Origin: a virus
Lineage: Duplodnaviria; Heunggongvirae; Uroviricota; Caudoviricetes
Reading direction: 5' to 3' (one strand)
DNA length: 64,000 nt
Virus record (IMG/VR): IMGVR_UViG_2740892119_000002
In this document: piece by piece, positions 1 through 64,000 of the stretch
Layout: each line of letters begins with the position of its first letter
How positions within the stretch are numbered: position 1 is the stretch's first letter
The notes under the pieces: generated by a model
Told to the model about the DNA's origin: nothing
The model's database searches: none
What the model saw: only the letters and a program-made list of their open reading frames with translations
Made by a program: the position numbers and the translations under genes

Positions 1-417
1 CTAATGAAGCAGTACCCGGAGGATGAAAAATTCCGTATGCGTGTACACGGCTTTAGCGAAACAATGCTGCGCGTCCATTACATTTCCAGTAGCCCTAACT
101 ACAATGATGGTAAATCAGTTAGTTACCATGTGCCGCTGTGTGGTGTGTTTATCTGCGATGAAACTCTCCGTGATGGAATCATCATCAACGGTGAATTCGA
201 GAAAGCAAAATTTAGCCTTTATGACTCTATAGAACCGATCATCTGCGACCGCTGGCCGCAGGCAAAAATATATCGCCTGGCAGATATTGAAAATGTAAAA
301 AAACAAATTGCCATCACTCGCGAAGAGAAAAAGGTCAAATCAGCCGCATCAGTTACGCGCAGCCGTAAAACTAAGAAGGGGCAGCCAGTAAACGACAACC
401 CCGAAAGCGCGCAATAG
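1..417 (+). CDS. c1: C1-type immunity repressor, C-terminal part; frame is open at the window start so the gene begins upstream
   Basis: ORF 4..417 with frame open from position 1; convergent with pacB as in the P1 ImmC region; the protein's operator sequence recurs throughout the window. Confidence 0.5.
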   Translation, partial: LMKQYPEDEKFRMRVHGFSETMLRVHYISSSPNYNDGKSVSYHVPLCGVFICDETLRDGIIINGEFEKAKFSLYDSIEPIICDRWPQAKIYRLADIENVKKQIAITREEKKVKSAASVTRSRKTKKGQPVNDNPESAQ

Positions 418-441
418 TTTCTATCCGGCATGGTCAATGAG

Positions 442-1926
442 TTATTCATTAAGCCATGCCAGAGCTTCATCAACCTGCGCTTCGTCTTCGACGCTAAGCA
501 CCTCATCCTGGGGAACATAATCCGCCAGCATAGCGAAACAATATGTATCCCAATGGTCTGGTGAGTGCAGGTTGAGCTTTTTCTTCATGTCTTCCTTAGT
601 CATCACCCGCCATTGACCTGCGGAGTTAATACCTACAGGTATTTTAGACGCTTCCTCAATGGTTGCATTACCCTTATCCAGTCTCATACGACCAGATTTT
701 ACGGCCTCTGCGGCTTGAACGTTGGCATAAGCACGTTTATCAAAGTACAGGCTCTTATCTTCACGGCTATGCATCTTTTTACCCCAGCGTATACGCTGTA
801 CGGTAATACCATAATACTCGTACATCAGATCCGCCGTTGCTTTACCCAGGCCATCGCCGTCTATCGCTATGGTGATATTTGGGAATCGCTCAGGATTACA
901 TTCTGCGAAAATTTTGGCGGCAAGCTGCGTTTCTGTAACGTCTGTGTATTCCAGCATTCGATAGTTGATTACACGGCGTTTATTTCGCTGGCCGGACACC
1001 ATCATGATATTGATAACGGACTTATCCCGTCCCGTACCACCAGCAACGTCCACACATGCAAGCCAGCCCCATCCTTTTGCAATCTTGACTTTCCGCCGCG
1101 TTGCACGTTCAACCTCATCACGTCCAAGAAGGAAGCCATCCTGTGATTTAGGGAATAGGCCGCGTACCTTAATCATGTACATAGGGTTATCACGCCCGCC
1201 GTACTCCGCCAGCTTCATTTTGATAAATGCTGGCGTTACCAACGGTGATTCCTCACTGTTAAGCGTGATCGCCGTATAAACGCCATCAGGGTTACCAGGA
1301 CGCTTGGCCAGTTTATGGTGTGTATCGTAGAAATAGCCGCTTGGGCGTGTAGGCTGTGACAGCAATAAGATGCGGTTATCCTGTCCGGTAAGAGCACCGG
1401 TGATGATACCGAAAGCTCTATCACTGACACCGGAGGCTTCATCGATAATATACAGGAGATGATCTGCGTGTTCACCGGCGAGAGCTTCTTCACTTCCCAG
1501 ACGAAAGCCCTTCGGTACTACAGTCCATACACCTTTACCAGTAATCTCATAGAAAGCGGTTTCTGTCAGAACAAAATAATCAGCAAGCCATGGGAAACGG
1601 CTGGTGGCAGTAGCCCAGTTTATCTTGATGTACTTGAATATACCGGTCATTACCTGCTGAATTTTGTTCGCAACGATAATGGCACGGGCACCTGGATACA
1701 TGATTATGAACAACATGATCATGATAGAAGTCATGTCTGATTTCCCGGTACCGTGACCAGACGAAACAGATGTCTTGCTACCCTGTTCCTGCACAGACTC
1801 AATAATCAGATCCTGCTGCCAGGTAGGTGTTTTGCCGAACAAAACATCAGCGGCAGCAATCCAGTCATAACGATATAGCGCCACCAGCTCGCGCCAACGT
1901 GGATCCGTTACGCAACTTCTGGCCAT
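442..1926 (-). CDS. pacB: terminase large subunit (PacB)
   Basis: 494 aa with Walker A GHGTGKS; directly downstream of pacA with a 1-nt overlap; length matches P1 PacB. Confidence 0.9.
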
Positions 1927-3119
1927 TAATCATCATCCCCGTATAGCTTGCGGGTAACTTCTTCGTCTTCCTCCTCGTCTTCGTCCAGGTCTTGTTCCAG
2001 CCATGGGTCGTTTGATACACCTTCAGTATCAACATCTCCATAACCGCCTGTATCAACGATATCGGCGATTTCTTCCCTACGCTGCTCAATCCACAATGCG
2101 GCATCGGCGCGGCGGTTGGCGGCCCGTTCTCGCGCAACTTTGTCCAGATCTTCAAGAGAAGGGCCACCGACGGCTGTTTGCCTTTCCTCATCATCGGTAT
2201 TGGTCTTAGGAGCACGCAGATCGGCTTTGATTTGCTCCAGCATCAGGGGCGGCACTTTCCCGCCATGCGCCTCAATGAATTCAGCTGCTTCCAGCACTGA
2301 CCAGTTATTTTCACGCTTTCGTTCGTATGCCAGCTTAACAATGCCAGCTTGCCCCATAGACAAAGCGTGCTTTTCCGCCTCCCGGCTTTCTTTTCGATAG
2401 TTATTCCGGATGCTGTAAATGGTGTTGATCAGGCTGCTTATCTGCGCGGAACAGCTGTTTAGCATGCTCGCGATACGGTATTCAGGCGGAGTACCTTCAT
2501 CATCGTCTTTTTGCTGATCGCGCATTTCCTGCACCAGGCGAATACACGTATCCCTGGCGTTCTCCAGCATAAGGAGATGAGAGAGAGACTTTTCCAGAAG
2601 AGTGGTTTCCAGAACATCAGCCCCGGACCGACGCAACATAGCGCGCGCGGCCTTCCGCGCTTCAACGTTATCTATCAGGTAATCGCCAGCTTCGAATTCA
2701 AAGCGTTCACCATCATCATCCAGGGTGTCGCGTTCCAGGCGATCACGTAAGGTCCGGTGGGCGCGGGTGATCACGTCATGATCATCAGAACGATCATTTA
2801 TGCGCTTATTCTGGCGCTTCGCGTTCTCGACTGCGGCACTGACAACAGCATTAACTCTTTGTTTTTCAGCCATTTCAGCCACAACGTGATCACCTGCACG
2901 TTGATCATTAGCGTGATCAATGATCATGCTTTTTAGTGGTTTTCTGACAGGCTTATTTGGCTTACGGCTGTCCGCTGTTCCGGTGTCTTCTTTGAATGCA
3001 CGGAGATAACGACGTGCGGTGTTTGGGTTGAGATTAAACTCGGCGGCATATTGTGCGATGGTGTAACCACCATCTCGCGCCAGGCGAGCAAAATTCTTCT
3101 TGTGATCGTCCCAGGTCAC
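1926..3119 (-). CDS. pacA: terminase small subunit / pac-recognition protein (PacA); GTG start
   Basis: 397 aa with acidic C-terminus; contains the hexamer-repeat pac site inside its coding sequence. Confidence 0.85.
2768..2926. other. pac packaging site: seven TGATCA/CGATCA hexamers (3 + 4) each containing a Dam GATC
   Basis: Hexamers at 2768, 2779, 2791 and 2887, 2902, 2914, 2921; matches the known P1 pac architecture. Confidence 0.7.
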
Positions 3120-3205
3120 TTATGCTTCCTTTCGTATAAAACTCTTTTTGACGCGAGGGTAACGAAAGTCACATGTCAAAAGGCCCGGAACGGGCAAGCA
3201 ATCAA

Positions 3206-3658
3206 TCAGATACGTGCGGATGTGGCATTACCGTAATGACGGTGCTGACGGACCACCTTATTGAAAAGTTGACGCGCCACCACCCAAGGCTGGTGCTCCC
3301 GGCGTTCCTTTTCGTCCTGCGTCATATAGAGTTCGTTCTGGAGTTTTTCATCAAACCGGCGCGGAGCGCGGCTGCGGCGAAAGAATTCAGGATTCAGAGA
3401 GTGGATCTGAAATCTACGTGGGCGTGTACTGTCATCAATCAAAACAGACGAATACTTAGACACAGCGATAGCCTTTAAGCGCAGATAAACATCGCGCTTA
3501 TCGACATCCAGATGCGGGTATTCCTTTTCAAGAATTGCTGCGAGTTCTTTCGCTGATAGAAGAGATTTAGTGCGGATCATGTAATCCGCAATCTCGTACG
3601 ATGTTATTCGTGAGTGATTTATTTCCATGAAGTGGCGTCCCTGCCAGTTAAGTAACAT
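3206..3658 (-). CDS. lpa: late promoter activator Lpa-like protein (150 aa)
   Basis: Position between pacA and pdcB as in P1; size matches Lpa; partial C1 operator upstream. Confidence 0.55.
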   Translation of the reverse strand: MLLNWQGRHFMEINHSRITSYEIADYMIRTKSLLSAKELAAILEKEYPHLDVDKRDVYLRLKAIAVSKYSSVLIDDSTRPRRFQIHSLNPEFFRRSRAPRRFDEKLQNELYMTQDEKERREHQPWVVARQLFNKVVRQHRHYGNATSARI

Positions 3659-3729
3659 CCTGTCACCTACTGATTAGCCCATGTCAACTAATCAACGTCG
3701 AATATAATACCCTCGATTAAATAAATAGC

Positions 3730-3748
3730 AATACATTAGAGCAATTTT
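3730..3748. promoter_or_regulatory. partial C1 operator (11 of 17 positions) about 75 bp upstream of lpa
   Basis: Reverse complement of ATTAGAGCAAT = ATTGCTCTAAT at 3735-3745. Confidence 0.3.
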
Positions 3749-4790
3749 ATCTAACGCTCGACGAATGACTTGTGATAGCGCCGACTCCAAGCGCGTAATC
3801 AAAGAACAATCGTTGATGCATCGCCAGCCTACCGTGCGTCTTCTCCCAATTATCGCGGTCACGCTCAATATCACGCTGGCATGACTGGCACAGAGGAATA
3901 GCATAAATGTCATGCGCGCATAATCGACTATGACGAACGATATAAGGCGTAATGTGAGCGCCAGCTCCCGCAGCTCCACAGCCACAGCATGGACGGGAAG
4001 CCACAAAGTCCATGTACTCGGGCAATTTTAGCGATTGAAGTTTTGGTATCTTGAAATGCGCCATACCTGGGTCGGAGTCAACATCCACAGGGCATACTTT
4101 TGCACGCATCGGCGCGGCGCGTTCTTCCATCATCTGAACATATGCTGTAGCGCGATCGTCATACGGGCGAATATCCGCCTCTTTCAGAGGTCCGCTATCC
4201 TGCGGAGTAGCCTTCATCTTATTTATTGATATGCGGCAGACTTCTTCCGGCATCAGGTGCATCATGTTGCGCATGAAAGCCCACCAGCACAGCTCCTGAA
4301 TACTTAAATCATGGCTATTTGAAAGGCCCATTTCCTGACGGGCGACATCCAGTATCCAGTTAACGCGATTATTGTGCAGCGTTTCTTTCAGCTCATTAAA
4401 ACCACGCATCCGGTAATGGTTATCGTGATGCCAGCACAACAACACCGCGCTATTGTCTCGTTCAGCGTGGACAATATGGTTGTCACACCAACTACGATCT
4501 GCGGCCTGGCATTGACCCTCTTTCCTACGCAACCACGCCACCAGCGCGTCAATTCCACCAATACGGCGAAACAGTTCATCGCTGTTAAAAAACGGCTGCA
4601 ACGCCTCATTTGTTGCCATGGTTTGCTCGGTAACAACGAGGCCGTCTTCCATGTGCTCGATTAACTCACGCGGCACCGGCTCCATAATAAATTTACGGCC
4701 AGCCTCCACCAGCTTTCTGACCTCCTGATCCACTTTGAACGTGGCGAGGCCAAGCTCTTTCTGTACAAAGGGAGTAATTACGGCTTTCAC
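3747..4790 (-). CDS. pdcB: PdcB-like conserved phage protein (347 aa) with Cys/His-rich C-terminus (possible zinc/HNH-like, DUF968-type)
   Basis: C-terminal CCGCG...CAHD...CQSCQ cluster; location next to doc as in P1. Confidence 0.55.
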
Positions 4791-4817
4791 ATCACACCTT
4801 TAATCACTGATTGGGCT

Positions 4818-4997
4818 TTATCTGCTGCCCGGCATTCTCTGTTTAAGCACAACCATTTCCTGACGGCATAACACAGCAATAGCGGTCCTGACTCCAATTT
4901 GCTTACCAACCAGGTATTGCTTTACCTTGCGGCGACTCACGCCATCAAGAAGCATCTTTAACGCTTCACGGGACAATTTGTTGTATTTGCGTGCCAT
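4818..4997 (-). CDS. small basic hypothetical protein (about 59 aa from MARKYNKL), possible HTH
   Basis: ORF 4818..5018 overlapping the doc stop; start taken at the internal Met; weak. Confidence 0.25.
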   Translation of the reverse strand: MARKYNKLSREALKMLLDGVSRRKVKQYLVGKQIGVRTAIAVLCRQEMVVLKQRMPGSR

Positions 4998-5001
4998 TAA
5001 T

Positions 5002-5382
5002 CTACTCCGCAGAACCATACAATCTACGTAACGTGTCGGCGACAGAAGATACAGATATCTCGCCAGTCGCAGCGCCTACAGTAAGGTCTGCCAGTTCAGG
5101 TGAATCAAATACCTGCACCCCGTTACGGCGTAGAAATAGCAGCGCACTGTTTAGCGCGGTACGCTTATTGGCATCATTGAATATATGCCCTCTCGCCGTA
5201 GCCACCAGGTAGGTGGCGGAGACTTCGAAAAGGTCGGTGATCTCTTCGTAGGCAACTCTGGCCTGAACTCTCCCGATAATGGCCTCTGCCCTACCCGGAT
5301 CTGACATTCCCGGCAGGCCGCCGTAGCGGCTTATATTCGCATCATGAAGCGCAATAAGTTCTTCCGGTGATATATGCCTCAT
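5002..5382 (-). CDS. doc: Doc toxin (Fic-fold kinase, death on curing)
   Basis: 126 aa [22 protein letters not shown]... recognised as P1 Doc; overlaps the phd stop. Confidence 0.95.
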
Positions 5383-5603
5383 TATCGGTTAACCAGTTCC
5401 TTGTTGGTGGAGTCCAGGGTGTCAAACAGGGATGCAAATTCAGCATCCAGCGCCGCTTTTTTGTAGGCTTCGAAAGTAGCCTTGCTGACAATTACTGCTG
5501 GCTCACGGCCTCTGCGGGTGATTTCAACCTCTTCCCCGGCTTCAACATTGTTGAGCACTTCAGAAAGGTTGCCACGCGCGGTACGGAAGTTAATGGATTG
5601 CAT
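5382..5603 (-). CDS. phd: Phd antitoxin (prevent host death)
   Basis: [32 protein letters not shown]..., 73 aa from the second Met; classic phd-doc overlap. Confidence 0.9.
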
Positions 5604-5675
5604 AAACACCTCGTGTACTCGTTATGTGTACACAATTATAAACTTCACAGGCATAAAGCACCAGCACTTTGCAGC

Positions 5676-6065
5676 TTAAATAACCGGACAATCATCAAAT
5701 TCCCCACTTCGGGCATCATTGATGACATGAGTGATTACACCAAAAACAGCATTACTGCCCGTGTATCCATCGTCATCTACTGGTAACGCCTCTTTCTTCC
5801 CGGTGCTTAAATCCTCCAGGTGCTGGCGCGGATACTTCCTGTATCTCTTTATGCGATATTCACCCTCCATAGCGCACACAAGCAGAGAACCATCAACCGG
5901 AGTAAGCGAGGAATCAACCACCAGCAAAGCACCCTGCAATATTCCCTCACGGTGATGGCTATCAGCTGCCCGCATGAAGTAGGTCGCTGAAGGATGTCTA
6001 ATTATCTGCTGATCAAGAGAAATTCGGCTTTCAACATAATCCGCCGCAGGAGAAGGGAAGCCCAT
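5676..6065 (-). CDS. humD: HumD, UmuD' homolog
   Basis: 129 aa S24-peptidase-like C-terminal domain; LexA box immediately upstream. Confidence 0.8.
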   Translation of the reverse strand: MGFPSPAADYVESRISLDQQIIRHPSATYFMRAADSHHREGILQGALLVVDSSLTPVDGSLLVCAMEGEYRIKRYRKYPRQHLEDLSTGKKEALPVDDDGYTGSNAVFGVITHVINDARSGEFDDCPVI

Positions 6066-6083
6066 AGCGTTTTACCTCAATGA

Positions 6084-6103
6084 TACTGTTTATTCATACA
6101 GTA
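6084..6103. promoter_or_regulatory. LexA (SOS) box TACTGTTTATTCATACAGTA upstream of humD
   Basis: CTGT-N8-ACAG palindrome 19 bp upstream of the humD start. Confidence 0.7.
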
Positions 6104-6188
6104 TACATTGAAAAGGCATAGTTTGTGAAAGCGGGGTTTGTAGGCGCGCCACGCTGGGGGCTAATCACATTTCTCCCCCATCTTGCCG

Positions 6189-6461
6189 TTATTTTTTTGG
6201 TGCATCCTCGTTCTGATACACCGGATCGCTCCCTTTTGGCAACTGGAGGCTTAACTGCCGATAGTGCCGTAACCGTTCCATGAAATAGGTGCGCAGATTC
6301 TCTGGTTGCTCGCGGGCTACCTGTTCAGCTATGACAGGTATGTTCAATCGCTCTTTGTACGCCACACCGCTGGCAGCCAGATCAACGTTAACCTTATCCC
6401 GTTCTTCCTGACTTTTAGCTGCAATATTCCAATCGTGCATATCAAATCCCATCCAGAACAA
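6189..6461 (-). CDS. hot: Hot, homolog of DNA polymerase III theta subunit; true start probably the internal Met (MHDWNI)
   Basis: [43 protein letters not shown] closely resembles E. coli HolE. Confidence 0.8.
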
Positions 6462-6889
6462 TTGCGTAACGACTATTATTTAACCAGCAAAGTAACTTTT
6501 AATTTTTTTTCTTTTCCCATTGATTTTTGTGCACAGCTTATCTGCCTTGCCGTGCGCAGAATCAACTTTTTTCTTCCTGATTTATCCACAAAGTTATGCA
6601 CTTGCAAGAGGGCCATTTTCTAAATATTGTGATGTTTCACAAATGAAATGAATTTTGATTAATGAAGATAAGGAGAAAATTTGAGATGCAATCATGACGT
6701 TAATAGATAGGGTCTGCATTACAGACCCCATCCGCATCAAGGAATTAGCCGTTCCCTGATGTTGTTCCGAAAACATGTGCCGTAAGCTCACGTTAACGAC
6801 TTTCTTTCACCGAATCCAACTATATAGGGGTTGGGTTTCTACGTCAACGTGAGCAAGTGCTCCTTTACATTTGACAAGGAACCACCTTA

Positions 6890-7027
6890 ATGACTGCTTT
6901 TTTTCAGTTCCTGAGTGCATTTTTAGATGCGCCTGTTATTAGCCAGATTCTGGCGATCATCCTCATCATCGTTTTGATTTTGCTTTTAAGGTCAGTAAAA
7001 AATGGAATTATGCACTGGCTTACTTAA
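6890..7027 (+). CDS. 45-aa hydrophobic peptide MTAFFQFLSAFLDAPVISQILAIILIIVLILLLRSVKNGIMHWLT; candidate small membrane toxin or membrane protein
   Basis: AGGAA Shine-Dalgarno 8 nt upstream; lies on the opposite strand in a 640-bp AT-rich gap between minus-strand genes; below the ORF-track size cutoff. Confidence 0.35.
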   Translation: MTAFFQFLSAFLDAPVISQILAIILIIVLILLLRSVKNGIMHWLT

Positions 7028-7101
7028 TGTTCAGTGAAACATTAAAATCTCCTTGATGTGGAAACAATCATTTTCTGTATGTGCTGGTGGGTACCTGTAG
7101 T

Positions 7102-7464
7102 TCAGCTTTCGTTGGCATTTAACTTCGTCTTTGCTTTCTCCACCAGCAACTTCCAGATGCCTATTTCATTAGCAGCCGCCTTGATGGCGGCATAAAAAGC
7201 ATCTTGCTGATCGTAACGCTGAATCTGTTTTTTCAGTTTTGCCTCCACCAATTTAATTTCATTACGTGCTTTCTGAAGCCGCAGCGCCGCCCGGTTACGT
7301 CTGTTCTTGTATAGCGCGTTAATCTCTGATAATTGCTTTAATTTACCAGCCTGACTGCGGATTATCGCCTCTCTGACTTCTGCCGTGCGTCTCATCTGAT
7401 CTCTTAAGAGTTCACCGTTTTCGATAATTCTTTCAAGGTGTTTGATGTGATCTGCAACTCTCAT
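7102..7464 (-). CDS. coiled-coil hypothetical protein (120 aa)
   Basis: ORF with ATGA overlap to the upstream gene; heptad-rich, K/R/E-rich. Confidence 0.5.
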   Translation of the reverse strand: MRVADHIKHLERIIENGELLRDQMRRTAEVREAIIRSQAGKLKQLSEINALYKNRRNRAALRLQKARNEIKLVEAKLKKQIQRYDQQDAFYAAIKAAANEIGIWKLLVEKAKTKLNANES

Positions 7465-8393
7465 ACTTCACCCTCGCTTGTATCGCCAGCATCCACCAGC
7501 GGCAATAAAGCCCTGGCCATCTTATGAACCAATAGTGCATCAATAATGCCAAGCGTATGCCCCGGCTTAATGTTTAATGCCGCCTCAAGGTGACACCTTT
7601 CCAGGCCACTTTTCTCGGCTTGTTTATGATGATCTGGTGTAATAACGTCGCCCAAAACACGGCTAATTCTTTCTCGTAATTGCTGGGTGCCAGCACACTT
7701 GATCGCTGTATCGTGGAGACGGTTAACCAGTTCGCGATAAACATGCGGCTTAATTCGGATACGTTCACCGGTGACGCCCTTTCCTGGTGCTGGCACCGAA
7801 CTATCCGGAATATCCGGATAGTTGCCAGCCTCGTAAGCTACCCGCAGCCAGTGCATGAATGTTTCAGTGGACACACAACCACAGTCCACATCGATTTTCC
7901 CGCGTTGCTGTTCCAGCCATTGCCCAAAATCCAACCTGTAAGTCTTACTTTCAAGTTCATCACCATTGAACTCGACTTTCTGCGACGCTATGAGAGCTGA
8001 TTCGTATTGTTCGCGAGTGACAACTGACTGGTATTCATCGCTATCAAGGTCACCAATTGGAAGCTCAATCTCACAACAAAAATTGCGCCCAAAGAAAGTG
8101 TCTTTTTTGTGGTCTGAGCCAAAAGCAAAAGTCGCGCATGGTGCCATTAAATTGACACTGGGTAGGTAACAATAACTCATTCCATCAGGCCACCCACCGC
8201 ACTTAGGCAGTTCCTTCACTAACAAGTCGATAAACTTCATTTTTTTATCATCTTTGCAAGCCGCCAAAGCCATTTGGGCAAGTGCCAATACTTCATCTGC
8301 CGTATATCCAGCACCGTGACCATACATTTCGATACGGGAAATAATCTCTGATATACGCTCTTCAGTGATTCTGGTCATTTCTTTTTGCGCCAT
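7461..8393 (-). CDS. hypothetical protein (310 aa), Cys-rich central region
   Basis: Long ORF translationally coupled to neighbours; no recognisable motif. Confidence 0.55.
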   Translation of the reverse strand: MAQKEMTRITEERISEIISRIEMYGHGAGYTADEVLALAQMALAACKDDKKMKFIDLLVKELPKCGGWPDGMSYCYLPSVNLMAPCATFAFGSDHKKDTFFGRNFCCEIELPIGDLDSDEYQSVVTREQYESALIASQKVEFNGDELESKTYRLDFGQWLEQQRGKIDVDCGCVSTETFMHWLRVAYEAGNYPDIPDSSVPAPGKGVTGERIRIKPHVYRELVNRLHDTAIKCAGTQQLRERISRVLGDVITPDHHKQAEKSGLERCHLEAALNIKPGHTLGIIDALLVHKMARALLPLVDAGDTSEGEV

Positions 8394-8749
8394 TTCTTTT
8401 CACATTCCTTAGTCCATTTTTCAATGTTCATTTTGGCAATATCAGTCATTCCATCACCTAAGAAATACTTTCTCCGGTACGTCTTGCACTTAAACCACAC
8501 TACAACAGCCACCAGCCAGAAAATAAAAGGCCATACAGCAATACCAACTCCAGCCGCGATAAAGCCCAATAGCCATAAATGAAGCTCTCCAACTTCTGTT
8601 TGCGGCAATATTCTTAAAGAATTAAGCAGCAGACTGAAGGAATAGTCGTATGCATTGGCGGTATAAGACATGCAATCCATATAATTAAAGTCATAGCCTG
8701 CGGCTGCCGCCCATAATGGGCGGTCAAGAAAATGTTTTAGTGTCATCAT
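8375..8749 (-). CDS. membrane protein (124 aa) with two predicted TM segments and a lysine-rich tail
   Basis: Hydrophobic stretch LWLLGFIAAGVGIAVWPFIFWLVAVVVW. Confidence 0.5.
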   Translation of the reverse strand: MMTLKHFLDRPLWAAAAGYDFNYMDCMSYTANAYDYSFSLLLNSLRILPQTEVGELHLWLLGFIAAGVGIAVWPFIFWLVAVVVWFKCKTYRRKYFLGDGMTDIAKMNIEKWTKECEKKWRKKK

Positions 8750-8755
8750 ATAAAT

Positions 8756-9145
8756 TTAAGGTTCAGACCAGTTATCTTCAATAGCAATGCTTAATCTTTG
8801 TAGCCATTCTGCTAATTTCAGCATTGCTTCTCTTTCGCTTAAACCACGAGGAAAATCATCAAGCGAAATTGTTGGCTTGAAGCCCCCGTAATTATCTATT
8901 TCAACAGTCAGATTTTGCTCCAGCACGGTATTCCTTACGCGGCTATTGTGCCGAAGCAAATATACTGAACGTGATTTATTGGTTTTATGGTCAAACTGAT
9001 ATTCGGTAAGTATCATCTGGCTTTTGCCATGACTATTACCTCTCCACATACTTACCTCACTTAATAAAACAACTCCATGCGTAGTTGATGATTTTTTCCC
9101 ACGTAATATAAATCTGCACTCCGGCAGTAAAACCAAAGCCAACAA
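8756..9145 (-). CDS. hypothetical protein (129 aa; start may be the internal Met)
   Basis: ORF in the operon context. Confidence 0.4.
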   Translation of the reverse strand: MLALVLLPECRFILRGKKSSTTHGVVLLSEVSMWRGNSHGKSQMILTEYQFDHKTNKSRSVYLLRHNSRVRNTVLEQNLTVEIDNYGGFKPTISLDDFPRGLSEREAMLKLAEWLQRLSIAIEDNWSEP

Positions 9146-9227
9146 TTGCTGAAAAAATCAAAACATTTACTTTTGACATTATAAATTTTCTCTCGGTGTC
9201 GTAGGTGATAGCACCATAATTGATAAT

Positions 9228-9479
9228 TTAGTGAGTTAGCAGTTCCATTTTTTGGATGATTTCCGCATGAGCATCATCGTTATCAACACTTAACTCGTTT
9301 AATGCCTCTCGCACTACATCAACTTCTTCTGGTTGGAAGAAGTCATCTCGGTAGTCACCAAATAGAACCGAAACAAGCCTGCCACCAGCAACATCAAGAT
9401 TGGCGCTAACAGGTGGCTCTTTGCCATCCTCAAATTCGACTACAAAAGTTATTTTTCCCATCGTTACCACCAGCGACAA
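9228..9479 (-). CDS. small strongly acidic protein (83 aa)
   Basis: About 18 D/E against 6 K/R/H; composition resembles DNA-mimic or anti-restriction proteins. Confidence 0.45.
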   Translation of the reverse strand: MSLVVTMGKITFVVEFEDGKEPPVSANLDVAGGRLVSVLFGDYRDDFFQPEEVDVVREALNELSVDNDDAHAEIIQKMELLTH

Positions 9480-9543
9480 ATTGAATACAAACCCAGTGCT
9501 GCCGCCATCACAATTCCTACCGTGGTGAATGCTTCAGGCCAGC

Positions 9544-10431
9544 TCATTGATTCACCTCCTGCGGCGGTTCTGGTAGCGGCATCCAGAACAAGGCGTTCCC
9601 TAACCACGATAAAGTGCCGTCGCTCAACTCCACGTATTCCCCTTGCACCTGGCCTGCCATATACTCGCCGTGCTTTGAATAAATTAAAATCCAATCATCT
9701 TGAGCGGGCATTCGCTCACTACAGCTTATCCAACTATCCGGAGTTACCGGAGAGTTGCCAGCCAGTCTACGCAAAACAGCCTTAACAGCCTCAATACGGT
9801 CATCATCGCAATTTTCCAGCGTATCTATGCGGTCGAGCATGATGATGGCGTTATCAATATCAGGATTGCCAGTCCACTCATTACCGCGATTGGATTCGGC
9901 AGCCTGGTTGCCAGATGCTGGCTGATTGTCGGCTTGGCTATAGCTAACAGCACGGCAGGCATCCTCTACGTTCTTCACTGCATCTGCGCAGTAGTTATAG
10001 CGATTGCATTCCACTAACTTCTGCTTGAGATTTTCAATTGCTTGCGCGACATCAGCCTGTATTGGCGGAACGGCTGTTTGCTCTCGAACGTCATTAGTCG
10101 CTATCGGTTCTGCTGCCAACTGACTGGCATATTTGTTAATGGTAACGATAAGCTCTTGCTCGGCCTCATCCAGACAATCACCGATACCTCGCCTGTCACC
10201 GTCAAAATCATCGAAATCGGCACGAATCCTGGCAACCTCCCGGATTGCGGACAACACTTCACCAGGAATAAGCGGAGAGTTGCCCGATAGTACATTCTGC
10301 TCCAGCGATGCCAGAGCAATTCGTGCCAGTTCTTCCGCTTCTTCTGCTGGCAGTACAACGTTGCTACCAGGTCCGTATGTTTCGCGCCACTGCTTGATTG
10401 TCAGTAGTCGCTCTTTGGTTATAGTGGTCAT
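9544..10431 (-). CDS. lambdoid-like accessory protein (295 aa) with DUF551-like C-terminus
   Basis: C-terminal W..LPEPPQ motif; N-terminus MTTIT shared with the ORF at 10639..11103. Confidence 0.55.
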   Translation of the reverse strand: MTTITKERLLTIKQWRETYGPGSNVVLPAEEAEELARIALASLEQNVLSGNSPLIPGEVLSAIREVARIRADFDDFDGDRRGIGDCLDEAEQELIVTINKYASQLAAEPIATNDVREQTAVPPIQADVAQAIENLKQKLVECNRYNYCADAVKNVEDACRAVSYSQADNQPASGNQAAESNRGNEWTGNPDIDNAIIMLDRIDTLENCDDDRIEAVKAVLRRLAGNSPVTPDSWISCSERMPAQDDWILIYSKHGEYMAGQVQGEYVELSDGTLSWLGNALFWMPLPEPPQEVNQ

Positions 10432-10637
10432 TTGTTAACCCTCAAAACTTTATGCCCGGGCGCAAAAGCACGCGTTTTGTCTTTGCTTATTCGCCAGCCA
10501 TCCTTGCGCGCCTCTTTTGCACAGCCAGCCCATGACGTACCTATATACTCACCGAAGTCTGGCACTGGATATACACCTTCCGTGCACTGACGGCAGTCAC
10601 AATAGAGATGCATTGTGTAACTTGCGGCAATAGCCAT
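10428..10637 (-). CDS. small Cys-rich protein (69 aa)
   Basis: C..C..C...C pattern; start/stop overlap with neighbours. Confidence 0.4.
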   Translation of the reverse strand: MAIAASYTMHLYCDCRQCTEGVYPVPDFGEYIGTSWAGCAKEARKDGWRISKDKTRAFAPGHKVLRVNK

Positions 10638-10638
10638 A

Positions 10639-11103
10639 TCACCCTCCTTTACCCTGAAGCATGGCGTCGCTCCGCTCTATACCATCCAGCGCGATTCGCA
10701 GTGCCTGAATTGTGGTAGTGCTATCGTTTGGGGCTATTCCATATCGCTCGAATACAGCTAAATGGTTGCGCATAATCTCAGGCGTAAGCTCTTTGTAAGC
10801 ATAAGCAAGAGGCTCTGATGCATTATCCGGCACAACCGACGCAGGCGCGGCAGCATAAACAGGAATAACGTCCGCTTGCTCTTTATTGCTTTCATCCGTT
10901 AAAGCCCAGAATAATTTCCCGGCCGGATGTTTGAAAATATAAGCAACTGGTTCTGCACTATCAGCTTCGCGCCGCTTCTGTAGCTCTGCTGCCATTGCTC
11001 TCACGACTTCAACTGGTGCCCTTGCGGCAAACTCTATGTTGGTGATCAGCTCATTAAGATATTGCTCGCTGGGATACTGTTTCTTATTGGTAATAGTGGT
11101 CAT
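10639..11103 (-). CDS. acidic hypothetical protein (154 aa)
   Basis: ORF; MTTIT N-terminus paralogous to 9544..10431. Confidence 0.5.
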   Translation of the reverse strand: MTTITNKKQYPSEQYLNELITNIEFAARAPVEVVRAMAAELQKRREADSAEPVAYIFKHPAGKLFWALTDESNKEQADVIPVYAAAPASVVPDNASEPLAYAYKELTPEIMRNHLAVFERYGIAPNDSTTTIQALRIALDGIERSDAMLQGKGG

Positions 11104-11687
11104 GCCGCGTTTCCTTCTTTCTTATTAACAATTACACCGTCATATATTTCATTAAGGTGCCCTCTCAACTCCATGCGCCTTAATGCAGATAACATGTAAT
11201 CGCATTCAACCTGCTTATTTCCAGTAAATGGCTTATCGTCAGGATTACCCCAACAGCAATTACCCTTGGGCCACCCATGTACTTTCCGTACTCTTCCGTT
11301 AACAACGTGAAGTAATCCCCAGCCAGGTGGTAAATCCTCAATTGAAATAATTCCCGGCTCACTAATAAAGAATCGCCAGTCGCCCATTCCAAGAGACGGA
11401 TTTTTACGAAAACGCTTTTTTCTATCTGCCAACAAGTCAGCACGAGAACACTTCGCCTCTATCAGGCATGATGCTGAATTTCTGAATCCCATAGCATCTG
11501 GCTGTTCTCCGGTACTGGTTACAGCTATAAAGCGGTCATGAAAACAAACCTTGAACCCGTTGCGCTTAAGGAACTTGTACGCAATCTGACAGAGTTCGCG
11601 GTGTGTTAACGCCATATCACTCTCCTTTAGTGCGCAAGTGGTTTTTCCAGCGGTTTTGCGCCGCGCTGGGCTTTTTGCAAAAACCAC
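11100..11687 (-). CDS. putative PD-(D/E)xK-fold nuclease-like protein (start probably MALTHRELCQ)
   Basis: PDAMGF...CLIEAKCS resembles a D...E-x-K catalytic motif; inference only. Confidence 0.45.
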   Translation of the reverse strand: MVFAKSPARRKTAGKTTCALKESDMALTHRELCQIAYKFLKRNGFKVCFHDRFIAVTSTGEQPDAMGFRNSASCLIEAKCSRADLLADRKKRFRKNPSLGMGDWRFFISEPGIISIEDLPPGWGLLHVVNGRVRKVHGWPKGNCCWGNPDDKPFTGNKQVECDYMLSALRRMELRGHLNEIYDGVIVNKKEGNAA

Positions 11688-11977
11688 AATCCATCATCCC
11701 GTAATATTTCATCAACCCCATCCGTCGGTTGCTGAGTCTCACCCACTGCCAGACGCCAGGAGCGTTTCTACGAACTAACAGAATCTTTGCTTTACGGTTT
11801 TTCATCGCTTTGCTCTCCTGCGTCTCTTTGCTGCTCGTCGTGCCGCTGCAATACCGGTATGGCGGCGCTTTGGTGCCGGGATGATGTTGTCAGCCATCAG
11901 GACATGTGGCTTTGCAATTAGCGCAGAAGCCCAAAAACGAGTCGGGTACGGTAACAAGCCGATACATGCCACACGCA

Positions 11978-12766
11978 TTACTCACCTCCTTTGATGCGAA
12001 TGCCTGCGGCGCGGATTGCAGCGATGACTTCAGAAACTTTGTATGCCATTACCGTTTGGTAATCATCGTGAAAATCTGTTCGATGAAGCATGCTGCTACG
12101 TTCCGGGAGCGATATTTCCCGAGCATCCAGTTCCTTAACGCGTTCCTCCAGTTCGTAGACCCTGCATTGTTCTCTATCATCAATCAGATATAACCCAAGA
12201 CATTCGCTTTCTACCCAACCGCCAAAATCATGATCGTAACGCTCACATGAAAACTCACCGTCACCGTCCTTTGTTGGAATGGTGTAACTATCTAATGGGC
12301 CACCATATGTCGGCACATTTCCCAATGTTGGATGCTCAATCCACATGAAAAATGCACGTCCGGTTATTGGGCAAATATCTGGCCGCCATTGGTTACGAAC
12401 AGCCTTGGTTTCGGATAATTCTTCAGCGTGTTGTTTTACTTCCTCAAGCTCAACTCTCAGCTTCCCTACCGTTAGCGCAATATCCTCGTTCTCCTGATCG
12501 CGGCGTTTTATGTATTGCTGGTTTCTTTCCCGTTCATCCAGTAGTGCCAAAGCAACCTTTGGGTTGAACGCGGCAACATAACGAGCGTTGTTCTCTGCAT
12601 TTTTCTGTCCATCAAAGCCGGTCCATTTGATAACGTCTTCACATCGTTCATCACCGGGCGTGTGCACCGCATAAGTACCAGTATCCGTCGAAATAAATGC
12701 GACCCATTCGTCTGGTGTTGCCTTTTCTGCTATCTCACGCAGCGCCTGATAGTCAATCTTGCTCAC
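11978..12766 (-). CDS. Ead/Ea22-like protein (262 aa)
   Basis: N-terminus DYQALREIAEKATPDEWVAFIS...NARYVAAFNPKVALALL typical of lambdoid Ead/Ea22-like proteins. Confidence 0.6.
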   Translation of the reverse strand: MSKIDYQALREIAEKATPDEWVAFISTDTGTYAVHTPGDERCEDVIKWTGFDGQKNAENNARYVAAFNPKVALALLDERERNQQYIKRRDQENEDIALTVGKLRVELEEVKQHAEELSETKAVRNQWRPDICPITGRAFFMWIEHPTLGNVPTYGGPLDSYTIPTKDGDGEFSCERYDHDFGGWVESECLGLYLIDDREQCRVYELEERVKELDAREISLPERSSMLHRTDFHDDYQTVMAYKVSEVIAAIRAAGIRIKGGE

Positions 12767-13497
12767 TGGTCGCCTCCTTTGCGAAGCTGTTCAGCAATAC
12801 TTACGCATATCTCTGCGCCTCTAATCAGCCCCGGAACGTTCTTGTTTGGCCCCACTTCACCATCAACAAAATCAATCATCGCGTTACGAGCCATATCTAC
12901 CCCCTGCGCCCGCACTTCAGCCAGGCATTTGCGAAACTCGGAAACGTACTGTTCGACGCTCATTCCCCAGCTAAGTGGACATTCATTGAATGTTTCGCCT
13001 TCGTGCTCTTCATCAGGTAGCTCTTTGGTAAAGAACTCACGCTCAATGGCGTGGAGTGTGTCAGCAAAACGACGTAAGTTACTCAAACCTACCGTAATGG
13101 AGAATTCAGGAGCATCACATCCGACGCCCATCTGCTGATAAACGGCGGTTTTGAAGGCCTTAAGCCCCGCATTCTCCGCCACCAGCGCCGCGAGATTAGT
13201 CTCAAGCTCTGCAATTCGACACATAGCATCAATATTTGTGTCCTCCAGGCGCTTAATTTCACCAAGCAGCTCCAGTGCAACCTTTGGGTTGAACGCGGCA
13301 ACATAACGAGCGTTATTCTCTGCGTTTTCCTGTCCATCAAAGCCGGGCCATTTGATAACGTCTCCACATCGTTTATCACCGGGTGTATGCACCGCATATG
13401 TACCAGTACCCGGCGAAATAAATGCGACCCATTCGTCTGGTGTTGCCTTTTCTGCCGCCTCACGCAGTACCTGATAGTCAATTGTCATTCTCGCCAT
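12763..13497 (-). CDS. Ead/Ea22-like paralog (244 aa) with a different C-terminal domain
   Basis: N-terminal 80 aa about 85-90 percent identical to 11978..12766; about 210-bp direct DNA repeat. Confidence 0.6.
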   Translation of the reverse strand: MARMTIDYQVLREAAEKATPDEWVAFISPGTGTYAVHTPGDKRCGDVIKWPGFDGQENAENNARYVAAFNPKVALELLGEIKRLEDTNIDAMCRIAELETNLAALVAENAGLKAFKTAVYQQMGVGCDAPEFSITVGLSNLRRFADTLHAIEREFFTKELPDEEHEGETFNECPLSWGMSVEQYVSEFRKCLAEVRAQGVDMARNAMIDFVDGEVGPNKNVPGLIRGAEICVSIAEQLRKGGDQ

Positions 13498-14129
13498 CCT
13501 TCACAGTTGTAATCACGACAGCCTTCAAAATCATATGGGCTGTACTGCCAGGTGATTTTTCCGCAATGCGGACAATTCCAACGCACCTTCCCGCTTCGCG
13601 ACTTCTTTCTTCTGTTCTGCTTTTTCAACCAGTCAGGCATGACCAAACCTGCGCCCTGAACCATTGTTCTGCGGTTAAATTTATTGATATTGAACGTCCG
13701 GCGCTTTGCTGCATCAGCAATGGAAAATGGCAACCAAACTATTCCTGGTTCGTTTTTGTTGGCGACGCTAAAGATGGTCGCTTTACTGAAGTCATCTGTT
13801 GGCAATCCACCGTGTTGAAGCCAGTAAACATCGTTGCCGTTCCAGCTACCTTTTTTGTAGGCCACATACGCAGTGCAATCTGACTCAATCAGGCTTTCTG
13901 TAGGGATGTACTGGCAATCAACGTGCCACACTGCCATTGCATCCACGCTATCCGCGCAAACAGGCTGATCGATATCTCGCCCACAATTCCAGGCTTTTTG
14001 GGCTTCTTCCAGCGTGTAAACATGAGCGCGATCGATATCAGAACTGTAACCATTGCCGTTATGGCAATGGAATGAGGCGTTATTACCCACAGTTTCACGC
14101 AAGCACATCAGGTAAAAGCGGTTATTCAC
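13485..14129 (-). CDS. hypothetical protein (214 aa) with C-terminal CPHCG zinc ribbon
   Basis: ORF; CxxC...C.EGW C-terminus. Confidence 0.5.
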   Translation of the reverse strand: MNNRFYLMCLRETVGNNASFHCHNGNGYSSDIDRAHVYTLEEAQKAWNCGRDIDQPVCADSVDAMAVWHVDCQYIPTESLIESDCTAYVAYKKGSWNGNDVYWLQHGGLPTDDFSKATIFSVANKNEPGIVWLPFSIADAAKRRTFNINKFNRRTMVQGAGLVMPDWLKKQNRRKKSRSGKVRWNCPHCGKITWQYSPYDFEGCRDYNCEGWRE

Positions 14130-14406
14130 TGGTTGCCTCCGCTTCCCACGTTTTCAGACTTTCACCACAGAACGGGCAAAATGAAACTCGAATAGGCGAT
14201 TTAGAAAATTCACCAGACCGCAGCATGATCAGGTCTTGTGAATGAATTAATGCATGGTTATAGATTTTGTATTTCAGCAGACCTTTTCGCGTCGTGTATT
14301 CAGCGTCATGCTCCAGGGATTGCGTCAACGCCGCGCACGGTTCTATCTTGTTGCCATTAATTTGGCATTTTGACTCACTCACTGGTTGCCCCCTGAATAC
14401 GCTCAA
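14122..14406 (-). CDS. small hypothetical protein (94 aa) with CPFCG motif
   Basis: ORF overlapping its neighbours. Confidence 0.35.
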   Translation of the reverse strand: MSVFRGQPVSESKCQINGNKIEPCAALTQSLEHDAEYTTRKGLLKYKIYNHALIHSQDLIMLRSGEFSKSPIRVSFCPFCGESLKTWEAEATSE

Positions 14407-15115
14407 ACTCGATTACCCACACCCAGGGATTAGCGTTCCAGCATTCTTCACCATAGATGGATTCCCACAGGCGCTGGAACGCAACCTTGGCCATTGCGAA
14501 ATCTCCCTTGGGAGTTAGGAATGTTCCCGGGTGATCAGGAAGCAAACTTCCAGCAGGCTGAACGCCCTCATCCCTTGCATCGCATTCGCTGATATCGTTC
14601 AACCGCTCAACGCGCACGTTGGTAATTTCCAACAGGATGCGTGATGCCCATCGCGGCATGTGAATTGATGGACGCCACCCACCATCAAACTTTTCATTCA
14701 CAGTGTGAGGTTTCCAGTCGGCATCATCGGGTATCGACCATAAACCGTAATCACCAGGTTTTTGCTCACAACTGGCCCGATAAATCCTTGCTGCGTTCTT
14801 CTCATCGCCACGACAAAGGTTGTCGTTCCAGTCCACACTGCAACCATCTTCATTGCCTAATATCGCCCATGTTTCACGAACCCAAATTCGATCGCCGACG
14901 ATACCAAAGGGGCAATTGAAAACACTGCTTACACCATCAGCCCCGTACCACTGAAAACCTGCACCAATTTCCCTAACCATCACTGGTGCTTCTGGACCAA
15001 CTTCCGCAGGCTGATTTTTCATTATCCGCCGCGTCTGCGTTTTCCTTCCTTCGAGGATGGCTCGGACCATCTCATCGTTGAAAATCATGCCGCGCTCTTT
15101 CACTTCGCCTTTCAT
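14375..15115 (-). CDS. ASCH/PUA-like phage protein (246 aa)
   Basis: N-terminal MIFNDEMVRAILEGRKTQTRR resembles the ASCH-domain signature. Confidence 0.5.
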   Translation of the reverse strand: MKGEVKERGMIFNDEMVRAILEGRKTQTRRIMKNQPAEVGPEAPVMVREIGAGFQWYGADGVSSVFNCPFGIVGDRIWVRETWAILGNEDGCSVDWNDNLCRGDEKNAARIYRASCEQKPGDYGLWSIPDDADWKPHTVNEKFDGGWRPSIHMPRWASRILLEITNVRVERLNDISECDARDEGVQPAGSLLPDHPGTFLTPKGDFAMAKVAFQRLWESIYGEECWNANPWVWVIEFERIQGATSE

Positions 15116-15124
15116 GCATCCCCC

Positions 15125-15211
15125 TTACCCATGCGCGACGATGCCGCCAAAAGTGATAGAGAACAGCCAGAAATAAATCGCGGCCATAATGATTTTGAAT
15201 GCCGTGTTCAT
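15125..15211 (-). CDS. 28-aa hydrophobic peptide MNTAFKIIMAAIYFWLFSITFGGIVAHG
   Basis: SD CAGGAG upstream; below the ORF-track cutoff; could be fortuitous. Confidence 0.25.
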   Translation of the reverse strand: MNTAFKIIMAAIYFWLFSITFGGIVAHG

Positions 15212-15294
15212 ATTTTCAGCTCCTGTGATTGATTGGATACATGCCGCGCCTTACGGCATGTTTTTATTTTCACTTTCTCTGTTTTAAAAATCAA

Positions 15295-15310
15295 GATTTA
15301 TTAGAGCAAT
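15295..15310. promoter_or_regulatory. C1 operator (16/17 match, reverse orientation)
   Basis: GATTTATTAGAGCAAT = reverse complement of ATTGCTCTAATAAATC. Confidence 0.6.
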
Positions 15311-15816
15311 TATTGTTGATGGAGAAGCGCGTTTTCATACTCCCTGACCATTAACGTAAGTACGCCGTGACTCCTGAAAACACGCGCCACTTCAATCTTA
15401 TCTTCCAGCGCGAACGCAATTTTACTTAGACCAATTTTCTTCAGGAGATCAATCTTTGCTGGACCGTCATTTCTGTCATCGGTGGCAGGACGCATAGATA
15501 GCAAAGGCTCCGCCCCATTTGTTACGTGCTTACGCAACCAGGCTCGTGTTTTATCCCTGGCTATCTCACAGCGCCCGGTTACAAACCAGAGGGTGTAAAT
15601 GCCGGACAACTGGCGCACCATATCAATAACTGGAGTGATGGGAGCATCAGTGTCACAGGCAAGGTTAAACTCGTTCCAGTGCTCTGTTAATGCACCTTTG
15701 CCAGGTGGTGGAAGTAAATGCAGCCTGTCTTCCGTTGCCTCTGATATCGTCCCATCAATATCTACTATGACGATGTACGGACGTTCCTGGTGTGCGTGTT
15801 TATTGAAAATACTCAA
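15310..15816 (-). CDS. HAD-superfamily phosphatase (168 aa), polynucleotide-3'-phosphatase-like
   Basis: Motif I IVIVDIDGTISE (DxDGT). Confidence 0.6.
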   Translation of the reverse strand: MSIFNKHAHQERPYIVIVDIDGTISEATEDRLHLLPPPGKGALTEHWNEFNLACDTDAPITPVIDMVRQLSGIYTLWFVTGRCEIARDKTRAWLRKHVTNGAEPLLSMRPATDDRNDGPAKIDLLKKIGLSKIAFALEDKIEVARVFRSHGVLTLMVREYENALLHQQ

Positions 15817-15888
15817 ATGCCCTCCTCATTGGACGAAAAAAATGCTGGTGGGAGCACTCCACCAGCATTAAAAGTGACACTGTAACTA

Positions 15889-17151
15889 TCAGCGAACGTA
15901 AATAGTGCCGCCGTTCTCTTTTTCCCATGCATCGCTACGTGCATAGCAAACATCGAGAAGTCTTCTTGCCGCAGTTTCCTCTAAACCCAATTCGACAACC
16001 AACTGCTCATGACGGCGGGTAACCACATCAAACAGGGTATGCAGCCCTTTAGTTGCCAGATCATCAATGAATTCCGGTTCGAACGGCAGCTCTGCATCTG
16101 CCAACATAACCTCTTGCGCCCACTCAACTCGACGGACCAATTCCGGGCGACGGCTTTCCATCTCTTTACAGATCAATTCATGGAAGAACTCTACCCAACC
16201 TTCCGGCTGGAACTCGCGGAAAATTGCCAACGGCTGGAAGTTTGGCATCAACCATTCGTTGATTCGGATATCAATGGCATAGCCCATGTCGCAGCAGAAC
16301 TGATAAGCAAAGTCCAGCTTAGAAACGATATAAGGACGCTCGTTATTGAACTCTTTAGGCGATGAGATCCCATAAGCCAGGAGGCGCGGGAAGAAGGAGA
16401 TTTGCCCTAACGTCGGATGAAGTTTGCTTGCAGGGAAACGGCGCTCAGTAATGCCATACATTTCCTTCTTGAGCGTCGCAAATTTGGCATTCTCATTAAC
16501 CAGCGCGGTAACCTCTGCTTTTTTATTAGCAAATGCCACGCGCGCCTCGCTTGCATCTTTAATAGTTTTTTTGAGCTGTTGGTTAAGGTCGGCGACCTGC
16601 TTACGCAGTTCCTGTCGCTCGCTTTTAGCTTTGTTATAGCGTTTCTCAAGGTTAAAAGGATCAAGTTTCATGATCTCTTTATATTGAGATTTTAGCGTTG
16701 AAATCTGTGAGTTCCGCAGTTCAACCATCGCGGTCATTTCATTGAGTTTTGTTTCCAGCTCAATGCTTATACGTTCGGCATTATCAGCACGCTGGTTGGC
16801 GTCATGCGTCGCATCGTCGATCGCGTCCTGTTGCTGGCGTTTCAAATGTTCAATTTCCAGCTGAAGCTCTTCAATTTCTTTACCCTTCAGACCGAGATCC
16901 AACTGCATATTTTCAGCTGCATCTACCAGGGAATTATGGCTATCAGCTTCTGCGTTATAAACATCAATAAGCTGTGCGTGAAGCATCTCCGCTGACTGAA
17001 CCGCATTATCAAAAAAACGTGCTGTGAGGTCATCACAACTAACGCGGCGTTGCGCGGCCCGGATGTTCTGGATAATGGCCGGGATACCGGCATTCAGGAC
17101 ATCAGGGATACATACATTTTCGATTGATTGGTTTTGTGCTGAAGTGCTCAT
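15889..17151 (-). CDS. hypothetical protein (420 aa): N-terminal coiled-coil half, C-terminal globular domain
   Basis: Heptad-rich residues 90-230; no catalytic motif recognised. Confidence 0.55.
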   Translation of the reverse strand: MSTSAQNQSIENVCIPDVLNAGIPAIIQNIRAAQRRVSCDDLTARFFDNAVQSAEMLHAQLIDVYNAEADSHNSLVDAAENMQLDLGLKGKEIEELQLEIEHLKRQQQDAIDDATHDANQRADNAERISIELETKLNEMTAMVELRNSQISTLKSQYKEIMKLDPFNLEKRYNKAKSERQELRKQVADLNQQLKKTIKDASEARVAFANKKAEVTALVNENAKFATLKKEMYGITERRFPASKLHPTLGQISFFPRLLAYGISSPKEFNNERPYIVSKLDFAYQFCCDMGYAIDIRINEWLMPNFQPLAIFREFQPEGWVEFFHELICKEMESRRPELVRRVEWAQEVMLADAELPFEPEFIDDLATKGLHTLFDVVTRRHEQLVVELGLEETAARRLLDVCYARSDAWEKENGGTIYVR

Positions 17152-17152
17152 T

Positions 17153-17371
17153 TCAAAGTTCCGTATTAGCTTGTGCTTCGGTCATTTTTCCTAAGTATGA
17201 AGGAGGAAGGACTACGCAATTTGTATCCAGTCCCTCACCTATGGCAGCCTGTAAAATTCTGGCTAAGGTGAGTCTCTTGTTGCGATACCTGGTGATGACA
17301 TGCCTGATACCGCCGGTCGGCGTAACAAAGGCGATCAGCCAGTAGTGATATTTCCGTCGGAATGGCCACAT
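17153..17371 (-). CDS. small hypothetical protein (72 aa), first gene of the operator-controlled operon
   Basis: ORF 2 nt upstream of the 420-aa gene. Confidence 0.4.
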   Translation of the reverse strand: MWPFRRKYHYWLIAFVTPTGGIRHVITRYRNKRLTLARILQAAIGEGLDTNCVVLPPSYLGKMTEAQANTEL

Positions 17372-17385
17372 AGTGCACCTTGTAG

Positions 17386-17451
17386 ATTGCTCTAATAAAA
17401 AACGTGATGAGTGTACATCACGTTTTAAAAATATGGAATTATTAGAGCAAT
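17386..17451. promoter_or_regulatory. pair of inverted C1 operators (ATTGCTCTAATAAAA at 17386-17400; AATTATTAGAGCAAT at 17437-17451) flanking a hairpin
   Basis: Two operator copies in opposite orientation 37 bp apart, between two minus-strand transcription units. Confidence 0.6.
17396..17423 (-). terminator. rho-independent terminator-like hairpin (ACGTGATG...CATCACGT plus T-run on the minus strand)
   Basis: 8-bp perfect stem followed by TTTTTTATT on the minus strand, after the stop of gene 17453..18154. Confidence 0.5.
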
Positions 17452-17452
17452 A

Positions 17453-18154
17453 TTATTCTGATTCTCGCTCAAAAAATGAGCTGATAAGGGGAAGCCAATC
17501 CTCTGACACTTCGCGAGGTCGCGGTTTGCCGTGGAAAAAGATTATTCGGCAGTCTTTTGGTAATGCCCCATTCCCCCTGGAGTAACGCGCGCTCGCATAT
17601 TTTGAACCAGGTTCCACAACATCGGCCTTGTAACTTACAAACCATCCTGGATACAGATCCTGAAATGCTGGTGTATCATCGCCCATAACCTTTCGTAAGA
17701 ACCCCTGGTCACCCCAACACTCAGTAGTGACACAACGAGAAATCCAACCTTCCGGATCTTGCCAGAATGAACTCCAGATATGCGCTTTAACACTATTTGG
17801 TATCCACAGGGCACCGCTGCCACGATATTGTGGATGGTAAAAATCCCTAAGCATGGTGAAGCTGGTTGGTGGATGCTCTAGGATTGGGCGTATATCACCG
17901 GCAATAACCGTGTCCAAATCCAGATAGAACAGATCATCGGTTATATCCGGTCGGAACAACTCGATTTTCGCCCACCAGCCACGGCACTTTTGCCACTGGT
18001 TGATCAATGGGACAACTTTGACGCCAGGTACATGTAAACGCTTCAGGTCTGTCAGGCAAATAATTTCATAGCCTTTTGGCAGTTGATTAACCAGCCACTG
18101 CACATCGGAAGCGTTATAGTCACCACCAGAGCGAAAAACTAAAGCAATCTTCAT
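17453..18154 (-). CDS. putative GT-A-fold glycosyltransferase (233 aa) with DxD motif
   Basis: [10 protein letters not shown] hydrophobic-DxD signature; assignment by motif only. Confidence 0.45.
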
Positions 18155-18843
18155 GCTGCACCATCACCTTTCACTTTCATCAATGTCAGGTTTCCGCAAA
18201 ATACGGCACCAGTGTCGATATACTGCTGATTCCAGAATGTCTTCGGGCTTTTCACCGGAGTGTGACCAAAGATAAAACGATCTGCGCCCGAAATTTCGCC
18301 ACCAATATCATCCATCGAATCACTGATACGCTCGCGCGCCCAGACAACGTTGAAAAGCGGCACCTCCTTACCGAATTGGTATTCATTATCCGGATAGTCG
18401 GCATGGGCTATAACGATAGTTTCTTGCCCGGTGTTCAACTCAATGATATAGGGCAGACGCTTTACCAGCTCCACCAGCGCCCAGGCTAATATTTCCTGAT
18501 CAGTGTCCAGCATGAAGAACCATTGTCCGCCATTCATTAGCCAGTTATTCACGTTGCCATCTGGACTTAACGCATCAATCATCAGCCGCTCATGGTTCCC
18601 CATCACTGCCCTGAACCAGGGCATCTGCAATAGTTCCAGACATTCGACATTTTCAGTACCGCGATCGATAAGGTCGCCGACCGATATCAGTAAATCCTGC
18701 GCCGGGTCAAAATCCACACGATGGAGTTCGGACATCAGTCTGGTGTAGCAACCATGCAGATCACCAACAACCCAGACATTCCTGTATTTGGTACCGTCGA
18801 TACGGTGATAAATTGTGGGTGCCATCATGTATTCTTCAGCCAT
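18151..18843 (-). CDS. Ser/Thr protein phosphatase, lambda-PPase-type metallophosphatase
   Basis: GDLHG, GDLIDRG, GNHE metallophosphoesterase motifs. Confidence 0.85.
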
Positions 18844-19451
18844 TCTTTAAGAGTCATCTGCGGAATACCTCCCATTTTCCCGCATGAAACAACGTCAATC
18901 CGTTCACGCGCAGACTGGAATAACAAAGGCAGGTGACTTAGATTTTTTGGCGTGCCGCCGGAGTGAACGCGTGGTTCTTGTGTAGCGTCAACGCCCACCA
19001 GGGCGACATGTTTGAATCCGATATGGAAAGCCAGGTTCAGAGCACCATATGCACTATTGCCGCTGGCAATTTCATTCTCATCTTCGCAAAGGCCGAAATG
19101 TGCGGACCAGCGCCACGCCCACCACTCGGGAGAATTCGTATTTTTTGGCTCCATGCCGCGTTCAGCCACACGACGGAAGCACAGAACGCCATCTCTGACT
19201 TCACGTTCTTTAACATCGGGTAGTGCCATGCAATAACAAACACCACGGCGACGGCGGCCACGACCAACGCGCCGCATATTGTCTGGGGATGGATCAAGGG
19301 TGAAAAAATAAGAAGCGCGGTTAAGCCAGTCGATGGCCCCATTGACCGCTATAATCGGCACTCCGCGCGGCGCAACAAAGTTTGCGGCGCTTGGGCCACT
19401 GCCGACGATAATAACGCGATCACTGCCTCTAAATTTATTCTTGGGAAACAT
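18825..19451 (-). CDS. Rossmann-like protein (208 aa), GT42/Maf/DUF115-like
   Basis: VIIVGSGPS...IIAVNGA...[11 protein letters not shown]...VALVGVD pattern resembling sialyltransferase-like GT42 / DUF115. Confidence 0.45.
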
Positions 19452-41990: not shown

Positions 41991-43715
41991 TGTTTAAGGA
42001 AGAGTAACTTGAGTAACTTACGCGAATACCAGAATCGTATTGCAGATATCGCAAAACGCTCTAAAGCCGTTCTTGGCTGGGCAAGTACAGCACAGTTCGG
42101 TACTGATAACCAATTCATCAAAGATGATGCCGCGCGTGCCGCATCTATCCTTGAAGCTGCACGCAAAGACCCGATTTTTGCAGGTATCTCTGATAATGCC
42201 ACTGCTCAAATCGCTACAGCGTGGGCAAGTGCACTGGCAGACTACGCCGCAACACATAAATCTATGCCACGTCCGGAAATTCTGGCCTCCTGCCACCAGA
42301 CGCTGGAAAACTGCCTGATTGAGTCCACCCGAAATCGCATGGATGCCACTAATAAAGCGATGCTGGAATCCGTCGCAGCAGAGATGATGAGCGTTTCTGA
42401 CGGTATTATGCGTCTGCCTTTATTCCTCGCGATGATCCTGCCTGTTCAGTTGGGGGCAGCTACCGCTGATGCGTGTACATTCGTTCCGGTTGCGCGTGAC
42501 AAGTCCGAAATCTATGAAATCTTTAACGTAGCGGGTTCTTCTTTTGGCTCTTATGCTATTGGTGATGTTCTGGACATGCAATCCGTTGGCGTGTACAGCC
42601 AGTTGCGCCGCCGCTATGTGCTGGTTGCAAGCTCCGACGGCACCAGCAAAACTGCAACCTTCAAGATGGAAGATTTCGAAGGTCAGAATGTCCCGATTCG
42701 CAAAGGTCGTACAAACATCTACGTTAACCGTATTAAGTCTGTTGTTGATAACGGCTCCGGTACTCTGCTTCACACATTCAATAACAAAGCAGGCGAACAA
42801 ATCACTGTTACCTGCTCTTTGAATTACAACATTGGTCAGATTGTCCTGTCGTTCTCCAAAGCGCCAGATAAAGGTACAGAGATCGCCATTGAGGCGGAGA
42901 TCAATATAGAAGCAGCTCCTGAGCTGATCCCACTTATCAACCACGAAATGAAGAGTTACACCCTGTTCCCAAACCAGTTCGTCATCGCGGCTGAGCACAC
43001 GGTACAGGCGGCGTATGAAGCACAGCGTGAATTTGGTCTGGATCTCGGCTCCCTACAGTTCCGCACCCTGAAGGAATACCTGTCCCATGAGCAAGATATG
43101 CTTCGTCTTCGTATCATGATTTGGCGAACTCTTGCGACCGACTCCTTTGATATTGCACTGCCAGCTAACCAGTCCTTTGATGTGTGGGCAACTATCGTTC
43201 GAGGCAAATTCCAGACGGTATATCGCGGTATTATTGAGCGTGTTAGATCTTCTGGTGCGATGGGGATGTATGCCGGTGCTGATGCGGCATCTTTCTTCAA
43301 ACAATTGCCGAAGGATTTCTTCCAGCCAGCAGAAGATTACATCCAGACCCCATACGTTCACTACATTGGCACTCTGTTCGGCAACGTCAAAGTGTTCGAA
43401 GTACCAGAAGGTATTTGTACGAACCTGACCGCCGACGGTATCCAGTTCAGCCCAATGGATGTGCTGTGCTACGTCCGTGATGAAAATCCGGGCAAAGCGG
43501 GCTTCGTAACTGGTGATGCAGTCCCGGCTGTCCCATTCCAGCATCCGACCACCCCGGCACTGGTCAACCGAACCACTCTGTGGGGTTCGGCTATCAACGA
43601 TATGCACCCACGTAACGGCGCTGACTACTTCACCCGTGTAACTCTGACTATGGCCAAAAATGGCGGAATTAACTTCCTGACCGGTAACATGATTGATGCC
43701 GGTGACTCTGAGTAA
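41988..43715 (+). CDS. large virion structural protein, candidate major head protein; probable TTG start at 42009 behind SD AAGGAAG
   Basis: 575-aa ORF behind the late-promoter motif; position next to parS as for the P1 head gene. Confidence 0.55.
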   Translation: MCLRKSNLSNLREYQNRIADIAKRSKAVLGWASTAQFGTDNQFIKDDAARAASILEAARKDPIFAGISDNATAQIATAWASALADYAATHKSMPRPEILASCHQTLENCLIESTRNRMDATNKAMLESVAAEMMSVSDGIMRLPLFLAMILPVQLGAATADACTFVPVARDKSEIYEIFNVAGSSFGSYAIGDVLDMQSVGVYSQLRRRYVLVASSDGTSKTATFKMEDFEGQNVPIRKGRTNIYVNRIKSVVDNGSGTLLHTFNNKAGEQITVTCSLNYNIGQIVLSFSKAPDKGTEIAIEAEINIEAAPELIPLINHEMKSYTLFPNQFVIAAEHTVQAAYEAQREFGLDLGSLQFRTLKEYLSHEQDMLRLRIMIWRTLATDSFDIALPANQSFDVWATIVRGKFQTVYRGIIERVRSSGAMGMYAGADAASFFKQLPKDFFQPAEDYIQTPYVHYIGTLFGNVKVFEVPEGICTNLTADGIQFSPMDVLCYVRDENPGKAGFVTGDAVPAVPFQHPTTPALVNRTTLWGSAINDMHPRNGADYFTRVTLTMAKNGGINFLTGNMIDAGDSE

Positions 43716-43775
43716 TCAGGGGAAGTTCTCCGTTTAACATAGCGCCCCTGCTCGGGGCGCATAACAGGGAAAGTT

Positions 43776-45365
43776 ATGTCTCAATATTCAATTCAACAGT
43801 CATTAGGTAATGCATCCGGCGTCGCGGTTAGCCCGATCAATGCCGATGCGACGTTATCTACCGGTGTTGCATTAAATAGCAGCTTGTGGGCTGGTATTGG
43901 CGTATTTGCGCGTGGCAAGCCGTTTACTGTTCTTGCGGTTACTGAGTCCAATTACGAAGATGTTCTCGGCGAACCGCTGAAGCCGTCTTCCGGCTCACAG
44001 TTCGAACCAATTCGCCATGTGTACGAAGCTATTCAGCAAACGTCTGGTTATGTTGTCCGTGCTGTTCCGGATGATGCGAAGTTCCCGATTATTATGTTCG
44101 ATGAATCAGGCGAACCGGCTTACAGTGCGTTGCCATACGGTTCTGAAATTGAACTTGATAGCGGCGAAGCCTTTGCTATCTACGTTGATGATGGTGATCC
44201 GTGTATTTCACCTACCCGTGAGTTAACCATCGAAACGGCAACAGCGGACAGCGCGGGTAATGAACGCTTCCTCTTAAAACTGACCCAGACGACTTCGCTC
44301 GGTGTGGTAACGACCCTGGAGACACACACTGTGTCTTTGGCGGAAGAAGCGAAAGATGACATGGGCCGCTTGTGTTATCTGCCTACTGCTCTGGAAGCCC
44401 GTTCTAAATATCTGCGCGCGGTTGTTAATGAAGAGCTGATTTCGACAGCGAAAGTAACAAACAAAAAATCGTTGGCGTTCACCGGTGGTACCAACGGTGA
44501 TCAATCGAAAATCTCAACTGCTGCGTACCTGCGTGCGGTGAAAGTGCTGAACAATGCCCCGTACATGTACACCGCTGTTCTCGGCCTGGGGTGCTATGAC
44601 AATGCGGCGATCACCGCGTTAGGTAATATCTGTTCTGATCGCCTGATTGATGGCTTCTTTGATGTTAAACCGACATTGACGTACACGGAAGCGCTGTCTG
44701 CTGTTGAAGATACCGGTTTACTTGGTACCGATTATGTAAGCTGTTCTGTCTATCACTACCCGTTCTCCTGCAAAGACAAATGGACCCAATCCCGTGTGGT
44801 CTTTGGTCTGTCTGGCGTGGCGTACGCGGCGAAAGCTCGTGGCGTCAAGAAAAACTCTGATGTCGGCGGTTGGCATTACTCACCGGCTGGTGAAGAACGT
44901 GCCGTCATTGCTCGTGCGTCAATTCAACCGCTGTATCCGGAAGATACCCCGGACGAAGAAGCAATGGTCAAGGGCCGTCTCAATAAAGTATCTGTGGGCA
45001 CCTCTGGCCAGATGATCATCGACGATGCTTTAACTTGCTGCACGCAGGATAACTATCTGCACTTCCAGCACGTCCCATCCCTGATGAATGCAATCAGCCG
45101 TTTCTTTGTCCAGTTAGCCCGACAGATGAAGCATAGCCCGGACGGTATTACTGCGGCTGGCCTGACTAAAGGGATGACCAAACTTTTAGATCGCTTTGTC
45201 GCCTCCGGCGCTCTGGTGGCTCCTCGTGATCCTGATGCTGACGGTACAGAACCGTATGTGCTGAAAGTTACGCAGGCGGAATTCGATAAATGGGAAGTAG
45301 TCTGGGCCTGCTGCCCGACTGGCGTAGCCCGTCGTATCCAGGGCGTACCGCTGCTTATTAAGTAA
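43776..45365 (+). CDS. putative tail sheath protein (529 aa)
   Basis: Size and weak resemblance (YVVRAVPDD) to myovirus sheath N-terminal region. Confidence 0.5.
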   Translation: MSQYSIQQSLGNASGVAVSPINADATLSTGVALNSSLWAGIGVFARGKPFTVLAVTESNYEDVLGEPLKPSSGSQFEPIRHVYEAIQQTSGYVVRAVPDDAKFPIIMFDESGEPAYSALPYGSEIELDSGEAFAIYVDDGDPCISPTRELTIETATADSAGNERFLLKLTQTTSLGVVTTLETHTVSLAEEAKDDMGRLCYLPTALEARSKYLRAVVNEELISTAKVTNKKSLAFTGGTNGDQSKISTAAYLRAVKVLNNAPYMYTAVLGLGCYDNAAITALGNICSDRLIDGFFDVKPTLTYTEALSAVEDTGLLGTDYVSCSVYHYPFSCKDKWTQSRVVFGLSGVAYAAKARGVKKNSDVGGWHYSPAGEERAVIARASIQPLYPEDTPDEEAMVKGRLNKVSVGTSGQMIIDDALTCCTQDNYLHFQHVPSLMNAISRFFVQLARQMKHSPDGITAAGLTKGMTKLLDRFVASGALVAPRDPDADGTEPYVLKVTQAEFDKWEVVWACCPTGVARRIQGVPLLIK

Positions 45366-45374
45366 GGGAATACA

Positions 45375-46190
45375 ATGAGCAAAAACTTTTTTCAATCCGG
45401 GGCATTTTTGGGGAATGGACTGTCCCGTTTCGCTTTGAACTCTGATCCTGTGCAGCTGATGGAGTCTGCCCGAGCAAGCGCCGAACCGCCAACAGATCCG
45501 GTTATTAATAATAATCCGGAACCGGCGGCACAGACTAACGATAACGTTCCATCTGACCCGGCTCCTGAGCAAATCCTGGAAGGGAAAGACGGTAAAGAAT
45601 GGACCGTCGAACAGGCGCACCAGATGATTCTGGAAGCTGCAAATCGAAGTGCTATGCAGAATGCGTTGAGTGATGCGGCCGACGCCGTTTTCGCCTGGGC
45701 TGATAGCGGTGATCTGACTTTCGACTCCCTTGATGGTTTCGTTCAGGCTATCGCTGGTATCTCTGATGACGACGACTCCGAAGTTACAGAAGAACAGGAC
45801 GATGCCTATAACGAAGCATGGGCAAATGTTGCTGACTTCCTCGCAGCATGCGGTGTAGATGATGACCTGATCGAAGCACTGGCTGACGATGAAGACGACG
45901 ACGCAGCTGCTGATGTTGGTGCCTCTATCGCTGGTTTAGATAGCGACGACCGCGACGAACTGGAAGCGGCGTTTGTTGTTGCTGGCACTTCTGATGAAAT
46001 GCTGACTGAAGCATTTAAGAAGGTTGTTCGTAACGGTGAGATCAAACTCATCCGTAAACGCCTGCGTAAAAAACGTCTGACTGCGGCTCAAAAATCGGCG
46101 CTGAAAAAAGCGCGTCGAAAAGCCCAGACCGGCGCGGCAAAACTTGCCCGCAAAAAGTCAATGAAACTGCGCCGTAAGCGCCTTGGCTAA
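45375..46190 (+). CDS. acidic protein with strongly basic C-terminal tail (271 aa)
   Basis: D/E-rich body, C-terminal KRLRKKRLTAAQKSALKKARRK. Confidence 0.55.
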   Translation: MSKNFFQSGAFLGNGLSRFALNSDPVQLMESARASAEPPTDPVINNNPEPAAQTNDNVPSDPAPEQILEGKDGKEWTVEQAHQMILEAANRSAMQNALSDAADAVFAWADSGDLTFDSLDGFVQAIAGISDDDDSEVTEEQDDAYNEAWANVADFLAACGVDDDLIEALADDEDDDAAADVGASIAGLDSDDRDELEAAFVVAGTSDEMLTEAFKKVVRNGEIKLIRKRLRKKRLTAAQKSALKKARRKAQTGAAKLARKKSMKLRRKRLG

Positions 46191-46225
46191 AGGAGGAGGC
46201 CGGAGAACTCCGGCCTTTAACTTGA

Positions 46226-46807
46226 ATGGCACCTATTCCTTATGGGGTTTACAGCCAGGCTGACGGTGTATCGCCATTTCTGAAAGTTACTTTAACGAAC
46301 TCTCAGTACCAGGTTACCGGATATATCAGCCAGGGGGCGGCAATGAACATGGCCCAGAATTGGGAAGCGCCGTTTACCGGTATGTCCATGGGATCTGTTT
46401 CTGGTGCTCTGGGTGGTTTTGTGCAAGTAGGTACTGAAACAACGTCGGTTGCCCGTTGGAATAGCTTAATGGTTTGGGAAGGGGGGACTCCGCCGACGTT
46501 CACGCTGCCTGTAACTTTCATTGCTTTGAACAATCCATTCATTGAAGTTTCAGGCGCTATCGCCGCGTTGACAGCCATGATTAGCCCGGAACTAAAAGCG
46601 GCCAATGTTGGTGGTCGAATCCCGGAACGCGTGACGCTAAACATTGGTCGCCGGATCAACATCACCGATGTCGCCATCCAGGACTTAAGTTTTGATCTCG
46701 ATGCGCCAAGGGACAGTAATGGATATTTCCTGAAAAACACCGTCAACCTCCAGTTGACCGGTTCTTCGATATATAACAGCTCCGATATTATTCGGGCGTT
46801 CCAGTAA
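46226..46807 (+). CDS. tail component (193 aa)
   Basis: ORF in the late operon. Confidence 0.55.
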   Translation: MAPIPYGVYSQADGVSPFLKVTLTNSQYQVTGYISQGAAMNMAQNWEAPFTGMSMGSVSGALGGFVQVGTETTSVARWNSLMVWEGGTPPTFTLPVTFIALNNPFIEVSGAIAALTAMISPELKAANVGGRIPERVTLNIGRRINITDVAIQDLSFDLDAPRDSNGYFLKNTVNLQLTGSSIYNSSDIIRAFQ

Positions 46808-46818
46808 AAGGATTTTAT

Positions 46819-47328
46819 ATGGGGCACAATAACACTAAGGGAAACCGTAAATTTATTAAGGGCCGCTATACTGCCAACGCGGCCAAAGGCGAACGACTGG
46901 TATCTTCTGAATTCCAGCTCACTTTTGCAGGCTATGAAGATATCAGTGTACTTGTTCGTACGTCGCAAATCCCTGAAATGACTCGCGAGGATGTGGAGGA
47001 CTATGGTCCGAATGGTGTGAAGTTCAACCAGCACGGACCAATTCGAAACTCTGGGGAAATCCAGGTCCAGTGCGTGGAGACTATCGAAGGCGATATTCTT
47101 CAGTTCATTAAGGATCGCATTGCGGCGAAGGACTATGTTGATATCACGATGGCTGCTACCCCTGAATCCAAATCTTCCGGGGTTAACGCTGTGACAAAAG
47201 CTGCTACAACAATTGAAATGTTGGACTGCAAAATCTACAGTGATGCAATCGACTTTAGTACCGAAGATGTGACTGCCGCTGTGCGCCCGTCACTTCGTAT
47301 CGTCTACAACTGGATTGAGTGGGATTAA
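46819..47328 (+). CDS. tail tube-like protein (169 aa)
   Basis: Size and beta-rich composition similar to myovirus tube proteins. Confidence 0.5.
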   Translation: MGHNNTKGNRKFIKGRYTANAAKGERLVSSEFQLTFAGYEDISVLVRTSQIPEMTREDVEDYGPNGVKFNQHGPIRNSGEIQVQCVETIEGDILQFIKDRIAAKDYVDITMAATPESKSSGVNAVTKAATTIEMLDCKIYSDAIDFSTEDVTAAVRPSLRIVYNWIEWD

Positions 47329-47347
47329 GAGTCATCCCTTGTATTTT

Positions 47348-47374
47348 AAAGCTCCTTCGGGAGCTTTTTTATTT
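47348..47374 (+). terminator. rho-independent terminator AAGCTCCTTCGGGAGCTT plus T-run
   Basis: Perfect 7-bp stem with TTCG loop followed by TTTTTTATTT. Confidence 0.8.
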
Positions 47375-47444
47375 GGAGAGGAAAGGGTGCATTGAGGATA
47401 CCTGACACACGAAGAGTGGCGGAGATCTCTCCCCGCCAGGTCTC

Positions 47445-47600
47445 TTACCTTTCAGATTCGTAGGCTGTGAAGACAGTGACCTCCGTCTGGCTGGTTCGGA
47501 TTCGTACCTCGCAGAGGTCTTTCCTCGTTACCAGTGCCGTCACAATGACGGTTAAACAGATGACGATCAGAGCGATTAACATCGCTTTTTGCTGCTTCAT
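47445..47600 (-). CDS. hok: Hok/Gef-family type I toxin (51 aa): MKQQKAMLIALIVICLTVIVTALVTRKDLCEVRIRTSQTEVTVFTAYESER
   Basis: Manual translation; strong match to Hok (LTRKSLCEIRYRDG..EVAAFMAYES); below the ORF-track cutoff. Confidence 0.8.
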   Translation of the reverse strand: MKQQKAMLIALIVICLTVIVTALVTRKDLCEVRIRTSQTEVTVFTAYESER

Positions 47601-47658
47601 AGCCTGCTTCTCCTTGACCTTTTGGTCGGTAAGAGGCTAATCTACGTATGCTAAGCAT
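47452..47658 (-). CDS. mok-like overlapping reading frame upstream of and overlapping hok
   Basis: 68-aa ORF in a different frame covering the hok leader, as in hok/mok/sok loci. Confidence 0.35.
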   Translation of the reverse strand: MLSIRRLASYRPKGQGEAGYEAAKSDVNRSDRHLFNRHCDGTGNEERPLRGTNPNQPDGGHCLHSLRI

Positions 47659-47894
47659 AGATATGGCCTCAGATTAATGTTAAGCGTCTTGCAGGACGCG
47701 TAATGTTATCTGGGGCTTTCTTCTATCTGCTTTTCGGGTAATGCCTGAAGCAGATAGCCTCAAGCACCCGCAGCGATTGTATCAATGTCTGGCTTTTTTT
47801 CTATAGAAATCACCTGGAAGGGTGAATACCCACATCAGAAGAAACGTTGCAGCAAACATGATCCCTAATGGCCAGACCGCGCCAAAGAAAATCC

Positions 47895-49235
47895 ATAGTG
47901 ACTGCTCCCCGCCCTGTCGGGCGAGGCTTCCCACTTCTTAAGCCGCAACCGTCTGTGTGACGGATTTACGCTGGCCTCCATGGGCAGAAACGACGAGTCC
48001 CGCCGCTTGTAATTCCAGTATGCCCTTGCGTTTGATGTTGAGCGCCGCATTGATATCGCGGTCATGTTCAACTCCACACTCTGGACACTGCCAGAAGCGC
48101 TTATGTAATGGCATCTCCGACATTTTGTGACCGCAGCAGTGGCAGGTTTTCGAACTGGCGAACCATTGATCCAGTTTCACCAGATGCACACCTTTCTCTG
48201 TTGCTTTGTATTCCAGTTTTGTGATGAATCCAGACCATCCAGCATCGCCTATCGCACGAGCCAGATGGTGATTTTTCATCATATTTGCCGTTTTCAATGT
48301 CTCGACAATTACCGCTTGGTTTTCGTCAACAATTGCGCGAGATAACTTGTGCTGGAAATCGGCACGGGCACTGGCTACCCGTTCGTGAACGGCTGCAAGT
48401 TGTATTCTGGCTTTGCGCCTGTTTGCGCTCCCTTTTTTCTTACGGGACAGTGCTTTCTGCTTCCGGCGCAGGTTGCGACTTGCATTGATTAGGTGGCGGG
48501 GACTGGCAATTTTATTGCCGTCCGATTTGATGACAAAATGCGCCAGCCCCATATCCAGCCCTGTCACATTTGATATCAGTGCGGGCTTTGCCGGCGCTTC
48601 CATCCCGTCGTCACAGAGTAACGACGCGTAGTATTTCCCGGTTGCGCTGCGGCTCAACGTGATACTTTTCAGCATTCCCGTAATTTCACGATGTAAACGC
48701 GCTTCAATCGGCAAGATTTTCGGTATTTTTATCGCACCATCAAGGACTTTTATGCCAACACAATGATAGCTAGATTGTCTGCCGTGTTTACTTTTAAAGG
48801 TAGGTTTACCTGCTTTCAGTTTCGGATTGAAAAAGTTAGAAAAAGCCACGTCGAGGTTAATTACCGCCTGCTGCAACGCAATAGAATCATATTCTTTAAG
48901 CCATCCATACCGGCGGGATTTCTTCGCCACTGCAAGCAGTGGTTTGAGGTCTTTACGCGGGTTTAAATTTACGCGGTGCCGCTGGTAAGAATGTTTCTTG
49001 ATATGCAGAGCTTTGTTGTACACAAAACGCACTGCACCGAACTGGGCGTTGATAAATTCAGCCTGTTCTGGTGTCGGATAGATGCGTACTTTTGTTGCTC
49101 TTAACATAGTCACCGCTCATTGGTACAGGTTTTTATACTAACACCGTAATAATATTTTTAAAGCCCTTCGGGCTTTTCCGCCTTTCCTCCCCGCCCGCAT
49201 TGGGCGAGGGTTCTCGGCGGTTTTTCGCTGAAAAC
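47895..49235 (-). mobile_element. IS200/IS605-family element carrying only tnpB (no tnpA); subterminal hairpins at both ends
   Basis: CTCCCCGCCC-N5-GGGCGAGG hairpin at 47905-47926 and at about 49187-49210; boundaries approximate. Confidence 0.65.
47938..49113 (-). CDS. tnpB: TnpB, RNA-guided RuvC-like nuclease (OrfB family)
   Basis: 391 aa; C-terminal zinc finger CHCCGH...CPECG; RuvC-like motifs. Confidence 0.85.
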   Translation of the reverse strand: MTMLRATKVRIYPTPEQAEFINAQFGAVRFVYNKALHIKKHSYQRHRVNLNPRKDLKPLLAVAKKSRRYGWLKEYDSIALQQAVINLDVAFSNFFNPKLKAGKPTFKSKHGRQSSYHCVGIKVLDGAIKIPKILPIEARLHREITGMLKSITLSRSATGKYYASLLCDDGMEAPAKPALISNVTGLDMGLAHFVIKSDGNKIASPRHLINASRNLRRKQKALSRKKKGSANRRKARIQLAAVHERVASARADFQHKLSRAIVDENQAVIVETLKTANMMKNHHLARAIGDAGWSGFITKLEYKATEKGVHLVKLDQWFASSKTCHCCGHKMSEMPLHKRFWQCPECGVEHDRDINAALNIKRKGILELQAAGLVVSAHGGQRKSVTQTVAA

Positions 49236-49264
49236 GCCAGGTAACTCCAGATTAGAGCAATCTA

Positions 49265-50110
49265 TCACCCTCTGAATCCTGCCGGTATACCCCATTGTTC
49301 GTTATCTTTATTTTTGGCTAAAACCGCATTAAGAGCTTCGTTTACCGTCATGCAATGCGGCAGATTATCGAAGTTTGATACCCCGCCAATATCAGGAGAA
49401 CGCTTGTTCTTCAGGTAAGCATATTTCCGCGCTGCCGCCTCTACTTTCTGCTTGAACTCATGTTTTTGTGCGCGTTTTTTGGATAACCGCAGATTGTCAG
49501 CCTTTGCTTTTGCCTCAGCGATCCATGAAGTCAATTTTTTGAGTCTGGTCGTTCCGGCACCGCCGGAAACTGATCTTTTTGTTTTTTTAACTTGTGACTT
49601 CTTATTCTTTATTGCCACGTCATCCTGACAGGGGGAGGGGGTATCATTTTGACATGGGGGTGTGGATAAAAAATTAAATAAAGCCAATGTCTTAGCGAGA
49701 ACAGCTTTAACCTTGGTTGCCGCTGAAGAGATCTTTAATTTGCTTTCAATCAGCGCATTTTTGGCTTGTTGTGCGAAGGCCAAAAAGGATGGCGTAAACC
49801 GGTACAGGTTAGCGCGACGTTCACGGTGATCGCCGATAACAATCTCTACAGACAGAATTCCTTTGTTTACAGCTTCACGGAATGCACGAACGACGGTTGA
49901 TTGGCTATAACCAGTTTCTGCCGCGATCAGGCGGTGAGGCTTGTGAATGAAGTATTCACTGGTTGTTGCCGCGAGATTTGCACATTGCGACAGGATATGC
50001 CCGGCGCTACGGGATAGACCGGAGTGTGTTACAAAGCAGGCCAATTCATAGCCAGAAAAAGTAAAATCGCTCATCGTTATACAGCTCAGGAAAGTGACTT
50101 TAGCCAGCAT
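49265..50110 (-). CDS. repL: lytic replication protein RepL
   Basis: 281 aa directly downstream of kilA in the same operon. Confidence 0.8.
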   Translation of the reverse strand: MLAKVTFLSCITMSDFTFSGYELACFVTHSGLSRSAGHILSQCANLAATTSEYFIHKPHRLIAAETGYSQSTVVRAFREAVNKGILSVEIVIGDHRERRANLYRFTPSFLAFAQQAKNALIESKLKISSAATKVKAVLAKTLALFNFLSTPPCQNDTPSPCQDDVAIKNKKSQVKKTKRSVSGGAGTTRLKKLTSWIAEAKAKADNLRLSKKRAQKHEFKQKVEAAARKYAYLKNKRSPDIGGVSNFDNLPHCMTVNEALNAVLAKNKDNEQWGIPAGFRG

Positions 50111-50139
50111 TACAATGCTGGTGGTTCTTACTACGTCTG

Positions 50140-50940
50140 TTAGCGCGTTGCTGCGACAGGTACCAGCACACCAGCATCAAGCAATCGCTTCATCAGCCAC
50201 TGCTGACCTTTGCCGGTTATACGAGTCGTGAAAGAAATCCTGCTTCCATTGCTTGTATCGATCACGGTTTCTTTAAGGGTGAAATACCCACGGGATATGT
50301 ATTCTTGTTTGGGGACGTTCCTGCGTTCACCGGTTGCGATCAGAATTCCGTTATCACGCAACCAGGTGAAGAGATAGTTTTGGCCCAGGCCGAGCACTTT
50401 GGCATAGTTGCCGATTAGAACCCCGCTGGCGGTAGCAACGCGTTCGGCGAATTCGACTTTAGGTGCATCCATAAGCATTTTTTGCTCCAGCCGTTGCTTT
50501 TGCTCTGCCAGGTCGGCAGCCAAACGGAGAGCTTCAGGGAGACTCTGCGGAATAGCAGGTTGTAATCTTCCGGCTCGATAGTCGATAAATGTCTGGTTTA
50601 CCTTCAGCCGAAACGCGGGAGAAATCCAGCCTGCGTACTCCACAGCGAGCAATTCATGGGCAAAAGTGCCGCCGCCACGGCCTTCGAACGAAACTATGCA
50701 ATTCTGCATAGTTTCTTTTTCAAGCTCTTCGATGAGCTGTTTGGCTGACAGCGTTCTTAGCCATTGAGCTGGCGCTTTATGGGCACCGAGTCCGCTCGCT
50801 CTGTGTAGAGCATTAAGGTTGTAACGGCCAGCGCGGTCGGTCGTAATTTCAACACCACAAATAACAGGCAGAGTGGTTGAAGGATCGACATTTTGATGAA
50901 GGTTTGATATATTCATATCCGCATTGAATGTTTGTTGCAT
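50140..50940 (-). CDS. kilA: KilA (KilA-N plus antirepressor C-terminal domain)
   Basis: 266 aa; C-terminal domain paralogous to the Ant C-terminus. Confidence 0.8.
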   Translation of the reverse strand: MQQTFNADMNISNLHQNVDPSTTLPVICGVEITTDRAGRYNLNALHRASGLGAHKAPAQWLRTLSAKQLIEELEKETMQNCIVSFEGRGGGTFAHELLAVEYAGWISPAFRLKVNQTFIDYRAGRLQPAIPQSLPEALRLAADLAEQKQRLEQKMLMDAPKVEFAERVATASGVLIGNYAKVLGLGQNYLFTWLRDNGILIATGERRNVPKQEYISRGYFTLKETVIDTSNGSRISFTTRITGKGQQWLMKRLLDAGVLVPVAATR

Positions 50941-51009
50941 TTTTTCTCCAAATTTGCATCAACCTTCAATCACCAGCTCGAAATGGTGATTCTTTGCACT
51001 TAGAAAACG

Positions 51010-51026
51010 AAATTTATTAGAGCAAA
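51010..51026. promoter_or_regulatory. C1 operator (16/17) in front of kilA-repL
   Basis: AATTTATTAGAGCAAAT, reverse orientation, 70 bp upstream of kilA. Confidence 0.65.
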
Positions 51027-51104
51027 TTTTTCTGACTCGATCCAGATCGGGTTGGACGATCTGCTCAGAAACCTGCCAGTTTGCTGGCAGGTTTTTTTCT
51101 TTTG

Positions 51105-52148
51105 TTAACCTATTGCTACTGGTTTTAACAAACCAGCATCAAGTAGCTTGCGAGTTAACCACTGCTGGCCTTTACCCGTTAATTGGGGCGTCAGCCGTAT
51201 CTGGTAGCCATTTTCATCATCCAGCACCACTTCTTTCACCGTGAAATACCCGGCGTTGATGTACTGTTGGCGCGGTACGTTTTTGCGCGCACCAAAAGCC
51301 ATGAGAATGCCGTTCTGGCGCAACCATGAGAAAAGGGCGTTTTGCTTAAGTCCAACGACCTTTGCAAAGTTCCCGATCAGGATTCCATTGGCCGCTGATA
51401 CCCGGTCGGCAAAATCGACTTTAGGGGCTGCGGCCACCAGCTGCTGTTCCAACTGCATTTTCTGTTCTGCCAACTCGGCAGCCAGGCGTAGAGCTTCTGG
51501 TAATGTTTGGGGGATCGATGGGGCAGGGGAGTTTGCCTGCTGCAATTCTTCCAGTTTGTCGATCAGCGAACGGCGGACCGCTTTTGACTCACGCGCGGCG
51601 ACTCGCAAGGCTTGTTTGTAGGTCATGGTGATGACCTCAAAAGAGCGCCCAGCCCTTGTGCCATGGGATTTTGCACTTTTTGTGTAAAATTCACCTTCAA
51701 GTTCATCGAGTATTTTTTCGATGAATTTATTGTTTCTAACCTCTGGTTCTCCACATAACTTGCGTGCCTCATTGACCATCTTCAACAATGTTTGGCTGTC
51801 GATTGTGTCTCCGGTGTTGGGGATGACATTCACGGCTGGTGTTGGCGTAGCTGACGTAACAGGTGCTGGTTTCTCAACATTCAAATTTTTACCGGTCACT
51901 CTATGTGCCTCCTTTCTCATTTCTGCTGCCACTGTTGCGTAACGTAGACGTCCTTGTTCAATCAAATAATCCCTGATCTCGGCTATCAGTAGCCTGTTGA
52001 TCACAGCCTTATCTGTTCGGGTATAAAAACGTCTGGTTATCATGAAATAGTTAGCAATTGCGCCGGGGATCTCCCGTGTCGGCATACAGGCAGTATGCAA
52101 GGCGATCGCTTCGGCTATTTCATTACGGGTGACGAGAGGTGTTTTCAT
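51105..52148 (-). CDS. ant: antirepressor Ant (Ant1, with in-frame internal Ant2 start expected)
   Basis: 347 aa; C-terminal KilAC-like domain; icd overlaps its start. Confidence 0.8.
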   Translation of the reverse strand: MKTPLVTRNEIAEAIALHTACMPTREIPGAIANYFMITRRFYTRTDKAVINRLLIAEIRDYLIEQGRLRYATVAAEMRKEAHRVTGKNLNVEKPAPVTSATPTPAVNVIPNTGDTIDSQTLLKMVNEARKLCGEPEVRNNKFIEKILDELEGEFYTKSAKSHGTRAGRSFEVITMTYKQALRVAARESKAVRRSLIDKLEELQQANSPAPSIPQTLPEALRLAAELAEQKMQLEQQLVAAAPKVDFADRVSAANGILIGNFAKVVGLKQNALFSWLRQNGILMAFGARKNVPRQQYINAGYFTVKEVVLDDENGYQIRLTPQLTGKGQQWLTRKLLDAGLLKPVAIG

Positions 52149-52366
52149 AACCCCCCCTGAACGTCGGCAGAGAAGGGGAGGCTCCAGTAACTAAGTGAAT
52201 TGCGCGAGTTAGTTGAAAAACGGGCAGTAAAAATGCAGGGGCCATCAGGCAATTGAGAGCGTGCTTCGTCTTCTGTTGCTGCGATAACGAAGTGATAGTG
52301 GTGTTTTTTACAGGAATAGAAACGCCAGATGAATTCTTGGCGTGCGCAAGGATTGGCATTAACCAT
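52145..52366 (-). CDS. icd: Icd (interference with cell division), 73 aa, overlapping the ant start
   Basis: 73-aa frame starting MVNANPCARQ inside ORF 52145..52564. Confidence 0.65.
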   Translation of the reverse strand: MVNANPCARQEFIWRFYSCKKHHYHFVIAATEDEARSQLPDGPCIFTARFSTNSRNSLSYWSLPFSADVQGGL

Positions 52367-52504
52367 AGTTACGGCCTCATTCGTAGGTTTAACAACCTGC
52401 GCCCCGCTGCTAAACGGGTGGCAGGACGTGACGGGGTTAGCAGACTGGCACGAATGAAACCAGCAGGCCGAAGCCTCCCCATCACGCCCCACCATAATTC
52501 GGGC

Positions 52505-52590
52505 GTAACGTGGTTTTACGGACACAAAAATTCCGCAATATCGGATATCTGCGGTTGTCCGCATTCGTATTCAGGCTGCTAAACCCGGTC
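52505..52590 (-). ncRNA. c4: candidate C4 antisense repressor RNA (approximate)
   Basis: Repeated TTTAGCAG-containing segments with complementary copies in the icd/ant leader; operator 90 bp upstream. Confidence 0.35.
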
Positions 52591-52680
52591 GCAGAATTTG
52601 CTACGACGGCGGAACTATAAGCCTGAACGATTAAAAGGTCAATATGATGCGAAAAGATAGCATTCGCGACTTAAAAATAC

Positions 52681-52696
52681 AAATTTATTAGAGCAT
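52681..52696. promoter_or_regulatory. C1 operator (15/16) in front of the c4-icd-ant operon
   Basis: AAATTTATTAGAGCAT, reverse orientation. Confidence 0.65.
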
Positions 52697-52793
52697 TATT
52701 TGTGCAATAAATGCACAAATGGATCTAATAACCTCTTTTTTTTAAAGGCGAAAATATGTACCCTAAATGGGTTATAAGGCAGGTGAGATTATA

Positions 52794-52925
52794 ATGAGAA
52801 GACTATTACTACCGTTATTATTTATGGCCGGGACTGTTAATGCAGCATCAAGCGTAAAGGAGATTTGTACCGATTATACGAAATACCTTGGGCACGTTTA
52901 CGCCTTTGCGATCAATGACTATTAA
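52794..52925 (+). CDS. 43-aa secreted peptide (signal peptide MRRLLLPLLFMAGTVNA); first gene of the AT-rich sim-like block
   Basis: Manual translation; SD GGTGAG upstream. Confidence 0.35.
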   Translation: MRRLLLPLLFMAGTVNAASSVKEICTDYTKYLGHVYAFAINDY

Positions 52926-52928
52926 TCC

Positions 52929-53264
52929 ATGCGTAGGAGTGGATTTATGCTGATTCGTTTGTTTTTAGTGCTTTCCTTTTTAACATTTAATGTTTTTGCT
53001 GATGAAGTTGACTTTTCGAAGGTAGATTGCAATTCAGTGGAAACAAGAAAAGCTCTTATTGAAGAATATAACGAAATATTATCGTCATATGGAATAACAG
53101 TGGTTGATTCTTATAATCAAAAAACTATTCAGAAAGGAATAAATAAACTGGTTTGTTATGGTGTTTACCAATATTCAGATGGCTCTTCGGAGTATGTTAT
53201 TTATAAAGCATACCCAAATAGTCTTGGTGAATTGATTAGTGAGTTTAAACCGATTAATGAGTGA
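52929..53264 (+). CDS. secreted protein (111 aa) with signal peptide
   Basis: N-terminal hydrophobic signal LFLVLSFLTFNVFA; AT-rich codon usage. Confidence 0.5.
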   Translation: MRRSGFMLIRLFLVLSFLTFNVFADEVDFSKVDCNSVETRKALIEEYNEILSSYGITVVDSYNQKTIQKGINKLVCYGVYQYSDGSSEYVIYKAYPNSLGELISEFKPINE

Positions 53265-54051
53265 ATGGAAAATGAAATTATTTAATGTAATAACATTTTG
53301 TTGTGCTATTTTTGCTGGAAGCGCGATAGCTGATAATAAATTGCCAGATTGGCTTTCTACTTCAAAAAAAGATTATGATTTAGTAAGGGTGTTCTATTTG
53401 TCTGGATTTGCCTCGAAAGCAATGAATAATCAATTTGGTTATCATTTTCCATCTGAGTTGGTTAATGATTTTAAAGATAATGAATTTGCCGCTCAGGAAA
53501 AATGGAATACAATTTCAATTCTATATGGTGAAATAAAATCCATAAGAATGGTGAATAATGAACCAATTGTAGAGTTATTTACTCCAGGGGAAAATGCAAC
53601 GCCACTAAATTATATCAAATTGAAAGTGTTGGATTCAAAACAAAACTCTCTGTTAAAACTAAAAAAAGGGGATGATATATATGCAGTGTGCTCCGGTGCT
53701 AATTTTAGGTTAGTGCCAATTCTGAGCAACTGCACTCCAGCAACTGACGTCATTGATGCTGCACTCTCTTTTTCTGGTGAATATATGTTCCCTGCTTTTG
53801 ATTCTTTTTCACCTACTAAGCAAAACGTCAAATATATATTCACAAATCAAGATCCTGTTCAGATGATGAATTTTATAGGGTACCTATCCTTAGTCGATAC
53901 AACGAAGGATAAGAATAAAATGGATATGGTTCGTAAGTGTACGCCTTGGAAGCCGGAATGTTCACAACAATTCGTTGATGTAATGGAAGGATTTGATAAC
54001 ATCATGTATAAATATGAGAGGGAATTTAAAAATTACATAGAATTAAAATAG
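53239..54051 (+). CDS. SimC-like periplasmic superinfection-exclusion protein (precursor; probable start MKLFNV at 53272)
   Basis: Signal peptide MKLFNVITFCCAIFAGSAIA; about 260 aa; position next to c4/icd/ant as for P1 sim. Confidence 0.55.
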   Translation: MSLNRLMSEWKMKLFNVITFCCAIFAGSAIADNKLPDWLSTSKKDYDLVRVFYLSGFASKAMNNQFGYHFPSELVNDFKDNEFAAQEKWNTISILYGEIKSIRMVNNEPIVELFTPGENATPLNYIKLKVLDSKQNSLLKLKKGDDIYAVCSGANFRLVPILSNCTPATDVIDAALSFSGEYMFPAFDSFSPTKQNVKYIFTNQDPVQMMNFIGYLSLVDTTKDKNKMDMVRKCTPWKPECSQQFVDVMEGFDNIMYKYEREFKNYIELK

Positions 54052-54211
54052 TATTTGAAAGGATAGTCAATTTAAGTTTTAACAAAACGCCCATTAAAGG
54101 GCGTTTTATTGTTTTACTCAAAACAATCTGATTATGTGATAACCATATCATATTCCTCATTCCACCTACACTGATTACCCCCCCAGACAACAACATTCCT
54201 ACTCAATGAAC

Positions 54212-54231
54212 AAATGACTACTCGTAGAATC
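54212..54231 (+). promoter_or_regulatory. late-promoter-like motif AAATGACTACTCGTAGAATC
   Basis: Same motif family; 30 bp upstream of the tail operon. Confidence 0.5.
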
Positions 54232-54237
54232 GGTTAA

Positions 54238-54828
<591 letters not shown>

Positions 54829-54838
54829 GGGGGCTGAT

Positions 54839-55450
54839 ATGGGGCTTAATGTTGCTTCAGTAAAGTCTTATGTATCTTCGGCATTAACGACGACATTATT
54901 TGGCTCCGGCGTTGGTGAGCGGGAAGTTGGTAAGCTGACGTCAATCATCATGAACAAAATGCTGTTCGCGCAAGGATGGCAGTTCTCTGTCGAAGTTGAT
55001 GGTCTGGAGGGGGCAGACTTCTTTGCTAAAGACATTACCTACCACGATTACAGCATCGAATATGAAACGATTAAAATCGGCGGAGGGAATATCCTTCAGC
55101 CAACGGAGCGTTCGCCTGGGCAGATAACAATGATGGTCAGGGATACCGTTGATGGCCTCGTTTTGGACTGGTTTAAGACGGCAAAAAGTCGGGTGATCAA
55201 TCCGGACGGTACCGGGAATATACCGTCTAAATATTTGCTCAATGTGCGTATTTATCGGTTGCTGTCCTCCGGTTTAACCAAACTGGAAAATGAGATGACG
55301 GTATTCCCGGTCACTACCGGCGATGTCACCTATGCGCGGGATCAGGTTACGGAATTTAAGTCATTCCCAATGACCTTCGCATTGCACAGCACGTTTAACC
55401 AATCCTCAAGTTCTTTGGCTTCCCTTCTGGGCTTTAGTTTTTCTCTTTGA
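54839..55450 (+). CDS. tail tube-like protein (203 aa)
   Basis: ORF; beta-rich. Confidence 0.5.
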   Translation: MGLNVASVKSYVSSALTTTLFGSGVGEREVGKLTSIIMNKMLFAQGWQFSVEVDGLEGADFFAKDITYHDYSIEYETIKIGGGNILQPTERSPGQITMMVRDTVDGLVLDWFKTAKSRVINPDGTGNIPSKYLLNVRIYRLLSSGLTKLENEMTVFPVTTGDVTYARDQVTEFKSFPMTFALHSTFNQSSSSLASLLGFSFSL

Positions 55451-55464
55451 ATTAAGGAGCAAGG

Positions 55465-56346
55465 ATGCTTTTACCCCTTTTCCCGCTACCATCGCGGCCA
55501 ACTGAATTGATCCAGTTCCGTCAGCCAAATATTGCTGATGCGATGCGTTTCAACTCGATAACACTGGAGGAACAAGAACAACAGACAACGGCGTATTTAA
55601 AAGCCTTGCTGGCTGAACCCGCGAAACATGATCCCCTGACATGGACGGCGCAGGACCGGATTACCGCGTTATGGTGGATATTTACCGGCTCCCGTGAAAC
55701 ACCGGTCGAGACATTCACCTACACCTGTAAACATTGCGGTAAAGAGCATTATTACGATTGCGATATGAATGCTCTGGCTGAAGATATCCAGGTCCTGGAA
55801 GTGGAACCTTTCATTGACGATATTGAGGTGTCTGTAGAGGGAGTACCTTATCAATGGCGTATCGTGCCGCTTGATGGTTGGGCAATGGAAATGCTGGAGA
55901 TGCGCCGTGCAGCATTGCCACCTGAAGACGACGCGGAATTCAAAGAAGCGATCGTTGATTTGCGTTTTTGGGAATTCGCTTATCAGTGTGAGCTTTATAA
56001 CGATGTTAGCGGTACTCGTGAAGATCAGGCTGAGCGTCGTTATGAAACGATTAAACGGATGGCCATTGATACTGAATTTATGAAGCTGGCTGCACACATC
56101 CGGCTGGCTCATGAAAAGCTCGAACATGGTTTACCGTGCTACATCGATAAAGGCGAAATGCGTCTTCGTCTCCCGCCGCACAAATGCCCAAACCAGGATA
56201 CAAAGGAGTCCACAGAGGGTGCGTATACCCGTCTGTGGGTGCCCTTTCGGGCTACCGACTTCATTCCACAGGTGGGGATTGAAAAGCTATCAGACCTTAG
56301 TGTCCAACCTGGTTTTGTATGGGGGTATACCGATTCAGGACGCTGA
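55465..56346 (+). CDS. tail assembly protein (293 aa)
   Basis: ORF upstream of the tape-measure gene. Confidence 0.55.
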   Translation: MLLPLFPLPSRPTELIQFRQPNIADAMRFNSITLEEQEQQTTAYLKALLAEPAKHDPLTWTAQDRITALWWIFTGSRETPVETFTYTCKHCGKEHYYDCDMNALAEDIQVLEVEPFIDDIEVSVEGVPYQWRIVPLDGWAMEMLEMRRAALPPEDDAEFKEAIVDLRFWEFAYQCELYNDVSGTREDQAERRYETIKRMAIDTEFMKLAAHIRLAHEKLEHGLPCYIDKGEMRLRLPPHKCPNQDTKESTEGAYTRLWVPFRATDFIPQVGIEKLSDLSVQPGFVWGYTDSGR

Positions 56347-56427
56347 AAGGCTCACTGAATCCTATGCGTTTTTCCTGTTGGAGAAACTGGAAGAAAAACT
56401 TAAACCGAAGCGGTAGGCGATAAGATC

Positions 56428-59400
56428 ATGGAAAGAAAAAACGCCAACATTGACGATGTGATAAGGACGGTTGAAACCGCCAGCGCAAAAGAGCTGGAAG
56501 AGCTTGCAGGTATTCGGGAAGCCGTTGAAGATTTGAAAGGGGGGCGAGTTGCTACAGTTGATCCTGTCTCTCGCAGTGTGTCGGCATTAAATCGCACAAT
56601 CGAAAATTCACGTCCTGACTTTGTGACCAATGCGCCATCAGTGGACTCTATTGTTGACGCAATGAAACGGCTTAATTTAGGGGGCGTTTCTCGTATACGG
56701 GAGGACAAAGTCACTAACCGTGAACAGCAGGCTGCACCAACAGCGCACAATCCCCCAAATAGACGAAGAGAGGCAATAACAGAGGATGTTAAAGCACAGC
56801 GGTTAGAAACGGTCAAACTCGCTCGTGATTTGAAAGGGGAACGCGTTGCAACGGTTGACCCAGTATCTCGCAGTGTGTCGGCATTAAATCGAACAATCGA
56901 AAATTCCCGGCCAGACTTTGTGGCCAATGCGCCATCAGTAGACCCTATTGTTGACGCAATGAAACGGCTTAATTTAGGGGACGTTTCTCGTGTAGTTCAG
57001 GAGGGCATTGCTCAACAGGAACAGCAGGCCAAATCAACTACACCAAAGGGTAAAAAAAGACGCAGGAAGGCTATAACAGAAGATGTAAAGGCGCAACGGA
57101 CCGAAGCAGCCGAACACGCTCGCGAAATGTTCGGTCAAAAAGGCGGTGCGCAAAAAAGCCAAAACCAACGCGATGCGCGTGGTCGTTTTATTGGAAAGTC
57201 AGGGAGTAAGGCCGCAGCGGAAGATGCCCGTGCTGAACGTGCTGAAAAGGCCAGGCGCAAAGAGGATGATGAGCGTCTAAATGCTGAATCAGGTTTATTA
57301 AAAAAACTGTCAAAAGTAGCTGAAGGCATAGGTAACCCTTCAGAGACTCGTGCCGTCGATGCGTTAGGTTATGCCGTTGCTGGTCCATTGTGGGCAGCAG
57401 GGAAGGAGCTTGGCGGGATATCAAAAGAAGTTGGTGGATCGCTTAATGGTGCCAGAAAGTCTATTGCCGATGTGATTCGTGGCAATGACGATAACAGCCG
57501 TAGAAAAGGTTTTTTTAGGCGTAAATCGCAAAATAGTGCCGATGTCGTTCAGGTTAACACCCAAAAACGGACGGTTCAGGAACTTCAGGAGCAGACCAGC
57601 GAAATTAAAGAGGGCAATGACAAGATTCTCCGCGCCCTTGATCAGATAGCCAAAAACACCGGGAAAAAGAAGGGCGGCTTGCTGTCCAAACTATTTAGCC
57701 TGTTAGGGAAGGGGGCCGGTGGCGTCGCGTCGTTGTTAATGGGGCGTGGCATGCTGAAAAAAGCTGGAGCACTCGCTTTTGGCGCTCTGGGGGCAAAGAA
57801 ACTTGTAGGAGTGCTACGCGGTGGTGGCAAGAAGACTCTCGCCCATGAAGGCGGAGATTTGGCTGCCCGGGCAGCAGGTAAACTTGGATTAAAGGCAGTT
57901 GGTAAAGGGGCGTTACGCGCAATTCCCCTAGTCGGCACAGTGGCTGGAGGTATTTATGATGCGGTAACCGGTTGGAATGATACAGAAGCGCAACGTCGAG
58001 CGTTTGGGCTTAAATCAGGACAAGATCCATCATTCCAGCAAAAAGCCGCTTATACGTTAGCTAATGTTCTTGATATGGGGGGACTGGTATCTGGTATTAG
58101 CAGCGCCATTGGTGAGGTTCTCAAATCACTTGGATTTGAGGATATCGGCAATATGTTGCAATCATTTTCGACGGAAAGTATTGCCCAGGCCATTGATAGT
58201 GGGATTACCAACTTAGAAACATATATTTCTAACCTTGGCGACACCATTTCTACCAAGTTCGATGATTACACAGCAAAGATTGGTGATGCTGTTTCAGCAT
58301 GGTTTAGCGATACATCTAATAAGCTGCTTGAAAAGCTGGATGCCATCAAAGACTTCTTTACTGTCGATAACCTGAAACAGGTTTTCAGTGATGCAATTGA
58401 TAGTGCAATTGATTTCATTAAGAACCCAGGGAAACACATTAAAGAGGCGGCTGGTAATATTTGGGATGGGGTTAAAAATTTACCAGGTAAAGCATTAGAT
58501 GCAGCGGTTGATGCCGTTAAAAATACCCCTGCGGCAATGATTATATCAAAAATACCCAATCCGATCGGCGAGGCTAATGCGAAAGAAATCACTCCAGAGT
58601 TAAAAGCTCCGGTTAATAGCCACCAGGAGACGTCTGATTCTAAAACTGAATCCGATGCCAAACAGAGTAATATTGCTACCCGCGTGATAAATGCGGCACT
58701 GGACACAGCGAAAGATAGCAATAAAACAGTTAAACAAACTGCCAATCAGATTATCAATGCAAATGCCGTAGAAACGGGCAATAGCGCGTTGCAGAAAATT
58801 GATAAAGCTATTGGTCAAAATAGCTCGTCATCATCGTCGCTTAATACCACTGGCACCAGGAATGACATTCAGAAAGCTGCGGATACTTACAACAATGGCA
58901 ACTTAGATGTAAAAGTCGGAAGTCTTGGCGCTGAAGGTAAGGCAAATCTCGATAAGTTGGCTCCGTATTTTGCCGAACTAGAGAATAAATACGGTCTTCC
59001 AGAAGGCACTCTTTACGCGATTGCTGCAACTGAATCTGGTGGTAATCCGTATGCAAAATCCCAAACCGGTGCTCTGGGGATGTTTCAGTTCACGGGGATT
59101 GCTCGTGAAGAGACTGGCTTAGCTGAAGGTGAATCGTTTGATCCTGTGAAATCGGCAGAAGCTGCGGCTCTTCTCATGAGCAAGTATCTGAAGCAAGCCA
59201 ATGGAGACTTAAACGAGGCCATCACTGCATATAATGCTGGGTTTGGCACTATTAATAAGTGGAAAAAAGGCACAGGTGACTTATCGAAAGAAAACCGTGA
59301 GTACGCGATCAAGGTCAATACTCATCGTGCTCGCTATTTAGGTGGTGAAATCTATACACCTGGAGCAGGAGCACAGGGTGGGGCGCAATATGGAGTGAGG

Positions 59401-60117
59401 GGACCACTGCCTGATAACGCTGTTATCGATCAGTATACTGGCCTGGCGTTTACCCCTGGTGATAGCCCGTTTGAGAAAGGCGGTCTGGTCGACAAAATCG
59501 GCAATGCTGTTGGCGTTAACGATCTGGTCAACAAATTCATGAATGGCCGGGGGATGCGTCGGGAAGTCGTTCAGGGAACGCTAGAAGAACGTGCACGAGG
59601 GAAGGGGACCGCAACAGCAGCTGGCAATGTGTATGTTGATACACCTATGCCAGTTGAAGAGGCACGTCCGGTGGCCAACAACTCAAGTTACTTTGACCAG
59701 CTCGGCGCACAAATGGGGATTGATGGACTGTATGACAAACTCATTAATGCCCGGGGAATGCGCTCAAATAATTCTCCTCAACCAGCCTCCACGTCCCAGG
59801 TGACGACTGCCGCCAACGATTTGCAGCAACCAACCGGTCGTATGCAGATAGACGGACAGGTTATTAGTGACCTTGGTGGCTCCGGTGCCAAGCCGACAAT
59901 GCAGTTGGCTGATAATACCGTTTCACTTGATGGTGAAACGAAGCGGCTGTTTGCGCAGATGACCTCATTGCTTGCCAGGATTGAAGAGCACACCAAAGAC
60001 TCAGCGAAAGGCCAGGGAACTGTCGTAAAGGTCAGCACGCCTCAGCCGGGCGTTATGCGCACGGTACCACTGTCAATTGATGATCCGTTGATGAATGACT
60101 ACGCGAGAGTTGATTGA
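56428..60117 (+). CDS. sit: tape-measure-like protein with soluble lytic transglycosylase domain (Sit-like)
   Basis: 1229 aa; SLT motif AIAATESGGNPYAKSQTGALGMFQF; tandem 99-aa N-terminal repeat; Gly/Lys-rich central region. Confidence 0.8.
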   Translation: MERKNANIDDVIRTVETASAKELEELAGIREAVEDLKGGRVATVDPVSRSVSALNRTIENSRPDFVTNAPSVDSIVDAMKRLNLGGVSRIREDKVTNREQQAAPTAHNPPNRRREAITEDVKAQRLETVKLARDLKGERVATVDPVSRSVSALNRTIENSRPDFVANAPSVDPIVDAMKRLNLGDVSRVVQEGIAQQEQQAKSTTPKGKKRRRKAITEDVKAQRTEAAEHAREMFGQKGGAQKSQNQRDARGRFIGKSGSKAAAEDARAERAEKARRKEDDERLNAESGLLKKLSKVAEGIGNPSETRAVDALGYAVAGPLWAAGKELGGISKEVGGSLNGARKSIADVIRGNDDNSRRKGFFRRKSQNSADVVQVNTQKRTVQELQEQTSEIKEGNDKILRALDQIAKNTGKKKGGLLSKLFSLLGKGAGGVASLLMGRGMLKKAGALAFGALGAKKLVGVLRGGGKKTLAHEGGDLAARAAGKLGLKAVGKGALRAIPLVGTVAGGIYDAVTGWNDTEAQRRAFGLKSGQDPSFQQKAAYTLANVLDMGGLVSGISSAIGEVLKSLGFEDIGNMLQSFSTESIAQAIDSGITNLETYISNLGDTISTKFDDYTAKIGDAVSAWFSDTSNKLLEKLDAIKDFFTVDNLKQVFSDAIDSAIDFIKNPGKHIKEAAGNIWDGVKNLPGKALDAAVDAVKNTPAAMIISKIPNPIGEANAKEITPELKAPVNSHQETSDSKTESDAKQSNIATRVINAALDTAKDSNKTVKQTANQIINANAVETGNSALQKIDKAIGQNSSSSSSLNTTGTRNDIQKAADTYNNGNLDVKVGSLGAEGKANLDKLAPYFAELENKYGLPEGTLYAIAATESGGNPYAKSQTGALGMFQFTGIAREETGLAEGESFDPVKSAEAAALLMSKYLKQANGDLNEAITAYNAGFGTINKWKKGTGDLSKENREYAIKVNTHRARYLGGEIYTPGAGAQGGAQYGVRGPLPDNAVIDQYTGLAFTPGDSPFEKGGLVDKIGNAVGVNDLVNKFMNGRGMRREVVQGTLEERARGKGTATAAGNVYVDTPMPVEEARPVANNSSYFDQLGAQMGIDGLYDKLINARGMRSNNSPQPASTSQVTTAANDLQQPTGRMQIDGQVISDLGGSGAKPTMQLADNTVSLDGETKRLFAQMTSLLARIEEHTKDSAKGQGTVVKVSTPQPGVMRTVPLSIDDPLMNDYARVD

Positions 60118-60473
60118 TGGCCAACAATAACGAAATTGATCCTTTGCTGACGCTGGAGTTATCCGGCGTAAAAACGTATGAGTCCCAGGAGGAGGCCTGG
60201 GGCGCTCGTTTATATGAGTGGCTAAACACTTATCAGGGTGAGGTATACGGGGATCCGTCATGGGGCAATGTTTTACCGCAGTTTAAACACGAACCGACCA
60301 ACTTGTCGCATGTTCAAATTGCGGTTGAGGCAATGCTGTTGCAAAAACTGACGGTAGATTTACCTGACATACCGATTTCTGGCTTGTCAGTAGCCGAGGG
60401 AGATGCTTTTGATAAGTTGAAAATATCCATTCGTATCAGGGATATAACTATCACACAGGACGTGGTGCTATGA
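60114..60473 (+). CDS. tail/baseplate protein (119 aa)
   Basis: ORF with ATGA overlap to both neighbours. Confidence 0.55.
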   Translation: MMANNNEIDPLLTLELSGVKTYESQEEAWGARLYEWLNTYQGEVYGDPSWGNVLPQFKHEPTNLSHVQIAVEAMLLQKLTVDLPDIPISGLSVAEGDAFDKLKISIRIRDITITQDVVL

Positions 60474-61903
60474 GTAAAACAACACCGACTAAAGACAGTA
60501 TTCGTGCAGAGTTTGAAGAGCTTGTCGAGAAAGATTCATTCTGGTCGAAGTTTGTCGGCTCTCAATTTGTCTCGATGCTGACATTGTTTATTACCCAGAT
60601 TGTCTACAGGTGCTTTCAGTATGCCGATGCGGCGCTGGCTGAAGGCTTTATATCGACCGCGACGCGGCGTTCCTCTATCCTGGCAGCGGCAGAAACGAAT
60701 AGTTACGTTGGTACCAAGCCAACACCGTCATCGGGGATGATTGAGATCACCGCCACAAGTGAAGATGCCCCAGCGGTAATCCCCAAAAATATGCCTTTAA
60801 TATCTGACGACCAGTACCCTTACATGACTATGGATGTATGCAGGTTGGTTGACGGCACCGGTACGGTAGAAGTGGCACAGTTGGAAATCCAGGAGGTGAC
60901 ATATACCGTTACGGCTGCCAAAGAATTTCTGGAAGTCGTGTTATCAAAGGCTCTCACTGCTGTCTGCTATAAGCTGGAAGTATTCGTGACGACCGATGGT
61001 AAGACCACGCAGTGGTCTTCCAGCACAATGTTCCGGTTAGCTGGTAGTAAAAGCCAGGTCTACGTTGAGTTTTATAAACCATCCGAACAGTTGGGTGTCC
61101 GATTCGGCGATGGGCTAATTGGGCAAATACCGCCAGAAGGCTCGACAATTACGCTTAAGGTATGGTGCACCAACGGCGATATAACCCTGGTTGCTGGCCA
61201 AAACCTGACTCCTGTTGATTCTGCGGCTAATTTAGCTAATTTGATTTCAGTTAAGACAACGACACCTATAACCGCAGGTACCGATGCTGAAACAACGGAG
61301 ATCACACGTAACCGTGCACAATATTACCTTGCCTATGATGATCAGGTCGTATGGGGCGGGGACTATACGTATTTTCTGGTGCGTAACATCCCGGGACTGT
61401 CCTGGGTAAAGGCATGGGGCGAAGGCCAGCAAGAGAAATTAGATGGTGCTTATAATGTTCGGAATATCAATAAGATATTTATTTCAGGATGGCATCCAAA
61501 CAAAAGCCAGTCAGAGCTTGAAGAAATGATCCTGGCCGCCTTTAAGAAGGTGCCGAATGAGTTGAACAAGAAATTCTCGTATAAAGAGGTCAGAAAACTA
61601 CCCTTTAAGATCACCATCACTGGGCGGATATCGGCAAGCCTGACCATTGAGAACGTGACTGATGAGCTGAAGTCGGCACTGGAAACAAAATTTGGGCGTG
61701 ACTCAACTTTCTTTGATCCGAACCGTGTCGGCAAGTACATCCTAATCAAGAAAAAAGACGTTTGGGCATTTATCGAAACGCTGGGTTATTTCCGCGACTT
61801 TTATCTGGAATTTGTCGAGTGGAATGAGTCCAACGGCTTTTACGATTTCGTTTATCTGGATACAGAAAACTCCACCTTTAATATTTCGTATGAGGAGGAG
61901 TGA
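60470..61903 (+). CDS. baseplate protein (477 aa)
   Basis: ORF in the tail operon. Confidence 0.55.
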   Translation: MSKTTPTKDSIRAEFEELVEKDSFWSKFVGSQFVSMLTLFITQIVYRCFQYADAALAEGFISTATRRSSILAAAETNSYVGTKPTPSSGMIEITATSEDAPAVIPKNMPLISDDQYPYMTMDVCRLVDGTGTVEVAQLEIQEVTYTVTAAKEFLEVVLSKALTAVCYKLEVFVTTDGKTTQWSSSTMFRLAGSKSQVYVEFYKPSEQLGVRFGDGLIGQIPPEGSTITLKVWCTNGDITLVAGQNLTPVDSAANLANLISVKTTTPITAGTDAETTEITRNRAQYYLAYDDQVVWGGDYTYFLVRNIPGLSWVKAWGEGQQEKLDGAYNVRNINKIFISGWHPNKSQSELEEMILAAFKKVPNELNKKFSYKEVRKLPFKITITGRISASLTIENVTDELKSALETKFGRDSTFFDPNRVGKYILIKKKDVWAFIETLGYFRDFYLEFVEWNESNGFYDFVYLDTENSTFNISYEEE

Positions 61904-62739
61904 TGCAGCGTTCCTGGTTTAATAACCGGCTTACATCAGCTAAGCAAAAGTCATTACTTTATAAATCATTGGCTGATTTGGTTCAGTCAATGATGGACAC
62001 CTTTGTTGACCCATGGTTGGAGCGAATTACCAACCGGAAGTCTATTTTCTCCATGAGCAAGGAGGATCTGGAGACTAGGACAAATGAACTTGGCCAGTTT
62101 TTTACTATCAGAACGTCGAATTCATCTTCCGTTCCGATGTTGTTACAACAGCGGTTTGATGAGATCCATTTTAAGGGTACTGAACGCCCTATAAACCAGA
62201 CAATTTATCGCGAATTTAACGGTATATCGGTTTTATGGGATCCCATATATGCTCCGGTGGACTTTGAACGTCATCCCTATGGCACGGTCCTGATTCCAGA
62301 AAGCACACTGGAAACCACCGGCGGCACATTCGGCGAGATGTTTCTGACTTCCAGAGGAATGATCAGTATTCCCATAAACGACTTGGCCCGGACAATGGGT
62401 ATTACTGGAACGATAGATCAGTCCGCAATTACAGAAGAAATTCTCAGAAAGTTTAATCAGTTCGTAAAGCCTCTACTGCCACTGCATATAGTGTTTGATG
62501 GGCTTACGCTCTATTTGTCGGTTGTTGTAAATGAACAGGCCGACATGATCACTTTGAATGAGATTTCTGATACCGAAAAAGCATTCTGCTGGTTTGAAAC
62601 TTCGGATACAACTTCGCTTACTGAAGTTACGTCGATTAACGCCCCGATCACTGCAACGCCGGGCGGCACTATTGTGAAAGCAACGCCTACGTTTGATCGC
62701 ACCCGCGCAGATGATTTGCTGTTGGATAGCGATGCGTGA
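61900..62739 (+). CDS. baseplate/tail-fibre-associated protein (279 aa)
   Basis: ORF in the tail operon. Confidence 0.55.
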   Translation: MMQRSWFNNRLTSAKQKSLLYKSLADLVQSMMDTFVDPWLERITNRKSIFSMSKEDLETRTNELGQFFTIRTSNSSSVPMLLQQRFDEIHFKGTERPINQTIYREFNGISVLWDPIYAPVDFERHPYGTVLIPESTLETTGGTFGEMFLTSRGMISIPINDLARTMGITGTIDQSAITEEILRKFNQFVKPLLPLHIVFDGLTLYLSVVVNEQADMITLNEISDTEKAFCWFETSDTTSLTEVTSINAPITATPGGTIVKATPTFDRTRADDLLLDSDA

Positions 62740-62817
62740 CAATCACCCCGTCCGCAGGGCGGGGTGACAAGTTACTTATCTTACAATGAGGCTTCACAAC
62801 ATTGATTAGGGAAAATC

Positions 62818-63252
62818 ATGTCTGACGTCTCAACAAACCTCTATAAGAGTCAGTTGTTGGACTATTACTATCAGCGGCGCGCTGAATCGTCCATTAACAA
62901 AGGCTCTCGATTTTTAATCAGCAAGGCCGTTTTCGGTACCAGTTCACTGGTTACTAAGAAAGGAGATGGCACTTATGAGATTGGAGAACTGCCAAAGGCT
63001 TTCGATCTGGCAGAACTGACCAGTCAATTTTGCACCATCAACCTCGTCCCAACCTACTCAGGCGGGATAATTACTGTCCGAATGGACCTTGATCAAAGTC
63101 AGTTGCAGGAAGGGAAAAACTACCCATTCAACACTCTGGTTGTTCTGGATAACGAGAATAAGCCAATCGCCATTATTTGTGTCCAAGAAGACTCGCTGTA
63201 TGTGGGCAAAACATATACCGCAGTTATGGCCATAAACTCGACTACAGCATAA
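62818..63252 (+). CDS. tail fibre-associated protein (144 aa)
   Basis: ORF directly upstream of the tail-fibre gene. Confidence 0.55.
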   Translation: MSDVSTNLYKSQLLDYYYQRRAESSINKGSRFLISKAVFGTSSLVTKKGDGTYEIGELPKAFDLAELTSQFCTINLVPTYSGGIITVRMDLDQSQLQEGKNYPFNTLVVLDNENKPIAIICVQEDSLYVGKTYTAVMAINSTTA

Positions 63253-63263
63253 GGATATGCTTG

Positions 63264-64000
63264 ATGAATGACGTTACAGTTGTTACATCGGTTACTTACC
63301 CATCACCCGAGTCGTTGGCTCTGGTGGCTGATGTGCAATACCACGAACCATATCTGTCAGCCGCTCTAAACCGAAAATTCAGGGGAATTGTTGACCCGGG
63401 ATTTTATGCTGGTTTCTTGCCTAAGCCTGGCGGTGGAATGAACCTGTTAATCACCTCAGTGGATGGAGATAAAACCGCTGGCGCGGCGTCAGTGGATATT
63501 GGTGAATTCTACCAGGTAACTATTCAGCATCGTAAGGATATCTCTCTTGCACTTAACGCAGGCAAGAAATATGCAATTGTGCTGAAGGGAAGATACCTTC
63601 TTGGAGAAGATACCTATCAGGTGAATACCGCGTCACATATTCATGCAGCTGAATTTGTTGCCAGAACCTATACCGATTCATATCAGTTAGGTGATGGGGA
63701 ACTGCTGGTTTGTACGGTGAATATCCCTGCTGGCGTATCTACCATTACTCAAGAGATGATTGATACATCCGAGCGTATCAACCGCACGATCGGCATTGAT
63801 ATTTCAGACTCTGTAACCAGTACCAGAAGTGATGTTGCTGCGAGTTCGCTGGCAGTTAAAAAAGCCTACGATCTGGCGAAAAGCAAGTATACGGCGCAGG
63901 ATGCAAGCACAACGCAAAAGGGATTAGTTCAGCTCAGTAGTGCCACTAACAGTACGTCCGAAGTGCTGGCCGCCACACCGAAAGCTGTCAAGGCTGCATA
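63264..64000 (+). CDS. tail fibre protein, N-terminal part; runs off the window end
   Basis: Open frame from ATG at 63264 (MNDVTVVTSVTYPSPESL...) to the window end; not in the ORF track because no stop is reached. Confidence 0.7.
   Translation, partial: MNDVTVVTSVTYPSPESLALVADVQYHEPYLSAALNRKFRGIVDPGFYAGFLPKPGGGMNLLITSVDGDKTAGAASVDIGEFYQVTIQHRKDISLALNAGKKYAIVLKGRYLLGEDTYQVNTASHIHAAEFVARTYTDSYQLGDGELLVCTVNIPAGVSTITQEMIDTSERINRTIGIDISDSVTSTRSDVAASSLAVKKAYDLAKSKYTAQDASTTQKGLVQLSSATNSTSEVLAATPKAVKAA

What the first reader, a model, noticed from the sequence alone, without database searches (positions are those of the whole stretch)
6462..7100. AT-rich 640-bp gap containing an opposite-strand 45-aa hydrophobic ORF with a long structured leader
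Between hot and the next minus-strand operon there is no annotated gene, but the plus strand encodes MTAFFQFLSAFLDAPVISQILAIILIIVLILLLRSVKNGIMHWLT behind a good SD, preceded by about 170 nt containing a strong hairpin (GGGTCTGCATTACAGACCC at about 6718-6736) and a DnaA-box-like TTATCCACA at about 6582. Small single-TM peptides with long folded leaders in otherwise empty intergenic regions are the hallmark of type I toxin-antitoxin loci or of small membrane regulators.
Basis: seen in the sequence. Interest (0 to 1): 0.5.

Follow-up and report, generated by a model that had tools for sequence, protein, structure and literature searches.

The report
Antisense-controlled small membrane peptide cassette, P1
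The "empty" gap upstream of the phage P1 hot gene holds a conserved 610-bp cassette: a promoter copied from the host nrdA gene, a folded leader with a likely antisense RNA gene, and a 45-residue membrane peptide. It is built like a type I toxin-antitoxin locus, but neither transcription nor toxicity has been shown.

Summary
The window is a P1-like (IncY) phage-plasmid. The 45-aa ORF (6890-7027, +), its Shine-Dalgarno (SD) site, the hairpin (really 6710-6728) and the DnaA box (6582-6590) all exist.

The gap is not unannotated. The P1 reference places upfM, upfN and upfO on the minus strand. NCBI's PGAP pipeline calls the plus-strand ORF instead (WP_000123562.1).

Three lineages are available: P1 about 99%, P7 about 92%, and a third about 77% identical. 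Across them the upf frames are broken by indels and stops. The 45-aa frame keeps its start, stop, length and SD (dN/dS 0.18-0.45).

The best-conserved part is non-coding: 6665-6855 is 91% identical in the third lineage, against 77% for the ORF. It contains an invariant minus-strand sigma-70 promoter (TTGACG-17-TATAGT, 6847..6819). An RNA starting there folds into the same three hairpins in all lineages (z -5.3, -5.4, -3.8). Wobble pairs and substitutions favour the minus strand.

The plus-strand promoter is a captured copy of the E. coli nrdA promoter with its two DnaA boxes.

Best reading: a cis-antisense, type I toxin-antitoxin-like cassette encoding a new peptide family, confidence about 0.4. 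Transcription, toxicity and RNA ends are untested, and covariation power is low. It occurs only in P1-like elements. Moderately interesting.

The parts
6475..6498 (-). Late promoter LPhot of hot (-10 and -22 box). It is the left neighbour of the cassette, not part of its mechanism.
   Evidence: P1 reference annotation transferred by alignment (L001 1576-1599 = window 6475-6498).
6506..6620 (+). Segment homologous to the regulatory DNA upstream of E. coli nrdA (-238 to -124 relative to the nrdA ATG).
   Evidence: blastn against the E. coli chromosome (L060): window 83.5% over 115 nt, P7 lineage 93.7% over 142 nt, third lineage 78% over 116 nt, D6-like plasmids 87% over 120 nt. Annotated as 'nrdA-like promoter' in M95666.
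6582..6602 (+). Two adjacent DnaA boxes: TTATCCACA (6582-6590) and TTATGCACT (6594-6602).
   Evidence: Read directly. Both boxes are invariant in all lineages and identical to the E. coli nrdA sequence.
6602..6630 (+). Predicted nrdA-type promoter TTGCAA-17 nt-TATTGT. The predicted start is about 6636-6639.
   Evidence: Positional homologue of E. coli nrdA TTGCAA-17-TATCTT. Kept as TTGCAA-17-TACTGT in the third lineage. It matches the consensus at only 8 of 12 positions, below the scan threshold. Function is inferred.
6670..6697 (+). Conserved strong SD (AAGGAG) followed by AUG at 6686 and a stop after 3 codons (MQS*). In the third lineage this is AUG-UAA.
   Evidence: It lies in an unpaired stretch of the predicted plus-strand fold. 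Its role as a standby site or start-stop element is speculative.
6698..6811 (-). Predicted antisense RNA of about 114 nt. It has a free 12-nt purine-rich 5' tail (GGUGAAAGAAAG) and three hairpins at 6799-6767, 6761-6735 and 6733-6705. The 3' end is uncertain.
   Evidence: Minimum free energy -43.8, -43.2 and -37.5 kcal/mol with z -5.3, -5.4 and -3.8, and the same fold, in the three lineages. The plus-strand copy is 11-14 kcal/mol weaker and its fold varies. 97.9% of structure cells are paired, with one compensatory pair (U-A to C-G) and two G.U/A-U switches. Four G.U pairs would be A.C mismatches on the plus strand.
6819..6847 (-). Sigma-70 promoter for the antisense RNA: -35 TTGACG (6847-6842), 17-nt spacer, -10 TATAGT (6824-6819).
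   Evidence: 10 of 12 consensus matches. It is the same site as 'PupfN' predicted in the P1 reference. Both hexamers are invariant in all three lineages.
6786..6854 (+). Large hairpin of the plus-strand leader. Its internal loop (6799-6812) is complementary to the 5' tail of the antisense RNA. As DNA it carries the antisense promoter.
   Evidence: 13-nt inverted repeat, 92% complementary. -25.7 kcal/mol, z -5.5 on the plus strand. The inner stem has a U.G pair that would be a mismatch on the minus strand (read).
6876..6880 (+). SD sequence of the 45-aa ORF: AAGGA here, GAGGA in the third lineage.
   Evidence: It is kept although the surrounding 6855-6889 is the most variable part of the leader.
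6890..7027 (+). Gene for a 45-aa hydrophobic peptide: one transmembrane helix (about residues 15-33), a basic stretch after it, GRAVY 1.6.
   Evidence: Intact and 45 aa in all lineages with no indels. dN/dS 0.45 and 0.18. Called by PGAP. 227 of 228 plasmids align over at least 80% of the peptide.

Best explanation
Positions 6484-7095 form a self-contained cassette of P1-like phage-plasmids that is built, and probably works, like a cis-encoded type I toxin-antitoxin locus.

Proposed mechanism:
1. A promoter copied from the host nrdA gene, with its two DnaA boxes, starts a plus-strand mRNA at about 6637.
2. That mRNA has a leader of about 250 nt and encodes a 45-aa single-pass membrane peptide (6890-7027).
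3. Inside the leader, a conserved convergent sigma-70 promoter (6847..6819, minus strand) makes a three-hairpin RNA of about 115 nt. This RNA is fully complementary to the leader.
4. The free 5' tail of the antisense RNA meets the internal loop of the large leader hairpin (6786-6854). Duplex formation, together with collision between the convergent promoters, then keeps peptide synthesis low, through RNase III cleavage or by blocking an upstream ribosome-loading site.
5. Peptide output would rise when the nrdA-type promoter is induced, or when the antisense RNA is lost.

Shown here: the conserved ORF, the conserved promoter hexamers, the conserved and stable RNA fold, the host origin of the plus-strand promoter, and the non-conservation of upfM, upfN and upfO.

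Inferred only: that both RNAs are made, that they pair in vivo, that the peptide is toxic, and how the promoter responds to host signals.
For: - ORF: open, 45 aa and free of indels in three lineages, with indels directly flanking it. SD and start are retained. dN/dS 0.45 (11 synonymous, 20 non-synonymous) against the third lineage and 0.18 against P7. PGAP calls it.
- Competing minus-strand ORFs: upfN and upfO are frameshifted in P7. upfM and upfN are frameshifted with stops, and upfO is interrupted by a stop, in the third lineage.
- The non-coding core is the most conserved part: 91% identical, against hot 88%, the ORF 77% and the promoter part 80%. This is what two overlapping RNA genes would produce.
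- The antisense promoter matches 10 of 12 consensus positions and its hexamers are invariant.
- The minus-strand RNA has the same three-hairpin fold in all lineages (z -5.3, -5.4, -3.8) and is 11-14 kcal/mol more stable than its complement. There is one compensatory pair and two wobble switches. The hairpin-2 loop carries 3 changes while nine of its ten stem pairs never vary (only the outermost opens in the third lineage). By my own count, 9 of 15 variable columns are unpaired.
- The cassette is autonomous. It is kept when hot is replaced (P7 lineage) and when pmgV is replaced (third lineage). It is absent next to hot in other phages.
- D6-like phage-plasmids carry, at the same slot and convergent with the same captured promoter, a different module with the features of a dinQ/agrB- or zorO/orzO-type type I locus.
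- In the P1vir RNA-seq table, the signal falls from pmgV to upfN and again to upfO. This argues against read-through from this region into hot (PMC8201110 supplement).
Against: - No transcription data resolve the strands, and the P1vir RNA-seq signal over the region is low.
- The antisense RNA has no canonical U-tract terminator. The terminator scan did not report it and the tail after the extended stem is AUUAACG.
- No terminator follows the ORF.
- The antisense RNA ends 65 nt upstream of the ORF's SD. The weak SD hairpin (-4.8 kcal/mol, z about 0) is not conserved.
- Covariation is statistically weak with only four distinct sequences: 126 of 500 shuffles do as well.
- The plus-strand promoter matches only 8 of 12 consensus positions.
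- There is no similarity to any known type I toxin or antitoxin family.
- dN/dS of 0.45 indicates only mild constraint.
- Disruptions of the ORF are rare, roughly 1% of plasmids. This neither supports nor excludes toxicity.
Confidence: 0.4

Rival explanations
1. It is a real but non-toxic small membrane protein gene, for example a prophage-encoded regulator, an exclusion factor or a membrane-complex accessory. Expression would be tuned by the long leader and the nrdA-type promoter. The minus-strand RNA, if made, would be an ordinary antisense regulator rather than an antidote.
For: - It shares the same ORF, leader and promoter conservation as the main model.
- The SD is not tightly sequestered.
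- Natural disruptions of the ORF are rare.
- The upfM-upfO region is dispensable for lytic growth (PMC10695390).
- No known toxin family matches.
Against: - The size, the single transmembrane helix followed by basic residues, the cis-antisense layout and the cassette-like mobility are those of type I loci.
- A type I-like module occupies the same slot in D6-like elements.
Confidence: 0.3
2. Only the structured minus-strand RNA matters. It would be a trans-acting small RNA, a long 5' leader of hot, or the 3' end of the pmgTUV transcript. The 45-aa ORF would then be open by chance and not translated.
For: - The RNA core is far better conserved than the ORF.
- Wobble asymmetry favours the minus strand.
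- dN/dS of 0.45 is only mild constraint.
- The plus-strand promoter is weak by consensus.
Against: - The ORF keeps its start, SD, stop and exact length with no indels across 31 substitutions, while indels lie 10 nt before and 1 nt after it.
- Amino-acid changes are conservative and keep the hydrophobic profile.
- The core is retained in P7-type elements that lack hot.
- hot genes of other phages lack it.
- The RNA-seq signal drops before hot.
Confidence: 0.13
3. The leader is a cis-acting sensor on the plus-strand mRNA alone, such as a riboswitch, a thermosensor or a protein-binding leader. No antisense RNA would be involved.
For: - The plus strand also folds significantly (z -2.4 for the whole leader, -5.5 for the 6786-6856 hairpin).
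- One U.G pair in that hairpin favours the plus strand.
Against: - No Rfam family matches, even at E up to 10.
- Left of 6812 the plus-strand fold is weaker and differs between lineages.
- An invariant 10-of-12 promoter pointing the other way sits inside the leader.
Confidence: 0.08
4. The P1 reference annotation is right: upfM, upfN and upfO on the minus strand are the genes of this region.
For: - They are annotated in NC_005856.
- upfM has its own PHROG family built from P1-like entries.
Against: - Across the P7 and third lineages, all three frames are broken by frameshifts or stops.
- No family matches beyond self-hits.
- PGAP does not call them.
Confidence: 0.02

Closest known systems
Cis-encoded type I toxin-antitoxin loci of enterobacteria with the antisense RNA in the 5' leader (ldr/rdl; hok/sok of plasmid R1)
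   Same: - A small hydrophobic single-helix peptide of under 60 aa.
- A long structured 5' leader.
- A short, highly structured antisense RNA, made from a strong constitutive-looking promoter inside the leader and fully complementary to it.
- Carried on a plasmid or prophage as an autonomous cassette.
   Different: - No sequence or profile similarity to Hok, Ldr or any other toxin family, or to Sok or Rdl.
- No overlapping translational-coupling reading frame like mok, only a 3-codon mini-ORF.
- No conserved 5'-3' fold-back structure was found.
- The antisense RNA lacks a canonical terminator.
- Toxicity is untested.
Type I loci in which the small RNA acts far upstream of the ribosome binding site (tisB/istR-1, zorO/orzO, dinQ/agrB)
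   Same: - The predicted RNA-RNA contact lies at least 65 nt upstream of the toxin SD.
- There is an unstructured, SD-like upstream site (6668-6690) that could serve as a ribosome standby site.
- The promoter context is linked to DNA replication and damage. The locus sits next to humD, which is LexA-regulated according to the P1 annotation.
   Different: - Here the RNA is a true cis-antisense with about 114 nt of complementarity, not a divergent gene with an 18-30 nt match.
- The promoter is nrdA-like with DnaA boxes, not LexA-controlled.
- The D6-like relatives, not this window, carry the module that resembles dinQ/agrB (AgrB model 27.6 bits, below the gathering score of 40).
E. coli nrdAB promoter region (two DnaA boxes upstream of the -35)
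   Same: 115-142 nt of sequence homology. Both DnaA boxes and the -35 TTGCAA are identical, and the spacing to the -10 position is the same 17 nt.
   Different: - Homology stops at the -10, so the transcribed part is unrelated to nrdA.
- Regulation by DnaA, Fis or NrdR is inferred from homology only.
- The resemblance was already noted in GenBank M95666 and in the P1 genome annotation.

Membership tests
Type I toxin-antitoxin system (generic definition) | Small (under 60 aa) hydrophobic, membrane-targeted peptide gene | tested here: met
   45 aa, GRAVY 1.6, best 19-residue window 3.08 at residues 15-33, followed by R34 and K37. The frame is conserved in three lineages.
Type I toxin-antitoxin system (generic definition) | An antisense RNA gene with its own promoter, complementary to the toxin mRNA | tested here: inconclusive
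   There is an invariant 10-of-12 sigma-70 promoter and a stable, conserved three-hairpin fold. There is no canonical terminator and no transcript data. It is complementary to the mRNA only if that mRNA starts at the nrdA-like promoter.
Type I toxin-antitoxin system (generic definition) | The peptide is toxic when over-produced, and the RNA prevents its synthesis | not testable with these tools
   This needs induction and rescue experiments.
Known type I toxin families (Hok/Gef, Ldr, Fst, Ibs, TisB, ShoB, DinQ, ZorO and others) | Profile or sequence similarity of the peptide | tested here: not met
   - Pfam, NCBIfam and PHROGs give no hit better than E = 0.056.
- phmmer against 1.84 billion representatives finds only 4 proteins, all variants of this same ORF.
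- The word-indexed search finds 2.
Known antitoxin or small-RNA families in Rfam (Sok, Rdl, IstR, OrzO-P, AgrB, Sib, SymR, C4 and others) | Covariance-model match | tested here: not met
   cmscan of 5900-7600 at E up to 10 gives only noise of 18 bits or less, far below the gathering scores.
hok/sok family | Overlapping mok-like reading frame coupled to the toxin, and a 5'-3' fold-back of the mRNA | tested here: not met
   - No overlapping ORF exists, only a 3-codon mini-ORF 190 nt upstream.
- The 21-codon frame at 6695-6760 changes by about 7-8 non-synonymous against 1 synonymous substitution, by my own count.
- The inverted repeat inside the ORF is not clearly kept in the third lineage.
nrdA-type DnaA-box promoter | Sequence homology to the E. 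coli nrdA regulatory region, including both DnaA boxes and the -35 | tested here: met
   83.5% over 115 nt (window) and 93.7% over 142 nt (P7 lineage), with the boxes and -35 identical.
nrdA-type DnaA-box promoter | Promoter activity and control by DnaA or NrdR | not testable with these tools
   Inferred from homology only.

The most novel reading that the evidence does not exclude
P1-like and D6-like phage-plasmids may keep, next to their SOS and replication genes (humD, hot), a slot in which interchangeable type I toxin cassettes are set head-on against a promoter stolen from the host nrdA gene. Peptide release would then be coupled to the host's DnaA, dNTP or replication status. This would be a replication-stress-sensing addiction or abortive-response module, and a second, so far unrecognised, killer system in phage P1 besides phd-doc.
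Probability: 0.15. Interest if true: 0.65.

Novelty: new member of a known kind. Interest (0 to 1): 0.45.

Why it matters
P1 is a reference phage and the prototype of phage-plasmids that spread resistance genes in E. coli and Salmonella. This cassette is present in 215 of 5426 complete E. coli genomes.

If the model holds:
- Three 'unknown protein function' genes of the P1 reference (upfM, upfN, upfO) would be replaced by one small-protein gene plus an antisense RNA.
- P1 would carry a second, RNA-controlled maintenance or stress module.
- It would give a clear example of a mobile element wiring a host cell-cycle promoter (nrdA, with DnaA boxes) to a membrane peptide.

If the peptide is harmless, the result is still a corrected annotation and a new small-protein family under antisense control.

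Tried and rejected
- Family searches of the peptide and the three upf ORFs (Pfam, PHROGs, NCBIfam) found nothing informative. upfM only hits a PHROG made of P1-like entries.
- Rfam at a permissive threshold gave only noise.
- Protein searches recover only variants of this same ORF: 2 hits in the word-indexed search and 4 by exhaustive phmmer.
- The search for related loci with the peptide alignment in genome contigs found no relative.
- A degenerate hairpin-2 pattern in genome contigs gave 120 random hits. The single real one is a 221-bp P7-type fragment in an Acinetobacter assembly, probably contamination.
- Distant blastn in the phage, plasmid and E. coli collections found only three lineages, all P1-like. 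Covariation power is therefore low.
- No paralogue of the region or the peptide exists elsewhere in the window.
- No C1 operator lies in the region.
- 'Leader of hot' was considered and set aside.
- An SD-sequestering hairpin and a long-range pairing within the ORF were not conserved or not significant.
- A 21-codon frame in the leader (6695-6760) was rejected as coding because its changes are nearly all non-synonymous.
- A promoter between the antisense RNA start and the ORF was looked for by eye. Only a weak TACATT was found, without a -35.
- Literature searches found no description of this locus as a small RNA, small protein or toxin-antitoxin system. The 2004 P1 genome paper is not held.

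Full report
**Identity of the window and the region**

The window is a P1-like (IncY) phage-plasmid. Its ORFs include Doc, Phd, HumD and Hot. Positions 6400-7150 are 98.8% identical to phage P1 NC_005856 at 85868-86619, on the reverse strand. The finding lies between hot (6189-6461, minus) and pmgV (7102-7464, minus).

The statement that nothing is annotated here does not hold for public records.
- The P1 reference places three short minus-strand ORFs here: upfM, upfN and upfO. It also marks the late promoter LPhot and three predicted sigma-70 promoters.
- GenBank M95666 marks an 'nrdA-like promoter' and a DnaA box pointing rightwards.
- NCBI's PGAP annotates none of the upf ORFs.

**Check of the observation**

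- The ORF (6890-7027), its AAGGA SD 9 nt upstream, and the DnaA box TTATCCACA (6582-6590) are as described.
- The hairpin GGGTCTGCATTACAGACCC exists but lies at 6710-6728, with an extended stem at 6706-6732.
- GC content is 0.35-0.40, against 0.47-0.52 in the flanking genes.

**Comparative data**

Searches of phage, plasmid and complete E. coli collections find the region only in P1-like elements of Escherichia, Salmonella and Shigella.
- It is in 228 plasmids.
- It is in 215 of 5426 complete E. coli genomes, and all places but one are on plasmids.
- There are three sequence lineages: P1-type (99-100%), P7-type (about 92%) and a third type (about 77%).
- No further lineage turned up in IMG/VR, in the GTDB species genomes, or by exhaustive HMMER search with the peptide.

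**Which reading frames are real?**

Across the three lineages the plus-strand ORF keeps its ATG, stop, length of 45 codons and SD. It has no indel, although 1-19 nt indels occur at 6653, 6760, 6880 (10 nt before the ATG), 7030 (just after the stop), 7045 and 7060.
- Against the third lineage there are 11 synonymous and 20 non-synonymous differences (dN/dS 0.45).
- Against P7 the counts are 3 and 2 (dN/dS 0.18). Against P1 they are 2 and 0.
- Replacements are conservative: I/V/L/F, R/K, D/N.

This is mild but real purifying selection, of the kind seen in small transmembrane peptides.

The minus-strand ORFs behave differently. upfN and upfO are frameshifted in P7. In the third lineage upfM and upfN are frameshifted with stops, and upfO carries a stop. 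I therefore regard the three upf genes as annotation artefacts.

The peptide has one strongly hydrophobic helix (residues about 15-33) followed by R34 and K37. It has no detectable relatives outside this locus.

A few natural variants have altered C-termini, through frameshifts in A-runs or an IS1 insertion at the 3' end. However, 227 of 228 plasmids align over at least 80% of the peptide.

**The non-coding core**

The best-conserved part of the whole neighbourhood is not a gene. Positions 6665-6855 are 91% identical in the third lineage. The comparison values are 88% for hot, 77% for the ORF and 80% for the promoter part.

Inside this core lies the best sigma-70 match of the region. It is on the minus strand: TTGACG, 17 nt, TATAGT at 6847..6819, matching 10 of 12 consensus positions. 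This is the site the P1 annotators called PupfN. Both hexamers are invariant.

An RNA starting about 7 nt downstream, at G6811, has these properties.
- It folds with a free 12-nt purine-rich 5' tail and three hairpins.
- The same fold is predicted independently for the P1-, P7- and third-lineage sequences: -43.8, -43.2 and -37.5 kcal/mol, with z -5.3, -5.4 and -3.8.
- The complementary plus-strand segment is 11-14 kcal/mol weaker, and its fold differs between lineages.
- Four stems contain a G.U pair that would be an A.C mismatch on the plus strand.
- The T6731C change in P1 and P7 converts an A-U pair to G.U on the minus strand only.
- Hairpin 1 has a compensatory U-A to C-G change.
- The loop of hairpin 2 carries three changes, while nine of its ten stem pairs never vary; only the outermost C-G pair opens in the third lineage.
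- In the third lineage the outer stem of hairpin 1 re-forms in a shifted register.

With only four distinct sequences the formal covariation test is not significant: 126 of 500 shuffles do as well. The case therefore rests on stability, fold conservation, strand asymmetry and the placement of substitutions.

Right of 6812, which is upstream of that start, a large hairpin (6786-6854) is more stable on the plus strand (-25.7 kcal/mol, z -5.5). One of its U.G pairs fits only the plus strand. Its internal loop is the complement of the antisense RNA's free 5' tail. That is the usual geometry for fast antisense recognition.

**The plus-strand promoter**

Positions 6506-6620 are homologous to the DNA upstream of E. 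coli nrdA: 83.5% over 115 nt here and 93.7% over 142 nt in the P7 lineage.
- Both DnaA boxes and the -35 TTGCAA are identical to the E. coli sequence.
- Homology ends at the -10, where P1 has TATTGT and E. coli has TATCTT at the same 17-nt spacing.

This is a captured host promoter, and earlier annotators had already noted the resemblance. It would start an mRNA at about 6637, giving a leader of about 250 nt that contains the full complement of the antisense RNA.

The stretch 6631-6664 is variable and has a 19-nt insertion in the third lineage. It is followed by an invariant strong SD (AAGGAG) with an AUG and a stop after three codons, or AUG-UAA in the third lineage. This could be a ribosome standby or start-stop element, but that is speculation.

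**Autonomy of the cassette**

The block of about 6484-7095 stays together in three different contexts.
- In P1 it lies between hot and pmgV.
- In P7-type elements hot is replaced.
- In the third lineage pmgV is replaced, and a type I restriction-modification gene follows.

Homologues of hot and humD in many other phages lack it.

In a published P1vir RNA-seq table, the signal drops from pmgV (log fold change 8.4 at 10 min and 10.8 at 30 min) to upfN (4.9 and 8.2), and further to upfO (1.5 and 5.3), before rising again at hot (6.3 and 9.6) (PMC8201110 supplement). Transcripts of this region therefore do not simply read into hot.

The region is dispensable for lytic growth (PMC10695390).

**Context from relatives**

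D6-like phage-plasmids keep the captured nrdA promoter at the same place, next to humD, but carry different DNA downstream. That DNA contains three elements.
- A minus-strand small-RNA-like gene with a strong terminator. It gives a weak match to the AgrB antitoxin model (27.6 bits, gathering score 40).
- An 18-bp complementarity between that RNA's 5' end and a site 77 nt upstream of a small ORF.
- A 27-aa hydrophobic ORF followed by a terminator.

This is the layout of dinQ/agrB- or zorO/orzO-type type I loci. It suggests that this slot, convergent with the captured promoter, hosts interchangeable modules of this kind. The support is circumstantial.

**Interpretation**

The most economical model is a cis-antisense, type I toxin-antitoxin-like cassette, as laid out in the Best explanation section. 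I put about 0.7 on the ORF being a real small-protein gene. I put about 0.55 on the antisense RNA being made, and about 0.4 on the pair working as a toxin and antidote.

Points against the model:
- No transcript data resolve the strands.
- Neither RNA has a canonical terminator.
- There is no conserved SD-sequestering structure.
- The RNA contact site lies 65 nt upstream of the SD.
- No known toxin or antitoxin family matches.

The main rival is a harmless small membrane protein under antisense and leader control. The sequence alone cannot separate the two.

**Novelty and score**

I found no publication describing this locus as a small RNA, small protein or toxin-antitoxin system. The ORF is already in RefSeq as a hypothetical protein, and the promoter resemblance is already in GenBank.

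New here are the comparative argument, the rejection of upfM, upfN and upfO, the antisense RNA candidate and the cassette view. If confirmed, it is a new member, with a new peptide family, of a well-known kind of system. Interest is moderate at 0.45.

Noticed in passing
L059 (NZ_CP020118.1, reverse complement) 2590-3160: D6-like phage-plasmids keep the captured nrdA-like promoter but carry a different module downstream.
- A minus-strand small-RNA-like gene at 2785->2704, with a weak Rfam AgrB match (27.6 bits, gathering score 40) and a strong terminator.
- Its 5' end is complementary over 18 bp to 2944-2961, which lies 77 nt upstream of a 27-aa hydrophobic ORF (3038-3121, MVNLLFKIVPPMFAIIKAIIEYVNQRP).
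- A terminator follows the ORF.
This looks like an unannotated dinQ/agrB- or zorO/orzO-type type I locus.
   Followed up: partly
window 6066-6188: The humD-hot spacer is 123 nt here, against 754 nt in P1, where it holds lxr. This element therefore lacks lxr. Third-lineage plasmids have a DNA-binding-protein gene in that slot.
   Followed up: no
window 6670-6697: An invariant strong SD (AAGGAG) is followed by AUG and a stop after 3 codons (MQS*). In the third lineage it is AUG-UAA. It lies in the otherwise non-coding leader and could be a start-stop or ribosome standby element.
   Followed up: partly
window 6506-6620; L005 (P7) and L060 (E. coli chromosome): The P7 lineage is much closer to the E. 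coli nrdA upstream region (93.7% over 142 nt) than the P1 lineage is (83.5% over 115 nt). This suggests repeated or recent recombination with the host chromosome at this promoter.
   Followed up: partly
window 6890-7027 homologues: P0001-P0004, L061 (pLKSZ04), L263 (NZ_AP026785.1): Rare natural variants keep the transmembrane part of the peptide but have a changed C-terminus. The causes are frameshifts in A-runs, an unrelated tail after residue 31 or 36, or an IS1 insertion at the 3' end of the ORF. It is unclear whether these are sequencing errors or selected attenuations.
   Followed up: partly
window 6905-6924 and 6998-7017: A 20-nt inverted repeat, 75% complementary, joins the 5' and 3' parts of the ORF. 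It is not clearly conserved in the third lineage.
   Followed up: partly
L216 (Acinetobacter idrijaensis MII contig_42, 221 bp): A 221-bp contig in an Acinetobacter assembly is a P7-type copy of window 6565-6774. It is most likely contamination of that assembly.
   Followed up: yes
window 6529-6580: A hairpin (TGTGCACAG...GTGCGCA) is followed about 8 nt later by a T-run on the plus strand. It lies within the nrdA-homologous segment and may terminate rightward transcription entering from the hot/lxr side.
   Followed up: no

Follow-up and report, generated by a model that had tools for sequence, protein, structure and literature searches.

[quoted passage not shown]

Introduction

Is the block of small genes that lies between pap and hot in a P1-like virus genome foreign cargo set into a compact backbone, and what might its products do? 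We addressed this question for positions 9228 to 15115 of a 64,000-nt stretch of DNA (the window; IMG/VR record IMGVR_UViG_2740892119_000002), for which a sequence-only reading had proposed a lambdoid-style insert with possible anti-restriction functions. The block is real yet ordinary, the hotspot in which it lies having been published before as variable region 8 (PMC9603915) and RD-5 (PMC6906374).

Results

Extent and gene packing of the array

According to the ORF list, the block consists of 13 minus-strand genes arranged head to tail from 15115 downwards (Table 1), in fair agreement with the "about 14" first reported, and all 12 junctions down to 9228 lie between -32 (overlap) and +2 nt (gap). 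AAGGAG-type Shine-Dalgarno sequences precede most of the starts. Each of the 12 genes scanned (those of at least 58 aa, thus leaving out the 27-aa ORF) matched a PHROG, with E-values of 1e-36 to 1e-124, which shows them to be genuine phage genes rather than ORFs arising by chance. Position 9228, taken earlier as the end of the array, is not its limit; the genes continue to PmgV at 7102, followed by hot. The proximal anchor, pap, is 93-98% identical to Pap of P1 and P7, and the pap-to-hot distance is 8.85 kb, within the 5.3-9.5 kb seen in the 25 P1-like IMG/VR loci that hold both anchors.

Table 1. Features in and around the pap-hot interval (positions in the window)
Position	Strand	Feature	Evidence
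15310-15816	-	pap, HAD/PNKP-type phosphatase, proximal anchor	PF25109, E 3e-11
15294-15310	-	C1 repressor operator, counterpart of P1 OpmgT/Op88 and P7 Op(hea)	16/17 matches to ATTGCTCTAATAAATTT
15125-15211	-	28-aa hydrophobic leader ORF (MNTAFKIIMAAIYFWLFSITFGGIVAHG)	sequence reading
14375-15115	-	246-aa protein, intact form of P1 PmgT, first array gene	phrog_874
14122-14406	-	94-aa ORF (86 aa from internal GTG), P7 Upf87.4 homolog	phrog_4030, E 2e-43
13485-14129	-	214-aa protein, P7 Upf87.6 homolog	
12763-13497	-	Ead/Ea22-like paralog A, 244 aa	PF13935, E 1e-19; phrog_368
11978-12766	-	Ead/Ea22-like paralog B, 262 aa	PF13935, E 3e-34
11802-11978	-	58-aa very basic protein, pI 12	phrog_13831, E 9e-42
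11617-11805	-	62-aa basic protein	phrog_1380, E 1e-40
11100-11615	-	171-aa (195 aa from upstream GTG) PD-(D/E)xK nuclease-fold protein, MmcB/DUF1052-like, = P7 Upf89.0	
10639-11103	-	154-aa protein, mildly acidic	phrog_6847, E 5e-107
10428-10637	-	69-aa Cys-rich protein	phrog_926, E 1.5e-36
9544-10431	-	295-aa acidic three-module protein	PF04448, E 3e-10 (residues 233-291); PHROG matches module by module
9464-9547	-	27-aa hydrophobic ORF	ORF and Shine-Dalgarno; coupled to both neighbours
9228-9461	-	77-aa strongly acidic protein, pI 4.16, net -12	phrog_3876, E 5e-53
9057-9179	-	40-aa hydrophobic ORF	
8756-9049	-	97-aa protein	PHROG match
8375-8749	-	124-aa membrane protein	PHROG match
7461-8393	-	310-aa protein, C-terminus = P1 PmgU	PHROG match
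7102-7464	-	120-aa protein = P1 PmgV	PHROG match
6189-6461	-	hot, DNA polymerase III theta homolog, distal anchor	PF06440, E 6e-34
7837-14420		segment absent from P1 reference	both flanking alignments stop at the same P1 coordinate
7807-7833	-	27-nt linker repeat, copy 1, encoding G-N-(S/Y)-P	direct-repeat family
9740-9766		27-nt linker repeat, further copy	
10265-10291		27-nt linker repeat, further copy	

An invariant control module at the head of the array

Upstream of the array, a C1 operator abuts the pap stop codon, in the same position as the annotated operators of P1 and P7; the window as a whole contains 10 C1-type sites where 0.29 are expected. A hairpin (15239-15261) lies upstream of the 28-aa leader ORF, an ORF that is missing from the P1 annotation. 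The leader was present in all 78 P1-like IMG/VR loci that extend past pap (80 loci in total, the remaining two stopping at most 57 nt beyond it), and it is the last invariant element ahead of the variable array, backbone identity stopping at 15121. A search of the array's minus strand for internal terminators found no strong one; a consensus promoter scan was uninformative (11 promoter-like sites versus 15 expected). The block is the variable body of a C1-repressed early operon, named pmgT in P1 and hea in P7. From the operator position and the gene packing we infer a single C1-controlled transcript: operator, promoter and leader ORF would form the invariant head module, and when C1 is absent, upon infection or induction, one long translationally coupled minus-strand transcript would run towards hot.

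This arrangement bears on the idea that the plasmid prophage expresses the array as lysogenic-conversion cargo, with products that exclude superinfecting phages, defend against phages or act as virulence factors. The array's small membrane proteins (27, 40 and 124 aa) and the leader upstream would suit such a role, as would the 1211-aa invasin/intimin-like inverse autotransporter found at this slot in some P1-like contigs; prophage hotspots frequently house defence systems (PMC9122126). However, an array behind a C1 operator should be switched off in the lysogen, its lambdoid homologs belong to the early lytic genes of pL, and PADLOC matched none of the 10 proteins submitted, all of them from 9228-15115 and none a small ORF. 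We therefore hold lysogenic conversion to be very improbable.

Laboratory P1 carries a deletion

Only six genes are annotated in the pap-hot interval of the P1 reference, and the earlier reading accordingly placed an insert at about 9200-13500. The P1-absent segment is in fact larger (Table 1), and it is P1 that carries the deletion; nor is the whole neighbourhood an insert, as its first and last genes (PmgT and PmgV) belong to the P1 backbone, and window positions 6186-7836 are 97.8% identical to P1 DNA. P1 PmgT comprises residues 1-232 of the 246-aa protein (98% identity) plus an out-of-frame tail, and P1 PmgU is 95% identical to residues 200-310 (the last 111) of the 310-aa protein. The junction reads ...CCCTGGGT/TACGAGG... 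in P1, also written ...CCCTGGGTTACGAGG..., with a microhomology of about 1 nt. As pmgT and pmgU of P1 are what is left, in fused form, of two genes that the window keeps whole, laboratory P1 is a 6.6-kb deletion derivative of a longer array and the window is no insertion recipient.

The opposite polarity, with the short operon primitive and the window derived through a recent lambdoid insertion, could draw on the small gene number of P1 and on the tracts shared with Stx phages at 92-99% identity, which imply recent transfer. We consider it quite improbable: the P1 junction cuts both genes, giving PmgT its out-of-frame tail and PmgU a mid-protein start; thousands of PmgT homologs match the window's PmgT in length (8000 or more, most of them of 224-250 aa, lengths of 312-318 aa being reached only by P1-type fusions); and the P1-short form occurs in 0 of the 25 loci with both anchors.

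Variation among P1-like loci and sharing with lambdoid prophages

Across the P1-like loci the order of cassettes is kept while their presence varies. One locus (L016) holds every window cassette in the same order, whereas about 20 of the 80 have none of the block cassettes in common with the window; in 11 of the latter that were aligned, backbone identity ends at 15121-15154. The 27-aa ORF occurs in 28 of the 80 loci. As P1 relatives differ in what the block contains, the genes are no part of a conserved P1 core. The block proteins are early accessory proteins.

The lambdoid affinity noted earlier was borne out by megablast, in which over 200 Stx-converting phages gave tracts of 92-99% identity. 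Stx lambdoid phages have, in their exo-xis region, DNA colinear with positions 10639-14129 at this level of identity. In Stx2c phage 5044 the 214-aa, EaA, EaB, 58-aa, 62-aa, nuclease and 154-aa genes follow each other in window order, its nuclease being 99-100% identical to the 171-aa protein, and in phage Lyz12581Vzw these genes occupy the interval from int/xis to exo-bet-gam. No DNA-level match in lambdoid records was found for the 77-, 97- and 124-aa cassettes. Pieces of 7837-14420 were present in 3379 of 5426 complete E. coli genomes (62%), at 7490 chromosomal versus 763 plasmid places, while the whole segment, at a coverage of at least 80%, was found in only 5 of these genomes.

Breakpoints and a cassette-exchange model

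Taking similarity endpoints as proxies for recombination points, 42% of breakpoints are no more than 30 nt away from a gene boundary, versus 15.7% expected; none of 2000 randomisations gave so high a value, although this P value is optimistic because the compared loci are related to each other. Each copy of the 27-nt linker repeat marks a module junction within a protein. Its 12-nt core has 3 matches where 0.46 are expected, breakpoints occur near all copies (7802/7833, 9732/9760 and 10282/10297), and the modules to its left and right are paired in several ways across loci.

Taken together, these data make it probable that the block is a cassette array, that is, a C1-repressed early operon of a P1-like element whose dispensable genes are swapped with lambdoid prophages. 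Most of 9551-14140 has near-identical DNA in the "ea" (exo-xis) part of the pL operon in lambdoid/Stx prophages, and the array would be rebuilt by recombination between co-resident elements of the same E. coli hosts. The exchange sites may be (i) gene junctions, (ii) shared N-terminal modules (Ead/Ea22 and "MTTIT") and (iii) the G-N-(S/Y)-P linker inside proteins, through which cassettes and domains could be gained, lost and swapped in frame with their order kept. Given the short microhomology at the P1 junction, illegitimate recombination with subsequent selection would also contribute.

Products of the array

For most of the block proteins no function could be assigned from sequence, as had been said at the outset, though several family assignments held. 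The 246-aa protein had been called ASCH-like, a label that NCBI gives to some of its homologs; we could not confirm it, Pfam returning no match even at E <= 10. The 94-aa ORF (97% identical to P7 Upf87.4; phrog_4030 covers its residues 9-92) has a C...C...CxxC pattern. In the 214-aa protein, whose fold has no solved relative, a basic linker joins an N-terminal domain to the expected zinc ribbon (Cys4) at the C-terminus, in which a CxxC...C...C motif is conserved. In the 295-aa protein an N-terminal MTTIT module and a middle module are followed by the expected DUF551, the only part covered by the PGAP annotation of a 99.8%-identical plasmid.

Both presumed Ead/Ea22 paralogs match PF13935. Their N-terminal 80 aa or so are 69% identical and they diverge beyond; a 225-nt direct repeat within them (12533-12757 and 13258-13482) is 90% identical. 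The C-terminal domains of pro-lysogenic Ea22 homologs differ from those of the 244- and 262-aa proteins. The 262-aa paralog has no match in the PDB.

The 171-aa protein, whose start lies 1 nt from the stop codon of the 62-aa gene, has no Pfam match even at E <= 10. Its predicted fold and conserved motif uphold the proposed PD-(D/E)xK candidate, and on this modelling it is most likely a DNA endonuclease. The family counts 324 proteins, phage-borne and confined to Enterobacterales, and the domain also occurs as the C-terminal domain of Ead/Ea22 fusions.

The annotation labels of the P1 and P7 records ("pmg" for putative morphogenetic, and a RefSeq "minor tail protein") would instead suggest a role in virion morphogenesis. 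This is exceedingly improbable: pmgT, pmgU and pmgV are, with upfN, upfO and hot, dispensable in P1 (PMC10695390), which itself lacks most of the block, the homologs lie in lambdoid early and not late operons, and the product labelled as a minor tail protein is the one with the predicted nuclease fold.

There remains the proposal of an anti-restriction or anti-defence island, in which acidic proteins of 77, 295 and 154 aa would act as DNA mimics early in infection. The predicted repressor-controlled early expression would fit, and so would the dispensability and hypervariability of the genes, both usual in counter-defence genes. In the same slot, relatives (JL22 adsM, pW619 and Lyz12581Vzw) carry a DNA methyltransferase or PAPS-reductase-family gene, and genes of these kinds are frequently linked to restriction evasion. 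High acidity, however, was found for only part of the set: it is marked in the 77-aa protein (23% acidic residues) and moderate in the 295-aa protein (pI 4.31), whereas the 154-aa protein (pI 5.09, net -5) is not markedly acidic. Amino-acid composition by itself is weak evidence for mimicry, Ea22 C-terminal domains being generally acidic with no known mimicry (PMC10834534), and, composition aside, nothing in Pfam, NCBIfam or PADLOC pointed this way, the Pfam scan giving no match to anti-restriction families such as ArdA, Ocr or the ArdB/KlcA type. The 77-aa protein has full-length matches in three P1-like phage records only, and in Salmonella phages of some 40 kb the neighbours of EaA include relatives of 46-51% identity. 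We regard the island as unlikely, and retain the cassette array as the preferred reading.

Comparison with known systems

The closest relatives are the P1 pmgT-hot and P7 hea operons, which share with the window the locus, the pap and hot flanks, the C1 operator and the leader. P7 already has Upf87.6 (214 aa), Upf87.4 (94 aa), Upf89.0 (nuclease fold), Upf88.3 (Ead-like) and Upf90.8 (PmgV), but the window array is longer and differently assorted, with two Ead paralogs and the 58-, 62-, 154-, 69-aa, DUF551, 77-, 97- and 124-aa genes.

The exo-xis region of lambda and Stx phages likewise consists of early, non-essential small ORFs, with Ea22, DUF551 and, in relatives, DUF1382/Orf63; gene order is shared, and over 10651-14140 the DNA is 92-99% identical to that of Stx phages. 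The lambdoid array lies under CI/N control at pL, flanked by int/xis and exo-bet-gam, whereas that of the window lies under C1 in a Myoviridae-type phage-plasmid, flanked by pap and hot.

Ea22 forms tetramers, is made early and favours lysogeny; its N-terminus and coiled coil are conserved, and its C-terminal domains, of which DUF551 is one, can be swapped (PMC7093339, PMC10834534). Like the Ea22 proteins of lambda, Phi24B, 933W and P27, the window paralogs combine the PF13935 module and coiled-coil-like sequence with unrelated C-terminal domains, and both are acidic (pI 4.7-4.8), as is Ea22 (PMC10834534); neither C-terminal domain matches in sequence the solved one of lambda Ea22, and the window has two tandem genes where lambda has one. 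By analogy with the lambda and Stx homologs, the two proteins most likely bias the lysis-lysogeny decision.

The 171-aa protein is near the MmcB-like/DUF1052 PD-(D/E)xK proteins (structure 3dnx, SPO1766) but, unlike these, its family is phage-borne and sometimes fused behind an Ead/Ea22 N-terminus.

Finally, in the boundary-sequence, or homeologous-recombination, model of lambdoid mosaicism (cited in PMC3233612 and PMC2327257) modules begin and end at the edges of genes and domains, as they do in the window. Short conserved sequences mark the window junctions too: gene ends that contain a Shine-Dalgarno sequence, N-terminal modules held in common, and the G-N-(S/Y)-P linker. The window differs from the model in that the one exactly read junction, the P1 deletion, is illegitimate, and in that exchange would cross from one virus group to another, between P1-like phage-plasmids and lambdoid prophages.

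Gene content of the pap-hot interval

The window derives from a P1-like phage-plasmid, in which the interval between pap and hot is occupied by an unbroken series of minus-strand genes, listed in the table. Thirteen genes lie within 15115-9228, with 12 junctions that range from a 32-nt overlap to a 2-nt gap, in keeping with the compact minus-strand block described in an earlier, sequence-only reading. The left edge which that reading placed at 9228 has to be moved, as the series runs on to 7102 with a 40-aa hydrophobic ORF and with 97-aa, 124-aa (membrane), 310-aa and 120-aa proteins. An AAGGAG-type ribosome-binding site precedes most of the array starts. Since every array gene of at least 58 aa matches a PHROG family (E 1e-36 to 1e-124), these genes are considered real; all of the families matched carry the label 'unknown function'. 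In base composition the block (GC 0.46-0.51) is no different from the backbone, with AT-rich stretches only at 8.0-9.4 kb and 6.4-7.0 kb, and no Rfam family was matched at E<=0.1 over 5500-16000.

Genes of the pap-hot interval, in the order of their reading (aa, amino acids)
Gene or product	Coordinates	Strand	Domain match or remark
pap, HAD/PNKP-type phosphatase	15310-15816	-	PF25109
246 aa, intact PmgT	14375-15115	-	
94 aa, P7 Upf87.4 homolog	14122-14406	-	
214 aa, zinc-ribbon protein, P7 Upf87.6 homolog	13485-14129	-	
244 aa, Ead/Ea22 paralog A	12763-13497	-	PF13935
262 aa, Ead/Ea22 paralog B	11978-12766	-	PF13935
58 aa, pI 12	11802-11978	-	
62 aa, basic	11617-11805	-	
171 aa, nuclease fold	11100-11615	-	
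154 aa, pI 5.09	10639-11103	-	
69 aa, Cys-rich	10428-10637	-	
295 aa, DUF551	9544-10431	-	PF04448
27 aa, hydrophobic	9464-9547	-	
77 aa, pI 4.16	9228-9461	-	
120-aa protein (PmgV)	7102-7464	-	End of the series, beyond the left edge first proposed
hot, DNA polymerase III theta	6189-6461	-	PF06440, E 6e-34

Control region

A C1 operator at 15294-15310, with 16 of 17 matches to the 17-bp ATTGCTCTAATAAATTT, adjoins the pap stop codon; the first array gene has this operator upstream, as in a C1-controlled operon. Its position is identical to that of the annotated P1 OpmgT (former Op88; promoters P1/P2pmgT), and the equivalent P7 operator bears the label Op(hea) with the remark 'predicted to regulate expression of hea operon'. 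Ten C1-operator-like sites (<=3 mismatches) were counted in the window, spread over 3729-52697, against 0.29 expected; at 31482-31509 a pair of sites overlap in opposite orientation, resembling a bivalent operator. On the 3' side of the array operator come a GC-rich hairpin (15239-15261), a hydrophobic 28-aa ORF (15125-15211) and then the first array gene. The ORF and hairpin, both unannotated, are kept in P1, in P7 and in 78 of 80 P1-like IMG/VR contigs collected with Pap as query, namely those that extend past pap; hypervariable DNA begins at 15121, directly after the ORF. Scans of the array for internal minus-strand terminators and promoters gave nothing convincing, with results not above shuffled expectation. 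Judging from the operator position, a single early, C1-repressed transcript would cover the array, and loss of C1 would derepress it, placing it under early lytic transcription.

Comparison with the P1 and P7 references

Aligned to P1 (NC_005856), window positions 6186-7836 correspond to hot through part of pmgU (97.8% identity), and 14421-16000 to the 5' part of pmgT plus pap (96.9%). Both flanking alignments stop at one P1 coordinate, and P1 therefore lacks exactly 7837-14420 (6.58 kb). Residues 1-232 of P1 PmgT are those of the 246-aa protein of the window (98% identity); the remaining 77 residues have no match to the 310-aa protein of the window and are read from an alternative frame of its gene (ORF 7574-7768), while the P1 PmgU (111 aa) is the C-terminus of that same 310-aa protein (95% identity). 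At 6489-7558 of P1, pmgT (309 aa) and pmgU (111 aa) overlap by 196 nt, and the junction (...CCCTGGGT/TACGAGG..., the slash marking the join) shows a microhomology of about 1 nt. There are at least 8000 PmgT homologs, typically of 224-250 aa, and only P1-type fusions reach 312-318 aa.

The sequence-only reading had correctly credited P1 with about six genes here (its annotation has six), and had taken roughly 9200-13500 for cargo inserted in the window. Neither the boundaries nor the direction of this proposal hold: the segment missing from P1 is 7837-14420, and insertion into a P1-like ancestor is rejected since it is P1 that carries the truncated genes. Because the window genes are intact while P1 pmgT and pmgU are truncated, and in view of the PmgT homolog lengths and of the junction itself, P1 is derived by deletion, and the overlap of its pmgT and pmgU is the scar of this 6.58-kb loss, which is a new point. 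Among the 25 IMG/VR loci holding both pap and hot, the distance between the two is 5.3-9.5 kb and the short P1 form does not occur. The textbook P1 genome is a deleted, atypical version of the locus, with pmgT and pmgU as annotated deletion remnants.

Two RefSeq names in P7 (NC_050152; 4769-5284 and 6850-7431) also look wrong: Upf89.0 ('minor tail protein') is 100% identical to the nuclease-fold protein discussed below, and Upf86.8 ('DNA primase') is a PmgT-family protein. These labels, like 'morphogenetic', are misleading. P1 pmgT, pmgU, pmgV, upfN, upfO and hot were found to be non-essential by CRISPRi and deletion (PMC10695390). A morphogenetic role for the array was rejected, its genes being non-essential and absent from P1.

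Variation among P1-like loci

Throughout the P1-like loci, the cassettes keep a fixed relative order, from PmgT to the 77-aa protein as in the table and then the 97-aa, 124-aa and 310-aa proteins, PmgV and hot, and it is their presence or absence that differs by locus; one locus (L016) has the full window set, in unchanged order. About 20 of the 80 loci have no block cassette in common with the window. Eleven of them were aligned to it; their backbone identity ends at 15121-15154, directly after the 28-aa ORF, and resumes near 5679 or 5762 (humD) in eight loci and near 6400-7100 (hot) in three. Alternative cargo in the slot includes genes for DUF1382 (lambda Orf63 family), DUF4752 and a PAPS-reductase-family protein. 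In two contigs (L061, 11201-14833; L081) the slot is filled by a 1211-aa invasin/intimin-like inverse autotransporter (IAT_beta, E 6e-109; Big_1; Invasin_D3), a virulence- or adhesion-type cargo behind the C1 operator.

Plasmid p1 of E. coli EC11 (L093) has the whole of 7837-14420 (100% coverage), with 99.8% identity. In this record, the NCBI pipeline calls several genes of the block frameshifted or partial pseudogenes, among them those for the nuclease, the 154-aa protein and PmgT, and the DUF551 gene over its N-terminal two-thirds; all are intact ORFs in the window, and mosaic proteins seem to have been misread there as pieces of longer reference proteins.

A pool shared with lambdoid prophages

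Megablast of 9000-15300 returned 515 phage records; over 200 belong to Stx-converting phages, with 90-99% identity. Stx2c phage 5044 carries the genes for the 214-aa protein, both Ead/Ea22 paralogs and the 58-aa, 62-aa, nuclease-fold and 154-aa proteins in window order, with the nuclease 99-100% identical. In the annotated phage Lyz12581Vzw, these genes belong to the leftward early operon and are flanked by int/xis on one side and exo-bet-gam on the other, a stretch known as the exo-xis ('ea') region. The description of the block as accessory and lambdoid in style was right. Of 5426 complete E. coli genomes, 3379 (62%) contain pieces of 7837-14420, and only five contain the whole segment. As 7490 of the places were chromosomal against 763 on plasmids, the cassette pool resides mainly in chromosomal prophages. 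The cassettes nearer to hot behave differently: full-length matches to the 77-aa protein come from only three P1-like phage records, and its relatives (46-51% identity) adjoin Ead/Ea22 paralog A in Salmonella phages of about 40 kb.

Mosaic formation

When the window was compared with 93 loci, 42% of 57 similarity breakpoints fell within 30 nt of a gene boundary, against 15.7% at random (none of 2000 randomisations reached the observed value), with similarity endpoints serving as proxies for crossovers and the compared loci not being mutually independent. The Shine-Dalgarno sequence of the next gene lies inside gene ends (...AAAGGAGGTGAGTAATG and ...AAAGGAGAGTGAcATG), and the two Ead/Ea22 genes have in common a 225-nt direct repeat of 90% identity.

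A 27-nt repeat occurs in three copies (7807-7833, 9740-9766 and 10265-10291), its 12-nt core giving three matches against 0.46 expected. Read on the minus strand, it specifies a G-N-(S/Y)-P linker lying between protein modules, and across the 93 loci this linker joins varied left and right modules in frame: the left module ending in VLRRLA is followed by a DUF551-type right module in 20 cases and by a PmgU-type one in five, and the DUF551-type module pairs with at least four different left modules. The three copies account for six similarity breakpoints, and copy 1 directly adjoins the endpoint of the P1 deletion. Judged by these sequences, the linker may be a hotspot of domain shuffling; its probable use as a domain-swap site is a new point. 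The pattern fits the 'boundary sequence' and homeologous-recombination models of lambdoid mosaics (PMC3233612, PMC2327257); illegitimate events also occur, given the exact P1 junction.

A C-terminal 'K/R-G-E' motif has been reported in all Ea22 proteins, its significance being given as unknown (PMC7093339). In the window it coincides with the AAAGGAGG Shine-Dalgarno of the next, overlapping gene, at 11978-11990, 11617-11630, 10639-10650 and 12763-12775 (the 3' ends of the Ead/Ea22, 62-aa and 154-aa genes), and array genes other than Ea22 have such ends too (...TKGE*, ...GKGG*). The motif may reflect a signal for translational coupling rather than a property of the protein; the overlap is a new point.

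Predicted functions of the array proteins

Lambda ea22 is non-essential. Both Ead/Ea22-like paralogs proposed for the window were borne out, their N-terminal PF13935 domains scoring 118.9 and 71.9 bits (Pfam gathering cut-off, 27). They share 69% identity over about 100 N-terminal residues and are unrelated beyond, which, with the lambdoid-like operon context, is the family layout of a conserved N-terminus and a variable C-terminal domain. The DUF551-like protein was likewise recovered, PF04448 scoring 41.2 bits (cut-off 22) over residues 233-291 of the 295-aa protein. In published work, Ea22 is an early protein that favours lysogeny and forms a tetramer, and its C-terminal domains, DUF551 among them, can be swapped; the phenotype and the tetramer have been established for the proteins of lambda, Phi24B and P27 only (PMC7093339, PMC10834534); by homology only, such a function may be transferred to the window paralogs.

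The 171-aa protein bears out the earlier PD-(D/E)xK guess as far as fold and motif are concerned. Its AF2 model (pLDDT 88) has the alpha-beta-beta-beta-alpha-beta core with the conserved (E)...D...(D/E)-x-K motif, 41 homologs share E37, D40, E53 and K55 without exception, and the profile alignment matches a D...ExK-SR-D motif. None of its 324 homologs has a Pfam domain, and the profile search reaches 3dnx (MmcB-like/DUF1052) at E 0.1 only; as no Pfam family is matched at E<=10, the protein is related to MmcB-like/DUF1052 in predicted fold and motif but is not an HMM member. The same domain is also fused behind an Ead/Ea22 N-terminus (P0091, P0093 and P0104); the modelled fold and this fusion are new points. 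Reading the 62-aa ORF and the nuclease as one frameshifted gene was rejected, the 171-aa form being by far the commonest (1363 member sequences).

The 246-aa PmgT has no Pfam match to ASCH (PF04266) at E<=10. Its homolog P0332 aligns with the first 40 ASCH profile positions only (E 0.015; 16.4 bits, cut-off 21.2), hhalign of PmgT with a small ASCH-like ORF gave a probability of 1.6%, and NCBI names some homologs of 62-71% identity 'ASCH domain-containing'. The PmgT-homolog profile found nothing among PDB sequences, and direct PDB sequence searches gave nothing significant for the 246-aa, 262-aa, 214-aa and 171-aa proteins. For the 214-aa protein, a member of a family of at least 880 clusters, the fold is predicted with confidence and has no solved relative.

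For ten proteins of 9228-15115 (all except the 58-, 62- and 27-aa ORFs), NCBIfam gave no matches and PADLOC matched no defence-system component; the Pfam scan took in these ten and six more and, for the array proteins of 9228-15115, found Ead_Ea22 (twice) and DUF551 only, E<=10 adding only noise. The several highly acidic proteins previously suspected of being DNA mimics reduce to one, the 77-aa protein (pI 4.16) being strikingly acidic and the others (295 aa, pI 4.31; 154 aa, pI 5.09) not. DUF551 apart, these three have no Pfam or NCBIfam match, including to known DNA-mimic families (Ocr, ArdA and similar), and nothing in PADLOC, NCBIfam or Pfam points to defence or anti-restriction; none of these tests supports the DNA-mimic and anti-restriction idea. 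Prophage defence cargo was rejected, as the array would be repressed by C1 and PADLOC matched none of the ten proteins scanned.

It is a tentative and rather improbable proposal that the unassigned early cassettes include at least one new host-takeover or counter-defence effector; the candidates are the 214-aa zinc-ribbon protein, the acidic 77-aa protein, the DUF551 protein and the Ea22-linked nuclease. Because most array genes lack a known function, a counter-defence role for some of them is conceivable, with a similarly low probability. Were such effectors present, the Ead/Ea22 N-terminal module would oligomerise and act as a generic scaffold, with phages exchanging the effector domains attached to it (nuclease, DUF551, others) at conserved linkers, and P1-like plasmids and lambdoid prophages would use one effector pool. 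The array offers a defined and very widespread candidate set for mining early phage operons for host-takeover and anti-defence proteins.

Overall, the locus alone reveals no new kind of system. It is an instance of a known hotspot, published as 'region 8' (PMC9603915) and as 'RD-5, between pap and lxr' (PMC6906374), with near-identical copies in public records, at which a phage-plasmid and the unrelated lambda-like prophages of one host draw on a common pool of early accessory genes.

Follow-up and report, generated by a model that had tools for sequence, protein, structure and literature searches.

An intact hok/mok/sok type I toxin-antitoxin module, which almost certainly works by the RNA mechanism described for plasmid R1, lies next to the tail/baseplate gene bplB in the DNA analyzed here, a window of 64,000 nt that corresponds to a P1-like IncY phage-plasmid, a low-copy plasmid prophage. 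That plasmid addiction is the main role of this module seems to us about an even call, and the combined statement, i.e. an intact module with the R1-type mechanism and an addiction role, is one that we favor by a small degree. The complete locus extends approximately from 47348 to 47803; the interval 47380-47700 given in a first-pass annotation of this DNA is contained in it, but is too narrow. The results on protein family, RNA family, locus anatomy and synteny are all in agreement with the reading, given in that annotation, of a type I locus separate from phd-doc.

The toxin gene, hok, occupies positions 47445-47600 of the minus strand (51 codons plus the stop), starts with ATG, has the motif AAGGAG upstream (47615-47610) and encodes MKQQKAMLIALIVICLTVIVTALVTRKDLCEVRIRTSQTEVTVFTAYESER, a product of 51 aa that was recovered from an ORF list with a floor of 20 aa. 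This product matches the Pfam family HOK_GEF (PF01848) along the entire profile (positions 1-42 of 42), with 73.1 bits against a cut-off of 22 and an E-value of 1.3e-20, and it contains the string of residues quoted in the first-pass annotation, so that the Hok/Gef toxin proposed there is indeed present. A hydrophobic stretch at residues 7-24 and a cysteine at position 30 can be read in the sequence of the protein (MKQQKAMLIALIVICLTVIVTALVTRKDLCEV...), which would give it the features that define the Hok/Gef family: a length of around 50 aa, a hydrophobic transmembrane helix at the N-terminus and a conserved Cys towards the C-terminus. None of the curated cut-offs of NCBIfam was reached, the scores being 46.5 vs 73 bits for the Hok subfamily model NF007279 and 36 vs 89 bits for the HokA equivalog NF007290; for this reason the "hokD" label found in RefSeq is to be taken as the name of the closest sequence. 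The identical sequence is annotated there by PGAP as "type I toxin-antitoxin system toxin HokD".

For comparative purposes, 80 relatives were collected from IMG/VR and 61 further distinct full-length mRNA regions were obtained (60 from IMG/VR plus that of phage 933W), with 81-100% identity. Disruption of the ORF in homologs had been put forward as the sign of a remnant, and what was found is an ORF intact at 51 aa in all 62 distinct sequences. A chance ORF or a remnant was also ruled out by the E-values for the toxin and the sok region (1e-20 and 2e-25), along with the intactness of all the regulatory elements. As a separate observation, codon 47 of hok is TAC (Tyr47), within CCUACGAA (47457-47464, minus strand), and TACGAA is invariant in the 62 sequences. 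It has been reported that A-to-I editing by TadA recodes Tyr to Cys in the hokC, hokD and hokE mRNAs (bioRxiv 10.1101/2025.08.07.668861). A hairpin resembling that of tRNA-Arg, which would make codon 47 a candidate for such editing, was looked for around the invariant TACG, and no stable one was found, the 19-nt fold having 0 kcal/mol.

The second reading frame, mok, corresponds to the mok-like overlapping frame noticed at first sight. It consists of 68 codons (47452-47658, minus strand) starting with ATG at 47658-47656, with GAGG 7 nt upstream, both within the stretch complementary to Sok; it is out of frame with hok, overlaps nearly all of it and stops 7 nt short of the last base of the hok stop codon. 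The start in the Sok target and the overlap with hok are as the definition of hok/sok loci needs, and translational coupling between both frames is predicted. The 68-aa frame is intact in 10 of 10 P1-type sequences, while in 48 lambdoid-type sequences a 1-nt difference gives rise to a mok of 70 aa that shares the frame of hok (in one of them starting with ATA), and the other four hold only a 19-aa mok frame.

Upstream, a generic sigma-70 scan identified a predicted hok promoter at 47776-47803 (minus strand), with a -35 element TAGAAA (47803-47798), a 16-nt spacer and an extended -10 element TGaTACAAT (47784-47776), which add up to 9 of 12 consensus matches with the TG. Transcription is predicted to start at a G around 47769, where position 1 of the Rfam sok model aligns; the -10 box and the start are conserved with hokW of 933W and the -35 is not. 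The leader would therefore be of 169 nt, from 47769 to the hok AUG at 47600, well below the approximately 290 nt initially estimated. The first 12 nt of the mRNA are the tac box GGGUGCUUGAGG (47758-47769), and the 3' end is the fbi box CCUCAAUGCACCC (47385-47397), exactly where the homology with the hokW locus stops, so that the full-length hok mRNA would comprise 385 nt (47385-47769, minus strand, to the end of the fbi box). Transcription may extend to the hairpin AAAGCUCC-N4-GGAGCUUU at 47348-47367, placed directly after bplB and common to the converging bplB and hok genes. This hairpin is a good terminator on the plus strand, for bplB, and has a weak, poor U-tail on the minus strand, because of which the true 3' end of the hok mRNA is not fixed by the sequence.

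Between hok and the fbi box there is a GC-rich hairpin, GGCGGGGAGAGAUCUCCGCC (47418-47437, minus strand; -16.3 kcal/mol, z = -4.0), which, by analogy with R1, is where processing by 3' exonucleases would be expected to stop. In three relatives from IMG/VR that are otherwise 99% identical (L015, L018 and L023), an insertion sequence that we take to be IS186, given its terminal sequence CATAAGCGCTAACTTAAGGGTTG, is located within this hairpin (around window position 47424) and parts the fbi box from the mRNA. IS186 insertions also adjoin hokC and hokE in K-12.

The antisense gene was identified in the same region. In a scan of the whole window with Rfam, a check that had been suggested beforehand, the sok model RF01794 matched in full (model positions 1-157) over 47769..47595; its score, 114.9 bits, exceeds the gathering score of 59 (E = 2e-25). 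Since this model aligns in the hok-sense direction and its 3' end reaches the start codon of hok, it marks the region and not the strand from which Sok is transcribed. The Sok promoter was read from the sequence, and the gene was placed by alignment with the annotated 71-nt sokW of 933W. The predicted promoter (47614-47643, plus strand) has a -35 element TTGACC (47614-47619), an 18-nt spacer and a -10 element TAATCT (47638-47643), and was not called by the generic sigma-70 scan, its -10 holding only three of the six consensus bases. It would give rise to an RNA of some 71-75 nt (approximately 47650-47724, plus strand) starting with a G around 47650 and consisting of a single-stranded tail at the 5' end, then a long hairpin (47667-47715) and finally a U-rich tail, CUUUCUUCU; its predicted fold has -32.9 kcal/mol and z = -6.0. 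An antisense Sok gene with its own, sub-consensus promoter and a terminator is thus predicted, and both elements whose absence had been considered as an argument against the locus are detectable. The plus strand proposed for Sok agrees with this prediction; the position proposed, 47600-47680, does not, the gene being located around 50 nt to the right. The predicted Sok is complementary to the ribosome-binding site and start codon of mok. Compared with sokW, 62 of 71 nt are identical, and the differences are mostly in the 5' recognition tail, where 6 of the first 17 nt are different.

Folding of the 385-nt RNA (47769-47385) resulted in -153.4 kcal/mol, with a mean of -106.7 in shuffled sequences (z = -7.2) and with its ends paired. 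In this minimum-energy fold, tac and fbi form a 12-bp helix with one bulge. The hairpin that would be the target of Sok (47633-47670, minus strand; -12.6 kcal/mol, z = -3.1) holds the mok Shine-Dalgarno GAGG and the AUG (47670-47656), corresponds to the third hairpin of the Rfam model and has a UUAG loop that fits the YUNR U-turn motif; it is absent from the global minimum-energy fold. When the 3' tail containing fbi was removed, the predicted 5' end refolded, with nt 5-13 now pairing with nt 19-27 (tac with 47743-47751), which is the switch that would be expected from the R1 model. Across the 62 distinct sequences, the pairing of tac with fbi is kept in 99.9% of the cells, all changes being from G-C to G-U, and that of the 3' GC hairpin (helix 17) in 92%, while controls with slid partners drop to 36-44%; the Sok-target hairpin is paired in 94% of the cells. 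These percentages are inflated, the structure tested having been derived from the window sequence itself. Two-sided compensatory changes were observed in the 5' hairpin, in several other helices and in one pair of the 3' GC hairpin, whereas none was found in the tac-fbi helix or the Sok-target hairpin among these 62 close sequences (81-100% identity). The closeness of the relatives makes the covariation support weak, and its absence in the latter two helices neither adds to nor detracts from the predicted structures. Taken together, the comparative folding evidence is supportive rather than decisive. Within the mRNA, variability is highest in the Sok-recognition region (alignment columns 107-131), which would fit a divergence of specificity between loci.

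The current model of hok/sok function comes from the work of Gerdes and colleagues on R1. In the mechanism we propose, the anatomy of the locus is taken from the sequence described above, and the rest from the R1 paradigm and the experiments done with hokW-sokW (PMC8621323). A weak constitutive promoter would produce a stable mRNA of around 385 nt, kept translationally silent in its full-length form by the pairing of the 5' tac with the 3' fbi. Slow 3' trimming down to the GC-rich hairpin would remove fbi, allowing the 5' end to refold, so that both the ribosome site of mok and the hairpin targeted by Sok become exposed. In cells that carry the plasmid, Sok, a short-lived RNA transcribed from the other strand, would pair with the ribosome site and start codon of mok, blocking translation of mok and the coupled translation of hok, and RNase III would cleave the duplex. 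Once the supply of Sok ends, this RNA would decay and the processed mRNA would be translated, with the 51-aa Hok protein inserting in the inner membrane and causing cell death. The most likely outcome would be post-segregational killing, which we rank first among the possible roles and which would stabilize the low-copy plasmid prophage alongside phd-doc.

The surroundings of the locus are those of a P1-like genome. The window carries phd-doc at 5005-5603 (minus strand), 42 kb from hok, in agreement with the first-pass view that the two are separate, and the phd-doc products are 100% and 99% identical to the P1 proteins. The P1 C4 antisense RNA, its a1/b1 targets and three tRNA genes, all expected for a P1-like genome, were located with Rfam at 28598-30824 and 52414-52620 (minus strand). 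In addition, plasmid 3 of Escherichia coli MSB1_8B (NZ_LR890538.1), a 97-kb, IncY, non-mobilisable plasmid, is 100% identical to the window over 46800-50200. The hok locus is flanked by bplB (46819-47328, plus strand) on its left and the lytic replicon gene repL (minus strand) on the other side. Homology with reference P1 (NC_005856) ends at 47370, just past the bplB terminator hairpin, and restarts at 49251, within the C1 operator Orlf and beside repL; between both points NC_005856 has 1,826 bp with pmgF, rlfB and rlfA. The placement initially described, between the tail-operon terminator and an insertion element, in the position where P1 has its rlf genes, turned out to be correct on all counts. 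In P1-like phage-plasmids this site has been published as "variable region 5 (rlfA, rlfB, pmgF)" (PMC9603915), and our literature searches found no paper discussing hok in these elements.

Other features of this segment can be mentioned. The recombination joint with P1 is located at 49228-49270, inside the C1 operator Orlf (Op55), with ATTGCTCTAAT kept and followed by divergent bases. The insertion element is of the IS200/IS605 type (approximately 47898-49227, minus strand), with tnpB and no tnpA, and is annotated as ISEc46 orfB in phage RCS47; it encodes a 391-aa TnpB (47938-49113) and has similar imperfect palindromes, CCCCGCCC-N4/5-GGGCGAGG, at both ends. With respect to the IS-less relative MH422554, 143 bp are replaced by the element. 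A 50-aa ORF at 47782-47934 (minus strand) is the C-terminal remnant, cut by the IS, of a small membrane-protein ORF of around 96 aa, which is intact in IS-less relatives (e.g. L002, 5480-5711), has its stop codon adjoining the hok -10 box and matches no Pfam or NCBIfam model. The remnant is the "hypothetical protein" found beside hokD in many RefSeq records.

The distribution of the locus was analyzed in PLSDB with a 501-bp query, which matched 663 plasmid records; at least 80% of it is held by 415, and 334 are at least 99% identical. Hundreds of P1-like plasmids have the locus at 95-100% identity. At the same coverage of at least 80%, the adjacent pmgG-bplB genes are present in 672 plasmids and the pmgF-rlfB-rlfA segment of reference P1 in 99. 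The hok-type occupant of this site is about four times commoner than the rlf-type one, and laboratory P1 and P7 represent the minority state. As for the proposal that the element had gained a second killing system, a second toxin-antitoxin locus is certainly there, but the gain is not established by these figures (415 hok-type vs 99 rlf-type plasmids), and occupancy counts give no direction by which a gain of hok and a gain of rlf could be told apart. Several deposited "P1" phage genomes also hold the locus, and in one of them the gene is labelled MokW. The bplB-hok junction was found in 200 of the 5,426 E. coli genomes analyzed, all of them complete. Hok loci of Rac, Stx and other lambdoid phages show 87-91% identity with the cassette that extends from the -10 box to fbi (47385-47781).

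In phage RCS47 (L004, 3372-4128), the promoter and leader of hok are retained together with sok and the IS present in the window, with 98.6% identity over window positions 47632-50200, and in place of the hok ORF and 3' end (47371-47631) there is unrelated DNA that contains an ORF of 198 aa. The loss of the hok ORF with sok being kept makes it an antitoxin-only remnant. This case and the IS186 insertions in the 3' hairpin of three relatives indicate that related loci are being inactivated, as would happen if the module were a decaying or neutral passenger, silenced or cross-neutralized by chromosomal Sok homologues and with no selected function in the plasmid. Related hok cassettes are present in most E. 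coli genomes (4,746 of the 5,426), and their chromosomal Sok RNAs might cross-neutralize the plasmid locus, which would also argue against addiction. A passenger seems very improbable to us, however, given that every element of the window copy is intact, that Hok is intact in the complete set of compared sequences and that identity is of at least 99% in so many plasmid records, while the 6 of 17 nt by which the Sok 5' tail differs from that of sokW argue against simple cross-neutralization.

Addiction remains our preferred role, and two others were considered. With the same RNA mechanism, the module could act mainly in the phage life cycle if induction led to the loss of Sok, early membrane damage by Hok and faster lysis. 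This possibility, to which we give appreciably less weight than to addiction, derives from the nearest relative with experimental data, the hokW-sokW locus of the Stx2 prophage Sp5, which speeds lysis and raises phage release: after mitomycin C induction of the hokW-sokW deletion mutant, growth arrest took place around 40 min later and the released phage was halved (PMC8621323). Transcription reading through from the kilA-repL operon, which is controlled by C1, could contribute to the expression of hok and is conceivable, since this operon is on the same strand directly upstream of hok, yet the IS element and the truncated ORF located between repL and hok make it uncertain. Besides, P1 comes with a holin, an antiholin and an endolysin of its own, reference P1 and P7 are able to grow despite lacking hok, and a low-copy plasmid is the classic setting for addiction. 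A more specific version, built by analogy with Sp5, in which hok/sok is wired into the lytic switch instead of being a second addiction system, with induction both drowning out Sok and reading through into hok and with Hok acting as an early accelerator of lysis that damages the membrane, is slightly more doubtful still. If it were true, laboratory P1, with rlfAB-pmgF at this site, would not be a typical model of how natural P1-like elements time their lysis and are maintained.

A main role in defending the lysogen against other phages, by abortive infection or exclusion, would operate if the shut-off of host transcription depleted Sok and freed Hok. R1 hok/sok is cited as lowering T4 plating by 42% and plaque size by around 85% when present in a high-copy plasmid (as cited in PMC8621323), and the variable regions of P1 hold other cargo of the defence type, namely res-mod and sim (PMC9603915). 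That R1 effect is modest and was obtained at high copy number, and in a survey hok was not found enriched in the vicinity of defence systems (bioRxiv 10.1101/2025.08.07.668861); we regard this role as unlikely. In the same report, chromosomal hokA, hokB and hokC are described as lacking post-segregational killing in spite of their full regulatory elements (bioRxiv 10.1101/2025.08.07.668861). Because of this, and of the faster lysis associated with hokW-sokW, the module may act in lysis timing or phage exclusion, although we rank the addiction role first.

The family, the mechanism and the identical allele (as hokD in RefSeq) were already known, and there is experimental work on the nearest relative. 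What our data indicate is that the textbook P1 genome is unrepresentative at the rlf/hok hotspot, most sequenced P1-like plasmids carrying hok/sok there, and that two toxin-antitoxin modules, phd-doc and hok/sok, should be taken into account when the stability of P1-like resistance plasmids is studied. Being plasmid and phage at once, this replicon would also offer a clean system to separate the roles of hok/sok in addiction, help in lysis and defence.

The paradigm of these systems, hok/mok/sok (parB) of R1, is located in a low-copy plasmid and has a leader of around 170 nt, a mok frame that overlaps hok out of frame, tac-fbi pairing, a 3' hairpin and a Sok RNA of about 65-70 nt whose single-stranded 5' tail is complementary to the ribosome site of mok. 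This architecture is shared by the window locus, as is the low-copy plasmid setting. Sequence similarity is limited: identity with R1 Hok is of 40.4% over 52 positions with tblastn and of 22/52 in a global alignment, and the R1 hok/sok nucleotide sequence could not be aligned to the window by megablast. The K-12 toxins are closer, with 47 of 51 residues matching in HokD (94% over 50 aligned positions) and 40 of 50 in HokC (gef). The presence of HokD (relF) and HokC among the closest toxin sequences explains why PGAP names the plasmid gene hokD. Pedersen and Gerdes are said to have described in 1999 that K-12 hokD lost its upstream regulatory region by rearrangement and that hokC is flanked by IS186; in contrast with K-12 hokD, the copy in the window has the full set of promoter, leader, Sok and fbi.

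The locus hokW-mokW-sokW of the Stx2 phages 933W and Sp5 (VT2-Sakai) shows around 87.5% DNA identity over 47385-47781, with 47 of 51 residues of the 933W HokW matching those of the window Hok and with the same tac, fbi, 3' hairpin and Sok terminator. Both differ in that the 70-aa mok of hokW is in frame and constitutes an N-terminally extended Hok, while the window has a separate 68-codon mok, as R1 does; the -35 region and the flanks are unrelated, the sequences of the Sok 5' recognition tail and of the target hairpin are different, and hokW-sokW is found in an integrated lambdoid prophage instead of a plasmid prophage. HokW has been reported to be toxic and to be located in the inner membrane, the hokW and sokW RNAs have both been detected, and sokW expressed from its own promoter neutralizes the toxin, partly via RNase III and Hfq (PMC8621323). 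Judging by its sequence, the locus described here belongs to the HokC/HokD/HokW subgroup, and it appears to have every sequence-level feature of hok/sok systems that was testable in this analysis.

Follow-up and report, generated by a model that had tools for sequence, protein, structure and literature searches.

In a P1-like (Punavirus) phage-plasmid, of which a stretch of 64 kb (hereafter the window) was analysed, we identified a non-autonomous IS200/IS605-family transposon derived from ISEc46 and inserted beside repL. The element lacks tnpA, retains an intact tnpB and, by sequence comparison, is a hybrid whose left end comes from another lineage than its tnpB and right end. The insertion sequence is catalogued (ISEc46) and the phage-plasmid belongs to a known P1-like lineage (RCS47-type); the hybrid make-up is new. 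We assign a probability of about 0.85 to the whole reading, in which this tnpA-less hybrid encodes TnpB and an omega RNA, can be mobilised in trans and takes part in homing.

Identity and boundaries of the element

The element measures 1,330 bp and is inserted 3' of a TCAG tetranucleotide. It lies downstream of repL, 37 bp from its stop codon, with its top strand on the minus strand of the window. The orientation (top strand, left end and right end) is thus reversed relative to the window, which the first-pass annotation had overlooked, as it had the derivation from ISEc46, the tnpA deletion and the hybrid make-up.

47898..49227, minus strand: whole element, a tnpA-less ISEc46-derived IS200/IS605-family transposon (comparison with the empty site and with relatives)
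47938-49113, minus strand: tnpB, 391 aa from GTG, or 389 aa from ATG at 49107
49265-50110, minus strand: repL (ORF)

The boundaries rest on three unrelated insertion contexts, 60 related loci and an exact element-free joint. Similarity to element-free P1 ends at 47897 and restarts at 49228, and exactly 47898-49227 is common to chromosomal ISEc46 and an unrelated plasmid copy. The joint, TTTTCAG/TATGG (the slash marks the insertion point), was found in plasmid NZ_CP081764.1 and others, in ~30 E. coli plasmid records. It shows neither duplication nor scar, in keeping with insertion without target-site duplication, and alignment to this uninterrupted relative, which had been proposed as a check, fixes both ends. 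The element had originally been placed at 47895-49235; its presence there was borne out and its limits were corrected to 47898-49227. The empty joint could be a pre-insertion site and not an excision product.

The tnpA gene is absent from the element and from the whole 64-kb window (tblastn with ISEc46 TnpA gave nothing better than E=1); the Y1 (HUH) TnpA of autonomous IS200/IS605 members is thus missing. Compared to full ISEc46 (locus L004), ~443 bp including the divergent tnpA are lacking. Because tnpA has been deleted, the element is a non-autonomous derivative, and would move only with TnpA supplied in trans. With an intact tnpB, no tnpA and cognate subterminal hairpins at both ends, the initial description as a TnpB-only member of the family proved correct.

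Full ISEc46 (ISfinder name) is carried by ~9% of complete E. coli chromosomes, for example in the yebE/ptrB interval of NZ_CP151026.1; in the literature it was found only as a name in resistance-genomics surveys. Its end architecture is that of the window copy, but it has the divergent tnpA (~443 bp) and a left guide AAAC next to TTAG, whereas the window copy has no tnpA and GAAC next to TCAG. A 100% identical copy of the element is present in plasmid NZ_LR890538.1. Phage RCS47 (FO818745, P1-like, SHV-2) carries the same element at the same repL-adjacent site, with 98.6% identity including the flanks; its orfB is annotated as 'Transposase ISEc46, IS605 family' and not as an RNA-guided nuclease, and, unlike the window, it has no hok/sok segment on the other side of the element.

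Ends, DNA guides and hybrid origin

The following features were located at the two ends of the element:

49114..49227, minus strand: left end and tnpB 5' leader (alignment with full ISEc46)
49228..49231, minus strand: left cleavage site and transposon-adjacent motif TCAG, in flanking DNA outside the element
49210-49213, minus strand: left DNA guide GAAC
49189-49209, minus strand: left-end hairpin CCTCGCCC-AATGC-GGGCGGGG, imperfect
49160-49177, minus strand: remnant tnpA terminator hairpin
~49145-49153, minus strand: tnpA-deletion junction, the same as in locus L005
47898..47930, minus strand: right end (motif across 60 loci)
47927-47930, minus strand: right DNA guide GAAG
47907-47926, minus strand: right-end hairpin CCTCGCCC-GACA-GGGCGGGG (compensatory changes)
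47898-47901, minus strand: right cleavage motif TCAC

The hairpin motif CTCCCCGCCC-N-GGGCGAGG has exactly two copies in the 64 kb, at 47905-47926 and 49187-49209, and had no occurrence in 100 shuffles. The two ends do carry the same imperfect hairpin, as first proposed; the suggested five-nucleotide loop holds for the left copy (5 nt), whereas the right loop has 4 nt. Within both copies (CCTCGCCC-loop-GGGCGGGG at 47907-47926 and 49189-49209) a T.G opposition is conserved. These subterminal imperfect palindromes are of the kind found in IS200/IS605 elements in place of terminal inverted repeats, and they show compensatory changes across 69 relatives. The right-end motif, GAG(C/T/A)AGTCAC with cleavage after the last base, hardly varies among 60 loci whose downstream flanks are unrelated, so that this end is indeed conserved in other copies.

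Guide GAAC pairs with TCAG and guide GAAG with TCAC, each cleaved after its last base, and both pairings are Watson-Crick compatible under the IS608 rule; on sequence evidence the element thus has the 4-nt DNA guides of the family. The TCAG at 49228..49231 belongs to the P1 backbone, since it is also present in the element-free loci L002 and L086. TCAG adjoins 6/6 independent insertions with a GAAC-type left end and TTAG adjoins ~56/56 insertions with the family-type left end (guide AAAC); the A to G change in the guide therefore co-varies with the T to C change in the site (Fisher p = 1.6e-8). This covariation follows the guide rule of IS608, which was documented for AAAG/TTAC and GA../TCAA (PMC3201880). 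The distance from hairpin foot to cleavage is 18 nt at the left end and 9 nt at the right end, compared to 19 and 10 nt in IS608 (PMC3201880). The Helicobacter pylori element also shares with the window element insertion 3' of a tetranucleotide without duplication and imperfect hairpins, but uses TTAC/TCAA where the window family uses TCAG or TTAG/TCAC, and possesses both tnpA and tnpB, in co-directional orientation. All cis requirements for single-strand 'peel-and-paste' transposition, namely hairpins and DNA guides, have been kept.

Sliding identity along the element revealed a hybrid break. The left end and leader are 97% identical to the L005 type versus 88% to chromosomal ISEc46, and chromosomal ISEc46 matches tnpB and the right end at 99-100% DNA identity. 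The first ~140 nt hence stem from a sub-lineage that resides on plasmids, targets TCAG and had already lost tnpA, and tnpB and the right end from the chromosomal, TTAG-targeting ISEc46. Elements of the former kind occur on E. coli plasmids (NZ_CP085065.1, NZ_CP083587.1 and NZ_CP128940.1), with a left end and junction of the window type (97-99%), guide GAAC and insertion after TCAG; their TnpB proteins are 81-86% identical to that of the window. The hybrid signature was detected only in 6 P1-like plasmids, all at the same site, and at no second site among 5,426 genomes. Relatives are often decayed: in at least 12 genomes the copy is truncated by IS1, and in others nothing is left of it but a 38-bp stub of the right end.

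TnpB and the predicted omega RNA

TnpB matches the Pfam families HTH_OrfB_IS605, OrfB_IS605 and Cas12f1-like_TNB and the NCBIfam family guided_TnpB (341.8 bits), with Pfam and NCBIfam scores above the cut-offs. It aligns over its full length with the ISDra2 TnpB structures 8H1J/8EXA (E=1e-74, ~40% identity). D187, E271 and D353 (391-aa numbering) correspond to the RuvC triad D191/E278/D361 of ISDra2, and both CxxC pairs of the zinc finger are conserved (C324/C327/C343/C346). The protein had been described as RuvC-like with a C-terminal zinc finger, a description that frameshifts or loss of catalytic residues would have overturned; the ORF is complete and all three catalytic residues are aligned. 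The RuvC triad and zinc-finger/TNB region are those of the TnpB RNA-guided endonucleases of OMEGA systems, and predict nuclease activity. TldR, a nuclease-dead TnpB-like repressor that has lost RuvC catalytic residues and is usually truncated at its C terminus, was considered and ruled out, as the catalytic residues and zinc finger are present at full length. Domain order, RuvC triad and zinc finger are the same in the TnpB of Deinococcus radiodurans ISDra2. In contrast, ISDra2 has its own tnpA, recognises TTGAT in place of the TTAG/TCAG of the window family, and differs at 5 of 7 motif-contacting residues (e.g. K76, S in the window protein).

A single motif-contact position, equivalent to F77 of ISDra2, separates TTAG-type (I/L) from TCAG-type (M) proteins. 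It is I in the window TnpB, residue 78 in the 391-aa numbering and 76 counted from the ATG, as in 24/24 TTAG-type proteins, and M in 5/5 TCAG-type proteins, including those of the tnpA-less plasmid elements. The window TnpB is hence of the TTAG-associated type, yet its left flank is TCAG, so that cleavage of its own excision joint may be inefficient. A literature search found no published TTAG motif for any TnpB.

The 3' end of tnpB and the right end were predicted to form the following RNA features:

47898..48008, minus strand: omega RNA scaffold, ~111 nt (covariation in a 69-sequence alignment)
47988-48008, minus strand: omega RNA stem-loop 1
47930-47984, minus strand: omega RNA long-range helix, enclosing helices 47941-47976 and 47949-47963
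47907-47926, minus strand: omega RNA right-end hairpin
47882..47897, minus strand: predicted 16-nt omega RNA guide TATGGATTTTCTTTGG (from the ISDra2 paradigm)

The tnpB stop codon (47938-47940) lies within the scaffold. RNAalifold predicted 34 pairs in the 69-sequence alignment, with compensatory changes in 19 of them; 97.8% of the alignment cells were paired, versus 33-53% in slid controls, and none of 500 shuffles reached the observed values. The many G-U pairs point to a strand-specific RNA. The single-sequence MFE fold agrees with this model, and every helix is intact in the window copy. Covariation thus supports the earlier proposal of an omega RNA encoded by the tnpB end together with the right end of the element, a predicted transcript with the structured 3' arrangement of OMEGA systems followed by a different flank at every locus. 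A covariance-model search of 47000-50000 (E<=1), as had been suggested, matched no omega RNA family in Rfam and returned only sok and chance hits.

In a candidate pseudoknot, the stem-1 loop would pair through its GAC with GUC at -5..-3 (compatible in 96.6%, nearly invariant). RNAalifold had instead placed this GUC near the 3' end in a long-range helix with the HDRD codons (GAC). The loop pseudoknot was preferred because its position matches that in ISDra2; the alignment showed covariation support for the GAC/GUC pairing in neither version. In ISDra2, the omega RNA likewise arises from the 3' part of tnpB plus the right end; it has a 116-nt scaffold, the pseudoknot at -5..-3 and a 16-nt guide directly 3' of the right end (PMC10097598), and the scaffold is ~110-116 nt in both systems. 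The guide predicted for the window element is flanking P1 DNA inside a truncated small membrane-protein gene, and TATGGATTTTCTTTGG occurs once in the window. It is preceded by CTTAG in element-free P1 of the L002 type (308 of 5,426 complete E. coli genomes) and by TTCAG in that of the L086 type (~30 records).

Promoter and terminator scans found no consensus sigma-70 promoter upstream of tnpB. Visual inspection of the leader picked out TTAAAA-18-TATAAA as a weak candidate. A C1-controlled promoter was also considered for tnpB; of the P7 operator Op(rap) only the conserved half survives.

The element could also be an inert relic, a decaying remnant neither mobilised nor expressed, whose intact ORF and ends reflect a recent origin only. 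Such a fate would fit the lack of tnpA in the window and of a clear promoter, the presence of an intact copy in only 6 of ~650 P1-like replicons, the absence of the hybrid from any other site and the truncated and stub derivatives being commoner than intact copies. However, the 389-aa ORF is complete, with no catalytic residue or zinc ligand lost and only 3 aa different from the chromosomal ISEc46 TnpB; moreover, all omega RNA helices are intact, the left guide matches the flanking TCAG, and seamless element-free joints exist. We therefore regard a relic as rather improbable.

P1 backbone and proposed function

The first-pass annotation suspected that the element had mediated the departure from P1 gene order. 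In P1 and P7 the order is repL-rlfA/rapA-rlfB/rapB-pmgF-bplB, and in the window it is repL, the element, a truncated small ORF, sok/hok and bplB. However, the arrangement repL-small ORF-hok/sok-bplB is also found in the element-free MH422554 and in 308 complete E. coli genomes, so that rlfA-rlfB-pmgF are replaced in element-free genomes too, and the repL-bplB interval is already documented as a hot spot of variation in P1-like plasmids (PMC6906374). This distribution already suggests that hok/sok was substituted before any element-bearing lineage arose. The element itself is linked with a difference of just 143 bp, and it replaces these 143 bp of the commonest element-free allele. Both edges of the 143 bp adjoin TCAG or TTAG, as would fit recombination between two elements 143 bp apart or aberrant TnpA cleavage; yet the same deletion occurs without any element in ~30 records, and the predicted intermediate junctions are missing, since the 5,426 complete E. 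coli genomes contain 0 records of the window left end after CTTAG, of the ISEc46 left end after CTTAG, or of an intact 143-bp segment after the right end. It is thus highly improbable that the region between the tail genes and repL was locally rearranged by the element; this suspected role is unsupported and was set aside, and the element is of a well-understood kind. A TnpA-mediated deletion beside the right end is possible as the source of the 143-bp difference and of a 34-bp variant, which represents one IS1-truncated lineage.

For the tnpA-less hybrid transposon, TnpA acting in trans, for example from a full chromosomal ISEc46, could mobilise the element. TnpB with its omega RNA would, by analogy with ISDra2 and Geobacillus elements, cut element-free copies of the locus carrying the motif and TATGGATTTTCTTTGG; repair by recombination with an occupied copy would put the element back, favouring its retention and spread among co-resident P1 genomes. 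Most tnpB genes have no accompanying tnpA and move by mobilisation in trans, and TnpB has a role in homing (10.1101/2023.03.14.532601; PMC8612924).

Alternatively, the main role of TnpB might be that of a competition weapon or gene drive which cuts rival P1-like plasmids or phages bearing TTAG and TATGGATTTTCTTTGG. The canonical TTAG precedes the guide sequence in the commonest element-free P1 allele (308/5,426 genomes) and the window TnpB itself groups with the TTAG-associated proteins. Also counted in favour of this role was the competition within cells between P1-like plasmids that share an incompatibility type. However, the standard homing model predicts the same for any TnpB element, no feature specific to defence or competition was found, the guide is a mere insertion flank, and the occupied allele is rare (6 intact copies); we thus consider such a main role unlikely. 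A more elaborate version, a natural 'mismatched' hybrid, is a long shot: its left end would send TnpA to TCAG, its TnpB would be of the TTAG type, and its guide would fit the intact TTAG-bearing allele of roughly half of the P1-like plasmids, making TnpB a weapon or gene drive against rivals. If this were true, TnpB would leave the element unprotected against excision, a possible explanation for the ~30 seamless empty joints; TnpB would instead serve to attack rival P1-like phage-plasmids, as an RNA-guided weapon or gene drive; and a single residue (I versus M at the F77 position) would offer a natural handle on TTAG versus TCAG recognition.

As the hybrid copy resides on a phage-plasmid and its rivals carry a perfect target, the idea of TnpB homing or competition is directly testable in E. 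coli with P1. The main worth of the analysis is a clean annotation that places the ends, the omega RNA, its guide and the target motif at base resolution. The family offers a natural case in which one compensatory change in the DNA guide of the left end shifts the target from TTAG to TCAG; TnpB shows a candidate change to match, I to M at the position of ISDra2 F77.

An intact tnpA-less element beside repL

The replicon is a P1-like (Punavirus) phage-plasmid, and the element beside repL is a real, intact, non-autonomous IS200/IS605 member of a catalogued family with prior annotation in a published relative. Phage RCS47 carries this element in the corresponding position, with 98.6% identity, annotated as 'orfB, Transposase ISEc46, IS605 family', and plasmid NZ_LR890538.1 carries a 100% identical copy.

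47898 (right end) to 49227 (left end), element top strand on the window minus strand: the element, 1,330 bp
47938-49113, minus strand: tnpB ORF, 391 aa if started at a GTG and 389 aa if started at the ATG at 49107

As tnpB lies on the minus strand, the top strand of the element is the minus strand of the window, so that the left end has the higher and the right end the lower coordinates. The element starts 37 bp past the repL stop codon. The first-pass annotation had placed its outer limits at 47895-49235, which had to be corrected on three grounds. The identical span is found in three unrelated contexts, namely the window, the chromosomal ISEc46 between yebE and ptrB, and a different E. coli plasmid (L005). 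The right end ...GAG(C/T/A)AGTCAC is essentially invariant across 60 related loci (in Photorhabdus, Serratia, Aeromonas, Vibrio, Halomonas and others) and then gives way to unrelated DNA. Finally, about 30 E. coli records show a seamless element-free joint ...GGCGTTTTCAG/TATGGATTTTC..., and that of the uninterrupted relative NZ_CP081764.1 fits 47898/49227. The 64 kb contain exactly two hairpins of the form CTCCCCGCCC-N-GGGCGAGG, at 47905-47926 and 49187-49209, and none turned up in 100 shuffled sequences. The proposal that both ends carry the same hairpin therefore stands, except that the loop at 47905-47926 has 4 nt rather than the 5 nt first read there and present at the other end.

The encoded protein was described in the same annotation as RuvC-like with a C-terminal zinc finger, and database comparisons agree. 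It contains the Pfam domains HTH_OrfB_IS605, OrfB_IS605 and Cas12f1-like_TNB, and scores 341.8 bits against NCBIfam guided_TnpB (cut-off 100). ISDra2 TnpB, whose structure is solved, matches it over the full length (E=1e-74, ~40% identity). In this alignment the catalytic residues, whose loss had been named as a possible objection, are all present (D187/E271/D353, equivalent to ISDra2 D191/E278/D361), and both CxxC pairs are kept. Only 3 residues differ from the chromosomal ISEc46 TnpB. The gene runs in the same direction as kilA-repL, and the stretch between repL and tnpB showed no terminator-like site. The absence of a partner tnpA was confirmed, as a tblastn search of the 64-kb window with full-length ISEc46 TnpA gave a best E-value of 1. 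In contrast, full ISEc46 has its own tnpA, transcribed divergently from tnpB, and the ~443 bp holding it are absent from the window element.

Omega RNA and transposition signals

48008 down to 47898, minus strand: omega RNA scaffold, ~111 nt, spanning the tnpB stop codon and the right-end hairpin
47897-47882, minus strand: predicted guide TATGGATTTTCTTTGG, the 16 nt next to the right end on the ISDra2 model

An alignment of 69 relatives, covering the final 200 nt of each, gave a consensus structure with 34 pairs, of which 19 show compensatory changes; 97.8% of cells are paired, against 33-53% when the partners were slid, and none of 500 shuffles reached the observed values. Frequent G-U pairs assign the structure to the tnpB-sense strand. 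The expectation that the 3' end of tnpB and the right end encode an omega RNA was thus upheld by covariation, whereas the covariance-model search suggested with it matched no Rfam omega RNA family over the element. A candidate pseudoknot of three base pairs, between GAC in the stem 1 loop and GUC at -5 to -3, lies in the same place as that of ISDra2 (PMC10097598); being nearly invariant, this pairing receives support neither for nor against from covariation. By analogy, the 16 nt past the right end are predicted to be the omega RNA guide, and TATGGATTTTCTTTGG is unique in the window.

In about 56 related loci TTAG abuts the left end and AAAC lies just 5' of the hairpin foot, whereas in the window and 5 other independent insertions of a plasmid sub-lineage the left end is abutted by TCAG and the guide is GAAC. 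The association of GAAC with TCAG is complete (6/6 versus 0/56, Fisher p = 1.6e-8). The right end has the guide GAAG and the cleavage motif TCAC. Both guide/site pairs obey the rule of IS608, in which AAAG pairs with TTAC and GA.. with TCAA (PMC3201880): guide base 1 pairs with site base 2, 2 with 1 and 4 with 4, all Watson-Crick, and the third site base, A, is unpaired. The distances from hairpin foot to cleavage, 18 nt (left) and 9 nt (right), are close to those of IS608 (19 and 10). Judged by these sequence features, both ends appear functional for a TnpA provided in trans. As in well-studied homologues, the element might be mobilised by a TnpA supplied in trans, and TnpB with its omega RNA might home at the empty site.

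Hybrid structure and insertion into the P1 backbone

Sliding identity comparisons show the element to be, at the sequence level, a mosaic of an L005-type left end and an ISEc46-type remainder. Over nucleotides 1-140 (left end and leader) the identity is 97% to L005-type tnpA-less elements and 88% to chromosomal ISEc46, whereas beyond nt 140 it is 99-100% to ISEc46 and 70-87% to the L005 type. The L005-type elements share exactly the same tnpA-deletion junction. Among 5,426 complete E. coli genomes, full ISEc46 is found on ~480-490 chromosomes, and the hybrid signature is limited to 6 genomes, each at the same P1 site.

The TCAG-type tnpA-less sub-lineage is widespread on plasmids (L005 and L089-L094 from E. 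coli, and ~117 further records), always inserted after TCAG with the left-end guide GAAC, next to psiA, antirestriction, integrase, tail-fibre or hicA genes. Its TnpBs share 81-86% amino acid identity with that of the window and have M, not I/L, at the ISDra2 F77 equivalent. Photorhabdus genomes (loci L012-L034) carry this TnpB family in many copies, most of them without tnpA and with ~150 nt between the left end and tnpB; in the few with tnpA the left end lies ~500-550 nt upstream. In some of the relatives (L010, L020, L023) the left end seems to break off behind the first hairpin arm.

47445-47600, minus strand: Hok ORF, 51 aa (Pfam HOK_GEF, E=1.3e-20)
47595-47769, minus strand: sok (Rfam 114.9 bits, gathering score 59)
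47782-47897, minus strand: remnant of a small membrane-protein gene (compare positions 3299-3441 of locus L002, from MH422554), ~80 aa in element-free relatives
49251-49261, minus strand: half C1 operator ATTGCTCTAAT, between the repL stop and the element left end

The classical P1/P7 order is repL-rlfA(rapA)-rlfB(rapB)-pmgF-bplB, and that of the window is repL, element, truncated small membrane ORF, sok/hok, bplB. The suspicion that the element mediated this rearrangement is not supported. The order repL-small ORF-hok/sok-bplB occurs in the element-free phage MH422554 and in 308 complete E. coli genomes, which makes the hok/sok substitution independent of the element, and the repL-bplB interval is a known variable hot spot (PMC6906374). 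The hok/sok-type toxin-antitoxin module (47445-47769) lies directly past the truncated ORF and, being present in element-free P1 relatives, was not brought in by the element. ATTGCTCTAAT is the conserved half of the C1 repressor operator annotated as Op(rap) just after repL in P7; P7 is homologous up to the end of this half, and the rest of its operator is not conserved in the window. Right behind bplB, in A/T-rich surroundings, a short GC hairpin (47343-47378, minus strand) matches Rfam CRISPR-DR46 weakly (25.9 bits, gathering score 50, E=0.47); it is most likely terminator-like and the match a chance hit.

The difference linked to the element amounts to 143 bp. In MH422554, 143 bp separate TTTTCAG, the left flank, from TATGG..., the right flank, and the latter is preceded by CTTAG. 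The missing segment holds the start codon and first ~47 codons of the small membrane-protein gene, and the listed 50-aa ORF (47782-47934) exists only because its reading runs out of the element right end; in NZ_CP081764.1 this remnant is listed by RefSeq as a pseudogene ('membrane domain protein'). The joint TTTTCAG/TATGG, lacking both the element and the 143 bp, occurs in NZ_CP081764.1 (locus L086, 1600-1720) and ~30 other E. coli P1-like records and is either a pre-insertion site or a scarless excision product. Three histories fit: a clean insertion after TCAG into a plasmid of the NZ_CP081764.1 type, already lacking the 143 bp; recombination of an upstream TCAG-type element with an ISEc46-type element after CTTAG, which would account at once for the deletion, the hybrid structure and the two flanking motifs; or gene conversion of a resident TCAG-type element by chromosomal ISEc46. 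None of the predicted intermediates was found in the 5,426 genomes.

In a second allele, carried by Kluyvera cryocrescens NZ_BCTM01000057 (locus L060, 1-2420) and at least 12 E. coli plasmids, the right end is joined 34 bp further on, exactly after ATTAG, and IS1 truncates tnpB at residue 134. The identical junction in these E. coli plasmids points to one lineage, arising either by independent insertion or by a deletion adjacent to the right end. In NZ_CP030285.1 (locus L003, 2045-2556) and several other plasmids, the last 38 bp alone (window 47898-47935) are left at the same site, followed by IS fragments of the IS30, IS3 and IS1203 types.

Target motif of the hybrid

The predicted guide target is preceded by TTAG in MH422554-type plasmids and by TCAG in NZ_CP081764.1-type joints. 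Seven ISDra2 residues contact the motif (Y52, S56, K76, F77, Q80, T123 and N124; PMC10097598), and of these the F77 equivalent alone distinguishes the two lineages, with I or L in 24/24 TTAG-associated proteins, M in 5/5 TCAG-associated ones and I in the window. Seven columns in all discriminate the groups, and the chance of one falling on a contact position is ~0.12, so that this signal counts as a lead rather than a finding. If real, it means that the element TnpB favours TTAG, in contrast to the TCAG that flanks its own left end.

Motif/DNA-guide covariation, tnpA-less forms and alternative boundary choice have been described in Geobacillus elements (10.1101/2023.03.14.532601), and all three are therefore known in kind. 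The element is a hybrid within a known kind, of low novelty, and a natural case of target switching.
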